Shown here: positions 1 through 64,000 of the stretch, one piece after another
Numbering within the stretch: position 1 is the stretch's first letter
Layout of the letters: every line of letters begins with the position of its first letter
Assembly (NCBI GenBank): GCA_013150915.1
Contig: JAADJE010000001.1
Coordinates: 30,575 to 94,574 of the forward strand
From: Gammaproteobacteria bacterium
Lineage (GTDB): Bacteria; Pseudomonadota; Gammaproteobacteria; BMS3Bbin11
Direction: 5' to 3'
Length of the DNA stretch: 64,000 bases
The notes under the pieces: model-generated
Databases searched by the model: none
What the model was told of the DNA's origin: nothing
Seen by the model: the letters and a program-made list of their open reading frames with translations, nothing else
Made by a program: the position numbers and the translations under genes

Positions 1-101
1 TCTCTGACGGGACTGAGGCCGAAGAGGCTGTTGCAACTGTTGAAGGTATAGCAGCAAATGCTGATTCCATCACTAAGGAAACGTCACCCACCGACGCATA
101 A
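1..101 (+). CDS. rpoZ: 3' end of RNA polymerase omega subunit (partial, runs off the window start)
   Basis: The frame-3 reading ..SDGTEAEEAVATVEGIAANADSITKETSPTDA ends at TAA 99-101. The Ala/Glu-rich tail resembles the E. coli RpoZ C-terminus (..ELQAVTAIAEG..). rpoZ-spoT adjacency is the conserved arrangement. Confidence 0.45.
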   Translation, partial: SDGTEAEEAVATVEGIAANADSITKETSPTDA

Positions 102-2244
102 ACCTGTCCCATCTTTCGGGCCAGGGCGGGACCTGAAATTTCAGGACATTGAAACCCTGCTTGAGACTTATCTCAGCAAGCAGGAAATTGCCAGTATCTA
201 CCACGCCTATATCTTTGGCTATCAGGCGCATGCTGGTCAACACCGTGAAAGCGGTGAATCTTATATCTCTCACCCCGTTGAAGTCGCCAGAATACTCGCT
301 GGCCTGCACATGGACAGTAAAGCCATTTCGGCTGCCATCCTGCACGATGTCATTGAAGACACCCCTACAGCCAAAAAGCAATTGCGCAGAGGGTTTGGTA
401 AGGAAGTAGCCGAACTGGTTGATGGTGTCAGCAAACTCAGCAAAGTAAGTTTTACTGACCAGGCTGAAGTGCAGGCAGAGAACTTCCGTAAAATGTTGAT
501 GGCCATGACACGCGATATCCGAGTCATCATGATCAAACTGGCCGACAGACTGCACAATATGCGTACACTCGGTGCGATGCGCGAAGAGAAACGTATGCGC
601 ATTGCACGGGAAACGCTGGAAATTTACGCACCTATAGCCAGCCGCCTGGGCATACAGGCCTTTAAATACGAACTTGAAGACCTGAGTTTCAAGGCCATAC
701 ATCCCAAACGTTATACGACACTTGAAAAGGCCGTTAAACACAGGCGTGGTAACCGCAAAGGACTATTAAAAAAGATTGAAAATGCTATCAACAAGCGTCT
801 GCGACAAGACGGCCTGGCAGGTAAAATAAGTAGTCGGGAAAAACATATTTACGGCATTTACACAAAAATGAAACAGAAAGGACTCTCCTTCGATGAGGTC
901 TTCGATGTCTATGCAATCCGTATTGTGACCGACTCAGTCGACGACTGTTATCGCGTCCTTGGTGCCCTGCATAGCCTGTATGCACCCATACCCGGGAAAT
1001 TCAAAGACTACATTGCCATTCCGAAGGCAAATGGCTATCAGTCTCTACATACCATAATGGTCTCTCCTTATGGCGTACCCGTCGAAGTGCAGATACGTAC
1101 TGGCGAGATGAACCAGGTGGCCGAAGCAGGTATTGCCGCTCACTGGCTGTATAAATCAGGCAAAGTACAGAAAGAAACCAGCAACTGGATCAGTGGACTG
1201 CTGGATCTGCAGAAACAGGCGGGTAATTCAAAGGAATTTCTCGAAAACGTGAAAATCGATCTGTTCCCGGAGGAAGTCTATGTTTTCACACCCAAGGGAA
1301 AGATTATTGTTCTGCCACGTGGATCCTGCCCAGTTGATTTCGCCTATGCCGTCCATACGGATGTGGGGAACACATGTGTGACAGCACGTATAAACCACCA
1401 CTATGTTCCACTGCAGACACAAATACGCAACGGTAACACGATAGAAATTACCACTGATAAAAAAGCTGTACCCAACCCCGGCTGGCTGAATTTTGTGGCC
1501 ACTGCCAAAGCCCGCTCAAGTATACGACACCACCTCAAACACCTGCGGAAACGTAAGGCCAGAAACCTTGGAAAAGACCTTCTGGACAAGGCCTTGCATG
1601 CTTTTTCTTTGTCAAACAACACTGTTGATGATGAAAGAATGGCCGCGTTGCTAAAGGAAATTAACCTCAAAAGCAAGGCACAGCTCTACCAGGATATCGG
1701 TCTGGGTAACCGTATGGCACCCCTGGTAGCACGGCAACTCGCCCCATTACTGGATAAACCTGACAACAGTGAGCCACTGGGGCCGCGCAGTAAAGGCGTG
1801 CGCCCGTTGGGGATAGTGAGTAATGAGGGGGTGGTCATACATCTGGCCAAATGCTGCCGTCCCATTCCCGGCGACCGTATTCAGGGCATTGCAACAGCGG
1901 GACGTGGAATTGTCATCCATCAGCCCGAGTGCACCAATATCAGCGAATTCCGTAACCAGCCGGAGCGGCTGATCGATGTCCAATGGGAACCCGAACCGGA
2001 AAACCTGTTTCAGGTTATGATTGATGTCACTACTGTAAACCGGCGCGGTGTACTGGCAACAATCGCCTCATCCCTGGCAGATGCCAACTGTAATATCGAT
2101 CATGTCGATATGGATGACCGTGACGGCAATACCAGCTTGCTGGAATTTCTCATCAGCATCAAGGATCTTAATCATTTGCAAGAAGTGTTGAAAAGAATCC
2201 GCTCTATGGACTTTGTACTCAATGCAAAACGGAAGAATACGTAG
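58..2244 (+). CDS. spoT: Bifunctional (p)ppGpp synthetase/hydrolase, RelA/SpoT family
   Basis: HD hydrolase motif (HPVEVARILA..AAILHDVIEDT), RelA_SpoT synthetase core (YKSLHT-like GYQSLHTIM), TGS and C-terminal ACT regions. It is collinear with E. coli SpoT from ~residue 25. ATG 58 is the only canonical start and overlaps the rpoZ tail. Confidence 0.9.
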   Translation: MLIPSLRKRHPPTHKPVPSFGPGRDLKFQDIETLLETYLSKQEIASIYHAYIFGYQAHAGQHRESGESYISHPVEVARILAGLHMDSKAISAAILHDVIEDTPTAKKQLRRGFGKEVAELVDGVSKLSKVSFTDQAEVQAENFRKMLMAMTRDIRVIMIKLADRLHNMRTLGAMREEKRMRIARETLEIYAPIASRLGIQAFKYELEDLSFKAIHPKRYTTLEKAVKHRRGNRKGLLKKIENAINKRLRQDGLAGKISSREKHIYGIYTKMKQKGLSFDEVFDVYAIRIVTDSVDDCYRVLGALHSLYAPIPGKFKDYIAIPKANGYQSLHTIMVSPYGVPVEVQIRTGEMNQVAEAGIAAHWLYKSGKVQKETSNWISGLLDLQKQAGNSKEFLENVKIDLFPEEVYVFTPKGKIIVLPRGSCPVDFAYAVHTDVGNTCVTARINHHYVPLQTQIRNGNTIEITTDKKAVPNPGWLNFVATAKARSSIRHHLKHLRKRKARNLGKDLLDKALHAFSLSNNTVDDERMAALLKEINLKSKAQLYQDIGLGNRMAPLVARQLAPLLDKPDNSEPLGPRSKGVRPLGIVSNEGVVIHLAKCCRPIPGDRIQGIATAGRGIVIHQPECTNISEFRNQPERLIDVQWEPEPENLFQVMIDVTTVNRRGVLATIASSLADANCNIDHVDMDDRDGNTSLLEFLISIKDLNHLQEVLKRIRSMDFVLNAKRKNT

Positions 2245-2335
2245 CCGTGGAATACAGCCCAAGTTCAAAGCTTAAAGAGTAAAGTCCAAAGCTTTAAGCA
2301 GTTAAACAATCATACGCCCGCACAGGAAATCACAA

Positions 2336-2731
2336 ATGTCAGAAAAAAAATCACGTCAGATCATCTCCACCAACAATGCCCCACAGGCAATCGGGACCTA
2401 TTCACAGGCAATTAGAACAGGTAGCACGGTATACCTTTCAGGACAGATCCCGCTGGACCCTGAAACTATGATCATCATCAGCGAGGATATTTCTGAACAG
2501 ATCCACCAGGTGTTCAGAAATCTTTCAGCCGTCGCGGCGGCTGCAGATGGAAGTCTTGATAATATTGTTAAGCTTAATGTTTTCCTCACTGATCTCAGTC
2601 ATTTCCCAATCGTCAATGAAATAATGGCAGAGTATTTCGATGAGCCTTATCCAGCACGTGCAGCAATCGGTGTAGCAGCACTACCCAAAGAGGCATCTGT
2701 TGAGATGGATGCCGTTTTGGAGCTTGGTTGA
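2336..2731 (+). CDS. ridA: RidA/YjgF-family reactive enamine/imine deaminase
   Basis: 131 aa. [43 protein letters not shown] is the typical YjgF/RidA signature. Confidence 0.9.
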
Positions 2732-2808
2732 ATATTCATGGAGTTATAGAGGTGCGCTCAATCATATTTTGACTTTCCTTTTTCCCCTAAGCTTTCCTGT
2801 GCTTCTAA

Positions 2809-3027
2809 TCAATAATGTGGCGGCAGCTCAGCTGCCCCACCTTCAGCACCTCGTGATTCACAGATATTTTCGACGAGTTCTCTTAGCCGTACGATCTCCC
2901 TCTTCATCACCTCAATCTCAGATTGCTGTCTGACAACAGTTAGATTGACAGCGTCAAGGCTGTCCTCCTGAAATGCCAGCCTGGCCTGAAGATCGATAAT
3001 TATTTCCTGTTTTTTTTGTTCTTCCAT
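2809..3027 (-). CDS. slyX: SlyX family protein
   Basis: 72-aa coiled-coil protein with RLAFQEDSLDAVN core and the characteristic C-terminal PPHY. Confidence 0.8.
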   Translation of the reverse strand: MEEQKKQEIIIDLQARLAFQEDSLDAVNLTVVRQQSEIEVMKREIVRLRELVENICESRGAEGGAAELPPHY

Positions 3028-3149
3028 ATCATTTCTGTAGCGTGTAAATTTTATTTTACCGCAGAAAATGCAGACGGCCCTGAATCAATAGTTTTTAAGG
3101 TTTTCTCTGCGAACCTCTGCGCCCCTGTGGTTTAATATATACTCGGTTT

Positions 3150-3515
3150 CTATTTTCCAAAATCAAGAAACGGCATTACCGAGACATACAGTACAAAACC
3201 GAGAATTATAAGATAGCCGATGAATCGTACAGGATTTTCAAGAATTCTTTCGAAAATACCCATCTGCTCACCTTTTTGCTGACTTTCGGCAAATTCATCC
3301 TGGATCCGCTGGCGACGCTGTTGCTGGTAGGCATTCAGTAAGGCATGTGCCTGCCGGAGCTGGTCTTCATCATTGAGCCATATAGCTCCTGCCGAGATGA
3401 ACCAGTTACCCGGAGGTGTCACATAATATGAGATAGTATGCGTGTCAAACAATACACAGATGTCTTCCCGCTCATCATCCGGTACGCCGCGCAGCGACAT
3501 TAATCGAATAGCCAT
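3150..3515 (-). CDS. Small conserved hypothetical protein with a C-terminal transmembrane helix
   Basis: 121-aa ORF, co-directional with and 60 nt downstream of the anti-sigma gene. Hydrophobic tail FIGYLIILGFVLYVSVMPFL. No family recognised with certainty. Confidence 0.55.
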   Translation of the reverse strand: MAIRLMSLRGVPDDEREDICVLFDTHTISYYVTPPGNWFISAGAIWLNDEDQLRQAHALLNAYQQQRRQRIQDEFAESQQKGEQMGIFERILENPVRFIGYLIILGFVLYVSVMPFLDFGK

Positions 3516-3575
3516 GGTGCGATCAGTATAGCTGTTCTATCCCTTTGCAGAACACAGAAAACCAAAAACTGACCT

Positions 3576-4316
3576 CTAAACCTTGATATACACCCACCCC
3601 TGTTTCAGGCGAGTTATGATCTGCTCCAGCGCAGAGGGGGCTATTTCTGCTTCCGGGATCAGTTTCACCTTAATCCCCTTGTCTTCCAGTCGTTTGATAG
3701 CACGACTGCAGGCAAGAATTGAGAAATTATCATATTCTTTAGAAAGCCTTTTGATCCGATCCGCGTAAACAGTCTTATCCACCCTGATCAAATTCAGCCC
3801 CCCACCATTGGTGATAATTTCCAGTTCAAATGGGTACCCACCGGTAGCCGCAGCAAGCAGCAGGTCTTCAGCCGAGTCCAGGGCAGCAGTCAATCTGTCT
3901 GGTTCTGCAGAATCTACATGCAGTATAACTCTCTTCTCTTCTGCCTCTAGAGGCAGGCTGGCTATCACCTTGTCAGAGAGTAACTGCTGCTCGCCTCCCC
4001 GTACAAGGCTTACATCTATCCTGTCATGTGCAAACCAGCCAACAGCGGTGCCAACTGTCAGTAACAGTGTGGCAGCTACGGCCATGGCCGCGTACTGTTT
4101 GCCAAATTTCTGGCGCGATCTTACCTGTCTACTGGATGGTGGGACATTGTAAGCAAACCGTGTCAGTTCCTTTGTACTGCGTAATTCACAAAGCCGCTTC
4201 GCCAGTGCTGTATCAGCCTCCAGTGCAGCCATAATTTCACCACGTTCATCGCTATCCAGTTCATTGTCCAAATAGGCGTTCAAAAGCTCGTTTGATATGT
4301 CATTTGTATTTGTCAT
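3576..4316 (-). CDS. Putative membrane anti-sigma factor with a periplasmic DsrE-like (COG1416-type) C-terminal domain
   Basis: N-terminal anti-sigma-like segment (LNAYLDNELDSDERGEI), then a single TM (AAMAVAATLLLTVGTAVGWFA, ~res 75-96). Residues ~128-246 align with the DsrE-like protein at 5244-5702 (RVILHVD / ILACSRAI / GWVYIKV versus KIVLQIS / FAACKNTI / GYILIKP). ATGA start/stop overlap with the sigma gene. Confidence 0.7.
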   Translation of the reverse strand: MTNTNDISNELLNAYLDNELDSDERGEIMAALEADTALAKRLCELRSTKELTRFAYNVPPSSRQVRSRQKFGKQYAAMAVAATLLLTVGTAVGWFAHDRIDVSLVRGGEQQLLSDKVIASLPLEAEEKRVILHVDSAEPDRLTAALDSAEDLLLAAATGGYPFELEIITNGGGLNLIRVDKTVYADRIKRLSKEYDNFSILACSRAIKRLEDKGIKVKLIPEAEIAPSALEQIITRLKQGWVYIKV

Positions 4317-4882
4317 TTTACCCTCCTGAGCCTGCCCTCAGTCTTTCCATGGGATTGATTGAGCTCGCCAAGACTGGAGCGCAATGTTTGTCTGGCTCTG
4401 CATAAACGGCTCATTACCGTTCCAATTGGAATTTCCAATGCCTCGCTGACCTCGTTGTACGTCAATTCTGCCAGGTCAACCAGCGTGACTACCTGGCGTT
4501 GTTTTTCAGGTAGTTCCGTAATGGCCTGTCTGATGCGGAGAACAATCTGACTCTCGTGATGATGCTCTTCCGGTGACCGGTCACCGATTAATTCTGTATC
4601 GTCGATATCGACGGTCTCCCTCTGCGCGCGCAGGTGATCCTTCCAGCAATTGGACAGTATCCTGAACAACCAGGCATCCAGCATCTCCCGATCGCGCAAA
4701 CTGGTAATATTTTGCAGTGCCTTGATCAATGCCTGCTGGGTCAGATCGTCAGCCAGGTGGCTATCACGGCACCAGGACCATGCGACACGATACAAGCGGT
4801 CTCTGCGGCTCTCCAGCTCTGTATCAACTTCCTTTTGTTTTAATAGTCGTTTAATCAGTTTCATCTTTGCCATCGGGATCAT
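4313..4882 (-). CDS. ECF-type RNA polymerase sigma-70 family factor
   Basis: Region 2 (DDLTQQALIKAL..WLFRILSNCWKDHLR) and region 4 (LPEKQRQVVTLVDLAELTYNEVSEALEIPIGTVMSRLCRAR). The start may be one of the in-frame ATGs at 4873 or 4864. Confidence 0.9.
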   Translation of the reverse strand: MIPMAKMKLIKRLLKQKEVDTELESRRDRLYRVAWSWCRDSHLADDLTQQALIKALQNITSLRDREMLDAWLFRILSNCWKDHLRAQRETVDIDDTELIGDRSPEEHHHESQIVLRIRQAITELPEKQRQVVTLVDLAELTYNEVSEALEIPIGTVMSRLCRARQTLRSSLGELNQSHGKTEGRLRRVK

Positions 4883-4895
4883 TCCTGCACGTAGC

Positions 4896-4925
4896 TTTAG
4901 ACGTTTAAACGTCGCGTTCTATTCC
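4896..4925 (-). promoter_or_regulatory. Candidate autoregulatory ECF promoter (GGAAT-N17-CGTCT)
   Basis: The minus strand reads AAAATGGAATA-gaacgcgacgtttaaa-CGTCTAA. The -10 element ends ~18 nt upstream of the sigma ORF start. Confidence 0.45.
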
Positions 4926-4982
4926 ATTTTCCCTTTAAAGGTACCTTAATTTGTAAAAAAGTCACTTTTTGTTGCTAAAAAT

Positions 4983-5007
4983 GGAATAAATACTCTGTTT
5001 CCCCGTC
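4983..5007 (+). promoter_or_regulatory. Candidate ECF-dependent promoter facing the DsrE-like/porin genes (GGAAT-N16-CGTCT)
   Basis: The plus strand reads AAAATGGAATA-aatactctgtttccc-CGTCTTA. It shares the 11-nt AAAATGGAATA and the CGTCTwA box with the divergent motif 57 bp away. Confidence 0.45.
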
Positions 5008-5243
5008 TTAATTCTGTAACAACCATGTGGGAAGTCTGTAATTGTATTACTTTCTTCACGGTAATTGGGTAACACTGCATCACTATTATAAGGCCAAATG
5101 TTGTGATATTGCCCTATTAACTCCTGAGTTGCTGTGATTCAGCTATCACGTATAACTGAATATAAAATAATTACAATATCAACATTTCAACTTCTGCGTA
5201 TCGATATTTAATTGATACAAGGATCAATAGAGGATACAAAACT

Positions 5244-5702
5244 ATGTATAAATTATTAGGTAAAAGGGCATTGGTGCTACTCGCTATGTTGTCCTTCGGC
5301 CTGGCCTCGGTTGGACACGCTGCCGAGATCAAGACCGACAAGCCATTTGCCACAAAAAAAATCGTATTGCAAATTTCTGACCCAAACCCTTTCAAACAAA
5401 CACTGGTGCTCAATGTCGCCAGCAATCTTCTCAAGGCTTATGGCTCTGAGAATATTGATATTGAAATTGTTGCCTTTGGGCCTGGTTTGCGCCTGCTATT
5501 TGCTGAAAATGTTAACAAGGGGCGCATTGCGACACTCTCCAGTGAGGGTGTCAGATTTGCTGCGTGTAAGAACACAATCCGGGGCATGGGTAAAAAACTG
5601 GGCCATCCGCCAGCAATAAACCCCACTGCAGTTAAGGTTAGTGCGGGTGTAAGCCGCATTATGGATCTGGTTGATGCCGGTTACATACTGATAAAGCCAT
5701 AG
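5244..5702 (+). CDS. Secreted DsrE/DsrF-like family protein (COG1416-type)
   Basis: Signal peptide (LVLLAMLSFGLASVGHA|AE), then KKIVLQIS..IEIVAFGPGL..GVRFAACKNT..AGYILIKP. This is the typical small DsrE-like fold signature with the conserved Cys. Confidence 0.75.
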   Translation: MYKLLGKRALVLLAMLSFGLASVGHAAEIKTDKPFATKKIVLQISDPNPFKQTLVLNVASNLLKAYGSENIDIEIVAFGPGLRLLFAENVNKGRIATLSSEGVRFAACKNTIRGMGKKLGHPPAINPTAVKVSAGVSRIMDLVDAGYILIKP

Positions 5703-5726
5703 CACCTTCAAGGGAGAAACAAAAAA

Positions 5727-7067
5727 ATGAAATTACTCAAAAAAGCAATCATAACTGCCGCCCTTGCGGGTGGTATGCTGGCCGTCGGCCAGGCACAGGC
5801 AGCCAACTGGCTGATGCTACAGGGGACAGAAAAGCCCGGTCAGGCTGCACGCGCCAAGGTCTGGGGTTTCGTACAGGTTCAGTACCAGAATGATAATTCT
5901 GATGCCAATAAAGCCGGGGGTTATATCCCCCCCAAACTGACCCCCCCAAACCTGTCATCTCAGTCAGCCTTTAACGTTAACCGTGCCCGTATCGGCGCGC
6001 GTGGTACTGGCATGCCACTGGACAGCAATGTTAACTACTTCGTGCTGGTTGAATTTGGCAATAACGGTATCACCGAACCAGGTGGGTCCTTCGCAAAGTT
6101 GACGGATGCCAGCATCACCCTTAATCACATTCCCGGTGCACGCATTCGTACTGGTCTGTTTAAATATCCGGGTGCCGAAGAAGGCCTGCAGGCAATTCAC
6201 GTCTTTGACTGGGTGAACTTTACCGATGTATCTAACCAGATGTTGCTGGAACGCTTTCCGAATCAGTCATACACCCCAAATATTCCACCACAGTCTATTC
6301 CAACAGGAACAGACCTGCAGGGATTTGATGATGGTGTTGGTGCCTTTCGTGATGTCGGCATACAGGTCTTTGATTCCTTCATGGTTGGTGCAGCCAAAGA
6401 CTGGGACCTGAGCTATGCATTGATGGTTGGTAATGGAAACGGCCTCAACTTCTCGGACAACAATAGCAAAAAAGATATCTATGCCTATTTTTCTGCAGAA
6501 AAAGTGTTTAAAGGCAAAGGCCCTTTCCGTGAAGGCATGAAGTTCCTCGGCTGGTCACAGACTGGCGTGCGTAGCTATGATGGCAATAACGACGGGGTTA
6601 GTGAGAACTATGATCGTGATCGCTGGGGTATTGGTTTTAAATTAAAGAAATCCAACTATCGTGTAACGACTGAATACATGTCAGGTGATGGCATGATCAT
6701 GGTCGGTGTCGCCAATCCAAGCTTTGGCATGGGTCCAGGTGCTGGCAAACCAGGTAAGCCAGGCAACGGCCTGCTCGCTGAAGCGGATGGCTGGTACCTG
6801 GAGGGCGGCTATCGCATTCCCAAGTCAAACTGGGAACTCGACCTACGCTATGACACCTATGATCGACTCAAGGGTGACAAGTTTGAAGTTGAGTTTAAAA
6901 CCTGGACTGTAGGCGCTCAGTATTTCTTCAACAAGAAGACACGCGTGACAGCTAACTATGCCTCTCGCAACTATGAAGCCATCAACTTCCCATCTGGCAA
7001 AGGTCCTAATGCCCAGTTGGATGGTGTAAACGGTCGTGCTTCAATACAGTTGACTCATATCTTCTAA
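5727..7067 (+). CDS. Outer-membrane porin (beta-barrel)
   Basis: Signal peptide ending AQA|AN, alternating beta-strand pattern, aromatic girdles, C-terminal ..IQLTHIF with terminal Phe. It lies 24 nt downstream of the DsrE-like gene. Confidence 0.75.
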   Translation: MKLLKKAIITAALAGGMLAVGQAQAANWLMLQGTEKPGQAARAKVWGFVQVQYQNDNSDANKAGGYIPPKLTPPNLSSQSAFNVNRARIGARGTGMPLDSNVNYFVLVEFGNNGITEPGGSFAKLTDASITLNHIPGARIRTGLFKYPGAEEGLQAIHVFDWVNFTDVSNQMLLERFPNQSYTPNIPPQSIPTGTDLQGFDDGVGAFRDVGIQVFDSFMVGAAKDWDLSYALMVGNGNGLNFSDNNSKKDIYAYFSAEKVFKGKGPFREGMKFLGWSQTGVRSYDGNNDGVSENYDRDRWGIGFKLKKSNYRVTTEYMSGDGMIMVGVANPSFGMGPGAGKPGKPGNGLLAEADGWYLEGGYRIPKSNWELDLRYDTYDRLKGDKFEVEFKTWTVGAQYFFNKKTRVTANYASRNYEAINFPSGKGPNAQLDGVNGRASIQLTHIF

Positions 7068-7108
7068 GTCAGCAACCGTCATGATTTGATCACTCAAATC
7101 TGTCGTAT

Positions 7109-7138
7109 AAAAAACCCGGCTCATGGCCGGGTTTTTTT
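7109..7138 (+). terminator. Rho-independent terminator after the porin gene
   Basis: AAAAACCCGGC-tcat-GCCGGGTTTTTTT. GC stem followed by a T-run. Confidence 0.75.
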
Positions 7139-7214
7139 ATTTGCTTTGGCATTACGTTTTAAGATTTATGTGTTTCGTAAACATGAAATCCAAAAAGATA
7201 TCTCTCGCAGGGGG

Positions 7215-7294
7215 CGCAGAGAACGCAGGGAGGTCAAAATCTTTATTTTTTGTACAGCAGCGTTGATCCTTTTGGGTTCCCTGCGTTCTCTGCG
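7215..7294. repeat. Perfect 17-bp inverted repeat (REP-like) between convergent genes
   Basis: CGCAGAGAACGCAGGGA (7215-7231) and TCCCTGCGTTCTCTGCG (7278-7294) with a 46-nt loop. A related half-site TTCTCTGCGAACCTCTGCGCCCCTG is at ~3092-3118. Confidence 0.6.
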
Positions 7295-7339
7295 GACTCT
7301 GCAAGAGAAGGGTGTTTCTGTTGAACGTAAAACTTTCTT

Positions 7340-8425
7340 TTATCCCTTAGCCCTTGCCTCAAGATAAGCCTGCTCAGAAATCTTGTGCCAACTGATGACT
7401 TTATCGCGATAAGGTTTGAATGACTGATATACCTTTGCTGAAAAAGGATCCCTGTCAGCCAGTTCTTCGACAACCTGATCAGACAATTTTTTTAATTCCG
7501 ATAAAACATCATCCGGGAATTTTCTCAGATCTACCTTATGTTTATTGACCAGTGTCTGTAATGCATCATTATTCCGTGTGGTGTACTCAGCCAGCATGTC
7601 CTGGTTTGCCACACGACAGGCATTCATTACAATCACCTGCAAGTCAGCTGGCAGGCTCTTCAATGCCTTCTTGTTGATAATGGCCTCAAGTGTTGTGCCA
7701 GGCTCGTGCCAGCCAGGGTAGTAGTAATATTTTGCTGCCTTATAAAAACCGAAGGCCAGATCATTATATGGCCCGACCCATTCTGTTGCATCGATAGTGC
7801 CCGACTGCAGGGCTGTAAATAATTCACCGCCCGGCAGGTTCACCGGTGTTCCTCCGGCCCTCTTTAATACCTCTCCACCCAGCCCAGGGATGCGCATCTT
7901 GAGGCCTTTTAAATCGCTAACGCTGTTGATTTCCTTATTGAACCAGCCACCCATCTGCACGCCGGTATTGCCTGTCGCAGCAGGAACCAGACCAAACTGA
8001 TCATACAGTTCTGTCCACAACTCCATGCCACCACCATGATAAAGCCATCCATTCATTTCCTGTGCCGTCAAGCCAAAAGGAACGGCAGAAAAAAACTGTG
8101 TTGCCTCACTTTTTCCTTTCCAGTAATAGGCACCGCTATGGCCCATTTCTGCGGTACCCTCATAAACGGCATCGAAGACTTCCAGTGCAGGCACCAGTTC
8201 CTTTGCGCCATAAACCTTGACCTTCAAGCGGCCACCACTCATCTCACCAATTAATTTTGCCAGAAAATTGGCGCCCGTTCCCAGTCCGGGAAAATTCTTG
8301 GGCCAGGATGTGACCATCTTCCACTGGATCGTTGAACCCGCATGAACAGCTGGCGCGGCTAGCACCGTACTACCCAGTGCGGCACCCGCCAGGCTGGATG
8401 TCTTTATAAAATCACGTCTTTTCAT
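7340..8425 (-). CDS. TRAP transporter substrate-binding protein (DctP-type) with a Tat-like signal
   Basis: MKRRDFIKTSSLAGAALGSTVLAAPAVHA twin-arginine leader. The ~330-aa mature domain is typical of TRAP solute receptors. No dctQ/dctM lies adjacent. Confidence 0.8.
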   Translation of the reverse strand: MKRRDFIKTSSLAGAALGSTVLAAPAVHAGSTIQWKMVTSWPKNFPGLGTGANFLAKLIGEMSGGRLKVKVYGAKELVPALEVFDAVYEGTAEMGHSGAYYWKGKSEATQFFSAVPFGLTAQEMNGWLYHGGGMELWTELYDQFGLVPAATGNTGVQMGGWFNKEINSVSDLKGLKMRIPGLGGEVLKRAGGTPVNLPGGELFTALQSGTIDATEWVGPYNDLAFGFYKAAKYYYYPGWHEPGTTLEAIINKKALKSLPADLQVIVMNACRVANQDMLAEYTTRNNDALQTLVNKHKVDLRKFPDDVLSELKKLSDQVVEELADRDPFSAKVYQSFKPYRDKVISWHKISEQAYLEARAKG

Positions 8426-8445
8426 GTTTACTCTCTTGAGGGCGA

Positions 8446-8591
8446 CTCGAATGACTCACAAACAGGTCAGATTGAGGTTCAAATCATGACATATCAAGGC
8501 TCGGATCGCACGTGAGCGAACCTTTGCGAAGGTTCGAAACGAAGAGATAGCATAATTTGGACTCAAGGTGCATGACTGTAAATCATTCGAG
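8446..8591. mobile_element. Divergent MITE-like element related to the 23652/61053 family
   Basis: Termini CTCGAATGA...TCATTCGAG (9-bp inverted). The internal core CGCACGTGAGCGAACCTTTGCGAAGGTTCGAAACGAAG aligns with CGCACGTAATAGCTGGCTATTGCGAAGGTTTCCAACGAAA of copy A. Confidence 0.45.
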
Positions 8592-8600
8592 CTGCCCTTG

Positions 8601-9371
8601 TTAGGGCTTAATACAGATGCTATTTTTCTCTTTTTCGGACTGGGCGACAGCCAACTCAACCCTATCCAGAAAACTTTGCAGGTCTTCACCACGATGGAAT
8701 TCTGTCATACCTATCCATACAGAGACCCTATGAGTGGTATTAGTCATGCCTTTTTCAAGATTCTCACGCAGCCTGTCTGCGACAATAGTGGCACCGGCTA
8801 TATCGGATTCGGGAAGCAGCGCCATAAACATGTTGTCTCTAAAACGCCCAATACGATCCGGCATTCTCAGGGATTCTGTCATTAAGCCCGCCGTGTTGAT
8901 CATTACATCTCCTGCATCCGTTTCTTCCAGGCTGTCAATACCATCAATCTTAATCAACCCTATGGAAAGCTTATGCCCATAGCGATCTGCCAGGGCCATT
9001 AGCTCAAGTATGCTAATAGTAAGGCCACGTTCGTTTGATGTTCGCGTAAGGGGATCAATATTGGGCCATTGCTTGAGTTCATCTTCTTTAACATCTTCCT
9101 CAATATTTTCAGGATCAAGCTCATCCCCTACAGATTCCACCGCCTCCTGGGATCCATTTTTTCGTCCAAAGATAAAAAAGATGCCTGCCGCAACTAACAA
9201 CAAACGCAGAATACTTTTCACCAGGTCTTCTATATTGGCGTCCATACCTACCAGCAGTCCATATAGATATATAACTAATTCTGCGACAATTACTATCAGC
9301 AATATTTTGATAATAAATGCGAGCAGACAACTACCATTTTTATTCTTTTTTCTGCAGATTAAATCAATCAT
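8601..9371 (-). CDS. Membrane protein with a degenerate GGDEF domain
   Basis: Two N-terminal TM helices and an acidic linker. The GGDEF fold begins DPLTRTSNERG, but the active-site GG(D/E)EF is replaced by FRDNMF. ATG at 9371 is chosen because the longer ORF would overlap the uvrD 3' end. Confidence 0.65.
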   Translation of the reverse strand: MIDLICRKKNKNGSCLLAFIIKILLIVIVAELVIYLYGLLVGMDANIEDLVKSILRLLLVAAGIFFIFGRKNGSQEAVESVGDELDPENIEEDVKEDELKQWPNIDPLTRTSNERGLTISILELMALADRYGHKLSIGLIKIDGIDSLEETDAGDVMINTAGLMTESLRMPDRIGRFRDNMFMALLPESDIAGATIVADRLRENLEKGMTNTTHRVSVWIGMTEFHRGEDLQSFLDRVELAVAQSEKEKNSICIKP

Positions 9372-9382
9372 TTTACTCCCCC

Positions 9383-11533
9383 TCATAAACGAGTTAGTCG
9401 GGCAAAAGACAGAACCAGCCATTTAACCCCGGCTGACTCAAAATTTACCTGTGCGCGTGTATGCTCTCCCTTTCCTTCTATATTCATGACAACCCCTTCA
9501 CCGAATTTATCATGCCTTACCCTCGTGCCCAGTGAGAAGCCAGTAGCTAACGGATCCACATCCTGTGCGCGCCAGGTTGACTGGAAGCCGCCACCACGCG
9601 TCCTGATCTCCTTTAATGCCTCTGCGGGTATCTCTTTCAGAAACCGTGAAGGTGATGTGTAATTTTCACGTCCATACAATCTTCGCACTTCGGCGTAGCT
9701 AATATAAAGTTGTTTCATGGCGCGTGTCATTCCAACATAGCAAAGCCTGCGCTCTTCTTCCAGACGTGTGGGATCATTTAGCGCATGCTGAGAAGGAAAC
9801 AGGCCTTCTTCCATGCCGGAAAGAAAAACCATCGGAAATTCCAGCCCTTTTGCAGCATGTAGACTCATCAACTGCACACAATCTTCCCATGCCTCTGCCT
9901 GACCTTCTCCAGCTTCCAGTGCCGCATGCGCAAGAAAGGCTGACAACGGATCCATTTCCACTTCTTCGTCCCGGTAATAGTTTCTCGCAGCGGTCACCAG
10001 CTCTTTCAGGTTTTCAACACGAGTCTCGGCCTTTTCACCCTTCGCATTACCATGAAACTCAAGTAACCCTGACTGAGCCAGCACCTGTTCTACCTGCTCA
10101 TGCAACACCAGACCCATCATCTGTGCCGAGAGTACATCAATCATTTCAAGAAACACGCGTAAGGCATTACTGGCACGTGCAGTAAGTAGATCCTCCTGCA
10201 GCAGTGAGGTGGCTGCCTGCCACATCGTTATGCCGGATGTTCTGGCCTTTTGCCTGACAATATCCAGCGTACGGTTACCGATACCCCGGGTCGGCACATT
10301 AACGATGCGCTCAAAAGAGGTATCATCCTCATGATTTAGACATAGGCGTAAATAGGACAATGCATCCTTTATTTCCGATCGCTCAAAAAAACGCGGGCCG
10401 CCATAAACACGATAGGGAACCGCCGCATTGAACAGGGCCTCTTCAAAACTACGGCTCTGGGCGTTGGAGCGATAGAGGATGGCAACCTCGGAACGTAAAT
10501 TTCCCTCATTAACCCATACCCGTATGCAGTCGACCGTAAAACGTGCTTCATCGACTTCATTGAAGGCGGCATAAAGCTTGATCTTTTCACCCTCTTCACC
10601 GTCCGTCCAGAGGGTCTTGCCCATTCGGGCTTCATTCCGGCTGATCACGGCATTGGCCGCATTCAGGATAGTCGAGGTCGAGCGATAATTCTGCTCGAGG
10701 CGCACCATCTCGGTTCCACGAAAATCCTTTTCAAACTTCCGGATATTCTCAACCTGTGCACCACGCCAGCTGTAGATCGACTGGTCATCATCACCAACCA
10801 CCATAATATGGGACTGTGACCCAACAAATTCTTTTAACCAGCGATACTGTATGCTATTGGTGTCCTGAAATTCATCCACCAACACAGCACGAAAACGTTC
10901 ACGGTACTGAAGACGTAACACTTCATTGTTGTGCATCATCTCCCATGTGCGTAATAACAGTTCGGCAAAATCTACCAACCCTGACCGCTGACAATGCACT
11001 TCATATTCCCTGTACACCTTCACCCATTGCTGCTGCTGGGGATCCGGCCCAACATGCACATCGGCGGCCCGCCGTCCTGCCTCCTTTTGATGATTTATGA
11101 AATACTGCCCCTGTTTGGGCTGCCAGTATGAATCATCCAGTTCCATGTTTTTTATGACACGCTTGACTACGCGCAGTTGATCATCGCTGTCAATAATTTG
11201 AAAATTTTGCGGCAGCCCAGCCTCCCGCCAGTGACTACGAAGCATTCTGTGAGACAGGCCATGGAAGGTACCCATCCACATGCCACCCACTGGAAAACCC
11301 AGCATCTGCTCGATTCGACCACGCATTTCACTGGCCGCTTTGTTGGTGAAAGTAACGGCCAGTATTGATAAAGGTGAGTAAGAATAGGCCTGTACCAGCC
11401 AGGCCACACGGTGTGTCAGCACACGTGTCTTACCACTACCTGCCCCGGCAAGTACCAGTAATGGCCCTTCTTCTGCAGCAACGGCCTTGCGTTGCGGTTC
11501 ATTCAGTCCATCGAGTAAGTGTGATACATCCAT
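9383..11533 (-). CDS. uvrD: DNA helicase II (UvrD)
   Basis: 716 aa. LNEPQRKAV..AGAGSGKTRVLTHRVAWL Walker A, the SF1 motifs throughout, and the UvrD-type C-terminal domain (GTRVRHDKFGEGVV). Confidence 0.9.
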   Translation of the reverse strand: MDVSHLLDGLNEPQRKAVAAEEGPLLVLAGAGSGKTRVLTHRVAWLVQAYSYSPLSILAVTFTNKAASEMRGRIEQMLGFPVGGMWMGTFHGLSHRMLRSHWREAGLPQNFQIIDSDDQLRVVKRVIKNMELDDSYWQPKQGQYFINHQKEAGRRAADVHVGPDPQQQQWVKVYREYEVHCQRSGLVDFAELLLRTWEMMHNNEVLRLQYRERFRAVLVDEFQDTNSIQYRWLKEFVGSQSHIMVVGDDDQSIYSWRGAQVENIRKFEKDFRGTEMVRLEQNYRSTSTILNAANAVISRNEARMGKTLWTDGEEGEKIKLYAAFNEVDEARFTVDCIRVWVNEGNLRSEVAILYRSNAQSRSFEEALFNAAVPYRVYGGPRFFERSEIKDALSYLRLCLNHEDDTSFERIVNVPTRGIGNRTLDIVRQKARTSGITMWQAATSLLQEDLLTARASNALRVFLEMIDVLSAQMMGLVLHEQVEQVLAQSGLLEFHGNAKGEKAETRVENLKELVTAARNYYRDEEVEMDPLSAFLAHAALEAGEGQAEAWEDCVQLMSLHAAKGLEFPMVFLSGMEEGLFPSQHALNDPTRLEEERRLCYVGMTRAMKQLYISYAEVRRLYGRENYTSPSRFLKEIPAEALKEIRTRGGGFQSTWRAQDVDPLATGFSLGTRVRHDKFGEGVVMNIEGKGEHTRAQVNFESAGVKWLVLSFARLTRL

Positions 11534-11889
11534 CTAATGTTGTGCTTAGTGAAAAATATGAATTATCTTTATAGTTGGGGGAGGAACAGTTTTGTGACTC
11601 TCGTTTATAATACACTCTATTGGGAGAGATTATATCTCACTCGTCTCTTAGGAGCGACGCCACTGTGTCGGGTAAAATAATGCAAGAGGACAGGACAGTT
11701 CCTACAATCGGTACCCGGACCAGCATAGGAAAACTCTACTTTTTTCGACGTTGCGAAAAATGTAATGACGAAGCAGCCTCTAACTGCTTGATTATAGTGT
11801 ATGCGCTTGCCGCACCCTGATGCTCGTGATCACAGGAAATATCCGAAGGGTGCAACAATAGGATTTTTCAGGATCACTTTCTAACTTAA

Positions 11890-12657
11890 CTACTCTGACT
11901 TTTCCAGCTGCATCTCAATAATGATGAAGTGTGCTTTATCAGAGGCAAGTGTAAACTTCATATTGGCCTGACCATATATCTTCAATGAGTCACGTTCTTT
12001 TAGTGTGGGATATTGATTTGTATCTATGCTTCCTTCAAAGCAGAAGATATAGGCCTGCCGGCCTTCATTTAAAATGAAGGATATGCTCTTATCTACTGCT
12101 GTTAATTCAGATACATAGACATTTATATCTTGACAAACATACAGTGGGGCAAGGCCTTTGTTTTCTGATCCGGATATAATTTGTAACAATTTATTATTTC
12201 TGTCTTCGAAAGAAAACCTATGGAGATCATACCTAACAGGTAGATTTTTTTCCTTTGGTAAAATCCATATCTGAAGAAAACGACACCAGTCATCCTGCTC
12301 ATTCAACTCAGAATGCATCACGCCCGTCCCCGCTGAAATACACTGTACATGTCCACGACTAAGGATTTCATGGTTGCCTGCACTGTCACGATGTGTAAGT
12401 TTCCCGGCAACAATATAACTAAAGATCTCCATATTATGGTGAGGATGCGTACCAAAACCGCTGTTGGGCTTTACGTTATCATCATTTATTACTCTTAATA
12501 CTCCAAAATTTATATTATTAGGATCATGATAATTAGCAAACGAAAAATGAAAATATGTATTCGCCGGATGCATATCGCTGGCTTTCATATAGTAAAGATC
12601 TTCAGCATTTATTTTTTTGTATCTCTTTGTCATTTTCCTCTTTCCTTTCGCTTGCAT
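11890..12657 (-). CDS. Pirin-family protein (YhhW-like)
   Basis: HFSFANYHDPNNINFGVLRVINDD..GFGTHPHHNMEIFSYIV..ISAGTGVMHSE cupin metal motifs. The start is probably an internal ATG (12633 or 12588). Confidence 0.85.
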   Translation of the reverse strand: MQAKGKRKMTKRYKKINAEDLYYMKASDMHPANTYFHFSFANYHDPNNINFGVLRVINDDNVKPNSGFGTHPHHNMEIFSYIVAGKLTHRDSAGNHEILSRGHVQCISAGTGVMHSELNEQDDWCRFLQIWILPKEKNLPVRYDLHRFSFEDRNNKLLQIISGSENKGLAPLYVCQDINVYVSELTAVDKSISFILNEGRQAYIFCFEGSIDTNQYPTLKERDSLKIYGQANMKFTLASDKAHFIIIEMQLEKSE

Positions 12658-12937
12658 TATGGAGGACTAACGAAAATAGCAAACGTTAGTATTTTTTGCC
12701 GTGCCCCTGACCGCACCTAGGCCGTAATTTCCCCTGTTGATAACAGCAATCCCTTTCATCCCTGAATCCCAAGTGCCAATGAGTTCTATCGTAAAAAAGT
12801 TTGTTATTTGAAGCACCAAAATGGTATTCGGGATTTCTCTGTGCACATTTTGTTGCCACCATTCTGATAAGAATATCAGCCTAATCGGTAGCACAGTTTG
12901 CATCTGTTGGTATTGACATTATTGTTTGCACTGACAC

Positions 12938-13540
12938 TCAAAAACTGTCTGATATTACTACCTCATCCAGCGCTAATTGCCCTGGCCTTGGCCATGCATC
13001 TTTGGTTCCCTTACCAATGGCAACAAACATTGCAATGACATGATCGTCAGGAAGCCTGATAAGTTTGGCCACTTCGTCAAAGTCAAAACCGTCCATTGGG
13101 CAGGAATCATATCCCAATGATTTTGCCACCAACATCAGCGTTTGAGCAGCAATTCCGCATGATCTCATCGCCTCATCGCGCTGAACCTGATCTTTATCAC
13201 GGTAATAACTGTCGATGGCGGGTAATACGAAATCCTGAATATCTTTATCTGTATTTTTCCAATAACGAAGGGGCTGTTTTTCCCAGGCCTTTAAGTCAGC
13301 ACAAAGAACGATAAACAGGGAAGCATCCGTCACCTGCGCCTGATCCCAGGAGACAGCACGTATTTTTTGTCTTAGCTCGGGCTCACGCACAACAACAAAG
13401 CGCCAGTTCTGAATATTAAAGGCCGTCGGAGACAAAACAGCCAGTGAAAGCAATGTCGTTACGTCTTCTTCCTGTATTTGATGGTTAGGGTCAAAATGCT
13501 TAATTGCCCGTCGTTTCCTAATTGCGTCTTCCGTTTTCAT
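12938..13540 (-). CDS. Nitroreductase-family NAD(P)H oxidoreductase
   Basis: RRAIKHFD..LSPTAFNIQNWRFVVV..QTLMLVAKSLGYDSCPMDGFD, the typical nitroreductase fold. Confidence 0.85.
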   Translation of the reverse strand: MKTEDAIRKRRAIKHFDPNHQIQEEDVTTLLSLAVLSPTAFNIQNWRFVVVREPELRQKIRAVSWDQAQVTDASLFIVLCADLKAWEKQPLRYWKNTDKDIQDFVLPAIDSYYRDKDQVQRDEAMRSCGIAAQTLMLVAKSLGYDSCPMDGFDFDEVAKLIRLPDDHVIAMFVAIGKGTKDAWPRPGQLALDEVVISDSF

Positions 13541-13655
13541 ATTTTTCTTCCTCTATTCAAGCTTTAAAGAAGACAGAAGGATATACTATAACTTACTGGA
13601 TCGTAAGTACGCACATAAATGTGATATAGTATCAATCTGTATACCACTTACAGGT

Positions 13656-14021
13656 ATGAACAAGATTATGAAAGATGGAAACAACGCAGGCTGCAGTTTT
13701 ATTTGCCCCATTCAAGCCGCGACAGAGGTCATTGGAGGGAAGTGGAAAGCACACATTCTTTATCACCTGCAAGGTGGCACTAAACGTTTCAATGAGTTGA
13801 AACGTCTGCTTCCCGGTGTTACGCAAAGAATGCTAACAAAACAACTGCGGGAACTGGAAGCCGATCAAATTATACATAGAAAAATTTTTGCAGAAGTTCC
13901 TCCCAAGGTTGAATACTCCATAACAGAATTTGGGCTAACACTCGCCCCATCGCTTAGGGCACTTCAGGAATGGGGGGCTGAATATCTGGAAAAATTAACC
14001 AGTATCCGCAATCAACCCTAG
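13656..14021 (+). CDS. HxlR-family winged-helix transcriptional regulator
   Basis: CPIQAATEVIGGKWKAHILYHL..KRFNELKRLLPGVTQRMLTKQLRELEAD..VEYSITEFG. It is divergent from the nitroreductase gene. Confidence 0.85.
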   Translation: MNKIMKDGNNAGCSFICPIQAATEVIGGKWKAHILYHLQGGTKRFNELKRLLPGVTQRMLTKQLRELEADQIIHRKIFAEVPPKVEYSITEFGLTLAPSLRALQEWGAEYLEKLTSIRNQP

Positions 14022-14038
14022 GCGGGAAAGGCTGTTTC

Positions 14039-15874
14039 TTACTCTACTGTCACTGATTTTGCCAGGTTGCGTGGCTTGTCAACATCTGTCCCCTTTATTA
14101 AGGCCACACGATAGGCAAGCAGCTGCAACGGAATGGTGAATATTATCGGCGCAATAATATCGTCAACGGGTGCAACTTCTATAACAGTAAGGCCGTCCTT
14201 TTCCTTGAAGCCTGTGGCGGGATCGGCAAAAACGATCAACTCACCACCTCTTGCCCTGACTTCCTGAATATTCGATTTCAATTTTTGTAATAATTCATTA
14301 TTTGGTGCGACGGCGATAACAGGTACCTCGTTATCTATCAGTGCCAACGGTCCGTGCTTAAGCTCCCCAGCCGGATAGGCCTCTGCATGAATATAGGAGA
14401 TTTCTTTAAGCTTCAATGCACCTTCCATTGCGATAGGAAAATGTGTCCCCCTACCGAGGAACAGGGCATGTTTCTTGTGAGCAAACTTTTCAGCAATTAC
14501 AGTAATTTCTGTATCCAGTTCAAGTGCCTCAGCTATTTTCACGGGGAGGCTCCTCAATTCCCTGACTATCCTCTCCTCCTGCTCATGGGTCATCGAATTG
14601 CGCTGCCCCAGTGCAATAACTACCTGCATTAACGCAATCAGCTGGGTGGTAAATGCCTTGGTTGATGCCACACCAATCTCAGGGCCAGCGTGTGTTAATA
14701 ACACCATGTCCGATTCACGGGTCAGTGAACTTTCTGCAACATTACATATGCACAGGGAATGCTGGAAACCAATTTCCTTAGCATATTTTAATGCTGCAAG
14801 CGTATCGGCAGTTTCGCCTGATTGTGAAATACTTATCACCAGGCAGTTTTCCGGTACGACATGAGAGCGATAACGAAACTCACTTGCCACTTCCACTGAT
14901 GTCGCCACACCAGCAAACTCTTCCAGCCAGTGCCGGGCCACCAGTCCTGCATGATAACTGGTGCCACAGGCAATAATTTGTACGCTGGTAATGGAATCAA
15001 AAATCTCATCGGCTTCATGACCGAAAGTTGCGGCAAGTAAACGATTACCTGATAAGCGGCCTTCCAGTGTGTCAGCGGCGGCTGTGGGCTGTTCGTAGAT
15101 TTCTTTCAGCATGTAGTGACGGTATTCACCCAGCTCAACAGAATCAGAGTTCAACCGACTATGGTGCACTTGCCGGTCAACCTGTTTACCGTTGGTATCC
15201 ACAATCCGTACATTATCGGCTGTAATGCAGGCAACATCACCGTCCTCAAGGAAAATAAACTCACGGGTTTTTGTTAACAGTGCCGCGACATCAGAGGCGA
15301 TGAAGTTTTCACCCTCACACAGTCCGATTACCAAAGGACTGCCCTGGCGGGCCACCACCAGGCAATCAGGCTCCAGATTACTGATCACAGCAAGCGAATA
15401 GGCCCCTTCCAGTTCTTTAATCGTCTGTTGCAGGGCACTGAACAGATCAGCTGAATGCTCAAGATTACTGTGTACCTGATGGACGATCACCTCGGTATCG
15501 GTATTAGAAGTAAATCGATAACCCATTTTTTCCTGAGAGGCCCGTAGAGCCTCATGGTTTTCAATAATGCCGTTATGTACCAGGGCAACGGTTTCATTAC
15601 AGATATGCGGATGGGCATTTTGTTTAGTTGGTTTGCCATGTGTCGCCCAACGCGTATGTGCAATTCCAATATTGCCTCGCACCCTGACATCACTGGTGAC
15701 TTCGTCCTGCAGGGCCTTGACACGCCCGGTAGAGCGCTTACGAAGGATCTCTCCCTGTTCATCAATTAGCGCCAAACCTGCTGAGTCATAACCACGGTAT
15801 TCCAGCCGTTTCAGTCCTTCGAGCAGTGTTCCGGTGACATCATGACCTGAAACACCTGCTATGATTCCGCACAT
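14039..15874 (-). CDS. glmS: Glutamine--fructose-6-phosphate aminotransferase
   Basis: MCGI N-terminal nucleophile, two SIS domains, C-terminal ..AKSVTVE. Confidence 0.97.
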   Translation of the reverse strand: MCGIIAGVSGHDVTGTLLEGLKRLEYRGYDSAGLALIDEQGEILRKRSTGRVKALQDEVTSDVRVRGNIGIAHTRWATHGKPTKQNAHPHICNETVALVHNGIIENHEALRASQEKMGYRFTSNTDTEVIVHQVHSNLEHSADLFSALQQTIKELEGAYSLAVISNLEPDCLVVARQGSPLVIGLCEGENFIASDVAALLTKTREFIFLEDGDVACITADNVRIVDTNGKQVDRQVHHSRLNSDSVELGEYRHYMLKEIYEQPTAAADTLEGRLSGNRLLAATFGHEADEIFDSITSVQIIACGTSYHAGLVARHWLEEFAGVATSVEVASEFRYRSHVVPENCLVISISQSGETADTLAALKYAKEIGFQHSLCICNVAESSLTRESDMVLLTHAGPEIGVASTKAFTTQLIALMQVVIALGQRNSMTHEQEERIVRELRSLPVKIAEALELDTEITVIAEKFAHKKHALFLGRGTHFPIAMEGALKLKEISYIHAEAYPAGELKHGPLALIDNEVPVIAVAPNNELLQKLKSNIQEVRARGGELIVFADPATGFKEKDGLTVIEVAPVDDIIAPIIFTIPLQLLAYRVALIKGTDVDKPRNLAKSVTVE

Positions 15875-15877
15875 AAC

Positions 15878-17251
15878 TCAGTCTTCCTCAGGCTTCTTTT
15901 TAACTGGACGTTGCCAGCCTTTTTTTGTCTGTTGAGCCGAGCGACTGAGTGTAAGCTCACCGGCTGGCACATCTTTAGTAATTGTAGACCCAGCCCCGAT
16001 AGTAGCACCTTTGCCTATTTCAACAGGAGCAACCAGTTGACTGTCCGATCCGATAAAGACCTTGTCACCAATAATTGTTTTATACTTATTAGCCCCATCA
16101 TAATTACAGGTAATGACCCCCGCACCTATATTCACATCAGCACCAATCTCGCTATCACCAATATAAGAAAGGTGATTAACTTTACTGCCGGAACCAACCC
16201 TGCTCTTTTTTATTTCAACGAAATTCCCTATATGGGCAAGCGCAGCGATTTCAGATTCTGGACGTACACGGGAATATGGCCCAACGGTAGCCAGTTCACC
16301 AATACTTGAATCTTCCAGTATACTGTTAGCACGAATCTCCACGTCATCACCAATCCACATATTCTTAATAAGGCAGTTTGACCCAATACTTACACGGTCA
16401 CCCAGCACAACATCACCTTCAAAAATAACATTGATATCAACGAAACAGTCTTTTCCATGCACCAAATTACCGCGGACATCAAAGCGTGCCGGATCGCTGA
16501 TGGTCAGGCCTGCCAACAGGTGATGCTCTGCCTGTTTTTTCTGATATATCCGTTCAACGAAAGAAAGATCCTGCCGGTCATTGATCCCCAGTATTTCTGA
16601 ATTATCGAATGGCTGACATGTCTCGACACTAACACCCTCCGCAACAGCCATGGCAAAGATATCTGTCAGGTAGTACTCACCCTGTGTATTCTCACAACCC
16701 AGTTTAGAGACCCATAATTTAAGCTTTCTGGCAGGTGCAGCAAAGACCCCTGTATTAATCTCGTTAATTTTTTGCTGTTCTGCTGTCGCATCCCTATGTT
16801 CAACAATCGACTGAAAATACATATTATTATCGCGCTGTATGCGACCGTATGACCCTGGATTCTCTAAGCGTGCCGTCATTAAACCAACAGACTTTTCCGC
16901 GGCAACTCGCATCAGTTCATTTAATGATTCCTTTGAAATCAAGGGGACGTCACCGTACAGTATGAGTACGGTTGAGTCATCATTTACATGCGACATCGCA
17001 ATATCTACTGCGTGCCCTGTCCCTTTCTGCTCTGACTGAAGCACCCAGTTAATTTCAGTATTATTAATCTTTTCAGGCAGTGAATCACCGCCGTAGCCAT
17101 AGACTACATGCAAGCGATCCACTCCCAGCCCTTCGCAGGTATCCAGCACATGCTGCAATAGGGGTTTACCTGCGATTTCATGCAGAACTTTTGGCAGGTT
17201 CGATACCATACGTGTACCTTTACCGGCGGCAAGAATGATGACTTCGAGCAT
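15878..17251 (-). CDS. glmU: Bifunctional UDP-GlcNAc pyrophosphorylase / GlcN-1-P acetyltransferase
   Basis: ILAAGKGTRM nucleotidyltransferase motif plus C-terminal left-handed beta-helix hexapeptide repeats. Confidence 0.97.
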   Translation of the reverse strand: MLEVIILAAGKGTRMVSNLPKVLHEIAGKPLLQHVLDTCEGLGVDRLHVVYGYGGDSLPEKINNTEINWVLQSEQKGTGHAVDIAMSHVNDDSTVLILYGDVPLISKESLNELMRVAAEKSVGLMTARLENPGSYGRIQRDNNMYFQSIVEHRDATAEQQKINEINTGVFAAPARKLKLWVSKLGCENTQGEYYLTDIFAMAVAEGVSVETCQPFDNSEILGINDRQDLSFVERIYQKKQAEHHLLAGLTISDPARFDVRGNLVHGKDCFVDINVIFEGDVVLGDRVSIGSNCLIKNMWIGDDVEIRANSILEDSSIGELATVGPYSRVRPESEIAALAHIGNFVEIKKSRVGSGSKVNHLSYIGDSEIGADVNIGAGVITCNYDGANKYKTIIGDKVFIGSDSQLVAPVEIGKGATIGAGSTITKDVPAGELTLSRSAQQTKKGWQRPVKKKPEED

Positions 17252-17352
17252 ACGGGTGTTCCCTCTGGGAATCAGATTTATCTTTTATTACTATAACGTA
17301 AATTAGGGAAGGATTCCTGATCCTGTGGGTCAGCCGTGCACCAGCACAAAAA

Positions 17353-17844
17353 TCACTGAAACAACTGCATGGACGGATCCATATCCGGAACCCCACGCCG
17401 CATTTCTTCATCGTTAGCCTGGCGAATTGAGACTACCGTCACGATAAAATTAACAGTCTGTCCCGCCAGAGGATGATTACCGTCAGCCGTCAAAGTGCCG
17501 TTTTCAATTTTTGTTACATAGAACAAACGGGAGTCGCCCTTTTTACTCTCTGCCTCGATTTCAGCACCGATACGCCGGAACTCTTCCGGCACATTAAACA
17601 GGGCATCAGTAAAAACCAGGGAAGGATCGTGATGGCCAAAGCTTTCATCCGGACTCAGGCTGATGTTGATTTGATCACCAACACTTTTTCCAGCCAATGA
17701 CTGCTCTATTTTTGGGAACAGTTCTGCACCTGAACCATGAAGGTAGCTGACAGGGATATCTCGGTGCTCAAAGAGATTGCCATTTTCATCTTTCAATGAA
17801 TAGTTGATTGCGACCACCATCCCCTGGACGATCTTGTCTGACAT
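17353..17844 (-). CDS. FKBP-type peptidyl-prolyl cis-trans isomerase (SlyD-like)
   Basis: 163 aa. VVAINYSLKDENG..YLHG..GNHPLAGQTVNFIVTVVSIR. FKBP core with an IF-type insert. Confidence 0.8.
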   Translation of the reverse strand: MSDKIVQGMVVAINYSLKDENGNLFEHRDIPVSYLHGSGAELFPKIEQSLAGKSVGDQINISLSPDESFGHHDPSLVFTDALFNVPEEFRRIGAEIEAESKKGDSRLFYVTKIENGTLTADGNHPLAGQTVNFIVTVVSIRQANDEEMRRGVPDMDPSMQLFQ

Positions 17845-17874
17845 TTTCTGATCCGATCTTTATTGTTTAGTGGT

Positions 17875-18297
17875 TTATTTTTTCTTGCGCAGTTTACGAA
17901 TTATATTCAATTGAGCAACGGCTTCAGCCAGCTCGGCCTGTGCGTGGGCAAAATCCATATCTGCTTTCTGGCCCTGCATGGCCTCTTCAGCCTGACGCCT
18001 GGCCTCTAGCGCAACAGACTCATCAAGGTCTTTAGCTCGAATAGCCGTATCGCTAAGCACCGTGACGACATGCGGCTGCACTTCGAGGATACCACCGGAC
18101 ACGAAGAAATGTTGCTCATTCTCGCCTTTGTCAGAACGAACAACAACTTCTCCAGGTTTAATCTCACCGATCAATGGCGTATGGCGTGGGTAGATACCCA
18201 CCTCTCCACTTTGCAATGGAACAAAGACCGATTCAACAGTACCAGAGAAAATTTCCTCTTCTGCACTGACGATATTTAGATGCATAGTCATAGCCAT
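17875..18297 (-). CDS. atpC: F0F1 ATP synthase subunit epsilon
   Basis: 140 aa. LNIVSAEEEIFSG start, typical position after atpD. Confidence 0.93.
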   Translation of the reverse strand: MAMTMHLNIVSAEEEIFSGTVESVFVPLQSGEVGIYPRHTPLIGEIKPGEVVVRSDKGENEQHFFVSGGILEVQPHVVTVLSDTAIRAKDLDESVALEARRQAEEAMQGQKADMDFAHAQAELAEAVAQLNIIRKLRKKK

Positions 18298-18315
18298 AGC
18301 CTGATTCCTTGAAAC

Positions 18316-19692
<1,377 letters not shown>

Positions 19693-19779
19693 TTACCGGT
19701 TCCTCAGAATTAAACTATTTACTTAAAAAACTTCCTGTCAAACATCACGATTACGCTCTAAACTGCCGCAGATCGCCAC

Positions 19780-20646
19780 CTATTCAAGTGCCGCCGCACC
19801 ACTTACTATCTCAGACAATTCCTGTGTAATCGCCGCCTGTCGGGCTTTGTTGTACACCAACTGCAGATCATCAATCATGTCACCGGCATTATCAGAGGCC
19901 GCTTTCATCGCCACCATACGCGCTGATTGCTCACTGGCAATATTCTCCACCACACCCTGATAGACCTGGGTTTCAATGAATCGGGTCAACAGGGCATCAA
20001 GCACGGGCTTGGCCTCGGGCTCATAGATATAGTCCCAATGGTGCTCATAGTCTTTTGAATCTTCTGCCTGCAACGGTAACAACTGCGAAACGGTCGGTGT
20101 TTGTGACATGGTATTAACAAATTTGTTATACACCAGCATCACTCGATCGAGGCTGCCATCGTTGTAGGCATCAAGCATCACTTTGACTACGCCGATCAAC
20201 TGACTGATCTGCGGCGCATCACCCAGATGCGTGGCACTGGAGACCATTTTAAAACCAAAACGCTTCATGAAACCCTGTGCCTTACTGCCGATAGAACAGA
20301 ATTCAACCTCTGCCCCTTTTTCATGCCATTGCTTCATGTCAGCGACAGCAGCTTTCAGCATATTTGTATTCAGGCCACCACAAAGTCCGCGATCGGTAGA
20401 TACAATGATATAACCAACACGCTTCACCTCATCACGTTCCAGAAGAAACGGATGACGGTATTCAGGATGGGCATGGTGTAAATGGCCTGCCACATCACGG
20501 ATCTTTTCTGCATAAGGGCGTGCAGACAGCATCCTGCTTTGTGCCAGACGCATCTTACTTGCAGCAACCATCTCCATGGCGCGAGTAATCTTCTGCGTAC
20601 TCTGCAGACTCTTGATCTGGGTCTTGATTTGCTTGCCAATTGCCAT
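19780..20646 (-). CDS. atpG: F0F1 ATP synthase subunit gamma
   Basis: 288 aa. [24 protein letters not shown]-terminus and [16 protein letters not shown]-terminus. Confidence 0.97.
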
Positions 20647-20680
20647 AGTTTTTACCGGGTTAGTTGGTCGCTAGCTGGGA

Positions 20681-22222
20681 CTACCAGGTGTGGTTGGCTT
20701 TAAATTCATCCAGCGCAGCACGTAGGCGGCCTTCTATATCGTCGTTATAATCACCCGTTTCATTGATCGTTGACATAAGATCCACCTGATTGGCATTCAT
20801 ATACGCATGCAGAGCATCTTCAAAATCACGCACTTTTGCCGGCTCGATATCGTTTAGATAACCTTCATTGGCCGCAAACAATGAGGAGGCAAGATGGGCA
20901 ACTGTCAAGGGTGAATACTGCGGCTGCTTCATCAATTCAGTAATACGCTGCCCCAGTGCTATCTGATTTTGCGTGGCTTCATCAAGGTCTGAAGCAAACT
21001 GGGCGAATGCGGCCAGTTCACGGTACTGAGCCAGTGCAAGACGCACACCACCACCCAGTTTCTTAATAATTTTCTGCTGTGCGGCACCGCCTACACGGGA
21101 TACTGACAGACCCGCATTAATAGCAGGACGTATGCCGGCATTGAACAGATCAGTCTCGAGAAATATCTGACCATCCGTAATAGAAATTACGTTCGTCGGC
21201 ACGAAGGCTGACACGTCACCGGCCTGTGTTTCGATAATCGGCAGTGCGGTCAACGAACCCGTCTTGCCTTTTACCTTGCCGTCAGTGATCTCTTCCACAT
21301 ATTCAGCATTCAGCCGTGCCGCTCTTTCCAGCAGGCGTGAATGCAGATAAAACACATCACCCGGATAGGCTTCACGACCGGGAGGACGGCGCAGCAGCAA
21401 TGATACCTGACGATAGGCCCAGGCCTGTTTGGTCAAATCATCATAAACGATCAGCGCGTCTTCACCTTTGTCACGGAAATACTCCCCCATGGTACAACCG
21501 GCGTAAGGCGCAAGGTACTGCATGGCAGCTGATTCAGCAGCACCGGCATTCACAACAATGGTGTGCTCCATGGCGCCAAACTCTTCCAGTTTGCGCACAA
21601 CACTGGCGACTGAAGAGGCCTTCTGGCCAATGGCGACATAGATACAGGTCACCCCTGTGCCTTTTTGGTTGATAATGGTATCAATCGCAACGGCTGTTTT
21701 ACCGGTTTGTCGGTCACCAATAATGAGTTCACGCTGACCGCGTCCAATGGGCACCATTGAGTCAACGGATTTGAGCCCCGTCTGTACCGGCTGACTAACA
21801 GATTGACGAGAGATGACACCGGGCGCCACCTTCTCCAGTGGTTCATGACCTTCTGCCTTGATCTCGCCCTTGCCGTCAATCGGGTTCCCCAGCGTATCGA
21901 CAACACGACCAATCAGTGATTCTCCGACAGGAACTTCAAGAATACGACCGGTGCATTTTACACTGTCGCCTTCCTTAAGATGCTCATAAGCGCCCATGAT
22001 CACAGTACCGACCGAATCTCTTTCCAGATTCATCGCCAGGCCATGGACATCACCCGGAAATTCCAGCATCTCGCCAAGCATAACATCACTCAGTCCATGT
22101 ACCCTGACGATACCGTCGGTAACACTGACGATCGTCCCTTCGGTACGCGCCTCAACCTTAGTATCAAAATTTTCCAGTCTCTTCTTGATCAGCTCTGAGA
22201 TTTCAGATGGATTAAGCTGCAT
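20681..22222 (-). CDS. atpA: F0F1 ATP synthase subunit alpha
   Basis: GDRQTGKTA Walker A and the conserved alpha subunit sequence. Confidence 0.98.
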
Positions 22223-22235
22223 AATGCCTTTCCCG

Positions 22236-22856
22236 TTAACGTGTTAGGTAAGAAGTGAGATCTCGTAAACTGCCTGCGACAGAGCCATCAATGACCGTGT
22301 CACCGGCGCGAATAATCACACCACCAATAATGGATGGATCGACAGATGCCTTGATATTGACATTGCGATCGAGTTCTTTTTTTAACATTTTTGCCAACTT
22401 GCTGATCTGCGCCTCGTCCAAAACGAATGCAGACACCACGCTGGCATCTACCGTACCTTCGGCATTGGCCCACAACGCATTAAACAGGGCCGCAATTTCT
22501 GGTAACAACTGCAACTTGCCATTCTCGCGCAGCATGCTGATCAGTGCCCGCTCCTGGTCACTAATATCTTCCAGTAGCGAAGCCAGTAATACATCGATTT
22601 GTTCACCTGTTACGCTCGGATCACCGAGCACAAATGCCAGGTTTTTATCGGCTACCGCTACCGCAAAATAGCTCAGCATATCACCCCAGCGCTGTAGCGA
22701 TGAAGCCTCGCTGGCCAACCGAAACACGGCTTCAGCGTAGGGTCTTGCTAATGTCTTGCGTTCAGCCACTAGTGCTCCAGCACTTGCCAAGGGAATAACC
22801 ATTACCTTCGCACTGCGCCTTGCTGCGAAACACCGCAGGGACGCTGAACCCGTCAT
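22236..22856 (-). CDS. atpH: F0F1 ATP synthase subunit delta (start uncertain)
   Basis: The OSCP/delta sequence begins at [15 protein letters not shown]. An in-frame GTG at 22769 preceded by GGAG would give a canonical ~177-aa protein. ATG 22856 would add an atypical 29-aa extension. Confidence 0.88.
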
Positions 22857-22874
22857 TATCAGGTTGAAGGAACA

Positions 22875-23345
22875 CTAGAGCTGGCCAGCCAGATCGTCGA
22901 GTATCTCGGCATGCGCCTTCTCATCGACTTCTTTTTTCAGAATTATGCTGGCGCCTTCTACAGCCAGCCTGGCAACAGAAGTGCGCAGCTCTTCACGCGC
23001 ACGATTTATTTCCTGTTCTATCCCGGCCTGAGCACTGGCAAGTATCCTTGCCCGCTCTTCATTGGCCTGATCCTTCGCCTCATCAACAATACCGCCTGCA
23101 CGCTTGTTTGCCTGTGCCAGCAGTTCAGAAGCCTGATTTTTCGCTTCCTTTATCTTGGCCGTTGCATTCTTTTGGGCCAGTTCAAGATCTCCCTCAGCAC
23201 GTGTAGCCGCTGCCAGGCCATCTGCGATATTTTTCTGTCGCTCACGCAAAGCACCGATGATAGGCGGCCAGATGTATTTCTGGCAGAAGATAACGAACAA
23301 CGCAAAGGCAATAGCCTGCCCTAGTAATGTCGCATTAATGTTCAC
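22875..23345 (-). CDS. atpF: F0F1 ATP synthase subunit b
   Basis: 156 aa. N-terminal TM followed by a long charged helix. Confidence 0.95.
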
Positions 23346-23386
23346 GACAGCATCTCCAGGTTTCCGGGTTTAATGCCAGGCACTGC

Positions 23387-23641
<255 letters not shown>

Positions 23642-23651
23642 TTAAATGTTA

Positions 23652-23826
23652 GGAACCTCTGATTAATTCTGGACGAAGTAGATTACGATCTAAAATATTC
23701 AGATTTGAGGCGGAAATCGCACGTAATAGCTGGCTATTGCGATAGCTGGCTATTGCGAAGGTTTCCAACGAAAAAGCTGGATATTTTAGGCATAAGATAC
23801 GAGTTCATGAATTAATCAGAGGTTCC
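23652..23826. mobile_element. MITE-like element, copy A (in the atpB-atpE spacer)
   Basis: Perfect inverted termini (A)GGAACCTCTGATTAATTC (23651-23669) and GAATTAATCAGAGGTTCC(T) (23809-23827). TTA on both flanks (23649-51 and 23827-29). Internal perfect 16-bp tandem duplication TAGCTGGCTATTGCGA (23727-42 and 23743-58). No ORF. Confidence 0.75.
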
Positions 23827-23843
23827 TTAGGTTATCGTACTAA

Positions 23844-24692
<849 letters not shown>

Positions 24693-24730
24693 TTATAAAA
24701 AATTACGCGTAAACCTGATTAAAAACCAAA

Positions 24731-25102
24731 TCAGGTTTTATTCAGTACACCTGCAATCAATGCGGGAGATATCTGTATCCACAAATACGCGGCGAACAGT
24801 GCCGCCGCATTCAGTGGTTCCACTAACACCACAACCAGCAAAAACAGGGTGACGGTCAGGAACAACTTACCTATTACACCCCGGTAGGTTATGGCGGCGA
24901 GTTGGTCTATCTGCCAGCTGCCTTTATTGCTGAAAAGCCTTAGTGCGAAAAAGGTATTGGCAACCACTGATATCATGCCGCCGGTAAGTGCCGAATATGC
25001 CGTTACCAGATCAAAAACAGGTAACAAAGCAATAGGTGTAGCCAATGCCAGAGCGGCCTGCCAGCCAATAATGCTGAATGGTCTTTGATTGGTAGTGCTC
25101 AT
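24731..25102 (-). CDS. atpI: ATP synthase protein I
   Basis: 123-aa hydrophobic protein at the head of the atp operon. Confidence 0.8.
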   Translation of the reverse strand: MSTTNQRPFSIIGWQAALALATPIALLPVFDLVTAYSALTGGMISVVANTFFALRLFSNKGSWQIDQLAAITYRGVIGKLFLTVTLFLLVVVLVEPLNAAALFAAYLWIQISPALIAGVLNKT

Positions 25103-25266
25103 CTAACAAATCACGATCAACCCAACAGCATTTTTAGCTTTACACCATCAAAATAGCCTTTGCCGAGAGGCGCGTAGTATAGTGATAAGCCCCTTTTGGG
25201 TCAACATCAGATTGCTCAATAAGGGGATCTGGCCGGGCGCCATATCAACAATTAACCAGCACCACG

Positions 25267-26127
25267 TCAATGTATTTTCTCAAGGATTCCCTGCAGCACA
25301 TCATTGCCATGAAACGCGATAATCAGCCTGCCTTTACCTCGACTACCAAGCTTGATTTCCACGTGTGTTCCCAGTTTTTCTGACAAAGTTTCCTCCAGAT
25401 GTCTGACATCCGGGTCCTTTACCTTTGCTTTACTGGCAAGGCCGCTGCGATCTTCCTGTAATCTACGAACCAGCTGCTCGGCCTGTCGAACACTCATGCC
25501 GCCTTTAACAATCTGCAGAGCAGCCTTGTGCTGGGAACCCTCCTCAAGAGAAAGCAGTGCACGGGCATGCCCCATATCCAGCTGCCCCTGCTCCAGAAGG
25601 GAGCTTACTTCGGATTGCAGAGAAAGCAGACGCAACAGATTGCTCACTGCAGCACGAGAACGACTGACACTGTCCGCTACCTGCTGGTGAGTCATGGTGA
25701 ATTCCTCTATCAGACGCTGCATCCCCCTGGCCTCTTCAATTGGATTCAGGTCTTCGCGCTGTAAGTTTTCGATCAGACCGATGACTATAGCCTCTTCATC
25801 AGACAGTTCACGCACCACAACGGGCACACGACTAAGGCCGGCCTGCTGTGCCGCCCGCCAGCGGCGCTCGCCGGCAATAATTTCATAATCCCCGCTGGCC
25901 AGTTTGCGCGCAACTATAGGCTGCAACACCCCCTGCATGGCAATCGAGTTCGCAAGCTCATCCAGCGCATCCTGATCCATGTGGCGGCGAGGCTGAAACT
26001 GACCTCGTAGCAGTAATTCCACCGGCAACTGCTGTAATTTGTCAGGTAAAACATCATCTACTGAAGCGCCGCTATCACCTAACAGGGCACCAAGCCCACG
26101 ACCCAATCTACTTTTTTTTGTATTCAT
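25267..26127 (-). CDS. parB: Chromosome partitioning protein ParB
   Basis: LGRGLGALL N-terminus, GERRWRAA motif and HTH. 4-nt overlap with parA. Confidence 0.95.
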   Translation of the reverse strand: MNTKKSRLGRGLGALLGDSGASVDDVLPDKLQQLPVELLLRGQFQPRRHMDQDALDELANSIAMQGVLQPIVARKLASGDYEIIAGERRWRAAQQAGLSRVPVVVRELSDEEAIVIGLIENLQREDLNPIEEARGMQRLIEEFTMTHQQVADSVSRSRAAVSNLLRLLSLQSEVSSLLEQGQLDMGHARALLSLEEGSQHKAALQIVKGGMSVRQAEQLVRRLQEDRSGLASKAKVKDPDVRHLEETLSEKLGTHVEIKLGSRGKGRLIIAFHGNDVLQGILEKIH

Positions 26128-26891
26128 TTATTTGATTCCCTTCCCATGACTTCACCCGCCAGTGCCAGATAGGCCCTCGCACCTTTGGATCGTTTATCAT
26201 ATTCGAGCACAGGCTTACCGTAACTCGGTGCTTCTGCCAGGCGGATATTACGTGGAATAATTGTGTGGTAAACCTTGTCGCCAAAATATTCTTCCAGTTG
26301 TGACGATACCTCTCTTGACAGGGAATTCCGGCTGTCAAACATGGTTCGCAGTAAACCTTCTATATTCAGATCGGGGTTAAAAGCGGCCCTTATTTTACGT
26401 ATTGTATTAACCAGTTCAGTTAGCCCTTCCAGCGCAAAGTATTCACATTGCATTGGGATAACAACGGCATCTGATGCCACCAGCGCATTAACTGTCAACA
26501 AATCTAACGAGGGCGGGCAGTCTATCAGTACGAAATCATATTCCTCACGCAGGGTTTGCAAGGCTACCCGCAGCCGGAATTCTCTATGCTCTTCATCCAC
26601 CAGTTCAATTAATGCACCTGAAAGCTCGCGATTGGATGCAACCACATCGTAAGATGCATTTGTAGCGACGATGGCTTCCTGTATCGGAGCAGCGTGCATT
26701 AATACTTCGTACGCGGTTACTTCCTGACTATCCCGGTCAACGCCGCTGCCAGCAGAAGCATTACCCTGTGGGTCAATATCGATCAACAGTATCTTTTGCT
26801 TCATGCGCGAAAGTGAAGCCGCCATGTTGATCGCAGTAGTGGTTTTTCCTACGCCACCTTTCTGATTTGTTATAGATAAGACTTTAGCCAT
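26124..26891 (-). CDS. parA: Chromosome partitioning ATPase ParA (Soj)
   Basis: Deviant Walker A NQKGGVGKTTT. Typical 255-aa Soj. Confidence 0.95.
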   Translation of the reverse strand: MAKVLSITNQKGGVGKTTTAINMAASLSRMKQKILLIDIDPQGNASAGSGVDRDSQEVTAYEVLMHAAPIQEAIVATNASYDVVASNRELSGALIELVDEEHREFRLRVALQTLREEYDFVLIDCPPSLDLLTVNALVASDAVVIPMQCEYFALEGLTELVNTIRKIRAAFNPDLNIEGLLRTMFDSRNSLSREVSSQLEEYFGDKVYHTIIPRNIRLAEAPSYGKPVLEYDKRSKGARAYLALAGEVMGRESNK

Positions 26892-26892
26892 T

Positions 26893-27534
26893 TCATTTAT
26901 GTGCTTTTTTACAGATAACCAGATGCCGCTGCTCTGGCAAACCCGGTACCTTTAGTTTGATTACCTCTTCAACCCTGAAACCAGCCTCCATTCCCACTGA
27001 CTCTTCACCAGGCCACTGCCCTTTCATTGCAAGCCACTGCCCGTCATCGGCAAGTAGATGGCCTGAACACGCAACAAAAGACGATAAGCGGCTAAGTGCC
27101 CGGCTGAGCAGACTATCAAACTTTTCATGTGGGTGAAATTCCTCAGCACGCCGTTGCACGACGCTTACATTCTGCAGTTTTAATTGTGCCTGTACCTGTC
27201 GAAGAAAGCGACAACGTTTAGCATTGCTGTCCAGTAATGTTAGCTCTAAATCTGGACATGCAAGGGCAATGGGTATCCCAGGCAGCCCTGCGCCACTGCC
27301 GATATCGATAATTTTCTTGCCATGCAGATAGGGCACTACGGACAAACTGTCCAGTAAGTGTCGTGTGACAAAATCGGTATCACTCTTTACCGTAGCCAGG
27401 TTATAGACCCGGTTCCAGCGCTTCAGCAGTGAAAGATAACCCAATATTGCACGCCGACCTTGATCATCAATTTCAATCCCAATTCCTGCCACCCCTTCCG
27501 CCAGCAAAGCTTTTAGGTCTCCTGCTTTTCCCAT
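26893..27534 (-). CDS. rsmG: 16S rRNA (guanine527-N7)-methyltransferase
   Basis: GidB family. IIDIGSGAGLPGIPLA SAM motif. Conserved mnmG-rsmG-parAB order. Confidence 0.93.
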   Translation of the reverse strand: MGKAGDLKALLAEGVAGIGIEIDDQGRRAILGYLSLLKRWNRVYNLATVKSDTDFVTRHLLDSLSVVPYLHGKKIIDIGSGAGLPGIPIALACPDLELTLLDSNAKRCRFLRQVQAQLKLQNVSVVQRRAEEFHPHEKFDSLLSRALSRLSSFVACSGHLLADDGQWLAMKGQWPGEESVGMEAGFRVEEVIKLKVPGLPEQRHLVICKKAHK

Positions 27535-29408
27535 CAGGCTGATTTAGATTTCATATGTACCAGTAATAACGAAATAGCGGCGGGTGTAATACCGGATATG
27601 CGCGATGCCTGGCCGAGTGTAGTCGGCTTATATTCATTCAACTTCGAACTTACCTCCGTCGACAGCCCATGAACTTTGTCATATTCGATACCTGCTGGCA
27701 GGCGCATTTCTTCATGCTGACGATGCTTCTCAACCTCTGCCTGCTGGCGTAGGATATAGCCCGCATACCGGGCCTGAACCTCTACCTGAGCACTGACAGT
27801 ATCATCATCCACGGGCTTGCCCGCACCCGGTAGCTTCATCAGGCGGCGATAATCTACTTCTGGACGTTTGAGCAGATCCAGCAGATTCACTTCGTGAACC
27901 AGGGGCCGTCCCAATATCGCTTCCACGACTCCTGGATCGATGGCTCCCGGCCTGAGCCAGATTGCGGCCAGGCGGGCCTGCTCATCAATGATGGCCTGCC
28001 GTTTCTCGCTGAATTTTCGCCAACGATGATCCTCCACCAGACCTAGCTCACGGCCTTTTTCTGTCAGCCGCAAATCTGCATTATCCTCGCGTAACAACAA
28101 TCGATACTCGGCACGGGAAGTGAACATGCGATAAGGTTCGCTGGTACCACAGGTCACAAGATCGTCTATCATTACACCGATATAGGCCTCATCACGAGCC
28201 GGATACCAGGGTTCCTCGTCGCGCATACGACGCACAGCATCTATGCCCGCCAGCAGGCCCTGGGCTGCTGCCTCTTCATAGCCGGTGGTACCGTTAATCT
28301 GCCCGGCAAAGAACAGGCCGGCTACATATTTTGTTTCCAGCCAGGGATAAAGGTCTCGCGGATCCAGATAATCGTATTCGATGGCATAACCAGGGCGTGT
28401 AATAAACGCCTGCTCAAAGCCTTTGATTGAGCGTACCAGCGCCAATTGTATATCAAACGGCAAGCTGGTCGAAATGCCATTTGGGTAAACTTCGTTCAGC
28501 TCCAGACCTTCCGGTTCGACAAAAATCTGATGGCTGTCACGTTCAGCAAACCGTACAACCTTGTCTTCGATAGAAGGGCAATAACGCGGTCCTATCCCTG
28601 AAATATCCCCACTATACAGAGGCGATCGATGCAAACCTTCACGGATTAGCTCATGTGTATGTGTATTGGTGTAAGTGATATGACAGGGAACCTGTGCAGG
28701 ATGCAGGTCTCGATTACCCATGTAGGAAAAGACCGGCACAGGATCATCACCCGGCTGCTTCTGCATGACAGAAAAGTCGATGCTTGAACGGTCAATACGT
28801 GGTGGAGTGCCTGTTTTTAAGCGCTCGATACGGAAAGGCAAATTGCGCAGACGTTTCGCCAGTGCATTCGACGGTGCATCACCAGCACGACCACCCGCGT
28901 GACTGGTTTGTCCAATATGGATCACGCCACCAAGAAAGGTACCACTAGTGATCACTACACTGGGAGCACGAAATACCAGCCCCATGCGCGTCACCACACC
29001 TGTCACCTTTTCCTGATCGATAAGCAGATCAGTAACCTCCTGCTGAAAAATCGACAGACCGGGTTGAGATTCAAGCATCTGCCGGATTGCTGCTTTGTAG
29101 AGCACCCGATCAGCCTGTGCTCGGGTGGCTCGTACGGCGGGGCCCTTGCGGGAGTTAAGTATTCTAAACTGGATACCTGACAGGTCAGCAGCACGCGCCA
29201 TAGCACCACCCAGCGCATCGATTTCCTTAACCAGATGGCCCTTACCGATACCACCTATCGCCGGGTTACAGGACATCTGGCCGATGGTCTCTATATTATG
29301 CGTCAGCAGCAGCACCCGGACACCCATACGTGCAGAGGCAAGGGCGGCCTCAGTGCCGGCATGACCGGCACCGATAACAATGACATCAAAGGATTCTGGG
29401 TATAGCAT
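27534..29408 (-). CDS. mnmG: tRNA uridine 5-carboxymethylaminomethyl modification enzyme
   Basis: [19 protein letters not shown] motif and the 624-aa GidA sequence. Confidence 0.97.
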
Positions 29409-29488
29409 GACTGGCGGTTTTCAAAAAAAGAACCGGTAATTGTACACCCGACCCTCTAATTTCTGATAATCAGTCTACCGCGGGACAA

Positions 29489-30193
29489 TCAGAGCACGAA
29501 TTCGATTTCCACACCTGCGAGGCTAATCACATCCCCATTCACCAATGGTGTAGACTGTGATCTCAGTTTCCTGCCGTTTACAGCAGGGGGATTTCCGCTA
29601 CCACTGGCGCCAGAAATAAAGGAGATAAAATAACCTTTCTTGCGACGTGACACGACCACTACCTGCACACCGGGGCGACCCAGTGTCACCATTGAACGAT
29701 TAACCTTAACTTCTTTACCTGCTGCCGGCCCAGAGAGTACTTTAAGTACAGCTACTCGGCTCTCTGGCTCAGGCTCTATGGCTTTAATTGCGGCAGTATC
29801 CTCGGCATCCTGCATCGCCTTTGCCTGAGATTCTGTTGCGACGTTACGTGCAATCTGCCCAGGCTTAAGTATCATTGTTTTCTCGAAATCTTCTTCATCT
29901 ACACCCGGTGCTGTGGTGTCAACATGGTATATCAACTTACTGTTACCAACCGTTATTACATCGCCTTCCTGTAACACGGTTTTATCAGTGCGATCGCCAT
30001 TAATAAATGTACCGTTTGTGTCACTAAGATTCTCAAGAAAAGAATCATCGAGAATGCTGATGATAAGTATATGTCTCCCGCTGACGGCAGGATCCGCCAG
30101 CACGATATCCACGCCAGGTCGCCTGCCAATCACTATCCGACTCTGATTTAATTTAAATTCTTTGCCTTCATTTTCCAGACTTAATATGCCCAT
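29489..30193 (-). CDS. Protein with two FHA domains
   Basis: N-terminal FHA (IVIGRRPGVDIVLADPAVSGRHILI..SDTNGTFING) and a C-terminal FHA-like module (VTLGRPG..AVNGRKL..GDVISLAGVEIEF), separated by an acidic linker. Confidence 0.8.
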   Translation of the reverse strand: MGILSLENEGKEFKLNQSRIVIGRRPGVDIVLADPAVSGRHILIISILDDSFLENLSDTNGTFINGDRTDKTVLQEGDVITVGNSKLIYHVDTTAPGVDEEDFEKTMILKPGQIARNVATESQAKAMQDAEDTAAIKAIEPEPESRVAVLKVLSGPAAGKEVKVNRSMVTLGRPGVQVVVVSRRKKGYFISFISGASGSGNPPAVNGRKLRSQSTPLVNGDVISLAGVEIEFVL

Positions 30194-30289
30194 TTCTTTT
30201 TCCTGCTCTAGCTTCGATTCGGATCATGCTTCAAACACGATCATTACTTAAGGTGCCGCAGCAAATCCACCCGTTAAGGCTCCACGCCA

Positions 30290-31102
30290 TCAACCCGAAA
30301 ATAACTTATTCAGGCGCTGCGCCCATGACTTGTCTCGAGTCTGATTGTCATCTACTCTTACCATAATTACGGTTACATTATCCTTGCCACCATTCGACAA
30401 TGCCTTGTTGACCAGCTCACCGGTACCGTATTCCAGATCAGTGGATGAACGGCGAATGATATTAGCGATATCCATGTCATCTACCATATCTGTCAAGCCA
30501 TCCGAACAAAGCAAATAGATGTCACCTGGACGTGCATCGTAATCATAAAGATCCACTTCTATCGTCGGATCTATGCCCAAAGCGCGGGTAACGATATTTC
30601 TTTGTTCCGAGACCTTGGCCTCTTCCTGCGTATAAAAACCATGATCGACTAATTCCTGAACCACCGTATGATCGGTAGTCAACAATTCGAGGTGATAGTC
30701 ACGGTAGCGATAGATCCGTGAATCTCCGATATGTGCAATACTCACTTTGCTGCCATGAAACCAGGCGACGGATACTGTCGTACCCATACCCCTGCATTCG
30801 TGGTCATCATGTGCTGAATCGTAAACCTGTTGATTTGCATGGTGCAGTGCCCGATATAGAATTGCGGATTCCTCGTGTTGCTTACCATCCAGCTCAACCT
30901 TTTCTTCGCTACCCTTAATCTGTATAACAGAATGCACCAGCGATGTAATGGCTATCGCGCTGGCTACTTCACCGGCCTTATACCCCCCCATACCATCTGC
31001 GAGTACGGCTAAACCCATTTCGGCATCAAAACCAAAATTGTCCTCGTTATGTTCACGCACACAACCGGTGTCTGATTTTGCTTCAATAACAAGTTTTACC
31101 AT
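30290..31102 (-). CDS. PP2C-family Ser/Thr protein phosphatase
   Basis: SDTGCVREHNEDNF, VLADGMGG, CSDGLTDMV, GGKDNVTVI motifs. ATG 31102 is chosen because it forms a TAATG overlap with the kinase stop. The longer ORF start at 31132 would lie inside the kinase gene. Confidence 0.88.
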   Translation of the reverse strand: MVKLVIEAKSDTGCVREHNEDNFGFDAEMGLAVLADGMGGYKAGEVASAIAITSLVHSVIQIKGSEEKVELDGKQHEESAILYRALHHANQQVYDSAHDDHECRGMGTTVSVAWFHGSKVSIAHIGDSRIYRYRDYHLELLTTDHTVVQELVDHGFYTQEEAKVSEQRNIVTRALGIDPTIEVDLYDYDARPGDIYLLCSDGLTDMVDDMDIANIIRRSSTDLEYGTGELVNKALSNGGKDNVTVIMVRVDDNQTRDKSWAQRLNKLFSG

Positions 31103-33573
31103 TATTTTTTGCCTACCATCTTTTTCGCGCATGCCAACAAATCCCGTGCCAGTTTCTTGCCATCCTGGTATCGGTCATCAGCCTCCTTCTGTAACAACTT
31201 GTCCAGAATCTCCCTGATGCAATCTCCATTCTCCTTCAAGTCCGGACGCAGAGCAAAAAGATCAGGTGGTGGTTCATTGGTAATCTTGTACATCAACTGG
31301 GTCAGAGAATCTGCCTTATACGGTAGATGCCCAGTCAGGAGTTGGAACATCAACACACCCAGAGAATACAAATCGGTTCTTCCATCCAGCTTTTTGCCAC
31401 GCAGTTGTTCTGGCGACATTGAAGAGGGTGTGCCAAGTACCATGCCCGTTTTCGTTCGTCGTGAATCCGTGAGTCGAGCAATGCCGAAATCCGTTATTTT
31501 CAATTGCCCGGTACCCGGATCAAACATAACATTCGCTGCTTTTATGTCGCGGTGAACAATGTCCCTGCTGTGAGCATAAAACAACGCTCCGGCAAGCTTC
31601 ATTCCTATTTTTACCACGGTCAATGGTGGCAGTAATGTCCCTTTCTTGGTGTAGACGCGTAAATCACTCCCGGTAAGAAACTCCATTGCGATATAAGCCA
31701 GCTCATCATGCTCACCGGCATCATAGATAGTGACAATGTGTGGATGATGCAGCCGCCCAGCTGCCTCTGCCTCATGAAAGAATCGGCCCAGTACATTTTC
31801 CTGCTCATCCTCATCGAATTCACGTTTCAGATTTAATGTTTTTATTGCGACTGTACGATTTATCTTTGGATCCGTCCCCTGATAAACCATACCCATAGCA
31901 CCCTTGCCTATCTCCTGCTGGACCAGATAACGACCCAGTCTCTTCCCCTTGGAATCTGATTCCTTTTCTTCAGCGAGATCCAGGGATGTGATGGCGGTGC
32001 TGATTACAGGCCCGATTTTGCTCTCGTCAATCATCACCGTATCTTCCATCATTCGTGCTTTTTCCAGTTTGCCCTGCAACTCCTTGAAATGAGGATTGAA
32101 ACTTTCCATGTATTGATACACTGCAACAGCACGATCAAAACGGCCACTGGCCTCAAAGTCCTGTGCCAGATAAAACAACATCACCATAATTGAGTTTTCC
32201 AGCGGACATTTACGAAAACTTTCAAAGGCAGCATCCAGCTCACCACGCTTTTGCGACGCCAGACCAACGCGTCGATGCACTTCGCCCGACATGGCATTTG
32301 GCTTTTCTACCTGCTTATGAACACTGCCCATTAACCATGTCACAAGAAAACCCGTAAGCAGTAATAGGATGGGTGGATACATATTCAACCAGATGGATGT
32401 CTCCAGCAAAAACAGGATTTCAATCCCAAGCAGGATCAAAACCAGTACGGTTGTCACAATGATCCTGGCTTTCAACTCCTGACTGAACAACCAGAGAAGC
32501 AATGCAGTGACAAGAATAAGCAAAACTGTCGAGACCATGCTGGCCCAGGCGGGGGGTGAAATAAGCTTACCGTCCAGCATACTGGCCAATGTCTCAGCCA
32601 CCACCATCACGATCGGCATAGAAATATCCGTTGGTGTACTCACTGCCCGTGCCAGACCATCTGCCGTCACACCCAGTAAAACTATCTTCCCACTTAGCCG
32701 ATCAACCGAAACAGCTCCGTGCAGAACGTCATGGTATGAAACCACCTCAACCGTATACCTGTTGGTTGTGTTAGACAGAGGGAAATAGGGCCAAACTTGA
32801 AATTGTGGATCCGTCAAAAGCGTGCTGCCCGCAATACTTAACTTTTTTTCTGACGTAAATGTGACATCCGAAAGCCTCAGCTTGTTGACACGCAGGTATA
32901 ACTGCATAGCAAGCGTAGGCATTAACAAACCATTTGCTTCGATAAATAAAGGCACACTGCGAACTTTTTTTGAAACATCGTTTTCGACAAAGATACTGGT
33001 ATAGCTTGCAGCCGGGCCGCTGGCACTCTCGGGTAATGGATAGGCCGGCCTGGCAGAGTGTAATTTTAAAGATTGCTCATTGGGTAAACTGTTCTGCAGC
33101 AAATAGCCGGGCAATGCCGTCTGTATCCTGTCATCTTCTGATGTACTCACAAAAGGGATGCCCGCAGCAACAATCCCCTGGTTTCGAATGTCTCTGACCA
33201 AATCAGCCAACCGCTGACTGTAAACAGAGGGAAATGACAGGGTATCATCGCTGCCGGTAGCGGCCATGTTCAGTGAATGTAATCCAACATAAGCTACCAA
33301 CTCCACACCGGCTGAAATCAGATTTTCCAGCAACCGGATATGTGTTTCATATGGGACAGGATAGCGGCCAATTTTATCCAGCGAGTACTCATCAATCGCC
33401 ACCACCAGCACATTTGAGACAGGGGGCTGTCCCAGTACGCGGATGTTGTCATATAATGAGTAGCCAGCATCATCAAGCAAACCCAGCCTACCCGCCAACA
33501 AAATGAGCACCAGCATCACCAGGGTTACAAAACCGTTACGTGAAAATATCAACGACTTCATGGCCGTTGCCAC
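31102..33573 (-). CDS. Transmembrane sensor Ser/Thr kinase: N-terminal CHASE2-like domain, TM bundle, TPR-like linker, C-terminal Hanks kinase
   Basis: CHASE2 signature VVAIDEYSLDKIGRYPVPYETHIRLLENL. Three TM helices (~res 345-420). Kinase motifs GKGAMGMVY, VAIKTL, HRDIKAANV, DFGIA, GTPSSMSPE. Confidence 0.85.
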   Translation of the reverse strand: MATAMKSLIFSRNGFVTLVMLVLILLAGRLGLLDDAGYSLYDNIRVLGQPPVSNVLVVAIDEYSLDKIGRYPVPYETHIRLLENLISAGVELVAYVGLHSLNMAATGSDDTLSFPSVYSQRLADLVRDIRNQGIVAAGIPFVSTSEDDRIQTALPGYLLQNSLPNEQSLKLHSARPAYPLPESASGPAASYTSIFVENDVSKKVRSVPLFIEANGLLMPTLAMQLYLRVNKLRLSDVTFTSEKKLSIAGSTLLTDPQFQVWPYFPLSNTTNRYTVEVVSYHDVLHGAVSVDRLSGKIVLLGVTADGLARAVSTPTDISMPIVMVVAETLASMLDGKLISPPAWASMVSTVLLILVTALLLWLFSQELKARIIVTTVLVLILLGIEILFLLETSIWLNMYPPILLLLTGFLVTWLMGSVHKQVEKPNAMSGEVHRRVGLASQKRGELDAAFESFRKCPLENSIMVMLFYLAQDFEASGRFDRAVAVYQYMESFNPHFKELQGKLEKARMMEDTVMIDESKIGPVISTAITSLDLAEEKESDSKGKRLGRYLVQQEIGKGAMGMVYQGTDPKINRTVAIKTLNLKREFDEDEQENVLGRFFHEAEAAGRLHHPHIVTIYDAGEHDELAYIAMEFLTGSDLRVYTKKGTLLPPLTVVKIGMKLAGALFYAHSRDIVHRDIKAANVMFDPGTGQLKITDFGIARLTDSRRTKTGMVLGTPSSMSPEQLRGKKLDGRTDLYSLGVLMFQLLTGHLPYKADSLTQLMYKITNEPPPDLFALRPDLKENGDCIREILDKLLQKEADDRYQDGKKLARDLLACAKKMVGKK

Positions 33574-33912
33574 TCCTCCTTTATTAAGACAGGCCTGAAT
33601 CAGGTCGATCCTGTTTCTGTTTTATTCTCGTACTGCGAAAACGTTTACCACTCTTTTCATCCGGTGCTGCGAATTGAATATTACAGAATACACAGGAATG
33701 AACGGTTTTTACTGAAAATGCTTAATGGCTCACACCGATACACCTCAGGCCATCTTCGCATGACCGGCAATATCCATCAAGATACGGATAGCAGCAAATA
33801 ACAACACATGGGGCAACTATTCCTGACTAACGGGTAGTATTATTCGTTTATGTGCAATTTTATTAGGCTCTGTTATTATTAAAAACACTCACAACGTACT
33901 AACCTGACACCT

Positions 33913-34374
33913 ATGCCTCACTTGTCTCTGTCACCAAAAATATTTTTTTCTTTGCTGGCATTTCTAATTTTTTCCATGTTCTCCTACTCTGCACTTTCAA
34001 CAATCTATCTCAGTACGGTACAGAAGGGGGGCCTCCCTGTGCCACAGGCTACAAACAAATTCAGCTGTGCGGAAAAAATATACGGTGTTGTTGTTGGCCA
34101 ATGGCCTGCGGGGAGCAAACACCTGATGGAGGCTTACTGGACTGACCCCCAGGGAAAACAACGCGAACACACACGGTATAATTTTACTGCGCGCAAAGGT
34201 AAAACGCACACCTGGGCGTGGCTGCTTTTACATGCTGCAAAACCCAACATGCTCGACCGTTTGCTGATGCAGGAAAATGATAGCCTTCGAGAATTTAACG
34301 GGCAATGGCAAGTGGATTTTTATGTCGATGGAAAATCCTTAGGTAAATTGACCTTTCAGCTTATCTGTGGATAA
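33913..34374 (+). CDS. Hypothetical secreted or membrane-anchored protein
   Basis: 153 aa. N-terminal hydrophobic leader (IFFSLLAFLIFSMFSYSALS), then a beta-rich body with two Cys. No family recognised. Confidence 0.5.
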   Translation: MPHLSLSPKIFFSLLAFLIFSMFSYSALSTIYLSTVQKGGLPVPQATNKFSCAEKIYGVVVGQWPAGSKHLMEAYWTDPQGKQREHTRYNFTARKGKTHTWAWLLLHAAKPNMLDRLLMQENDSLREFNGQWQVDFYVDGKSLGKLTFQLICG

Positions 34375-34433
34375 ATCGCACATCTATCGACTGTAGCAGA
34401 TATTAATTACCCACCAGGAAATCGGATCTAAAT

Positions 34434-34964
34434 ATGAAAATTTTTACCCTGCAATACACTGGCATCACCCTCCTCTTTACCCTGCTATTGGTATTTTCCG
34501 GCTGTAGCAGTAATAGCAACGAGACATCTACTGGAGGCGGGGCCTCCACTCCAGGCGCGGGAACCGGCTCAGCCCCCCCCGAGAATACTGCAGCACCTTC
34601 TTCCCTGGCAGGCACATATACTGGCACAGCTACCGCCACGGTATCGGCACTGGGCCTGTCGGAATCTGAAACTGTTCCAGTTACTGTCATCATTGACCAG
34701 GACGGTACAATCACCATACAAAGTGGCTCGGACATATTTAACAGTACCCTCACTATGAATGGAAATTCATTCAGCCAGAGTCAGACATTTGATAATGAGG
34801 AATTCGGTTCTGTGAAATGCAGTGGAACACTCACATTGCAGGGGTCAATCAACAACGCCGGGAAATTTGCCGCCACCCTCAGTTCACAATCAGTAAGCTG
34901 TAACAGTAATGGCGTGAATATACCCGGGACAGTATCTGGCTCATTGACAGCAAACAAGCAATAA
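34434..34964 (+). CDS. Hypothetical lipoprotein
   Basis: Lipobox LLLVFSG|C, Ser/Gly/Pro-rich linker, then a beta-rich Thr/Ser-rich domain. No family recognised. Confidence 0.6.
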   Translation: MKIFTLQYTGITLLFTLLLVFSGCSSNSNETSTGGGASTPGAGTGSAPPENTAAPSSLAGTYTGTATATVSALGLSESETVPVTVIIDQDGTITIQSGSDIFNSTLTMNGNSFSQSQTFDNEEFGSVKCSGTLTLQGSINNAGKFAATLSSQSVSCNSNGVNIPGTVSGSLTANKQ

Positions 34965-34969
34965 TTTCA

Positions 34970-35001
34970 GTGTTCAGTGTATGTTAGCTTTTACTGAACA
35001 C
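34970..35001. repeat. TGAACAC-type REP hairpin between convergent genes
   Basis: GTGTTCAGT (34970-78) pairs with ACTGAACAC (34993-35001). The motif is the same as the repeats flanking ubiA. Confidence 0.55.
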
Positions 35002-35034
35002 CGAAGGCTGGGAACCCAACACCGTATTATTATT

Positions 35035-35979
35035 TTAATACAAACTTTCCTCACCTTCCGGCCTTGATTTGAACCGCCGGTGTACCCAAAAATACTGTTC
35101 TGGCATTTCACGTATACCCTGCTCGATGGTCTCGTTCATACGTCGTGCATCTTCCACGGAATCATTGGTGGGAAAATTATCAAGTGGCGGCAAAAATATC
35201 ACTTCGTAACCCCTGCCACTTGGCAGCATTTTTGTGAAACACGGGATAACTACCGCCTTGCTTATACGGGCAAAACGAGAAAACCCCGGTGTTACCGCTG
35301 TCTGAATACCAAAAAATGGTGCGAAAATTTTATCACCGGAACCCGGATCCTGATCCGGCAAATAATAAAACGGGCTACCTGCACGCATCATCTTGACCGC
35401 TTTGCGCATATCAGCCTTTCTTTCAACCATAATTCCACCAAAACGACCTCGCCCTCTCCGCACCAGAAAATCAATTAATGGGTTTCGAATCGTTTGATAC
35501 ATGCTGAACATTGGCCTGCCGTGTGAAAGTACTAAGCCTGCGATTTCCATTGCAACGAAATGCGGCGCCAGCAATATGACAGGTTTCCCACCGGCAATGG
35601 CCTGATCATAATAATGCCGGTCACGCATAGTCACCAGGCCCTGCAATCTACGTAGCGATGCAAACATATTGATGCCAAGGGTCAGTGATGCCTGACCCAG
35701 AACCTTGAAGTGCTCCTTTAATAATGCATCAATTTGAGTACTATCAAGCTCAGGAAAACACAGCTCAAGGTTGGTTCTGGCGATGTGCAGTCTCCGTTGC
35801 GTGACTCTATACAGAATAAGGCCCAGGCCTCTACCCAAATATGCAGTGAGGGGCAGGGGCAATAAACTGATGAGCCAAAGCAGCAGAATTCCGAGCCAAA
35901 CCAGCCAGTATCGCGGGTGTACAAACCGGAGGGCACCCCTATACGTTCCAGATAACTCAGATTGTGATTCAAAAGCCAT
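35035..35979 (-). CDS. Lipid A biosynthesis (Kdo)2-lipid IVA acyltransferase, LpxL/LpxM family
   Basis: 314 aa. N-terminal TM (YWLVWLGILLLWLISLLPL) and the late acyltransferase fold (HFVAMEI.. PDQD). Confidence 0.85.
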   Translation of the reverse strand: MAFESQSELSGTYRGALRFVHPRYWLVWLGILLLWLISLLPLPLTAYLGRGLGLILYRVTQRRLHIARTNLELCFPELDSTQIDALLKEHFKVLGQASLTLGINMFASLRRLQGLVTMRDRHYYDQAIAGGKPVILLAPHFVAMEIAGLVLSHGRPMFSMYQTIRNPLIDFLVRRGRGRFGGIMVERKADMRKAVKMMRAGSPFYYLPDQDPGSGDKIFAPFFGIQTAVTPGFSRFARISKAVVIPCFTKMLPSGRGYEVIFLPPLDNFPTNDSVEDARRMNETIEQGIREMPEQYFWVHRRFKSRPEGEESLY

Positions 35980-35995
35980 TATATAAAGGCAAGCA

Positions 35996-36089
35996 TCGTA
36001 CGTATTAGCTCTCTATTGCGAAGAGCCTTAATGCAAAGGTCGCCGATTTTGGATTCAAGATGATTATTCATGAATTATTAGAGCCACCC
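35996..36089. mobile_element. Truncated, degenerate right half of the MITE-like family (copy C)
   Basis: TCGTACGTATTAGCTCTCTATTGCGAAG...ATTTTGGATTCAAGATGATTATTCATGAATTATTAGAGCCACCC aligns with the right half of copy A. It is followed by TTA (36090-92). Confidence 0.5.
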
Positions 36090-36096
36090 TTAGCTA

Positions 36097-37050
36097 TCAG
36101 TAAGGGGCTTCTTCACCCGACGGGCGCGTTTTAAATAATTTAAACGTCCATGAGTACATTTCTGGCATTCGCCTGACCCCGGCTTCCAGCGCCTGATTCA
36201 TGTTTATCGCATCCGCCAGATCATCACCTGATGGAAAATTTTTCAGTACCGGATCAAAATACAATTCGTAACCCCTGCCGCCCCGCAAACTGTTCATAAA
36301 AACAGGCATAACTACTGCATCCCCTATACGTGCAAGTGCCGACAGGCTTGTCACTGTCCAGCTCTGAACGCCAAAGAAAGGCGCAAACACGGAAGCAGGA
36401 GAGCCGAAATCTTCATCCAGCATTAGATAGCCTGGATACCCCTGACGTAAATAACGAATCACTGGTTTTAGACCCTGATCACGATTTATTACCTGAGTAC
36501 CATTACGGGAACGACTGCGAAACAACAAATAGTTAAACACCTGATTATTTAATGGCTTCATCATCGTTACAACTGGCTTGTAGCGTGAGAAATACTGGCC
36601 ACACAAATCCACCGTTAACAGGTGGCCTGTCAGTAAGATAACATTTTTCCCCTGCTCTATGAGGCTCAAATACTGATCCAATCCATGCACAGAAGTAAGC
36701 CGCTCCAACCGACGAGATGATGCCCACCAACAGATAGCAAGATCAAAGATACTCGCACCATAAGCCTCAAAATGTCGCAGAACCAGTCCTCGCCTGTCCT
36801 CTTCAGCTAAATCAGGAAAACAGAGGTCAATATTAATGTGTGCAATATGCCTGCGCTTGTCATTAATTCGATAAAACTGTCGTCCGATAACTCGCCCAAT
36901 GCTGTGCAATACAGGTAAGGGCAATAACACCAGAATCCGTAGCACAGCAATAAAAAGCCAGAGTAACCAGAACCTGGGATGAAGAAATGTCCACTTAAAC
37001 TGAGCTCTTTTGAGTGAGTTCTTTTGTAGTCTTTTGATGCTTTGTGACAT
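36097..37050 (-). CDS. Lipid A biosynthesis acyltransferase, LpxL/LpxM family (second paralogue)
   Basis: 317 aa. Same architecture as 35035-35979 (FWLLWLFIAVLRILVLLPL, HLLTVDL, LDEDFG). Confidence 0.85.
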   Translation of the reverse strand: MSQSIKRLQKNSLKRAQFKWTFLHPRFWLLWLFIAVLRILVLLPLPVLHSIGRVIGRQFYRINDKRRHIAHINIDLCFPDLAEEDRRGLVLRHFEAYGASIFDLAICWWASSRRLERLTSVHGLDQYLSLIEQGKNVILLTGHLLTVDLCGQYFSRYKPVVTMMKPLNNQVFNYLLFRSRSRNGTQVINRDQGLKPVIRYLRQGYPGYLMLDEDFGSPASVFAPFFGVQSWTVTSLSALARIGDAVVMPVFMNSLRGGRGYELYFDPVLKNFPSGDDLADAINMNQALEAGVRRMPEMYSWTFKLFKTRPSGEEAPY

Positions 37051-37124
37051 AGTGCCTGCGGGCTTGATATTTTATTGCGAACGATTAAGATGACGAAACG
37101 GCGTTTATCAGGCATCATTATGCC

Positions 37125-37709
37125 ATGGATAACAAGGAAGCCCTGATACGTTTTTACCGCCTGCTGCGTCAGCATGGACTGAATGACTCACATAGCGGCA
37201 ATATTTCGTATTTACAGGACAGTGATTTTTTTATCACTGCAACCGGGTCCTGTGCCGACCTTGCTGAAGTAAAAGATGTCATCCATTGTACAATGGATGA
37301 CACACCGGTTCCTGATGCCTCACTGGACCAATATGCTCATCGCGCTATCTACCGCCATAACCCCGAAGCACGCGCTGTCATACACAGCCATAATCCCTAT
37401 ACCGTTGCATTAACACTTAACGGTGAAGATTTCATACCTGTTGACCTTGAAGGTCAGTACTATTTTCCACGTGTACCGGTTATCTCGATTAGCTTCAAGA
37501 CCTATTTCGAGCACTCACCCATACTGATCGCCACGGCATTGGCCGAATATCCCGTAGTCGTCGTACGTGGGCACGGCGTTTATGTGCAGGGGGCGTCGTT
37601 GGAGCTGGCTTACAAATGGGTCAGCTCACTCGAGCAATCAGCCAAAACTGCCTTCCTGGCACGGCAGGCCGGCACCTTCGTTGTTGACCACGAACTGACA
37701 CTGGAATAG
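37125..37709 (+). CDS. Class II aldolase/adducin-family protein
   Basis: NDSHSGNISY, AVIHSHNPY, VVVRGHGVYVQG motifs. Confidence 0.8.
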   Translation: MDNKEALIRFYRLLRQHGLNDSHSGNISYLQDSDFFITATGSCADLAEVKDVIHCTMDDTPVPDASLDQYAHRAIYRHNPEARAVIHSHNPYTVALTLNGEDFIPVDLEGQYYFPRVPVISISFKTYFEHSPILIATALAEYPVVVVRGHGVYVQGASLELAYKWVSSLEQSAKTAFLARQAGTFVVDHELTLE

Positions 37710-37724
37710 ACCATCGACGCAACT

Positions 37725-39824
37725 GTGGATGAGGAAATGCCACCTGGCTTTGATGACACTTCTGTCACCGTATTAAAGGGGATTGCTTCACGTGTCGCTG
37801 AACGTCTACAGCACCTGGGTATAGAAACAATTCAGGATTTACTGTTCCATCTGCCAACACGCTATGAAGACCGTACTCGGCTTCGTCCTCTTGGCAGCCT
37901 GCGGGCCGGCAATGAAGCAATGGTACAGGGCACAATCGAATTAACTGAGCTTCGCTTTGGTCGTCGACGTATGCTGTTAAGCCGAATATCTGATGGCACT
38001 GGTTTCCTCACTTTACGCTTTTTTCACTTCTCCGCCGCCCAGCAAAGAAGTCTGGCAAAAGGGTCTATCGTTCGCTGCTATGGTGAGCTAAGACGCCGTG
38101 GCAATGACATAGAGATGGTTCACCCGGAATACAGGATCATTGACCCGAATGCAGCTCAAACCATCGAACAAACCCTGACCCCGGTGTATCCCACTACTGA
38201 GGGGTTGCACCAGCTATCATTGCGTCGTTTTACCAAACAGGCGATCGGCTTGCTGGCTCAACACCCTGAGCGACTACCGGAACTGCTGGACACGCCACTT
38301 TGCAAAAAAATGAATCTGCCGTTACTGGCAGATTCCCTGCAATATATTCACCGTCCGCCCAAAAAGGCCAACACCTACCACCTGCAACAGGGCATACACC
38401 CCATGCAGAGACGTCTCGCACTGGAGGAGCTGCTTTCGCATCATTTATCGATAAGACGATTGCGCAGTCGCATAAAGGACAGTCGCTCACTGCAGATTAA
38501 AGAGGCAAAAAAGCTGACAGCAGATTTCATCAGGAATCTGCCTTTTCCCTTAACCGCTGCCCAGCGACGTGTCATCGATGAAATATTTAACGACCTCGGT
38601 CAGAAAACAGCCATGCAGCGCCTGTTACAGGGAGATGTCGGTTCCGGCAAAACAATCATCGCTGCACTGGCAGCGCTGGCCGCCATACGTGGAGGTTACC
38701 AGGTCGCTCTGATGGCGCCCACTGAGTTACTGGCTGAGCAGCATCTACAAACCCTGTCTCAATGGCTAAATCCCTTAGGTATACACATCTCCCTGCTGAC
38801 GGGTAAACTACCGGCAGCTGAAAAACGACATATCCTGGCCGCTATGGAAACGGGAGACTGTGACCTCGTCATCGGCACCCACGCCCTTTTCCAGGATGAT
38901 TCTTGCTTTGCCCGCCTGGGACTGATCATTGTCGATGAGCAGCATCGCTTCGGCGTTCATCAGCGGCTTGCCCTGCGCGAAAAGGGGCGACATGGGAAAT
39001 ACGTCTCGCACCAGTTGATCATGACCGCCACGCCCATACCCCGCACGCTGGCCATGACCGCCTATGCCGATCTTGAGACCTCAATCATCGATGAACTCCC
39101 ACCCGGTCGACAACCAGTAGAAACAGCGGTCATGCCAGAGTCTAAACGCGCTGAAATCATCAACGGTGTAGAAAATGCCTGCAAACAGGGGCGACAGGTA
39201 TACTGGGTCTGCACACTAATCGAAGAATCAGAGGCACTGCAGTGCCAGGCAGCAGAAGTCACAGCGGAAATATTATCAGAAACACTGGATGACCTCCGTA
39301 TCAGCCTGATCCACGGCAGAATGAAAGCAACAGAGAAAGCGTCGGTAATGGACGCTTTCCGAAGCGGCAAAACAGATATCCTGGTTGCTACAACCGTTAT
39401 CGAGGTGGGTGTAGATGTGCCCAATGCCAGCCTGATGATCATCGAAAATGCCGAACGACTCGGCCTTGCCCAGCTGCATCAACTACGCGGCAGAGTAGGG
39501 CGCGGCAGCACAGCAAGCGCCTGTGTGCTGATGTATCAGGGTAAATTATCCGTCAACGGACGTGCGCGTCTGGCCGCCATGCGAGACACTTCTGATGGCT
39601 TCGAAATCGCACGCAGAGATCTCAAGCTACGCGGTCCGGGTGAATTACTCGGCACCCGCCAGACTGGCCTGTTGCAATTGCGTATCGCGGACCTGTCCCG
39701 TGACGACGACCTGTTGGATCAGGTGCCTGCACTCGCCGCTGAAATCGAAAAACTATCACCGGAACAGGTACCGCTGTTGATTCGTCGCTGGGCGGGGGAT
39801 GTTATGGGATATGGAGAGGTTTGA
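37725..39824 (+). CDS. recG: ATP-dependent DNA helicase RecG
   Basis: Wedge domain (LLFHLPTRYEDRT), helicase motifs GDVGSGKT, DEQHRFG, TATPIPRT, QLHQLRGRVGRG. The start is either GTG 37725 or ATG 37737. Confidence 0.95.
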   Translation: MDEEMPPGFDDTSVTVLKGIASRVAERLQHLGIETIQDLLFHLPTRYEDRTRLRPLGSLRAGNEAMVQGTIELTELRFGRRRMLLSRISDGTGFLTLRFFHFSAAQQRSLAKGSIVRCYGELRRRGNDIEMVHPEYRIIDPNAAQTIEQTLTPVYPTTEGLHQLSLRRFTKQAIGLLAQHPERLPELLDTPLCKKMNLPLLADSLQYIHRPPKKANTYHLQQGIHPMQRRLALEELLSHHLSIRRLRSRIKDSRSLQIKEAKKLTADFIRNLPFPLTAAQRRVIDEIFNDLGQKTAMQRLLQGDVGSGKTIIAALAALAAIRGGYQVALMAPTELLAEQHLQTLSQWLNPLGIHISLLTGKLPAAEKRHILAAMETGDCDLVIGTHALFQDDSCFARLGLIIVDEQHRFGVHQRLALREKGRHGKYVSHQLIMTATPIPRTLAMTAYADLETSIIDELPPGRQPVETAVMPESKRAEIINGVENACKQGRQVYWVCTLIEESEALQCQAAEVTAEILSETLDDLRISLIHGRMKATEKASVMDAFRSGKTDILVATTVIEVGVDVPNASLMIIENAERLGLAQLHQLRGRVGRGSTASACVLMYQGKLSVNGRARLAAMRDTSDGFEIARRDLKLRGPGELLGTRQTGLLQLRIADLSRDDDLLDQVPALAAEIEKLSPEQVPLLIRRWAGDVMGYGEV

Positions 39825-39871
39825 TTAGATCGGTTTTCTGTGTTCGGTGTTAAGTAAAATCAACACCCGAA

Positions 39872-39909
39872 ACTGAACACTGAACACTGAACACTGAACA
39901 CTGAACACT
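39872..39909. repeat. Tandem heptamer array (ACTGAAC)x5 plus a partial unit
   Basis: Five perfect head-to-tail ACTGAAC units at 39872-39906, followed by ACT. The array lies 22 nt upstream of the ubiA ATG. Confidence 0.9.
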
Positions 39910-39930
39910 TATAAATTATATAATCCCCCC

Positions 39931-40794
39931 ATGCCCGATTTCCAGAACAAACTCAAACAATATCTATTACTCATGCGCGCCGACCGCCCCATTGGCAGTT
40001 TCCTGCTGCTGTGGCCGACGTTGTGGGCACTGTGGCTGGCTGGTGAAGGTCAGCCGTCAGCATCGATAGTGCTGATATTTATTGCCGGGGTCTTTGTTAT
40101 GCGCTCTGCGGGTTGCGTGATCAATGATTTTGCCGACCGGCATATTGATCCGGAGGTAGCACGAACCCGTAATCGCCCTATCGCTACCGGACTGGTTCGA
40201 CCACGTGAAGCGCTACTTTTATTCCTTGTATTGTGTGGGATTGCGCTATTACTGGTTCTGCAACTCAACACATTGACGATAAAACTCTCTGTGCTTGCTG
40301 TCATTCTGGCCGCCAGCTACCCCTTCGTAAAACGTTTTACCAACCTGCCGCAAGTCTATCTGGGCATTACCTTCGGCTGGAGCATCCCGATGGCCTTTGC
40401 TGCACAAAGTGGGCAGCTGCCTGCTGCTGTCTGGATACTGTTTACCGCCAATATCTGCTGGACGGTTGCCTATGACACGATGTATGCCATGGTCGACCGC
40501 GAGGATGATTTAAAGGTTGGCGTCATGTCTACGGCGATTCTGTTCGGAAACAATGACCGGTTTATCATTGGCCTACTGCAATTAATAACCATTGTTCTGC
40601 TTGCCTGGGTGGGTGTGATATCCGAACGTGGCAGTATCTACTACTTTGGTCTGCTGCTGGCATCCACATTCTTTTATTATCAACAATGGTTAATCGTACA
40701 ACGTGACCCGACACGATGCCTACAGGCTTTCCTGAACAACAACTGGTTCGGGGCCGTGGTTTTTGTGGGGCTAGCCCTGGATTATTTGCCTTGA
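39931..40794 (+). CDS. ubiA: 4-hydroxybenzoate polyprenyltransferase
   Basis: RADRPIGSFLLLWPT.., NDFADRHIDP Asp-rich motif, YDTMYAMVDREDD second motif. Confidence 0.95.
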   Translation: MPDFQNKLKQYLLLMRADRPIGSFLLLWPTLWALWLAGEGQPSASIVLIFIAGVFVMRSAGCVINDFADRHIDPEVARTRNRPIATGLVRPREALLLFLVLCGIALLLVLQLNTLTIKLSVLAVILAASYPFVKRFTNLPQVYLGITFGWSIPMAFAAQSGQLPAAVWILFTANICWTVAYDTMYAMVDREDDLKVGVMSTAILFGNNDRFIIGLLQLITIVLLAWVGVISERGSIYYFGLLLASTFFYYQQWLIVQRDPTRCLQAFLNNNWFGAVVFVGLALDYLP

Positions 40795-40803
40795 AAAGAA
40801 ACC

Positions 40804-40877
40804 AGTTTTCAGTGTTCAGTTTCAGGTTTTCAGTAAAGACCTGTATTTTGAACACAGAAAACTGAACACTGAAAACT
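40804..40877. repeat. Perfect 19-bp inverted repeat of the TGAACAC REP family
   Basis: AGTTTTCAGTGTTCAGTTT (40804-22) and AAACTGAACACTGAAAACT (40859-77) with a nested inner stem CAGGT/ACCTG. It lies immediately after the ubiA stop. Confidence 0.85.
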
Positions 40878-40966
40878 TTTTCTACCTTTTTACATTCCCC
40901 AAAGAGTGCATTACTATCCCCTGACACACAGATTAATAAATGTGGAAAAAAGGAGGCTGGGGTCGC

Positions 40967-41593
40967 ATGAATACCGTACTGGTTGTCAACGCCAAGGGGG
41001 GTTGTGGTAAAACAACGCTGTCGACTAACCTTGCAAGTTATTTTGCTACAAATGAATTGAAGACTGTGCTGGTGGACTTCGATCCACAGCAATCTGCCAT
41101 GGAATGGTTAAAAGAGAGAAACCCGGATCACTATTATGAAATCCATGGCATCTCACCTTTTGAACATCGCCTTCGTTTTGCGTCCGATGTTGATCGTGTC
41201 GTGCTTGATGCCCCCGCGCGTATTGAAGGAAAACAACTGACCGATCTGGTACGGCGTTCAGATATTATTCTGGTGCCTGTACTGCCCTCCCCGATAGACA
41301 TGCGCGCCGCTGCCCATTTTATCAAGGATCTATTAATGACAGGCCATATCGAGGAAAAAAAGATTGTCGTCGTCGCCAACCGGGTTCGTGAAAATACATT
41401 AATTTATCAACAACTTAATAAGTTTCTTAAACACCTGAAAATTCCATTTCTAGCCAGTATTCGCGACAGTCAAAACTATATTCATGCCGCAGAGAAAGGG
41501 CTGGGAATCTTTGACATGCCCTGGTATCAGGTGTCTCATGACATTGAACAATGGAGGCCGTTGATCCGCTGGATTAACCGCAATTTAGGCTAA
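40967..41593 (+). CDS. Orphan ParA/MinD-family P-loop ATPase
   Basis: Deviant Walker A NAKGGCGKTT, then VLVDFDPQ and ILVPVLPS. AAGGAGG lies ~10 nt upstream of ATG 40967. No ParB-like partner lies adjacent. Confidence 0.8.
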   Translation: MNTVLVVNAKGGCGKTTLSTNLASYFATNELKTVLVDFDPQQSAMEWLKERNPDHYYEIHGISPFEHRLRFASDVDRVVLDAPARIEGKQLTDLVRRSDIILVPVLPSPIDMRAAAHFIKDLLMTGHIEEKKIVVVANRVRENTLIYQQLNKFLKHLKIPFLASIRDSQNYIHAAEKGLGIFDMPWYQVSHDIEQWRPLIRWINRNLG

Positions 41594-41633
41594 TACACAC
41601 CAGAATCCAGATCATTCTGAACGGGTTTTTTTG

Positions 41634-42452
41634 CTACCGCAACTGCCGGATGATCCCTGCAGTCTGGGGCCGTATGCCGTGCCAGATCTGAAACGACTCT
41701 GCAGCCTGCTCCACCAGCATCCCTAAACCATCGCTGCATTGGGCCGCCCCATTTTCATCTGCCCAGACGAGAAAAGCGGTGGCTTTACTGGCATACATCA
41801 GATCATAAGCGAGTGTATCCTCAGTAAAAATACTGGTGGGCAAATCAGGCACGTCACCCTGCAGGCTGGCTGCTGTGCCGTTAATGACTATATCGTATGA
41901 AGCTGACCCGATCTCATTCAGGCCACTGGCAGTACAGGGTCCAAACCCTGAAAATACTGCAGACAGCTCCAGCGCTTTTGCAGCAGTACGATTCGCAATA
42001 TGCACTATCGCAGGCCCCGCTTCCAGCAAAGGACCCAGTAGCCCCCTGACCGCACCGCCTGCGCCAATAACCAGGACACTTGACTCTTTCACTGACCTAC
42101 CAAGATTGACCACAATATCTTGTATCAGCCCTGCGCCATCTGTATTTTCGCCATAGATTTTGCCGCTATCGAGAAATTTCAGCGTATTAACGGCACCGGC
42201 AAGCTCCGCCCGGGTTGACCGCCGATCAGACAGTCGCCATGCCGCCATCTTGAAAGGCACGGTTATGTTCAGGCCCTTGCCGCCGATTGCCCTGAATTGC
42301 CTGACGGCTGATTCAAACCTTCCCTCATCAACATGGATAGCTCTGTATTCCAGTACAATTCCACACTGTTCGGCGAACAAGCTGTGTATTAAGGGTGATT
42401 TGCTGTGACTAACCGGGTTACCCATAACGGCATATTTTGGTGTCTCTGACAT
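41634..42452 (-). CDS. aroE: Shikimate dehydrogenase
   Basis: YAVMGNPVSHSKSPLIH, NITVPFK, VIGAGGAVRG motifs. Confidence 0.95.
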   Translation of the reverse strand: MSETPKYAVMGNPVSHSKSPLIHSLFAEQCGIVLEYRAIHVDEGRFESAVRQFRAIGGKGLNITVPFKMAAWRLSDRRSTRAELAGAVNTLKFLDSGKIYGENTDGAGLIQDIVVNLGRSVKESSVLVIGAGGAVRGLLGPLLEAGPAIVHIANRTAAKALELSAVFSGFGPCTASGLNEIGSASYDIVINGTAASLQGDVPDLPTSIFTEDTLAYDLMYASKATAFLVWADENGAAQCSDGLGMLVEQAAESFQIWHGIRPQTAGIIRQLR

Positions 42453-42541
42453 CGTGTTTCCCTGTTTAGGCTAACTAACTCATATTCAACATTATATATG
42501 CTTCTGAGAAGGCAGGTCGTAGTACAACGTTGAGCTTTGAA

Positions 42542-43333
42542 CTAACGCAGTCGATCCAGCCGCAATCTTTCCCTGTCATCAAAAAGCCTGTGACAACCGA
42601 TGACTATTGCTGTGATTGTCCCCAGGCCTGTTCCTGCAGCAATTAAAAACATAATCAGTATCTGGTATTTCACGGCCTCAACGGGCGGCGTTCCAGACAG
42701 TATCTGCCCGGTCATCATGCCGGGCAGGCTGACCAGCCCTGCCACTGACATGGCATTGATAATCGGGATCATGCCAACCCGTATGCTGTCGCGCCGAATA
42801 TCTGAAATGGCATTGCTCCAGGTCTCACCCAATGCCAGTCTGCCATCGATAATTGTGCGTTTCTCCCAGGCACTACGAGTCAGATTATCCAGCCCCAGAG
42901 TAATCCCATTCAGGGTATTTCCCAACAACATACCTAGCAACGGTATCGAGTACTGCGGTAAATACCAGGGGTCCGGCTGAACAATGATCAACAGCGCCAA
43001 CAGTGTAACGCTGAACGCTGAAATAAACATGGAGGAAGTCCCCAACAAAAACCCCCAGCTGCCAATGAAACGCCTTTTCTGGCGCACCATCACTTCACGC
43101 CCCGCCGCCAGCAACATGACAATGGACATCAGTGCTATCCAATATAAATCACTTGCTGCAAAGACTATTTTCAATACCAGTCCCAGCAATAGTAGCTGTG
43201 CAACGGTTCTAAGACCCGCAATCAGCAACGCCTGAGTATTCCCAAGCCGCATACGCCACTGCAGTAGTGCCACCAATAGAACCAGTGAAGCGGCAATCGC
43301 CAGATCAATAACAGAAAGGCTGATTAGATTCAC
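42542..43333 (-). CDS. fetB: Iron export ABC transporter permease (UPF0014/YbbM family)
   Basis: 263-aa polytopic protein. 4-nt overlap with the upstream ABC ATPase. YbbM-like sequence. Confidence 0.8.
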   Translation of the reverse strand: MNLISLSVIDLAIAASLVLLVALLQWRMRLGNTQALLIAGLRTVAQLLLLGLVLKIVFAASDLYWIALMSIVMLLAAGREVMVRQKRRFIGSWGFLLGTSSMFISAFSVTLLALLIIVQPDPWYLPQYSIPLLGMLLGNTLNGITLGLDNLTRSAWEKRTIIDGRLALGETWSNAISDIRRDSIRVGMIPIINAMSVAGLVSLPGMMTGQILSGTPPVEAVKYQILIMFLIAAGTGLGTITAIVIGCHRLFDDRERLRLDRLR

Positions 43334-43971
43334 AGATGCAACGCCGAAAGGGTGCCATCAAGCTGAATTTCCATGGCCTGATCTGACAATCGCTTGAGCT
43401 GTCCCAGGTCATGGCTCACCCAGAAAACGGGCACCTTCCTTTTCCCCATATAATCAGACACTGTTTGTTCAACATCACGGGTATGTGACTCATCCAGCGA
43501 TGCCGTCGGTTCGTCCAGCAGTAATGCATCAGGTAGTCGGCTGAGACATCGGGCCAGTGCCAGCCGCTGTTTTTCCCCACTCGAGATACGGGTGACTTTC
43601 CAGCTAAGAACGTCAGCCTCAAATCCAAGCTGTTGGAGACTGGCAATGTCTGTTTGCAGAAAATGCTCACCCACAGTGTCGAACCACCAGGCACTCTCGG
43701 TCGGCAGGTAAGCGACTCTTTTACGCCATTCATGACCAGCCATTGATGCGCGGGAGCAGCCAGCCAGTGATACGTCACCTGTCGACAGATCAAGATCGGC
43801 GATAGCCCGTAGAAGAAGCGACTTGCCCGAGCCAGATGGCCCATTCAAACCTGTTATTTCCGCCCCGTGGAGGCATAAATTCAACACCGCAAGCTGTTGC
43901 ACGACCAGAGCCGGCACGCGGGATTGTAAATTAGAAATGACCAGATCAGCCATGGGTAATACCTGACTCAC
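43330..43971 (-). CDS. fetA: ABC transporter ATP-binding protein (YbbL/FetA-like)
   Basis: GPSGSGKS Walker A, SSGEKQRLALAR signature, LLLDEPT Walker B. Confidence 0.85.
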   Translation of the reverse strand: MSQVLPMADLVISNLQSRVPALVVQQLAVLNLCLHGAEITGLNGPSGSGKSLLLRAIADLDLSTGDVSLAGCSRASMAGHEWRKRVAYLPTESAWWFDTVGEHFLQTDIASLQQLGFEADVLSWKVTRISSGEKQRLALARCLSRLPDALLLDEPTASLDESHTRDVEQTVSDYMGKRKVPVFWVSHDLGQLKRLSDQAMEIQLDGTLSALHL

Positions 43972-44048
43972 TAATGTACGTGTAGAATCAGAGTATTATA
44001 TATCCACTCGATTAAAAACGCTGTGGTGAAAAATCTTTTACAAAAAAA

Positions 44049-45038
44049 ATGATGAGTAATTATTTACCTACAATTATTCTTACTGCCGGCGAGCCGGCCG
44101 GGATTGGTCCTGACTTGGCCATCATGGCCAGCCAGATGGATCTCGGTTGCCGCCTGGCCGTTTGTGCTGACCCTAATCTGCTTACAGACAGGGCAGATAA
44201 ACTTAGTATTAAGCTGTCTATCCAGGACTGGAAAAAGCAGCCACACAAACAAAATCGGCTTGCTGTAATCCCTGTGAAACTGAATCGGGCCTCCGAACCG
44301 GGTAAACTCAACCCGGACAACGCAGATTATGTTCTACAAACGCTTAAACTGGCGGGGAATGCATGCCTGCGGAGTGAATTTGATGCGCTGGTCACCGGCC
44401 CGGTACAGAAAAGTGTCATCAATGATTCCGGCATAGCCTTTACCGGCCACACCGAATTTCTCGCCGAGCTATCTAAAACCCCCCGGGTCGTCATGATGCT
44501 CGCGACGAACACACTGCGTGTTGCACTGGCGACGACACATCTTCCATTACGTGATGTCAGCACACAGATCAGTCATCAACTGCTGACCGAAGTGATAGAG
44601 ATCCTGCACCATGACCTGCATTCAAAATTTGGCCTGCAACAACCCCGTATTATTGTCTGTGGCCTGAACCCCCACGCCGGAGAAGGGGGCCATCTTGGTA
44701 CAGAAGAAATTGAGATCATTGAACCCGTACTTTCTGCATTGCGTGAAAAAGGGCTGCATCTCATCGGCCCTTTGCCTGCTGATACGGCATTTGTTCCGAG
44801 AGAACTCGATCGTGCTGATGCGGTACTCGCCATGTACCATGATCAGGGACTGCCGGTGCTCAAACATTCCGGCTTTGGCAATGCGGTGAACATCACCCTT
44901 GGCTTGCCCTTTATCCGCACCTCCGTTGACCACGGCACAGCATTATCTCTGGCCGCTACCGGCAACATCAATACCGGCAGCCTGCAACACGCACTGGCCA
45001 TGGCCATTTCGATGGCTCATACGCAGCAGGAGGGCTAA
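44049..45038 (+). CDS. pdxA: 4-hydroxythreonine-4-phosphate dehydrogenase
   Basis: [32 protein letters not shown] motifs. Confidence 0.95.
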
Positions 45039-45816
45039 TATCAAACACGTTGCCCGTAAACGCTTTGGTCAGAACTTCCTGCATGATCAGCATGTAATCA
45101 ATCGAATCCTTACTCATTTTCGCCCGCTAAAAGGAGAATGTATCGTTGAAATCGGTCCCGGTCTGGGTGCACTCACCTGGCCATTACTGGAGCGTATTGA
45201 TGAGCTGGATGCCATAGAACTGGATCGTGACCTCGTCACACGCTTCAAGGACGATCCGCGTGCATCAGGCCGATTACATCTTCATCAGGCCGATGCCCTG
45301 GGTTTTGATTTTTCCAGCCTGGCTGACGACTCGCACAAACTCCGAATTATCGGCAATCTACCCTACAATATCTCCACCCCATTGCTATTTCATCTGCTTA
45401 CTTATGCCCCTGTCATACAGGACATGGTATTCATGCTACAAAAAGAAGTGGTGCAACGCATAACGGCTGCTCCGGGAGGGAAAAACTATGGTCGCCTGTC
45501 GGTTATGCTACAGGCACAATGTAAGGTAAAAAAAGTCCTCGACGTCAGTTCCGGTGCATTTAGTCCGCCACCAAAAGTTGATTCCGCAGTGATATGTCTT
45601 ACCCCCTATACAGAACCCGTAGTGGATATCCCGAACCCGGAAAATTTTGCCCTGCTGGTCAAAGCCTCATTCACCCAGCGCCGTAAAACACTGCGCAATA
45701 ATCTCAAAGGGATACTGACCGAGAAAGAGATAACAGAAACAGGGGTGGCCCCGTCTGTTCGAGCTGAGACCCTTTCTTTAGAAAATTTTGCGGCGCTGAC
45801 AAGACAGATGAAATAG
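44899..45816 (+). CDS. rsmA: 16S rRNA (adenine1518/1519-N6)-dimethyltransferase (start uncertain)
   Basis: The KsgA homology starts at [10 protein letters not shown] (about 45050). [13 protein letters not shown] motif, GNLPYNIS. The ORF is open from TTG 44899, but no ATG/GTG/TTG lies near the conserved N-terminus. AGGAGG (45028-33) sits 6 nt before an in-frame ATC at 45040. Confidence 0.9.
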
Positions 45817-45864
45817 AAAAGAAGGTTTTATGTTTTACGACTTGGGACTTAAACCGTGTCCACA

Positions 45865-46365
45865 TCAAATCTCCGCGGTCACAGCCATAATTTTCTCCGC
45901 AACACGCTCGGCTGTCATGTCCGCCGCCACGGTTATATCTGCATATTTCTCATATAACACTGTTCGTTCGACATACAGATCATGCAGACTCTGCCGGGGC
46001 TTTTTTACCAGACCACGGGTATCGAGGTTTTTAATGCGCTCTTCAATGATCTCGTAAGGCACAGACAGGTAGATTATTTTTGACAGACTGGATAAATGCT
46101 GCATGGCTGCGGTGGAATATACCGTACTGCCTCCAGTTGCGATTACCGCTTTTTCTGCGGCTATTGAGAGTACGGCCTGTTCCTCAAACTGGAGGAGCTG
46201 CAGGCAGCCGTCCTGATTTACAATATTTTGTAGCGTTCGTTTCTGCTGTTGGCGAATAAGCTTATCGGTATCAATAAACTCAAACTGCAGATGCCTTGCA
46301 AGCAAATGCCCAACGGTACTTTTACCGGCACCCGGCATACCAATCAATGTAATATTTTCTAACAC
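45865..46365 (-). CDS. Shikimate kinase family protein
   Basis: LIGMPGAGKSTVG P-loop, FIDTD, ATGGS. 166 aa. Confidence 0.8.
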   Translation of the reverse strand: MLENITLIGMPGAGKSTVGHLLARHLQFEFIDTDKLIRQQQKRTLQNIVNQDGCLQLLQFEEQAVLSIAAEKAVIATGGSTVYSTAAMQHLSSLSKIIYLSVPYEIIEERIKNLDTRGLVKKPRQSLHDLYVERTVLYEKYADITVAADMTAERVAEKIMAVTAEI

Positions 46366-46413
46366 AGGACGTTAACTGCAGGACATTTATGCTGGCTGGA
46401 TGCAGGCAGTCAA

Positions 46414-47160
46414 TCAAGTATAGCCAAAATTTTCTTTCATGGTCTTTTGTATCCAGTTTTCCACCTTCTTATTCAGCTCACGCGCCCTCAGGCCTTTCGA
46501 TTCGATCAACGGCCCAATTATCACCTTGATATGCCCGGGGTACTTACGGAAACTCTCTTTGGGCCAGAATTCTCCCGCATTCAGGGCTACCGGAACAACC
46601 GGTGTTCCAGTTTTTACAGCCAGCAGACTGCCTCCCGGTTCAAACTTTACCTGTTCACCCGGCGGCACGCGCGTACCTTCCGGAAAAATAACCATAGTAC
46701 GCCCCTGCTTGAGCAATGCACCGCCTTTTGTGACCAGCTGATTCAATGCTGCTCGGGGCGTCCCACGATCTATGCTCACCGAGTTCGTCAAGTGCAAACC
46801 CCAGCCAAAAACAGGAATCGAAAACAAGTCACTGTTAAATACCCAGGCCGGCTGTCTGAACAAAAAATTTGTAGCAATGGTCTCCCATGTGGACTGGTGC
46901 TTGGGCAGGGCAATATAAGGACCCGACGGCAGATTCTCCCTGCCTTGCACTTCATACGTCAGGCCACAGCATAGTTTAAGTAACCACATTTGCAATAATG
47001 CCCAGTATCGAATCAGTCCTGATCGATATTTATAATCAAACGGTGCAATGAGTACCAGGAAAAGAAACATAATGATCATACTGGGCACCATAAACAGATA
47101 ATAGAGGAATGAGCGGATCCACGGCAACGGGCCATCACGATTACTGCTTTCTTCATGCAT
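46414..47160 (-). CDS. plsC: 1-acyl-sn-glycerol-3-phosphate acyltransferase
   Basis: N-terminal TM, HQSTWE (HX4D/E block), VIFPEGTR block. Confidence 0.88.
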   Translation of the reverse strand: MHEESSNRDGPLPWIRSFLYYLFMVPSMIIMFLFLVLIAPFDYKYRSGLIRYWALLQMWLLKLCCGLTYEVQGRENLPSGPYIALPKHQSTWETIATNFLFRQPAWVFNSDLFSIPVFGWGLHLTNSVSIDRGTPRAALNQLVTKGGALLKQGRTMVIFPEGTRVPPGEQVKFEPGGSLLAVKTGTPVVPVALNAGEFWPKESFRKYPGHIKVIIGPLIESKGLRARELNKKVENWIQKTMKENFGYT

Positions 47161-47163
47161 CGA

Positions 47164-47757
47164 TCAGAAGCCCCCTAACCTCTCACGAATGGCTTCGTCT
47201 AACTCACCGGCCAACAGGGCATCGGTAAAGGACGCAAGACTCTTGAAATCTATTACCTCGTCAGGCGAAAGTGGGCTATCTTTCTTCATTAGCATCTTTT
47301 GTGTCCATCTGCCTTTTCCTGTGTTAACCAGCACGGGCAGGGCACCAATATCCCGTGCTGCCTGTAAATCACGCATGGAGTCTCCCACCGCCGGCACGCC
47401 GCTCATTTCTATTTTCAGCCTGGCGGCGACATCCCGAAACATCCCCGTTGCTGGCTTGCGGCAATTACAATTGTCTTCAGGCGCATGCGGGCAAAAGAAG
47501 ACCGCCTCAATCAGACCCCCTTTATCTCTGGTTTCATCCAACATGCGCCGATGAATTTTATTCAGTGTTGCAAGGCTAAGCAGACCCCGCGCAATGCCCG
47601 ACTGGTTGGTTAACACCACGACACGATAATCATGACGATGCAGCAGGGCTATCGCCTCCAGTGAACCCGGGATTGGCACCCATTCATCCACGGATTTGAT
47701 GAAATCATCGGAATCCTGGTTAATGACGCCGTCTCGGTCGAGAAGAATAGTTTTCAT
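47164..47757 (-). CDS. gmhB: D-glycero-beta-D-manno-heptose 1,7-bisphosphate 7-phosphatase (HAD-IIIA)
   Basis: LDRDGVIN, LTNQSGIARG, zinc-loop CPH..C.CRKP, VGDS. Confidence 0.88.
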   Translation of the reverse strand: MKTILLDRDGVINQDSDDFIKSVDEWVPIPGSLEAIALLHRHDYRVVVLTNQSGIARGLLSLATLNKIHRRMLDETRDKGGLIEAVFFCPHAPEDNCNCRKPATGMFRDVAARLKIEMSGVPAVGDSMRDLQAARDIGALPVLVNTGKGRWTQKMLMKKDSPLSPDEVIDFKSLASFTDALLAGELDEAIRERLGGF

Positions 47758-47785
47758 GATATCTCTGGTTTCTGTTTAGGAGGGA

Positions 47786-48139
47786 TCACTGTTCCTGGCC
47801 ACGAAATTCAGATACCCGTATGCGACCATCTACCATCTTCGCATCTCGCTTCATCAGTCTGTCCATTTTTTTCCAGAAAGCCTCAAGCAGATCAAAATTG
47901 CCGGCAATTGCCGTCCCCATAACAAGAATCAGCAGATCTGCCGTTTCCTCAGCCATTTCCTCTAAGCCCTTGCCCTTGGTCACACAGGAAGACATTTCAC
48001 CCAACTCTTCAGCCATCAGCGCAATGCGGTATACCATATCTTCACCACCGCTGCCGCTAAAATCGTGTTTATCATGAAAGGATTGCACCCTTGCCAGCAT
48101 TGCAGCATATGAATCCTGTGATATCGTCTTTTCGGGCAT
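47786..48139 (-). CDS. MazG-like nucleotide pyrophosphohydrolase domain protein
   Basis: 117-aa all-helical protein with EELGE..EE.ADLL acidic metal-binding pairs. Confidence 0.6.
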   Translation of the reverse strand: MPEKTISQDSYAAMLARVQSFHDKHDFSGSGGEDMVYRIALMAEELGEMSSCVTKGKGLEEMAEETADLLILVMGTAIAGNFDLLEAFWKKMDRLMKRDAKMVDGRIRVSEFRGQEQ

Positions 48140-48152
48140 TTCTTAGACTCCT

Positions 48153-50237
48153 TTACTGCAATTGTGACAGATCAGCAGTGCGCAGAAACATCTCACCCAG
48201 GTGATCCAGCAGGGCCAGGCGATTGTTACGCAAAGCCTGGTCTTCATCCATCACCATGACTTCATCAAAGAAGGCATCAACGGCCGATCGCAACGATGCC
48301 AGGCTCGACAGCGCAGCGGTGTAGTCCCCCTTATCAAACATCACATTTACTTCAGGAGACAGATTAATCATTTGATCATACAGGGCGCGTTCTGCCTTTT
48401 CTTTTAATAAAGTTGGATCAATAACAGTCGTTTCTTCCCTGTCGGCCTTGCGGAGGATATTCTGAATCCGCTTGTTTGCCGCCGCCAGCGCAGGGGCCGC
48501 CGCCAGCCTGGCAAAGGCATCCACGGCGAGCAAACGATCATTGAAGTCTGTCGGCCGCGTTGGACGGCGATGCTTGACGCTGCTTATTTGCCGCTTACTG
48601 TAGCCCTTGTCTACGTAGTAGGCCTGCAATCGATCCAGCATAAATGAGAAAATTAGCTCAACGACTTCATCCGATTTTTCATCCTTGATATCGTAAGCGG
48701 CAACAGCCAACACCAGTAACTGGCGAAGATCAATATCGAGTTTTAATTCGATCATTATTCTCAATACACCAAGTGCCGCACGCCTTAATGCGAAGGGATC
48801 CTTGTCGCCAGTGGGGATCTCGCCAATACTAAAGATTCCACACAGGGTGTCGAGCTTGTCAGCAATGGACAGCACCTGCCCGGTGGGTGTAGCGGGTAAT
48901 GCATCACCGGCAAAGCGCGGCAGATACTGCTGTTCTATGGCGTCAGCGATCTCATTTTCTTCACCCCGCTCTAAGGCATAATAACGCCCCATCACACCCT
49001 GTAGATCAGGAAACTCAGCCACCATGCCAGTCAGCAGATCGGCCTTGGCCAACAACGCAGCACGCTCTGCCTTTTCAGTATCCGCACCCAGCAGTCCTGC
49101 AATCTGTCCGGCCAGTGACTGGATCCGTATTGTACGGTCATAAATACTGCCTAGTTTATTATGAAAAACTACCGTCTTCAGGCGTTCAAGCTGTGAATCC
49201 AGTGTTTGTTTTCGATCGGTATCCCAGAAAAAACGGGCATCTGAAAAACGCGCATTGAGTACACGCTCGTTACCCTCAACAACACTTTCTGGACGCACGC
49301 TTTCAATATTTGAAACAAAGATGAACAGCGGCATTATCCTGCCCTTGTCATCAACGACCGGAAAATATTTTTGATGATCCTGCATGGCACTGATCAAAGC
49401 CTCCTGTGGCACCTGCAGATAGGCCTCGTCAAAACTACCGATCATGGCATTCGGCCATTCCACCAGTGCAGTGACCTCGTCCAACAGCCCGGAGCCAATG
49501 ACCGGCTGGCCACCACGCTCAGATGCGAGCCTGGTCACCTGCTCGACGATTACCTGCTGACGAAGTTTGAAATCTGCCATCACATGGCCACTGGCCTGTA
49601 GTGTTTCTTCATAGTCAGACGCAAAATAGAGTGACAACATGCCCGGACAATGAAAGCGGTGCCCGCCTGTCTCACGGCCGGAATCAACAGTCAATAATGT
49701 GGTTTCGATAACATTACTGCCATGCAACATTACCAGCCAGTGTACCGGGCGAACAAACTCGGCCTCCGTATCGCCCCAGCGCATACGTTTGGAAATGGGT
49801 AATTTATGTAAAGCCGCATCGACTATACCCGGGATCAACGCGCTGGCAGGCAAGCCTGCCTGTTGACTGCGAAATACCAGCCATTCGCCTTTTTCTGTTT
49901 GTAACCGCTCAAGCTCAGAGACTTCCACCTTGCACGAACGTGCAAAGCCGGATGCCGCAGGTGTGGGATTGCCCTCCGCGTCGAAAGCGACATTGACGGC
50001 AGGACCACGACGTTCAACATTACTGTCAGCCTGCCGTACAGCAACATCATCGATGAGTACTGCCAGACGCCTGGGGCTGGCAAACAATTTATGTGCCACA
50101 CCCTTAGTAACCAGGCCCGCATCCTGCAAACCCTGTATTATGTGTTGTGCGAATGCCTTACTCAGGCGCTGCAGTGATTTGGGTGGCAACTCTTCCGTAC
50201 CAATTTCAATAAGTAATGGCTGCGAATTTTCAGTCAT
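48153..50237 (-). CDS. glyS: Glycine--tRNA ligase beta subunit
   Basis: [14 protein letters not shown]-terminus. 694 aa. 4-nt overlap with glyQ. Confidence 0.97.
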
Positions 50238-51118
50238 ACTGTCTGCCCACCATTCCTGCCACGTGGAAACCCCAGTGACTCACGATTGTCATAATAGGCC
50301 TGTGCGACAGCACGTGAAAGATCACGGATACGACCAATAAAACGTGCTCGCTCAGTGACGCTGATGGCCTTACGGGCATCCAGCAGATTAAAAGTATGCG
50401 ATGCCTTTAAGACATAATCATAGGCAGGGAGGGGCAGTTGAGCATCCAGCAACTGCTGGCTCTGGCGCTCAAAATCATCGAAGTGCCGGAACAGCATACC
50501 GGTATCGACATGCTCGAAGTTGAATGCGGAAAATTCCACTTCATTCTCGTGGTAGATATCGCCATAAGTCACATCATCCGTCCACGCCAGGTCAAACACA
50601 TTGTTAACCCCCTGCAAATACATGGCGATGCGCTCCAGGCCATAGGTAATCTCACCGGTGACCGGTCGGCAGTCCAGACCACCAACCTGCTGGAAATAAG
50701 TAAATTGTGTCACTTCCATGCCATTCAACCAGACCTCCCAACCCAGCCCCCAGGCACCCAGAGTCGGCGACTCCCAGTTATCTTCAACAAAACGAATATC
50801 GTGCTCCAGTGGATCAAGACCCAGTTGCTTCAGTGACTCCAGATAGAGATCCTGAATATCAACAGGGGAGGGTTTTAACACTACCTGAAACTGGTAGTAA
50901 TGCTGCAGACGGTTCGGGTTTTTTCCATAACGGCCATCAGTTGGTCGCCGAGAAGGCTGCACATAAGCCGCACGCATAGGCTCAGGCCCGATAGCATACA
51001 GGAAAGTCGCCGGATGAAAAGTCCCGGCACCCACCTCCATATCATAGGGCTGCATCAGTGCGCATCCCTGGTCTGCCCAGTACTGCTGCAATGTTAGAAT
51101 TAGCTGCTGAAAAGTCAC
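50234..51118 (-). CDS. glyQ: Glycine--tRNA ligase alpha subunit
   Basis: [19 protein letters not shown]-terminus and the highly conserved sequence. Confidence 0.97.
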
Positions 51119-51354
51119 GATTTCATTATCTAGGAATCACAAAGTTTGTGAGTATATCAGTCTATGACTGGCACGTGGAGTAGGGTATTTTTTTATTCTT
51201 GTGCTTATCAAGTCAAGGGGGTCAAGTCTTTACTTATAGTATATACGTCCATAGTAATCTGACTGTCTTTTTCCATCGGGGATCAAGGGTGGATCGCTTT
51301 GGATTCAGACTCCAATTGTTTCTTATACCAGTGCAAACCCGAATCTAACCCTGT

Positions 51355-52092
51355 TCACGTCTTATAGCAGTTTACGAACCGTCGGAGTATTTCCTGAGCG
51401 TAAGGCGTCTCTTGCCCGCAAACAGCACCAATCAGAGAATCCGCTTCGTGTGGTTCAAAGTAGCCATGGTGTTTATAGGCATGGATGCGCAGAGTAAAGA
51501 CGTCACTGTCACCCTCTGGATGAAACTGGGTGGCATATACATTGCTGCCTACACGAAACATCTGTACCGGGCAGGCATTACCGGTCATTAATAAAACTGC
51601 GCTCTCAGGTACCGTGTCGCAGGCCTCCTTGTGACCTGACAATGCGGTGATATTGTCCGGGAAGCCGGACAATAACGGGTCCGCTTTACCCGCTTCAGTG
51701 ATATCGAGCTTTACACAACCTACTGCCTCACCATATCGGGTGGATATTGAGGTGCCCAGGTATGACCCAAGCAAACCATTTCCCGAACATGCGCCAAGGA
51801 AAGGGATATCATTGGGAATAATTACATCGAATAATCTTTTGAAGTCCTGTTCAATATTTTTCTGGATTGTAGATTTATCCTGCTCCGGTGTACTGATATC
51901 AAATGGACTGCCGCCGACAATTATGCCACTGTACTTATCCAGTACAAGGTCATCGGGGATACCGTTTTTTTCTATCCGCAAGCGATGGGCATCTTTGCTA
52001 TCAAGACAGCCATATTTCAAAAATGCCGCATATTCATTTTCGGAGATATCATCCTCCGGACGAAGTTGCATAATAAGGAATGGCCTGGTCAT
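51355..52092 (-). CDS. Class I (type 1) glutamine amidotransferase-like protein
   Basis: GACSGNGLL nucleophile elbow and QFHPE motif. The ORF is open to 52125. An internal ATG at 52092 or 52071 is the likely start. Confidence 0.75.
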   Translation of the reverse strand: MTRPFLIMQLRPEDDISENEYAAFLKYGCLDSKDAHRLRIEKNGIPDDLVLDKYSGIIVGGSPFDISTPEQDKSTIQKNIEQDFKRLFDVIIPNDIPFLGACSGNGLLGSYLGTSISTRYGEAVGCVKLDITEAGKADPLLSGFPDNITALSGHKEACDTVPESAVLLMTGNACPVQMFRVGSNVYATQFHPEGDSDVFTLRIHAYKHHGYFEPHEADSLIGAVCGQETPYAQEILRRFVNCYKT

Positions 52093-52179
52093 AGGGAAAA
52101 TAAAGCAATGGGAGTTATGCTCCAATGTATCCGAATATTCGCTTTGGGTCGACAGCAGCCATGCGCCCGCACAATGAAA

Positions 52180-52926
52180 CTACTCCGACATACGCCGATA
52201 CACCGACTCGGCCCGCGCCGCGAAAGCCGGTGTATACCGCCCGGGATTATTCATCGTCGGCGACGGTAAACTGGCCGCAAGCTCGGCCGCCTGCCTTCTG
52301 TTGATCCTCCATACCGGACGTCCCCAATAATAATAAGAAGCCGCCTGTACGCCAAATATCCCCGGGCCAAACTGGGCAATGTTTAGATACAGTTCAAGTA
52401 TTCTGTCCTTGGAAAGCTGCCTCTCCATCTCCCAGGTCAGAATAAGCTCGTGCCATTTTCGCAGTAGGTTACGCTCATTGCTGAGAAAGAGATTTTTTAC
52501 CGTTTGCTGGGAGATAGTGCTGGCACCATATTTTACCTTCATGTGACTGAGGTTGTAGTCCCAGGCATTTCTGATGGCTTTTAGGTCGACACCGTCATGT
52601 TGATAAAAGCGACCATCTTCTGCAATGATAACCGCCCGGCGCAGAATATAGGGGATGTTATTCAGTTCGACAGGATTCCAGCGTACTTCGGGCAGGCGTG
52701 AATCAATGTTGGCGCGTTGCCGGTACTGGCGAATCAGACTGGATTCCGGCACTGTTCCCTTTGCCAGTTTATCCCAGTCCGGCCAGATGCCTGATAGCCA
52801 GTAAATGTCTGCCAGCACAAGACCGATAAATAAAACGGCTAGCCATTTTAGTGACCGTTTCAGCCACTTTTTACCGGTGCCGGGTGATTGTTTTTGTTTA
52901 GCTGTACGTCTGCGCTGTCTAGCCAT
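52180..52926 (-). CDS. mtgA: Monofunctional biosynthetic peptidoglycan transglycosylase
   Basis: EDGRFYQHDGVD, GASTISQQTVKNLFL, RKWHELILTWEME GT51 motifs. N-terminal TM. Confidence 0.93.
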   Translation of the reverse strand: MARQRRRTAKQKQSPGTGKKWLKRSLKWLAVLFIGLVLADIYWLSGIWPDWDKLAKGTVPESSLIRQYRQRANIDSRLPEVRWNPVELNNIPYILRRAVIIAEDGRFYQHDGVDLKAIRNAWDYNLSHMKVKYGASTISQQTVKNLFLSNERNLLRKWHELILTWEMERQLSKDRILELYLNIAQFGPGIFGVQAASYYYWGRPVWRINRRQAAELAASLPSPTMNNPGRYTPAFAARAESVYRRMSE

Positions 52927-52953
52927 ACAATTCCCTGGATTCGCTACACCAAA

Positions 52954-54537
52954 CTAGTGTCTGAAATGCCTCATGCCGGTGAAGACCATAGCGATACCGT
53001 GCTCGTCTGCCGCCGTGATCACCTCATCATCACGCATAGAGCCGCCCGGCTGTATGACAGCGGTCACACCCACTTCTGCCGCTGCATCAAGGCCATCCCT
53101 GAACGGGAAAAAGGCATCGGAGGCGAGTACCGAACCGTTTACATCAAGGCCGGCATCAGCTGCCTTGATAGCTGCGATGCGTGCGCTGTATATACGAGAC
53201 ATCTGTCCTGCACCCACGCCGATGGTCATACGGTCACGCCCATAAACAATGGCATTGGATTTCACATACTTGGCGACTTTCCAGGTAAACAGCATGTCCT
53301 CTACCTCACGATCTTCGGGTTTGCGTTGGGTCACAATTTTCAGATCATCAGCAGTTATCATGCCGAGGTCACGATCCTGCACCAACAGGCCGCCATTGAC
53401 GCGTTTGAAGTCCAGTCCTGCTACGGGTAGATCCGACCACTGGCCACAGGCTAGCACACGCACATTTTTCTTGGCCGACAGAATCTCCTGCGCCTCTTCA
53501 TCTATATCGGGAGCAATAATGACCTCAACAAACTGGCGATCAATAATGGCCTTCGCTGTGTGTGCATCCAGTGCCTGATTGAAAGCAATGATGCCACCAA
53601 AAGCCGATATCGGATCCGTACTGTAAGCATGGTCATAGGCCGCGATGATACTGTCAGCTTCTGCGACACCGCAGGGGTTTGCATGCTTAACGATGACACA
53701 TGCAGGGCCATTATTGAATGATTTGACGCACTCCAGTGCGGCATCAGTATCTGCCATATTATTGTAGGAAAGTTGTTTGCCCTGATACTGTTTTGCGCTT
53801 GCAACACTGGCTTCAGAATAGCCTTGCTCAACATAAAAAGCTGCACGTTGATGTGGGTTCTCACCATAGCGCATTTCCTGCACTTTTTTCACCTGCAAAC
53901 TGTAGGTGCGAGGAAACTCTTCTTTTTCACCGTCTGCAGAAAGGCAGCCAAAGTAGTTGGCAATGGCGCCGTCATAACGCGCGGTATGCTCGAAGGTTTT
54001 TATCGCCAGATCATATCGTGTGGCTTCAGACACACCGCCCTCGTTGCAGGCAATTTCATCGAGTATGCGCTGATAATCAGCGCTATCAGTCACTACTGTA
54101 ACGGCTTTGTAATTCTTGGAAGCGGCACGCAACATGGCCGGGCCACCGATATCTATATTTTCAATGGCTGTTTCGAGATCAGTATCAGGGTCGGCTACAG
54201 TCTTTTCGAATGGATAAAGATTGACCACCAGCAAATCGATAGCCTGTATGCCGTGTTCCTGCATGACTTCCTCATCAATGCCACGACGCCCCAGCAGGCC
54301 GCCATGTATCTTCGGGTGTAAGGTTTTCACACGCCCGTCCATCATTTCGGGAAAGCCGGTATAAGACGACACTTCAATAACATCGATACCATTATCCATT
54401 AACAGACTGGCTGTGCCGCCGGTTGAAAGAATCTCCACAGCCTGTGCGCTAAGTGCGCTGGCAAATTCAACAATGCCTGATTTATCTGAAACGCTGATCA
54501 GTGCGCGTTTAATTACAATTCGATTTTCCTCAGACAT
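52954..54537 (-). CDS. purH: Bifunctional AICAR transformylase / IMP cyclohydrolase
   Basis: [17 protein letters not shown]-terminus, C-terminal ..FTGMRHFRH. Confidence 0.97.
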
Positions 54538-54611
54538 GGCGTAATCCTGTTAAATAAGGGTGTTGATATATTATTGTGTAATAGTCAGCGGCGACTCGCG
54601 GCGGCGCGTTT

Positions 54612-54854
54612 CTAATTCAAACCGTGGTCACGCAGTTTCTTACGCAGGGTATTACGATTAATACCCAGCATCCGTGCGGCCCGGCACTGATTATTCTCAG
54701 CGCGTCGCATGATAATTTCCAGCAGGGGTTTTTCAACCTGTGAAATCACTATGTCGTAAAGGTCAGCAGGGGCCTCGCCATTAAGGTCCTTTAGATACAG
54801 CTTAAGTGAGTTACGTACACACGTGGCCAAAGGACGATTTTTTTTCTTGCTCAT
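54612..54854 (-). CDS. fis: DNA-binding protein Fis
   Basis: 80 aa. C-terminal HTH GNQCRAARMLGINRNTLRKKL. Overlaps the dusB stop as in the conserved dusB-fis operon. Confidence 0.93.
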   Translation of the reverse strand: MSKKKNRPLATCVRNSLKLYLKDLNGEAPADLYDIVISQVEKPLLEIIMRRAENNQCRAARMLGINRNTLRKKLRDHGLN

Positions 54855-55834
54855 GCCGCTGCATCTCGCAGGCCAGCAGTTGTTAAAAAGGCTTCCACCT
54901 TCGCCAGTTGCTCAGATGATGATTCCACCTGCATAATTTCTCTTCTGAATTCATTACTGCCGAAAAAGCCCTTGCTGTACCACGCAATGTGCTTACGTGC
55001 AGTACGTACGCCGGTATATTCACCATAAAAATCATAAAGTTCCTGCAAATGTGCCAGCAGCACATCTCTCACCTCTGAAATAGCGGGTGGTGCAAGCCGG
55101 CTGCCCGTTTCAAGATAATGGCTAATCTGGCTAAATATCCAGGGGTTGCCCCGTGCAGGGCGGCCAATCATCAATGCATCAGCACCGGTAAATGCCAGCA
55201 CTTCTGCTGCTTTTTCCGGGCTACTGATATCACCGTTAGCGATGACTGGGATATTTACCTGCTGTTTGACCCGACGAATTGTTTCATATTCCGCTTTGCC
55301 ACGAAAAGCACATTGACGTGTGCGTCCATGGACTGCCAGTGACTGCACACCGGATTGTTCTGCAATCTCAGCAATACGGCAGGCATTTCTACTGTCGGGA
55401 TCCGTGCCCGTCCGTATTTTCAGTGTCACAGGTACTTCAACACTATCCACCACCTTATCAAGTATCCGGGAGACAAGATCTTCATTAGCAAGCAAGGCGG
55501 AACCTGCCTGTTTATTGCAAACCTTCTTTGCCGGGCAACCCATATTAATATCGATAATGTCAGCACCGAACCGGACATTTTCCTGTGCGGCCAGTGCCAG
55601 TATGTCAGGATCGGCACCCGCAATCTGCACCACCACTGGACCTGGCTCACCCTCATGGTTGATACGTTGACGGGTTTTTTTATTTTCCCACACCAGGGCA
55701 TTGGCGCTGATCATTTCAGAGACAGCCAGGCCTGCGCCCAATGAGCGGCAAAGCTTGCGGAATGGTCGATCAGAAATTCCTGCCATCGGTGCAAGAACAA
55801 GCTGATTCGGCAATGTGTACGAACCGATCTGCAT
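54851..55834 (-). CDS. dusB: tRNA-dihydrouridine synthase B
   Basis: MQIGSYTLPNQLVLAPMAGISDRPFR matches the DusB N-terminus, so ATG 55834 is preferred over the ORF start at 55885. Confidence 0.93.
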   Translation of the reverse strand: MQIGSYTLPNQLVLAPMAGISDRPFRKLCRSLGAGLAVSEMISANALVWENKKTRQRINHEGEPGPVVVQIAGADPDILALAAQENVRFGADIIDINMGCPAKKVCNKQAGSALLANEDLVSRILDKVVDSVEVPVTLKIRTGTDPDSRNACRIAEIAEQSGVQSLAVHGRTRQCAFRGKAEYETIRRVKQQVNIPVIANGDISSPEKAAEVLAFTGADALMIGRPARGNPWIFSQISHYLETGSRLAPPAISEVRDVLLAHLQELYDFYGEYTGVRTARKHIAWYSKGFFGSNEFRREIMQVESSSEQLAKVEAFLTTAGLRDAAA

Positions 55835-55968
55835 GTTAAAAATATATATGTATCCGTCGCCCTGATGTCTATGCATTAGTGGCAAGAGATGGTTGTAAAC
55901 TCAGTCTTCGAATACGATAGATAATACCCTTATACATGCTGTCTGTAAAAGAGCATTAGGAAGTGGCC

Positions 55969-58089
55969 TTATTTCGATCTCTCCAGCCAGTTTTGACTGA
56001 CGGATCGCAGCTCAAAACCATCCACCCTTATTGAAGGTGTACGAAAGCGTATATTGATATCTACCGCTTCATTGGGCATCATCACAGTAGGTTTCTCTTT
56101 CGTCAGATACTTGTCCCGCGTAACCACGCGACGACTAATCATATTTCCTGCCCGATCAGTCAGGGTCAATTCCAGTGCAGGAAAAGATTGTGCTCTGGTA
56201 TCACGGTTGACCAGAATACTGGATACCTTGAAGCCTCCGCCACGCCCAGCCAGCGGTGTCAATCCGCTTGATAACTGTTCAATTTTACCAATATTCTGGA
56301 TATTGGGGACTGTACAACCCGCTATCTTGCAGCTCACCTTCAGTAAAGGTATTAGCGGCGTGATGCGTACCAGTTTGTCCATGTAAAAATACCCGACCTG
56401 ACCAAGCAACGTAATAAACAATATACTGATGGCTACAAGAAGTGAATATTTACCCGCCCATACAGGCAACTCAGGCTTATTCCTGCCACGATTCAAACTT
56501 TGGATAAGCTGCGTTTGATCATCGGCTATTACTGGCTCTTTCCACGCCTTCTTCTGTCCCAACCCCAGTGGCATCAGGTTTTTAATGTAGCTAACAAAGG
56601 GCTTGGTCCTGTCTTTTCCATGTTCAGCAGCCGACTGGTCACTCCCGCTCACCCCGTCAGAAGAAAATAGAGCCTCGGTCAGATCATTATCCGCATCGGT
56701 ACTGAGAAAAATCTCTTCTATAGGCCCGATAGCCCCCTCTTCTTCGTCTCCGACCTCAGCTGCCGATAAAGCAGACTCGATTTGCTCCTTGCTAATATTA
56801 GCCTCTTCCAGCATGGCATTTATTTCCATGGTGTCTTCGTAATTCAGTGCAGACAACTCCCCCGGCTCGGGGAAATCATCAAGGCCATGAAGTGACCCAT
56901 CCCGCTCTCCTTTCAGCGAAATCGGAACATAGGCCTCATCTATCTCCTCCTCTTCCGATGTAATAAAGACCGATTCGTCAGGATTTTCAACTTCTTCATC
57001 ACGAGAAAATGCCTCGTTGGCCGTTTTCGGCAATGATTCGATAGAAAAAAGTTCATCGTCATCCACCGCATCACCCGCAACCGAAAAGGTATCGTCCGCA
57101 GGAAAGCTTTTACTCACTTCTTCAAGTCCTTCAGGGGTAGCTTCCTTCTCATTACTTTCGAGTGAAGGCATGCTCTCAACGTTCTCTGCCTCTATCGCCG
57201 CGGCAGCCAACCAGGCTTCTTCCTCGTCCTGCAGCAGAATCTCATCCTTCGCCGATGCATTATCAAACGAAGAGCAATCATCCCCTTCATTGCCCAGCGT
57301 TGTACTATACGACGGATCACCGGCAGCAGCAGGTGCCTCTACAACGGGGTTATCCGTTGACAGCGCTGCTGTTGACGGCTCAACAATTATCGATGTATCG
57401 ACGCTTGCTTCATCCTCGCTTTCAAATTTAGCTTCGCCACCTGGCCACATACTCTCGGCATCTAATGAACCCACTACAGGTTCATCGTCAAACTCAGATT
57501 TAACTGCCGGATCATCCTGATCAAGCGCGGGAATTTCATTGGTAAACGAAGGCGTTTGCAGGAGGGTCAGATCCTCTATCCGGGGGACTCCATTCTCGGG
57601 CCCTTCAGTGGCCTCTATTTCAGCATCCTCCTCATTCGGATCAAAATATAACAACTCCTCCGGGTGCTTTTTTATTACCGGTGCTGATGATTGAGAATGG
57701 AAATCATCCACCTCTGGCTCAGGAAAGGGCTCCAGGTCATTATCAGGCATCAGATCATTGGGCACACCTGCTGCCGAGTCTTCCTGATGCCCCAGCGATC
57801 CCGTCACTTCTGTATCAGCGGCTGCAGACAGTGATTCAGTGGCAGCCCCAATATTCTCTGCTTTGTCCAATATATTGAATGTAAACCCTGAACCCCGGCT
57901 ACCTGGCAAGCCTGTTGTACTCGTGCTATCAGGCTCTTCGATAAAATCATTGCGTGGATCGTCAGTAAGATTCCAGCTTGAGTTAAAAACTGAATAGCAG
58001 TTACCACAGCGCACCAGGCCCTCGTGAGCTTTCATGTCCTTATCAGACACCATAAATACTGACTGGCATTTGGGGCACTGCGTAAACAT
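55969..58089 (-). CDS. Zinc-ribbon (MJ0042-type) plus DUF3426-type membrane protein with a very long acidic low-complexity insert
   Basis: N-terminal CPKC..CGNC ribbon, a several-hundred-residue D/E/S/A-rich segment, a single TM (LLVAISILFITLLGQVGYF), and a C-terminal beta-rich domain. It occupies the conserved prmA-X-dusB position. Confidence 0.8.
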   Translation of the reverse strand: MFTQCPKCQSVFMVSDKDMKAHEGLVRCGNCYSVFNSSWNLTDDPRNDFIEEPDSTSTTGLPGSRGSGFTFNILDKAENIGAATESLSAAADTEVTGSLGHQEDSAAGVPNDLMPDNDLEPFPEPEVDDFHSQSSAPVIKKHPEELLYFDPNEEDAEIEATEGPENGVPRIEDLTLLQTPSFTNEIPALDQDDPAVKSEFDDEPVVGSLDAESMWPGGEAKFESEDEASVDTSIIVEPSTAALSTDNPVVEAPAAAGDPSYSTTLGNEGDDCSSFDNASAKDEILLQDEEEAWLAAAAIEAENVESMPSLESNEKEATPEGLEEVSKSFPADDTFSVAGDAVDDDELFSIESLPKTANEAFSRDEEVENPDESVFITSEEEEIDEAYVPISLKGERDGSLHGLDDFPEPGELSALNYEDTMEINAMLEEANISKEQIESALSAAEVGDEEEGAIGPIEEIFLSTDADNDLTEALFSSDGVSGSDQSAAEHGKDRTKPFVSYIKNLMPLGLGQKKAWKEPVIADDQTQLIQSLNRGRNKPELPVWAGKYSLLVAISILFITLLGQVGYFYMDKLVRITPLIPLLKVSCKIAGCTVPNIQNIGKIEQLSSGLTPLAGRGGGFKVSSILVNRDTRAQSFPALELTLTDRAGNMISRRVVTRDKYLTKEKPTVMMPNEAVDINIRFRTPSIRVDGFELRSVSQNWLERSK

Positions 58090-59000
58090 TATTGTATTGT
58101 ACCTGTTATGTTTCCGGTTGAAGCCTTTTCTTTTACCGTCACCATCAGCCAGTCACCCTCTTTTTCCACCTCCAGGATATTGCCCGGCTCAAACGCGTTA
58201 ATTATCAAGGTTTCCTGTGTGAGCAGTATACCTGAAAGCACCAGCACTCCCTGCTGTGCGCGCATTCCCAGTAAATACGACTTTAAATCAATTAGCGTCC
58301 CCGCGAGAATGTTGGCAAAAACAACATCACCCAAACTGTTTTCAGGCAGTTGCCTCGGCAATACAAGTTCCAGGTTTTCACTTACATTATTGATCTTTGC
58401 ATTGTTGCTACTCGCCTGTAGGGCATGGGGGTCGATATCTATCCCCAGTGCGCTGGCAGCCCCTAGCTTGAGTGCAGCAATTGCCAGTATGCCGGACCCG
58501 CATCCGAAATCGATTACCTTTTTCCCAACAAGCTGCTGTCTCGTCAACCACTGCAGACACAAACGCGTAGTTTCATGGCTGCCGCTGCCGAACGCCATCC
58601 CGGGATCAAGCATAACATTTGTTGCATCAGGATCTGGAACATCACACCAGGTCGGGCATATCCACAGATCACGTCCGTACTGCATTGGCTGGAAACGGTC
58701 CATCCAGCACCGCTCCCAGTCCTGGTCCGGCAGGCTCGCTACTCGATATTCCGGTAGATTCTTAGGCGCAAAGGTACCAGTGAGCTCTGCTATTACCGTA
58801 TCCAGACCCCGCTCTGCATTAAACAGGCCTGTTGCCAGGCTATTGTCCCAGACCGGTGATTCACCATCCTGCATGTCAAATAACGGGTGGTTGCCCGCAT
58901 CCTCGAAAGTGACGGACTGGGCACCCGCAAGCTCAAGTCGCTCGGTGACAAAATCCAGCTGATCCCTCTTTACCACAAACGTAATCTTCAGCCAGGGCAT
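58089..59000 (-). CDS. prmA: Ribosomal protein L11 methyltransferase
   Basis: MPWLKITF.. matches the PrmA N-terminus (ATG 59000). DFGCGSGILAIAA SAM motif. The stop overlaps the next start by 1 nt (TAATG). Confidence 0.93.
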   Translation of the reverse strand: MPWLKITFVVKRDQLDFVTERLELAGAQSVTFEDAGNHPLFDMQDGESPVWDNSLATGLFNAERGLDTVIAELTGTFAPKNLPEYRVASLPDQDWERCWMDRFQPMQYGRDLWICPTWCDVPDPDATNVMLDPGMAFGSGSHETTRLCLQWLTRQQLVGKKVIDFGCGSGILAIAALKLGAASALGIDIDPHALQASSNNAKINNVSENLELVLPRQLPENSLGDVVFANILAGTLIDLKSYLLGMRAQQGVLVLSGILLTQETLIINAFEPGNILEVEKEGDWLMVTVKEKASTGNITGTIQ

Positions 59001-59096
59001 TGTGGAACACCTCAAATAAGTCTGGATATACCAGATTGAGATTCAAATATAATTATTCATGAAGTAATAGAGCGGCTGAATTATTCAAGCGGCCCT

Positions 59097-60443
59097 TTAT
59101 GCGGTATTGGTAATATTTTTCTCAAGATAGTGGATATCAAACTCAGCACTTTTGAAACCATGATCCGAGATAATTCTGCGGTGTAAAGGGATATTGGTTT
59201 TTATCCCGTCGATGATGACCTCGCTCAGGGCACTGGACATTCTCACCAGTGCCTCTTCCCGGTCTGCGCCGTGGGCAATAAGTTTGCCAATCATGGAGTC
59301 ATAATGTGTGGGGACGAAATAATTGTTGTATACATGCGAATCAACACGTATACCCGGCCCACCGGGCGCATGAAACTGAGTAATTCTTCCCGGCGAAGGC
59401 ATAAATGTCTCGGGGTCTTCCGCATTGAGGCGGCACTCTACCGCATGCCCCCTTATCTCGATATCGGCTTGTGTAAAGGGCAGTGGGTCACCCGCCGCTA
59501 TCAGTATTTGTGCCTTGACGATATCAATTCCCGTAATCATTTCTGTTACCGGATGTTCGACCTGGACACGTGTATTCATCTCAATGAAAAAGAATTCTCC
59601 CTTCTCATAGAGAAATTCAAAAGTGCCTGCACCGTGATAAGCGATCTGGCGACACGCTTCAGCGCAACGTTCACCAATAGTATTACGCTGCTCTTCTGTA
59701 ATACCCGGTGCAGGCGCCTCTTCTACCACCTTCTGGTGTCGACGTTGCATAGAACAGTCACGTTCACCCAGGTGTACTGCGTTACCGTGCTTATCCGCCA
59801 ACACCTGGAATTCAACATGGCGCGGGTGCTCCAGATATTTTTCCATGTAGACGTCAGGATTATTGAAGGTGGCGCCAGCCTCTGTACGTGTCAGCACAAT
59901 GGCATTCAACAAAGCAGATTCGCTATGCACTACACGCATTCCGCGTCCACCGCCTCCACCCGAAGCCTTGATGATTATGGGATAGCCTATTTCTGATGCA
60001 ATAGCAAGGTTAGTCTCATCATCAGTACCCAGTACGCCATCCGAACCCGGCACACAGGGGACGTTTGCTTTGTGCATAGACTGAATGGCCGAAACCTTGT
60101 CACCCATAGTGCGTATATTCGCTGCCGTGGGGCCGATAAAGATAAAGCCACAGGCCTCCACCAATTCCGCAAAATCCGCATTTTCTGATAAAAACCCATA
60201 GCCCGGATGTATCGCATCGGCATCCGTGACCTCCGCCGCACTCAAAATAGCGGGGATATGCAGATAACTTTGGCTGGCCTGTGCAGGTCCAATACAGACA
60301 GATTCATCTGCAAGCTTGACATAGAGGGCCTCCCGGTCAGCCTCCGAGTAAACCGCTACATTCTGAATACCCATCTCCCGGCAGGCTCGCTGGATGCGCA
60401 GGGCAATTTCACCGCGATTGGCAATGACAATCTTGTTAATCAT
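59097..60443 (-). CDS. accC: Acetyl-CoA carboxylase biotin carboxylase subunit
   Basis: [15 protein letters not shown]-terminus, ATP-grasp motifs. 448 aa. Confidence 0.98.
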
Positions 60444-60445
60444 AT

Positions 60446-60605
60446 GGACCCTCTGATCAATAATGCCATGCTTCTACGAGACCTGCAGGCTGATTTACAC
60501 TCTGCGTTGTCACTTTTCACCCGGCCCAGGCATGCCTTCAAAGTTCTGCCTTGATTGTTAATCAGCCAGTATGCCAGAGGTATGGCATTATTAATCAGGG
60601 GTTCC
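60446..60605. mobile_element. MITE-like element, copy D (fills the accB-accC spacer)
   Basis: 24-bp inverted termini GGACCCTCTGATCAATAATGCCAT (60446-69) and ATGGCATTATTAATCAGGGGTTCC (60582-605). They share the GGAMCCYCTGATYAAT end with copies A and B, but the interior is different. Confidence 0.65.
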
Positions 60606-60610
60606 ATTCC

Positions 60611-61048
60611 TTAATCGATAATGAAAAGTGTTTCACCAAACTCTGTTGGATCACCGGGTTCTTTAAGTATCGCGACGATTGTACCGGCTTTATCTGCCTC
60701 AATTTCATTGAAAATTTTCATCGCCTCGATGATGCACAGGGTATCGCCAACCTTTACCTTGCTACCTATCTCAACAAAATTTTTCGACTCAGGGGATGGG
60801 GCGGCATAGAAGGAACCGACCATAGGTGAAGTGACAGCATGCCCGTCAGGAATGCCGGCCTTGTTTTCAGCTACATTGTTTATAGCCTCTACTGCAACGG
60901 GCGCCTCAACGGGTGCCGCAACAGGTGCCGCCACCGCCGCTGAACTTCGACTGATACGAATGGCATCATCACCTTCCTTGATTTCAATCTCGGCAAGCCC
61001 TGATTTTTCAAGCAACTCAATCAGTTTTTTTATTTTACGAATATCCAT
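60611..61048 (-). CDS. accB: Acetyl-CoA carboxylase biotin carboxyl carrier protein
   Basis: Ala/Pro-rich linker and the biotinylation motif CIIEAMK. Confidence 0.97.
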
Positions 61049-61052
61049 TTTA

Positions 61053-61262
61053 GGGACCCCTGATTTATTCTGGACGAAGTAGATTGCGGTATAAAATCTT
61101 CGGATTTAGGGCGCAAGCCGTACGACCACTCAACAACATCCTGTCATCACAGCACGTGCACATCCATGTACGTCGTAATAGCGGGCTATTGCGAAGGTTT
61201 GGAACAAAGAAGCTGGATATTTTAGGGTTAAGATATGAGTTCATGAATAGATCAGGGGCTCC
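61053..61262. mobile_element. MITE-like element, copy B (fills the aroQ-accB spacer)
   Basis: Termini (A)GGGACCCCTGATTTATTC (61052-70) and GAATAGATCAGGGGCTCC(T) (61245-63). The interior is collinear with copy A (TGGACGAAGTAGATT.., ..CTATTGCGAAGGTTT..AGCTGGATATTTTAGG..GAGTTCATGAAT). TTA on both flanks (61050-52 and 61263-65). Confidence 0.75.
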
Positions 61263-61706
61263 TTAACCTTTAGATGTCAGCGTTATATCGATCGCAGCGC
61301 GCAAGGCCAGGGTATAGCCAATCGGGCCCAGCCCGGAGATCACACCCTTCGCCAGATCCGAGAAAAGGGATTTGTGGCGGAAGGGTTCACGCGCATGCAC
61401 ATTGGAAAGATGAATTTCAATAAAGGGGACGGCAACGGCTGCCAGTGCATCACGTATTGCAATGCTAGTATGCGTGAATGCCGCTGGATTAATAATTATA
61501 AAATCACTCTCGCCCGCCTGTTGGATTCTATCAACCAGCTCGTGTTCAGCATTACTTTGCATGAACGCCAGTTCAACCCCCTTTTCATCGGCAAGCGCCT
61601 GACAATCAGAATTAATACGGGTCAGCGTCGCCGAACCATAATGCCCAGGCTCACGTTCTCCCAACATATTCAGGTTTGGTCCATGTAATATAAGTATTTT
61701 TGTCAT
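61263..61706 (-). CDS. aroQ: Type II 3-dehydroquinate dehydratase
   Basis: [42 protein letters not shown]. Confidence 0.96.
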
Positions 61707-61991
61707 TATGCAGGGGTGTTTCAGGCAAATATTCAGGGCGTAAGAATTATGGAAGCTCTCTCCCCGGTATGTTGCCTAATCATCGGGGAATTGTCCAGTT
61801 AGATGTATAATTAGTGGAGTTATGGTGGTTTTAACAGCAAAGTTATGACTGGTCGCAGATAGTTATCTATCCATTTCTCCTGTTTCTATCGACTGAATTT
61901 ACCTGATTTAATGTGAATGGAGCTGTCAGGGTGGTCAAGTAATATGCTGTGGGGCAGGGAACCAATCCGACAAACAGTCAATGCTTCAACA

Positions 61992-64000
61992 TCACTTCAC
62001 GCGAGCTGTCCCGATGGCTTTGGTGACTTTTTCAATCGTTTCCGTGAACTCAGCCCCATTCTGATAACCAATAACGCGCAGGTTTTGTATTTCCTGTCCA
62101 TCCAGCCCGAAGAACAGCAGGGCGGGTGGGCCAAACAGATTGAATTTCTTTAACACCGCTTTGTCTGCTGCATCATTTGCCGTCAGATCAAGCCGCAAGA
62201 GGCTGTAACCAGAAAGTGCATCAATGACCGTTGGTGATTTGAATGTCGTATTTTCCATACGTACACATTCCACGCACCAGTCAGCAAAGAAATCGACAAA
62301 GACCGGCTTACCTTCGTTCACCGCCCTGCCTACCGCGGCTTCAAGCGCCGGCAGGCCTTTGACATTTTCAAAGCTTAACCCTGCCCTCGGGCGCTCAGCA
62401 GGACCCTGCGTGCTGAGATACTGATTAGGACCAGAAATCTTTTCCAGTGGGTTAAAGACATCTGTTGCACCGGTCAGTGAGCCGACAAAAAGTGCGATAC
62501 CGTAGAGCAGAAAGATGATGCCTGTTCCTTTCCAGAAACGCTGCCAGCCGGAGGCAGTATCAGACAAAGAATCAAAGGCACGCATGTAGATCGCTGAAAC
62601 TATTAGTAGTGCAGCCCACAATACCATGGTGACAGCGGCCGGTAGTATGCGTTCAAGCAGCCATATTGCGACCCCCAGCATCAACACGCCAAACACGGCC
62701 TTTACGGCATTCATCCAGGTGCCAGCCCTCGGCAACAAACTGCCTGCGGATGCACCGATCAGTAATAGCGGCACGCCCATACCCAGCGACATCACAAACA
62801 GTGCAACACCCCCCAGTACAAAGTCTCCACTCTGACCTATATACAGCAATGCACCAGAGAGGGGGGCTGCCACGCAGGGGCCAACGATCAATGCCGATAG
62901 CGCCCCCATCACAAAAACTCCGCTATAGGCACCGCCAGGTATCTTATTGGATTTTTCGGTCAGTTTAGTCTGCAACCCTGCCGGTAACTGAATCTGATAG
63001 AAACCGAACATTGAAAATGACAGCAATACAAATACCAGTGCTGAAATGGCGAGTACCCATGTATTCTGGAATGCAGACGACAGTAACTCCCCGGTCAGCC
63101 CGGCAAGCATGCCGGCAAATGTATACATGATGGACATACCAAGGACGTATGCCACGGAAAGCATGAAAGCCTTTTTGCGTGTGATATCCGTACCCTGACC
63201 AACAATAATCCCGGACAAAATAGGAATCATGGGAAACACACAGGGCGTCATCGATAGCGCAAGGCCAAACAGAAAAAAGGCAATGATGGTGGTGGTAACA
63301 CTGCCTCCGGACAATATCGCCATCACGCTCTGTTCGTCTGACACATCTGCTATCAACTCTGTTCCAGGCACACTCGCGGATGTGCTACTTTTTTCTGCCT
63401 CTGAGTCTGCTTGTATAGCAGGACTTCCGGCACCACCAGGACCATCGCCCAGGGTAATATCTACTGTTTTGGTTATCGGTGGATAGCAAATACCTTTATC
63501 GGCACAGCCCTGATATTTAGCGATCAGCTTGAATTTTCCATCAGTACTTTTCCCTGCCAGAGCAAGATCAATAACAAAGTTATAGTGATAAACTTCAGTT
63601 CGGCCAACAAACTCATCTTCTTTGATCTCACCCGCAGGCAATTGGTAGGGTTGTATACTGATTCCAGGGGTGGCGCTTTCAAAAGCAAACTTGTCCCTGT
63701 AAAGATAGTAATTTTCAGCAATAAACAGCGACACCGTCACCTTATCGGCGGCGGTAGAAATGACACTAAGCTGAAACGCCTCATCCGGCGGTAAATACTC
63801 AGTTTCTCCAGAACTTTGCTCGAGCAACGATGCCAGTCCGGATCGTGTAGCAGGTGTTGACGGAGGCTTTATAGCGGGTAAAGAAGCAGGGGGTGAAGAA
63901 GTAGGGGAGAGTGCACTTGTCGCTGGCAAAGTGATTTTTAGTTCTTTACTTACGGGAGGATAACAAACGCCTACCGGATCGTTACAACCCTGATATACCA
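61992..64000 (-). CDS. dsbD: Thiol:disulfide interchange protein DsbD (5' end outside the window; N-terminal domain apparently duplicated)
   Basis: nDsbD domain (YYLYRDKF..YQGCADKGICYPP), TM core with the CVFPMIP and GPCVAAPL cysteines, and a C-terminal thioredoxin WCVEC. The frame stays open upstream of the TTG at 63929 and reads ..VYQGCNDPVGVCYPPVSKELKIT at the window edge. Confidence 0.9.
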   Translation of the reverse strand, partial: VYQGCNDPVGVCYPPVSKELKITLPATSALSPTSSPPASLPAIKPPSTPATRSGLASLLEQSSGETEYLPPDEAFQLSVISTAADKVTVSLFIAENYYLYRDKFAFESATPGISIQPYQLPAGEIKEDEFVGRTEVYHYNFVIDLALAGKSTDGKFKLIAKYQGCADKGICYPPITKTVDITLGDGPGGAGSPAIQADSEAEKSSTSASVPGTELIADVSDEQSVMAILSGGSVTTTIIAFFLFGLALSMTPCVFPMIPILSGIIVGQGTDITRKKAFMLSVAYVLGMSIMYTFAGMLAGLTGELLSSAFQNTWVLAISALVFVLLSFSMFGFYQIQLPAGLQTKLTEKSNKIPGGAYSGVFVMGALSALIVGPCVAAPLSGALLYIGQSGDFVLGGVALFVMSLGMGVPLLLIGASAGSLLPRAGTWMNAVKAVFGVLMLGVAIWLLERILPAAVTMVLWAALLIVSAIYMRAFDSLSDTASGWQRFWKGTGIIFLLYGIALFVGSLTGATDVFNPLEKISGPNQYLSTQGPAERPRAGLSFENVKGLPALEAAVGRAVNEGKPVFVDFFADWCVECVRMENTTFKSPTVIDALSGYSLLRLDLTANDAADKAVLKKFNLFGPPALLFFGLDGQEIQNLRVIGYQNGAEFTETIEKVTKAIGTARVK

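Follow-up and report, generated by a model that had tools for sequence, protein, structure and literature searches.

Group-4 (ECF) sigma factors of the RpoE/RseA and SigW/RsiW type have regions 2 and 4 only, are coupled to a downstream anti-sigma factor made of a cytoplasmic domain, one transmembrane (TM) helix and an extracytoplasmic sensor, and are autoregulated from a promoter with an AA(C/T) core at −35 and a CGT core at −10. The locus described here, found in a 64-kb stretch of DNA (the window), has all of these features. It departs from both systems in that its extracytoplasmic domain is a DsrE-fold module, an arrangement of which we found no mention in the ECF and anti-sigma classification literature searched, and in that its TM helix is unusually conserved (GxxxG). 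Moreover, there is no RseB-like gene as there is with RpoE/RseA; what belongs to the apparent regulon instead is a secreted protein paralogous to the sensor domain. Compared with these two systems, regulated proteolysis as the release route is here an assumption.

By sequence and by structure, the best matches of both DsrE-like domains at the locus are the archaeal DsrE/DsrF-like proteins MTH1491 (PDB 1L1S) and ST0148 (2PD2), of the COG1416 type. All share a beta-alpha-beta core, a Cys after a beta-strand (FCACSNT in the archaeal proteins, ILACSRA in the sensor and FAACKNT in the free DsrE protein) and a C-terminal GW-x-Y-I-K/R strand. In archaea these are free-standing cytoplasmic proteins with no assigned function; at the proteobacterial locus one domain is exported as a free protein and its counterpart forms the periplasmic part of an anti-sigma factor. 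DsrEFH and TusBCD have the same superfamily fold (Foldseek matches 2HY5, 3MC3, 2QS7 and 3PNX), with sequence similarity at the superfamily level only, and their critical Cys would, judging from the motif, take the equivalent strand-to-helix position. They are cytoplasmic heterohexamers that hand persulfide sulfur to DsrC or TusE, whereas the domains described here come without DsrF/H or TusB/C partners and would have a periplasmic, regulatory role.

Two known regulators control sox thiosulfate-oxidation genes on reduced sulfur: SoxR, an ArsR-type repressor in Paracoccus and Pseudaminobacter, and TspS/TspR, a sigma54-dependent two-component system in Acidithiobacillus caldus. The signalling principle of a cytoplasmic repressor or a two-component system is entirely unlike that of a DsrE/ECF module, and no ECF-based sox regulator was found in the literature searched. 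An ECF sigma/anti-sigma pair tied to an adjacent sulfur-oxidation operon does exist in the ECF26 system RpoE1/RpoE4 of Sinorhizobium meliloti, which is sulfite-responsive, controls the adjacent sorT operon and has an autoregulated promoter (PMC3511301). Its anti-sigma factor is COG5662-type rather than DsrE-like, its hosts are Alphaproteobacteria, and what it controls is sulfite oxidase genes, not DsrE/porin or sox genes. We found no description of a DsrE-sensor sigma/anti-sigma system in the literature searched, although it may already be catalogued in the ECF Hub. It appears to be a widespread, uncharacterised switch that comparative genomics links, in sulfur oxidisers, to genes by which sulfur compounds are taken up and oxidised.

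The sigma factor and its anti-sigma factor

The sigma gene (4313..4882, minus strand; 189 aa as the longest ORF) encodes the Pfam domains Sigma70_r2 (E 2e-14) and Sigma70_r4_2 (E 5e-16) and no others. The protein scores 98 bits against the NCBIfam model TIGR02937 (sigma70-ECF; cut-off 42.9), and its nearest solved structures are SigH, SigE, SigW, AlgU and RpoE. Because the −10 element of its promoter lies at 4899-4903, translation probably starts at Met4 (4873) or Met7 (4864) rather than at the head of the longest ORF. The sigma stop codon and the start codon of the anti-sigma gene (3576..4316, minus strand; 246 aa) overlap in ATGA, preceded by an AGGAGG Shine-Dalgarno sequence, and the order sigma then anti-sigma is kept in 80 of 80 related loci. 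An earlier note on this DNA had called these ORFs, all of which we recover at the same coordinates, together with the ATGA coupling of an ECF sigma gene to a membrane protein; its view that the two are a sigma factor and its cognate anti-sigma factor is borne out by the domains, the coupling and the pairing at all 80 loci.

In the anti-sigma protein a cytoplasmic domain (residues ~1-55) is followed by a TM helix (73-96); beyond the membrane, a variable linker (97-127) leads to the periplasmic DsrE-like domain (128-246). The AF2 model of the protein is only moderately confident, with a mean pLDDT of 61.7 that rises to about 75-80 over the sensor domain. It has N-terminal helices and the one TM helix at 73-96, which a disordered linker joins to an alpha/beta domain at 128-245. 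Family members are matched by zf-HC2 in 20 of 26 cases and by DsrE in 19 of 26. The anti-sigma domain itself (4152..4316, minus strand; residues 1-55) is class I-like and non-zinc: no HxxxCxxC motif occurs in the family alignment, the Pfam zf-HC2 score of the window protein (19.0 bits) is under the 22.2 cut-off, and a profile search gives a weak match to the RseA and MucA N-terminal domains (E 0.68). D17 is 100% conserved, and N13, L20, R41 and C43 are conserved as well. The TM helix (4029..4100, minus strand) bears a conserved small-residue face, AA...GxxxGW, with G89, G93 and W94 in the window protein; in profile numbering the conservation is 96% for G90, 99% for G94 and 96% for W95. The GxxxG motif occurs in 269 of the 283 unique members, while the flanking linker is variable.

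Two anciently related DsrE-like domains

The sensor domain (3579..3935, minus strand) and the secreted free DsrE-like protein (5244..5702, plus strand; 152 aa) are both of the MTH1491/COG1416 type. On the two window proteins the Pfam DsrE model gives 19.7 and 15.9 bits, under its gathering score of 22.7. Family profiles match MTH1491 with E 4e-12 for the free DsrE family (at least 2984 homologues) and E 5e-10 for the sensor family. The AF2 model of the free protein (pLDDT 88.7) superposes on 1L1S in Foldseek with E 2.8e-9, a target-normalised TM score of 0.92 and an RMSD of 1.5 Å; the target-normalised TM score of the sensor domain model is 0.73. This agreement of profiles and predicted structures upholds the DsrE-like assignment, and the single conserved Cys, that the earlier note had made by eye. 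The free protein has an N-terminal helix at residues 3-21 of its model and a Sec signal peptide at about residues 1-26, signal peptides having been assigned by eye only.

The sensor Cys203 (codon 3708-3710, minus strand) is 100% conserved, as are W241 and Y243, in 283 of 283 unique members, and the nearby loop residues H133, N170 and G173 are invariant too. It aligns with Cys72 of MTH1491 and with Cys108 of the free protein (codon 5565-5567, plus strand), which is invariant in the free-family alignment; both domains thus keep the same Cys, along with a C-terminal GW/Y-x-Y/L-I-K strand. Directly compared, sensor and free protein are 25% identical (BLASTP, E 2e-4), and the two families align with 97.2% probability (hhalign, E 3.5e-11), pairing exactly the blocks that had earlier been matched by eye. 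The paralogy proposed then holds, but not the idea of a free copy in any recent sense: at ~25% identity the two domains are, on sequence divergence, old paralogues and not the product of a recent duplication.

Shared promoters and the divergent operon

We searched for the promoter motif GGAAT-N16/17-CGTCT, which has three matches within the 64-kb window against 0.36 expected. As the earlier note had claimed, one ECF-type motif precedes both transcription units: the autoregulatory promoter of the sigma/anti-sigma operon lies at 4899..4925 on the minus strand (GGAATAGA-N-CGTCT) and that of the divergent operon at 4983..5008 on the plus strand (GGAATAAA-N-CGTCT). By phylogenetic footprinting, the motif recurs in the sigma direction in 72 of 77 related loci (against 0.8% of shuffles) and in the divergent direction in 61 of 77 (against 0.65% of shuffles). 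In one locus (L010) the −10 element is altered to GCATC in both promoters alike. The motif is also retained at an orphan DsrE gene (L007), precedes a second dsrE-porin operon (L071) and is borne by a cutA-like gene in four loci. Given the footprinting over 77 loci and the −10 co-variation in L010, both units are very likely controlled by this sigma factor.

A leader of ~230 nt follows the divergent promoter; it has no Rfam match, nor does it fold more strongly than expected (z −0.26). The free DsrE gene is separated by 24 nt from the gene for an outer-membrane porin of the Porin_4/Porin_O_P type (5727..7067, plus strand; 446 aa), which scores 34.6 and 33.0 bits, over both Pfam cut-offs, and has no sequence relative in the PDB. 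Both the gap and the porin are as first described, and the suggestion that the two genes form a divergent target operon is supported. A strong bidirectional intrinsic terminator (7109..7137; 13-bp stem with 6 GC pairs, flanking A and T runs) ends this operon and a convergent DctP gene.

Genomic distribution and the probable signal

At E ≤ 1e-30 and with clustering at 50% identity, 487 representatives share the fused anti-sigma/DsrE architecture; the 150 of these that were listed are all full-length (221-277 aa). The architecture is carried by 225 species genomes; carriers with names are nearly all sulfur-oxidising Gamma- and Betaproteobacteria. The best 80 genomes are all Pseudomonadota, and those with names are Sulfuricella, Sulfuriferula, Sulfuritalea, Sulfurimicrobium, Thiobacillaceae, Thiohalobacter, Thiogranum, Thiohalophilus, Acidiferrobacteraceae, Gallionellaceae and the like.

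The earlier note had called the locus a self-contained circuit. That is too narrow a view: the sigma/anti-sigma pair, present together in 80 of 80 loci, is on gene order the invariant core, while the DsrE and porin output is one alternative among several. An adjacent DsrE gene, the commonest divergent target, occurs in 53 of 74 judgeable loci, with a porin as well in 27 of 74, and some pairs are orphaned beside unrelated genes. The divergent or downstream partner varies yet keeps to sulfur-related genes: DsrE and porin, tandem DsrE genes, yeeE-soxYZ-(soxA/tsdA)-soxB (divergent from the module in L020) or soxYZAB (situated behind the divergent promoter in L091); a DsrE→YeeE arrangement is seen in L086. 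Sox genes also lie downstream of the module (L069 and L085), and in L056 and L082 soxYZAB starts 30-50 nt past the anti-sigma stop codon. Together with the taxonomy, the sox and yeeE genes in the partner position lend independent support to a reactive-sulfur signal. Since other genomes pair the module with soxYZAB, yeeE or tandem DsrE genes, which it adjoins or would drive, the family appears to be devoted to regulating how sulfur compounds are acquired and oxidised in the periplasm.

Our preferred reading (probability roughly 0.6) starts from what is observed, namely the architecture and its fold, the conservation, the shared promoters and the genomic association. It takes the module to sense reduced sulfur in the periplasm and then to free its autoregulated ECF sigma factor, though the nature of the signal and the way of release we infer. 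The single-pass anti-sigma factor would keep the sigma factor at the inner membrane until a reduced sulfur species modified Cys203 in the periplasm, candidates being the sulfane sulfur of polysulfide or persulfide, or a thiosulfonate from thiosulfate or tetrathionate. Because thiosulfate and a lone thiol do not react with each other spontaneously, the direct ligand is uncertain, and modification might be direct or by transfer from a sulfur carrier; no sulfur-transfer activity of MTH1491-type proteins has been demonstrated in the literature searched. The altered sensor domain could act through the conserved GxxxG TM helix or expose the flexible linker so that it is cut by regulated proteolysis; by either route the sigma factor would be released. 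Transcription of its own and the divergent operon from back-to-back GGAATA(A/T)(A/T)-N16-CGTC promoters, a well-supported step, would follow, and the porin and the secreted DsrE protein would plausibly admit the sulfur compound to the periplasm and bind it there. A Porin_O_P-type channel would be expected to admit anions.

The signal might instead be selenite, tellurite, arsenite or another thiol-reactive or chalcogen species, a metal, or envelope stress, with the sulfur-gene neighbourhoods just mirroring host lifestyle. YeeE/YedE-family proteins also have a known selenium link, the motif-bearing cutA-like genes would fit, and the window holds no sulfur-oxidation genes (no sox, yeeE or tauE within its 64 kb). 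The C-terminal 75 residues of the porin weakly match the ExtI selenite/tellurite-operon porin model (E 5e-5), but far below its 150-bit cut-off and over generic barrel strands only. With sox operons directly behind the module promoter or co-transcribed in several independent lineages, and named taxa that are nearly all sulfur oxidisers, we regard a non-sulfur signal as quite improbable.

The membrane protein could also be mainly a tethered sulfur carrier or enzyme in the periplasmic sulfur pathway, its sigma binding a secondary means of sensing flux and Cys203 occupancy during turnover reporting pathway load rather than an external substrate. The invariant Cys and loop residues are active-site-like, and the co-transcription with soxYZAB in L056 and L082 would suit such a role. 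We nevertheless think it very improbable, as the gene never occurs without translational coupling to an ECF sigma gene or without its anti-sigma domain, the stoichiometry of a regulator suits a carrier poorly, and the free paralogue is already there as one.

Partner titration, finally, would make the anti-sigma DsrE domain the site at which the secreted DsrE protein docks, rather than a chemical sensor. The free protein would play an RseB-like part, mixed oligomers, proposed because DsrE-fold proteins oligomerise (MTH1491 is a homotrimer; PMC5495134), stabilising or destabilising the anti-sigma factor; as the free protein is made by the regulon there would be feedback, with its sulfur loading setting the switch. 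The frequency of free DsrE genes as divergent targets, the Cys and C-terminal strand common to both proteins, and the TM GxxxG motif, which suggests anti-sigma oligomerisation, all fit. Yet 21 of the 74 loci have no adjacent free DsrE gene, sox/yeeE genes take its place in L091 and L020, and at ~25% identity a mixed oligomer is not assured; we regard this reading as rather unlikely.

The gene for a DUF6164 tail-anchored protein (3150..3515, minus strand; Pfam E 2e-30) follows the anti-sigma gene after a 60-nt gap in which no terminator was detected, and had earlier been suggested as a possible member of the operon. It is possibly co-transcribed with the anti-sigma gene in this genome, but it does not belong to the conserved module: among the 80+ loci surveyed it adjoins the module only in the three closest (L001, L012 and L013), and by its neighbourhoods it is a lineage-specific passenger.

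An ECF sigma factor and its membrane-anchored partner

ORF listing recovered all five genes named in the earlier note at their coordinates. On the minus strand lie a sigma factor gene (4313-4882), the gene for a 246-aa membrane protein (3576-4316) and a DUF6164 gene (3150-3515); on the plus strand the gene for a secreted 152-aa DsrE-like protein (5244-5702) is followed by one for a 446-aa porin (5727-7067), and a 13-bp bidirectional terminator (7109-7137) ends this DsrE-porin operon. We regard it as established that these genes include a conventional pair of an ECF sigma factor and an anti-sigma factor that looks class-I-like, that the latter bears a periplasmic DsrE-fold domain, and that both transcription units share one promoter type. 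In mechanism this is an ECF system of the RseA/RsiW style; what is new is the sensor domain of the anti-sigma factor.

Judged by its sequence, the 4313-4882 product is an ECF (group 4) sigma-70 factor, the criterion being the presence of sigma regions 2 and 4 only in about 170-200 aa: Pfam finds Sigma70_r2 (53 bits) and Sigma70_r4_2 (59 bits) with regions 1 and 3 absent, and the ECF model TIGR02937 scores 98.4 bits against a cut-off of 42.9. No NCBIfam equivalog cut-off is reached by this protein, the best being PRK12511 (109 vs 185 bits). Its proposed translational coupling to the anti-sigma gene is evident in the ATGA overlap of stop and start codons, with an AGGAGG ribosome-binding site upstream. 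For the sigma factor itself, Met4 (4873) or Met7 (4864) is a likelier start of translation than 4882, because the -10 element of its promoter lies at 4899-4903. The DUF6164 gene, which the earlier note had tentatively placed in the operon, is ruled out as a core component because it adjoins the module in the three closest loci only (L001, L012 and L013, from related genomes).

The N-terminal domain of the anti-sigma factor is predicted to form three or four helices (pLDDT about 80). Pfam zf-HC2 scores 19.0 bits here, below its cut-off of 22.2, and matches 20 of 26 aligned family members at E<=0.01 (best 9e-6); the N-terminal anti-sigma domains of RseA and MucA give weak profile matches (E 0.68). 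The HxxxCxxC zinc motif was not found in this domain, either in the 26-member alignment or among 283 members; its sole conserved cysteine is C43 (87%) and it has no conserved histidine. By sequence, the protein is not a member of the zinc-binding ZAS class.

The structural model of the whole protein (mean pLDDT 61.7, about 75-80 in the C-terminal domain) consists of the helical N-terminal domain, a transmembrane (TM) helix (residues 73-96), a disordered linker (97-125) and an alpha/beta domain (128-245). This predicted topology places the DsrE-like domain in the periplasm, since sigma binding requires the N-terminal domain to be in the cytoplasm. The linker varies in both sequence and length across the 283 members; the TM helix keeps a conserved small-residue face, AA...GxxxGW, with GxxxG present in 269/283. 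Such conservation is unusual for a passive membrane anchor and suggests that the helix packs specifically, whether to oligomerise or to be recognised by a partner or a protease.

Two extracytoplasmic domains of the DsrE fold

The C-terminal part of the anti-sigma factor and the secreted protein show weak pairwise similarity (25% identity, E 2e-4). When the anti-sigma alignment (n=26) was compared by hhalign with that of the free proteins (n=29), residues 128-245 were matched to 36-151 with 97.2% probability (E 3.5e-11), pairing exactly those blocks that had been matched by eye in the earlier note. The assignment of both to the DsrE family fared differently by method. At the Pfam level it failed for the window proteins: the anti-sigma factor (19.7 bits) and the free protein (15.9 bits) both fall short of the PF02635 gathering threshold of 22.7; relatives pass that threshold (28 and 34.8 bits in L023, 33 bits in L056), and DsrE is matched at E<=0.01 by 19/26 anti-sigma and 15/29 free members. 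It stood when profiles and models were matched to solved members. The top match of both family profiles is the archaeal protein MTH1491 (PDB 1L1S; E 4e-12 and 5e-10), and ST0148 (2PD2) is also matched by both. Superposed on 1L1S, the free protein's AlphaFold model (pLDDT 88.7) gives TM 0.92 and RMSD 1.5 A, and its further structure matches are annotated DsrE/DsrF proteins and DsrEFH; the weaker anti-sigma model finds the same top structures (TM 0.73 to 1L1S). Foldseek matches beyond 1L1S were 2QS7, 3PNX, 3MC3 and 2HY5. This family-level evidence, from profiles and predicted structures, is decisive for a DsrE fold in both domains. MTH1491 is the nearest solved relative of both by sequence and by structure, which agrees with the COG1416-type branch proposed earlier, and on these comparisons both domains are members of the MTH1491-type branch of the DsrE superfamily.

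We found no assigned function for this branch in the literature; to our knowledge a structure has been available since 2002 and a function has never been assigned. The present module would give the MTH1491/COG1416 branch, a structural-genomics orphan fold, its first functional context. Public labels of the anti-sigma family are 'hypothetical', 'DsrE/DsrF-like family protein' and 'zf-HC2 domain-containing protein'.

Among 283 unique anti-sigma members aligned to the profile, Cys203 is invariant (283/283), as are D17, W241 and Y243 (100%), and conservation reaches 96% or more at N170, G173 and A202; Cys108 is invariant in the free family (29/29). In DsrE/TusD-type proteins the cysteine at the strand-to-helix position carries persulfide. 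Cys203 aligns with Cys108 of the free paralogue and with Cys72 in the 'FCACSNT' motif of MTH1491, and by analogy we infer that it occupies the position of the DsrE/TusD persulfide cysteine; sulfur binding by Cys203 and Cys108 is a candidate role. The sensor domain might instead serve chiefly to dock the free paralogue, a rival reading that is plausible because MTH1491, with endogenous cysteines Cys70 and Cys72, is a homotrimer (PMC5495134).

Both domains are extracytoplasmic, the free protein having a signal peptide by eye and the other domain lying C-terminal to the TM helix, whereas the DsrEFH/TusBCD relay is a cytoplasmic heterohexamer with DsrF/H or TusB/C. ORF listing and Pfam found no genes for DsrF/H or TusB/C partner subunits in the locus, and neither domain belongs to that relay proper. 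DsrE proteins are usually treated as a cytoplasmic sulfur-trafficking family; the module would put DsrE-fold domains in the periplasm, one with a putative sensory role.

The gene that directly follows the secreted paralogue, after 24 nt, does encode a porin as claimed: both Pfam porin cut-offs are passed (Porin_4 34.6 vs 27 bits; Porin_O_P 33.0 vs 20.9 bits), and its N-terminus is signal-like by eye. No sequence relative of it was found in the PDB. The ExtI selenite/tellurite-operon porin (NF040900) was considered and rejected, since the match reaches 22.3 vs 150 bits and covers only the C-terminal 75 residues, a generic barrel similarity.

A shared promoter and a recurring cassette

The earlier note had reported a common ECF-type promoter for the two units, and comparison bears this out. 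The motif GGAAT-N16/17-CGTCT occurs at 4899-4925 (minus) on the sigma side and at 4983-5008 (plus) on the DsrE side, and the window has three matches vs 0.36 expected. In the related loci GGAAT-N15-17-CGTC is found in the sigma direction in 72/77 and in the divergent orientation in 61/77, vs 0.8% and 0.65% of shuffled sequences, respectively, and a background of 0.008 per equivalent length elsewhere in the loci; the consensus across loci is GGAATA(A/T)(A/T)-N-CGTC. Three individual loci tie the motif to this sigma factor. In a Thiolapillus-like locus (L010, 6880-6975) both promoters keep GGAATA(A/T)(A/T) and both have GCATC replacing CGTC at -10; in the Gigantopelta aegis sulfur-oxidising endosymbiont (L007) an orphan DsrE gene has retained the motif, 37 nt ahead of its start codon; and L071 has a second dsrE-porin operon with the motif upstream. 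Taken across genomes, promoter sequences give strong comparative evidence that the sigma factor would regulate its own gene and control the divergent operon. The lineage-specific -10 co-variation of L010 could serve to map the specificity of sigma region 2, and the sigma factor with its GGAATAAA-N16-CGTC promoter is a candidate orthogonal switch for synthetic biology that may respond to sulfur compounds.

Chance probably explains the third motif copy in the window (47710-47734, plus), which does not have the extended GGAATA(A/T)(A/T) and sits within a minus-strand ORF (47164-47757), with no gene on the plus strand after it. The leader between promoter and DsrE start (5009-5243) is unusually long, at about 230 nt, and AT-rich, and its length varies widely among loci; a riboswitch or structured leader there was rejected, with no Rfam match and a folding z-score of -0.26. 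Sub-threshold Rfam matches at 7040-7310 (Leu_leader, STnc370, RNAI etc.) look like artefacts of the terminator at 7109-7137.

In four gammaproteobacterial loci (L014 at 8382, L015 at 8808, L051 at 8563 and L084 at 8679, all plus) an extra GGAATA...CGTC copy stands before a CutA1-family gene that lies a few kb downstream of the module (Pfam CutA1 E 1e-38 for the L015 gene), and cutA-like genes lie near the module in eight loci in all; this gene could be a further regulon member, to judge from the motif. In E. coli dsbD follows cutA. For the motif-preceded cutA-like gene a following dsbD was not confirmed, L015 having no listed long ORF there, where an ORF running off the locus end would escape listing.

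A word-indexed search found 51 anti-sigma homologues, all of about 246 aa, and an exhaustive profile search found 1944 representatives (50%-identity clusters) at E<=1e-3 and 487 at E<=1e-30, the best 150 matches all being full-length (221-277 aa). The cassette porin <- DsrE / sigma -> anti-sigma was found again in loci with anti-sigma identities of 60%, 54%, 44% and 39%, with different flanking genes in the 44% and 39% cases, and was also reached from distant free-DsrE homologues, including one on a Thiolapillus-like contig. A scan in which each GTDB species was represented by a single genome gave 225 with relatives, and we analysed the best 80. The four-gene association described in the earlier note proved to recur in part: the sigma -> anti-sigma order holds in 80/80 of these best loci, and of the 74 whose upstream sequence is long enough to judge, a free DsrE gene lies divergently in 53 and is accompanied by a porin gene in 27; the other 21 have neither.

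In the window the module is flanked on one side by a conserved housekeeping block (spoT/relA-like 58-2244, RidA 2336-2731, SlyX 2809-3027) and on the other side by DctP (7340-8425), an ORF (8601-9422) whose syntenic counterparts in L001 and L002 are GGDEF proteins, and UvrD (9383-11533). Flanking synteny is kept in L001 and L002 (relatives at 54-60% identity) and is absent from more distant carriers, and this gene order is therefore consistent with vertical inheritance of the module in the window lineage.

Association with sulfur oxidation and the possible signal

The hosts of the best 80 loci are all Pseudomonadota, and the named ones, almost all recognised sulfur oxidisers, are Sulfuricella, Sulfuriferula, Sulfuritalea, Sulfurimicrobium, Sulfurirhabdus, Thiobacillaceae, Gallionellaceae, Thiohalobacter, Thiogranum, Thiohalophilus, Thiohalomonas, Acidiferrobacteraceae, Thiotrichales, Chromatiales and Arenicellales. 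Gene neighbourhoods point the same way. In L091 the motif-bearing divergent promoter is followed by soxY (with the GGCGG end), soxZ, soxA and soxB by Pfam; the divergent genes of L020 encode a YeeE/YedE-type sulfur transporter (E 1.5e-60), SoxYZ, a SoxA/TsdA cytochrome (E 8e-36) and SoxB. In L056, which has two tandem DsrE genes on its divergent side, and in L082, soxYZAB starts 30-50 nt past the anti-sigma stop codon; in L069 and L085 the module is likewise followed by sox genes, and L086 has a DsrE->YeeE operon. A TauE/SafE gene stands beside the DsrE gene in about 14-15 loci of Sulfuritalea/Rhodocyclaceae type; this neighbourhood is weak evidence, because the L041 copy is convergent with the DsrE gene and not co-transcribed, and we rejected TauE, confined to one clade, as a regulon member. 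The 64-kb window contains no sox, yeeE or tauE genes. The family as a whole is consistently associated with the handling of periplasmic sulfur compounds.

How periplasmic sulfur oxidation is regulated in chemolithotrophic Beta- and Gammaproteobacteria is poorly understood; the sox regulators known to us are SoxR in Alphaproteobacteria and TspSR in Acidithiobacillus. Present in the genomes of at least 225 species and wired to soxYZAB, yeeE or DsrE/porin operons, the family is a candidate sox-pathway regulator and a candidate for the long-missing regulator of periplasmic sulfur oxidation, one for which promoter, regulon and a lone critical residue, Cys203, are predicted. ECF signalling would gain a new class of extracytoplasmic sensor domain, with the sensor's own paralogue in the regulon. 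Full-text searches of the literature, and the main texts of the ECF reclassification and companion anti-sigma papers, yielded no account of an anti-sigma sensor that is DsrE-like or of sox genes under an ECF regulator; the sigma group may already be catalogued in ECF Hub without functional study. Functionally, the closest analogue is the ECF26 pair of S. meliloti, which responds to sulfite and whose anti-sigma factor is unrelated to the DsrE-type one (PMC3511301). A Thioalkalivibrio arsenite transcriptome was set aside as expression evidence: no link was established between its DsrE/F-like genes and this family, and the arsenite-regulated porin there adjoins a TonB-dependent receptor (PMC6620896).

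By analogy with DsrE/TusD-type proteins, the sensing residue would be Cys203. Its modification by sulfane sulfur or a thiosulfonate would change the state of the sensor domain, a change that would be relayed by the conserved GxxxG helix, or would expose the flexible linker to site-1/site-2 proteolysis, and so free sigma; the regulon products, free DsrE and a Porin_O_P-type channel, would admit and bind substrate and may feed back on the sensor. Since thiosulfate does not react spontaneously with a lone thiol, the likelier proximate ligands are polysulfide, tetrathionate, or sulfur handed over by a carrier such as free DsrE or SoxYZ. There are two other rival readings: the signal might be a non-sulfur, thiol-reactive species, or the anti-sigma factor might be a tethered carrier that reports pathway flux. 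A bolder extension of sulfur sensing at Cys203 would be signalling by a periplasmic sulfur relay. As substrate comes in through the porin, secreted DsrE would take from it sulfane sulfur or a thiosulfonate group and pass this on, cysteine to cysteine, to the anti-sigma DsrE domain, a covalent transfer between paralogous carrier domains comparable to the phosphotransfer of two-component systems. If true, the relay would act as the master switch for Sox-type oxidation and uptake across many sulfur oxidisers of the Beta- and Gammaproteobacteria; we consider it unlikely.

Several loci depart from the standard arrangement. In the Gigantopelta symbiont (L007, 6940-7441) the orphan DsrE gene has no adjacent sigma gene, a 328-aa ORF follows it at the expected porin place, and IS elements abound in the region; from its gene content the module there appears to be dispersed or degraded. 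In L006 (122-1351) the 409-aa homologue P0044 was called as a single sigma-plus-anti-sigma fusion ORF, which could reflect a frameshift or misassembly at the ATGA junction, or else a true fusion; the next gene is PEGA/SHOCT-like, and PEGA-like lipoprotein genes (by eye) follow motif copies in L019 (6415, minus) and L021 (6086, minus). Three of the best 80 loci have tandem duplicated sigma/anti-sigma(DsrE) modules: L057 (4432-5735 and 7827-9244), L065 (4450-5750 and 6104-7404) and L078 (2846-4152 and 4447-5732). In L065 and L078 a DsrE gene comes after the second module, on the same strand instead of divergent. This suggests that a single genome may hold paralogous circuits whose outputs differ.

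Follow-up and report, generated by a model that had tools for sequence, protein, structure and literature searches.

The genes atpB and atpE, which encode subunits a and c of ATP synthase, are separated by 220 nt in the gammaproteobacterial DNA considered here (a stretch of 64,000 nucleotides, hereafter the window), and the question raised by this locus is whether that spacer is filled by a piece of mobile DNA or by a sequence native to the operon. Both genes lie on the minus strand, atpB at 23844-24671 (its orthologues match Pfam ATP-synt_A) and atpE at 23387-23623. With high confidence, we take the sequence between them to be a non-autonomous MITE of a 159-161-bp family, with the terminal inverted repeats of an IS of about 1.18 kb from the IS5 family (IS5 group).

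An earlier note on this DNA had described a spacer of ~220 nt holding a non-coding element of 175-177 bp, and this description holds. The MITE body is 175 bp long (23652-23826, plus strand; profile match at E=1e-40, with the BLAST alignments of relatives breaking between 23647 and 23830) and takes up most of the spacer. The perfect 19-bp inverted ends it reported are real as well: the arms at 23651-23669 and 23809-23827, 19 nt each with 139 nt between them, are 100% complementary. The left terminal inverted repeat, GGAACCTCTGATTAATTC (23652-23669, plus strand), is identical to the right end of two IS elements described below (L116 and L096), and the right terminal inverted repeat (23809-23826, minus strand) is its exact complement. 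This 18-mer end has four matches in the window at no more than three mismatches, against 0.09 expected by chance. The letters TTA adjoin the element on both sides (23649-23651 and 23827-23829), the four-base flanks being GTTA on the left (23648-23651) and TTAG on the right (23827-23830). The MITE is an imperfect palindrome whose plus and minus strands align with each other at about 66-70%, and two exact tandem units of ATAGCTGGCTATTGCG stand at the hairpin apex (23726-23741 and 23742-23757, plus strand, by sequence comparison); without this internal duplication the element measures 159 bp, the canonical length of its family.

Searches for coding or signal content within the element were negative. 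Neither the ORF list nor tblastn gave an ORF or transposase similarity in the MITE, and tblastn likewise agreed with the earlier observation that the window as a whole has no transposase. An Rfam scan of the element yielded a single, chance match to a microRNA (E=0.62; 18.6 bits, where the gathering score is 100), and a signal scan found no promoter-like or terminator-like sites in it. In the mRNA sense, the stop codon of atpB lies 17 nt upstream of the MITE. The native atpE leader (23624-23647, minus strand; CATTTAACTCATAGAGAGAAATACA in the mRNA sense, followed by ATG) is intact downstream of the insertion, and its block AACTCATAGAGAGAAATACA (AACTCATAAGAGAGAAATACA in three relatives), which makes up the last ~20 nt ahead of the start, is conserved in all ten of the relatives to which we now turn.

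An exact look-up of the AtpB protein gave no match on record; the corresponding look-up with AtpE led to ten contigs in assemblies other than this one, and the gene order is shared by all of them. These ten relatives (83-91% nucleotide identity, identical AtpE) have an atpB-atpE spacer of 41-44 nt without the element, and their alignments to the window end at 23647 and restart at 23830-23838, thus bracketing it. Over 4.7 kb, the metagenome contig L139 matches the window at 96.8-97.9% identity, and it carries the element at identical junctions (ATGTTA/GGAACC...GGTTCC/TTAGGTT), in a form of 159 bp without the tandem duplication. The element occupies the variable part of the spacer, just upstream of the conserved atpE leader. 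Because ten orthologous spacers are empty, the atpB-atpE element is an insertion and not an ancestral regulatory region. The earlier note had claimed an insertion and proposed the comparison with empty sites, which gave ten empty spacers and a filled one in L139; the same sequence in orthologous spacers, which it had named as the sign of an ancestral region, was found in none of the ten. Since L139 is filled and the relatives at no more than 91% identity are empty, the insertion is younger than the split from the latter and older than the split from L139. The relatives have CATAATTC where the window lineage would have had CTAACATT, a pre-insertion sequence reconstructed from relatives that are at most 91% identical.

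The E. coli atpB-atpE spacer carries translational signals for atpE, and one could therefore regard the present sequence as an ancestral atp regulatory region (an attenuator or a translational enhancer) that merely looks like a transposon. This reading has next to no chance of being right: besides being missing from ten orthologous spacers, the element is bounded by IS5-type ends and target duplications, and the same ends recur, with different flanks, at no fewer than 120 stretches in each of two sequence collections.

Misplacement of a high-copy repeat between atpB and atpE during assembly of this MAG contig is barely credible too. The repeat does have a very high copy number in metagenomes, Logan contigs do break at the element, and its 16-nt duplication is without independent support. 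Nevertheless, the flanks are syntenic atpB and atpE, the independent assembly L139 has the same junctions, and contigs of runs X2-X4 run from both unique flanks into the terminal repeats.

The duplication has to be judged separately from the insertion. As the earlier note pointed out, the 16-bp tandem repeat is perfect, and it is exact in the window (23726-23757), but L139, the run contigs and the run index offer no independent support for it. Neither L139 nor any of the 92 other family copies among the matches listed has it; the Logan contigs of the four best-matching runs stop at 23742, without crossing the duplication junction, although contigs of this kind cannot prove absence; and words spanning that junction have no match in the run index. 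As it is missing from L139, the duplication either arose after the split from L139 or is not real, and by sequence comparison it belongs to this assembly's strain alone or is an artefact of assembly. Its predicted effect on the fold is a longer apex stem, with an apex helix of 16 pairs on the plus strand.

The element had also been reported to recur within the window, and matches in genomes and metagenomes, together with an excess of depth, leave it clearly multi-copy. An nhmmer profile of 72 family copies from other organisms recovered a second full copy with an internal insert of about 36 nt, which fills the aroQ-accB spacer (61053-61262, plus strand; two pieces at E=2e-17 and 1e-10), and two degraded copies with their termini lost, at 35954-36080 (plus strand; profile positions 24-152, E=8e-13) and 8466-8573 (plus strand; profile positions 26-136, E=1e-9). 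The 64-kb window thus has four same-family copies, all on the plus strand, with neighbouring genes on the minus strand. Three of the four additional members proposed earlier are therefore recovered by the profile; the remaining one, given as 60446-60605, agrees only at its ends (E=0.04). This element, at about 60444-60607, fills the accB-accC spacer, belongs to a different subfamily (32-nt inverted repeat, 84%) and has only terminal repeats in common with the atp MITE family. Two other repeats in the window are unrelated to the MITE family: inverted arrays of the heptamer ACTGAAC/TGAACAC at 39862-39914 and 40803-40878, which flank a gene at 39931-40794, and an inverted repeat at 7201-7308, whose arms of 39 nt are 82% complementary and stand 30 nt from each other.

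Outside the window, four hydrothermal-vent metagenomes that contain the flanks show a summed contig depth over 23640-23843 that exceeds the depth of the flanks by a factor of roughly 10 to more than 150, and in them dozens of contigs exit the element at 23651 and 23829 into differing sequences. A scan with the 18-mer end over one genome per prokaryotic species gave at least 120 stretches, and those listed are mostly from Gammaproteobacteria MAGs. Among these matches, the MAG groups include Woeseiaceae, Sedimenticolaceae, Thiohalobacterales, Ectothiorhodospiraceae and Acidiferrobacteraceae, and the cultured hosts include Microbulbifer thermotolerans DSM 19189, Thiohalobacter thiocyanaticus and Natronospira elongata. 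A metagenome scan with a family-specific 21-mer end likewise gave at least 120 stretches, from which 92 non-redundant family copies were obtained. Among the matches listed, paired ends fall into size classes of about 50, 99, 110, 130, 141-142, 159-161, 205 and 212-213 bp, and the window copy without its duplication shares up to 85% identity with copies in the 159-161-bp class. Literature searched for the end GGAACCTCTGATTAATTC and for the interior of the 159-bp hairpin returned irrelevant primer matches only. Apparently, this is a large family of marine sediment and vent gammaproteobacteria, conventional in kind and undescribed.

Several observations concern the wider group that shares the 18-bp end. 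M. thermotolerans DSM 19189 has about ten loci with it (L011, L034, L046, L049, L067, L082, L089, L119), mostly of the 212-213-bp class and with clean TTAA, CTAG or CTAA duplications; as a cultured strain with at least ten copies of a related class, it is a practical test organism for the superfamily. The end also occurs, with clean duplications, outside Gammaproteobacteria, in a Nitrospiraceae MAG (L096), a Rhodothermales MAG (L061/L080) and Deltaproteobacteria MAGs (L024/L044/L050/L084/L093/L099/L104/L130), which suggests that the IS/MITE superfamily has spread horizontally, or that some of the contigs were mis-binned. Mini-forms, in which two terminal repeats are joined by 2-30 other letters into hairpins of about 48-58 bp, were found in vent runs X1-X3 over window positions 23669-23808 and at loci L072, L035, L064 and L015; these are collapsed MITE derivatives.

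The earlier note read the flanking TTA as a 3-bp duplication of the TNA type known from Harbinger elements, and the family does not bear this out. Among the matches listed, identical 4-bp flanks are present in 46 of 77 complete elements of all size classes, with a spectrum of TTAA (12), CTAG (10), CTAA (8), TTAG (4) and a few TA-centred variants, so that YTAR accounts for 34 of the 46. In the 159-bp family, again among the matches listed, 49 of 88 copies have identical 4-bp flanks, 43 of the 49 being YTAR, and a further 26 copies differ at one flank base. When left and right flanks of the 88 copies were paired at random, identical pairs averaged 14 and never exceeded 26. The published signature of IS5, drawn from 220 reconstructed IS5 insertions, is a YTAR target with a 4-bp duplication (PMC5009759). 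At the level of the family, the duplicated target has 4 bp and follows the YTAR motif of IS5.

The window copy is the exception, being alone among the 77 listed elements in fitting a 3-bp but not a 4-bp duplication; its flanks, GTTA and TTAG, do not form a clean 4-bp duplication, which is a point against the preferred reading. An assembly slip is not the cause, since L139 has the same junction. From the letters at the junctions, the copy reads best as TTAG/(G)GAACC...GGTTCC/TTAG, with one G probably lost from a GGG run, and the right-hand TTAG would then be the target-site duplication expected from the family-wide YTAR spectrum; the alternative is a true 3-bp TTA stagger.

Two features of the insertion sites bear on neighbouring genes. 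In 13 of the 92 listed copies (L033, L090, L121, L133, L147, L163, L180, L183, L186, L210, L217, L224 and L237), the stop codon of a flanking ORF (TAA or TAG) forms the last three bases of the YTAR target, and since insertion there duplicates the stop, the flanking ORF is left intact. The outward-facing end of the MITE carries GAGG about 8 nt before the flank, and in the aroQ-accB and accB-accC spacer copies this GAGG stands at Shine-Dalgarno distance from the start codons of accB and accC.

We found the autonomous partner with the same termini that the earlier note had suggested looking for, in the genomes of other organisms. Among the matches listed, two end pairs stand 1.18 kb apart and delimit full IS elements, one of 1178 bp in the Nitrospiraceae MAG contig L096 (5763-6940, with CTAG at both flanks) and one of 1186 bp in the gammaproteobacterial MAG contig L116 (3-1188, with TTAG on the right and a left flank, ..AG, cut by the contig end). 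Each has the exact 18-mer at one end and two or three mismatches to it at the other, and each has a single gene, which matches NF033581 (IS5 family transposase) at 336 bits in L096 and 362 bits in L116, against a cut-off of 140 bits. The two transposases also match Pfam DDE_Tnp_1 (E=1e-34) and DUF772 and are about 60% identical to plasmid-annotated IS5-family transposases. A third, partial IS in L081 lies directly inside an exact 18-mer end. The similarity between IS and MITE is restricted to the terminal ~18 nt. In 1.65 Mb of repeat-rich loci there were the two full IS elements and the partial copy in L081 and no others, and a comparison of the vent metagenome runs with the L116 IS returned only distant (<90%) IS5-like transposase pieces, which do not establish a partner in the source community. 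With these transposases and the YTAR duplication, the IS5 assignment made in the earlier note is well founded.

Following the definition of bacterial MITEs in PMC3184786, with a size bound of less than about 400 bp, the atp element qualifies by its 175 bp, the absence of a transposase gene, its terminal inverted repeats, its dispersed copies, its filled and empty sites and the ends it shares with an IS. A flanking duplication, which also belongs to the definition, is present at the level of the family (49 of 88 copies among the matches listed), and the window copy has TTA/TTA or TTAG minus one G.

A palindromic repeat of the REP/REPIN or ERIC type, mobilized by a RAYT or an unknown mechanism in place of an IS5 transposase, would share several of these features, namely a long imperfect intergenic palindrome whose hairpin is kept by covariation (see below) and a number of MITEs far above that of IS copies (two full IS in the 1.65 Mb). 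We nonetheless consider such an origin very unlikely, given that variable 4-bp YTAR duplications flank the copies, that the termini are identical to IS5-family ends, and that the short GC-rich stem-loop form of REPs is absent.

A different MITE was found at the atpF-atpH junction. Its relic in the window, internally deleted to 102 nt (22773-22874, minus strand), is flanked by CTAG at 22875-22878, which holds the atpF stop codon, and by CTAG at 22769-22772, the G of which starts the atpH GTG. The ends of this second MITE are TGTTCCTTCAACCTGATAATGACGGGTTCAG, with a CTAG duplication. It is of full length (~250 nt) in L139 (3405-3554 region) and reduced in L004 (~3745-3770) to a 10-nt footprint, CTAG TGAAGGTGCA CTAG; the relatives L001 and L007 have an overlapping TAATG atpF-atpH junction. 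The start of atpH is the GTG at 22769, and the 206-aa ORF call at 22236-22856 is over-extended through the relic.

We further generated predicted RNA secondary structures for both strands of the atpB-atpE spacer. The mRNA-sense (minus) strand is predicted to fold into one long hairpin (-67.4 kcal/mol, z=-6.4), in which the imperfect hairpin of the element itself is put at about -63 to -67 kcal/mol and has a perfect basal stem of 19 bp, and in which the atpE leader is largely unpaired. The plus strand is predicted to fold at -92.7 kcal/mol (z=-10). A hairpin had been proposed earlier for the conserved core of the element, and the predicted fold does contain it, but the hairpin runs the full length of the element and the core accounts for no more than its apex. 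Of the two strands, it is the plus strand of the window that folds better (A-sense), and the atp mRNA therefore carries its complement.

This asymmetry extends to the family. Among the 92 listed copies, 90 have their better-folding strand in one and the same relative orientation, with a mean advantage of 19 kcal/mol, and the consensus fold of an alignment of 72 copies has an energy of -66 kcal/mol on one strand against -13.6 on the other. In this consensus fold, 58 pairs are 95.8% paired, a figure that drops to 31-46% once the partners are slid by one to three columns, and compensatory double changes occur in 34 pairs (556 cells), the slid controls having them in 18-26 pairs (53-100 cells). 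As the consensus fold was reduced to 13 pairs when G.U was forbidden, a strand-neutral self-alignment was used in its place. There, G.T cells outnumbered A.C cells by 406 to 226, and by 114 to 29 among mostly Watson-Crick pairs; shared ancestry inflates such cell counts, and counted by positions the wobble stands at 30 G.T to 21 A.C. C-to-T deamination of the sense or lagging-template strand was rejected as the source of the asymmetry, since by our reasoning it predicts the opposite wobble asymmetry. Selection is not required for compensatory changes in a DNA palindrome, since template switching within one molecule at quasi-palindromes can also produce them.

In co-directional contexts, with crude ORF calls for the 92 listed copies, the mRNA has the weaker-folding strand in 21 cases and the stronger in 10 (p=0.07), a trend whose direction argues against selection on mRNA structure. 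A 7:0 bias against co-directional genes among the first 15 copies shrank to this 21:10 with 92 copies.

A purely passive element does not account for the strong covariation of the family or for its strand asymmetry, and this is a counter-point to reading the MITE as a mere passenger. We tentatively raise, as a possibility with the odds clearly against it, that the 159-bp family is under strand-specific structural selection that goes beyond passive carriage by IS5. If so, a single-stranded form of one strand would matter for propagation of the element or for a function at the level of the host, candidate forms being a structured RNA or a single-stranded DNA hairpin in transposition or replication, and an IS5-type MITE would have a single-stranded step or an RNA role. 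A requirement for a single strand is not known from the IS5 cut-and-paste picture.

The folding results also bear on whether the atp copy has been domesticated, i.e., whether a former MITE now serves as an intercistronic RNA module that determines processing or stability, as an RNase III/E site or a protective hairpin, and uncouples the levels of atpB and atpE. The earlier note had raised a possible effect of this kind on the atp mRNA and on the balance of subunits a and c. The predicted mRNA hairpin with its strong z-score and perfect basal stem, the compensatory changes that keep the hairpin in the family, and the retention of the insertion in two strains (the window and L139) are in favor of this idea, as is the reported effect of ERIC and Correia MITEs on mRNA stability (PMC3184786). 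Against it, ten relatives manage without the element, the atp mRNA has the weaker-folding strand, and the trend across the listed family copies (21 to 10) goes the same way. Of the RNA runs, one shares words with the region, at a share of 0.12, and it comes from a different organism. We regard domestication as unlikely. In its effect on the host, the element is most likely a tolerated selfish passenger; at most, it may add a structure sensitive to RNase III or RNase E between atpB and atpE, of the kind reported for ERIC and Correia elements (PMC3184786).

The events at the locus may be pictured as follows. A DDE transposase of the IS5 type, acting in trans, would have recognized the ends and inserted the element at a YTAR target, duplicating these four bases. 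In this lineage, the landing site was the only variable stretch of the spacer, at a distance of 14-17 nt from the stop codon of atpB and 24-26 nt from the start codon of atpE. After insertion, one terminal G was presumably lost, unless the stagger had been 3 bp, and the hairpin apex has an apparent 16-nt duplication that is confined to the window assembly. The element is probably co-transcribed with the atp operon, and the mRNA would carry its hairpin in a way that spares the conserved ribosome-binding region of atpE.

The atp element is thus ordinary mobile DNA, recently inserted at an unusual place, an essential operon. The one unusual point is the predicted hairpin of its family, which is strand-specific and supported by covariation. 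For annotation, MITE insertions, as opposed to new regulatory RNAs, account for the long atpB-atpE, aroQ-accB and accB-accC spacers and for the atpF-atpH junction, and a MITE relic is the reason why the atpH ORF call is too long. An IS5-type 18-bp end is common to MITE classes of about 50 to 335 bp in several orders of sediment and vent Gammaproteobacteria, which amounts to a large natural collection for studying the tolerance of operons to insertions, the stop-codon targets and the outward-facing GAGG end being examples.

Among known systems, REP and REPIN sequences differ from the atp MITE in being short (20-40 bp), GC-rich, without target duplication and associated with RAYTs, whereas the atp MITE is a 159-bp hairpin with terminal inverted repeats and duplications. 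IS5 and PIF-Harbinger transposases belong to one wider DDE grouping, and the Tourist-like MITEs of PIF/Harbinger elements in eukaryotes resemble the atp MITE in their TA-centred target. In contrast to the 4 bp of the atp MITE family, however, Harbinger and Tourist elements duplicate 3 bp (TWA), and we rejected an assignment to that type because a fit to 3 bp only occurs in one of the 77 listed elements, the window copy.

Similar to the atp MITE, the ERIC (IRU) sequences of Enterobacteriaceae, imperfect palindromes of 127 bp, are long, intergenic, embedded in operons and co-transcribed, the last presumably being true here as well. ERIC has been reported to change the stability of upstream mRNA through an RNase E site (PMC3184786). 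It has TA flanks and no identified partner IS, unlike the 4-bp YTAR duplications and IS5 partner of the atp MITE, and there is no evident sequence relationship between the two, which are set apart here by their published descriptions. The Correia elements (NEMIS, CREE) of Neisseria are likewise MITEs of 100-160 bp with long terminal repeats and hairpins, located between or next to genes; they are co-transcribed and can supply expression signals (PMC3184786). In contrast to the atp MITE, which has no promoter-like site, they duplicate TA and carry IHF sites and promoters, and their host range and ends differ, again going by description.

Compared with IS5 itself (the InsH type of E. coli), the MITE family differs in that its resemblance to an IS ends after about 18 nt, and the window copy in that its duplication extends to three of four bases. 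Nevertheless, the terminal repeat of the atp MITE begins with GG, the partner IS is of about 1.18 kb with a single DDE transposase (NF033581; DDE_Tnp_1 and DUF772), and at the level of the family the target duplication is the 4-bp YTAR of IS5 (PMC5009759).
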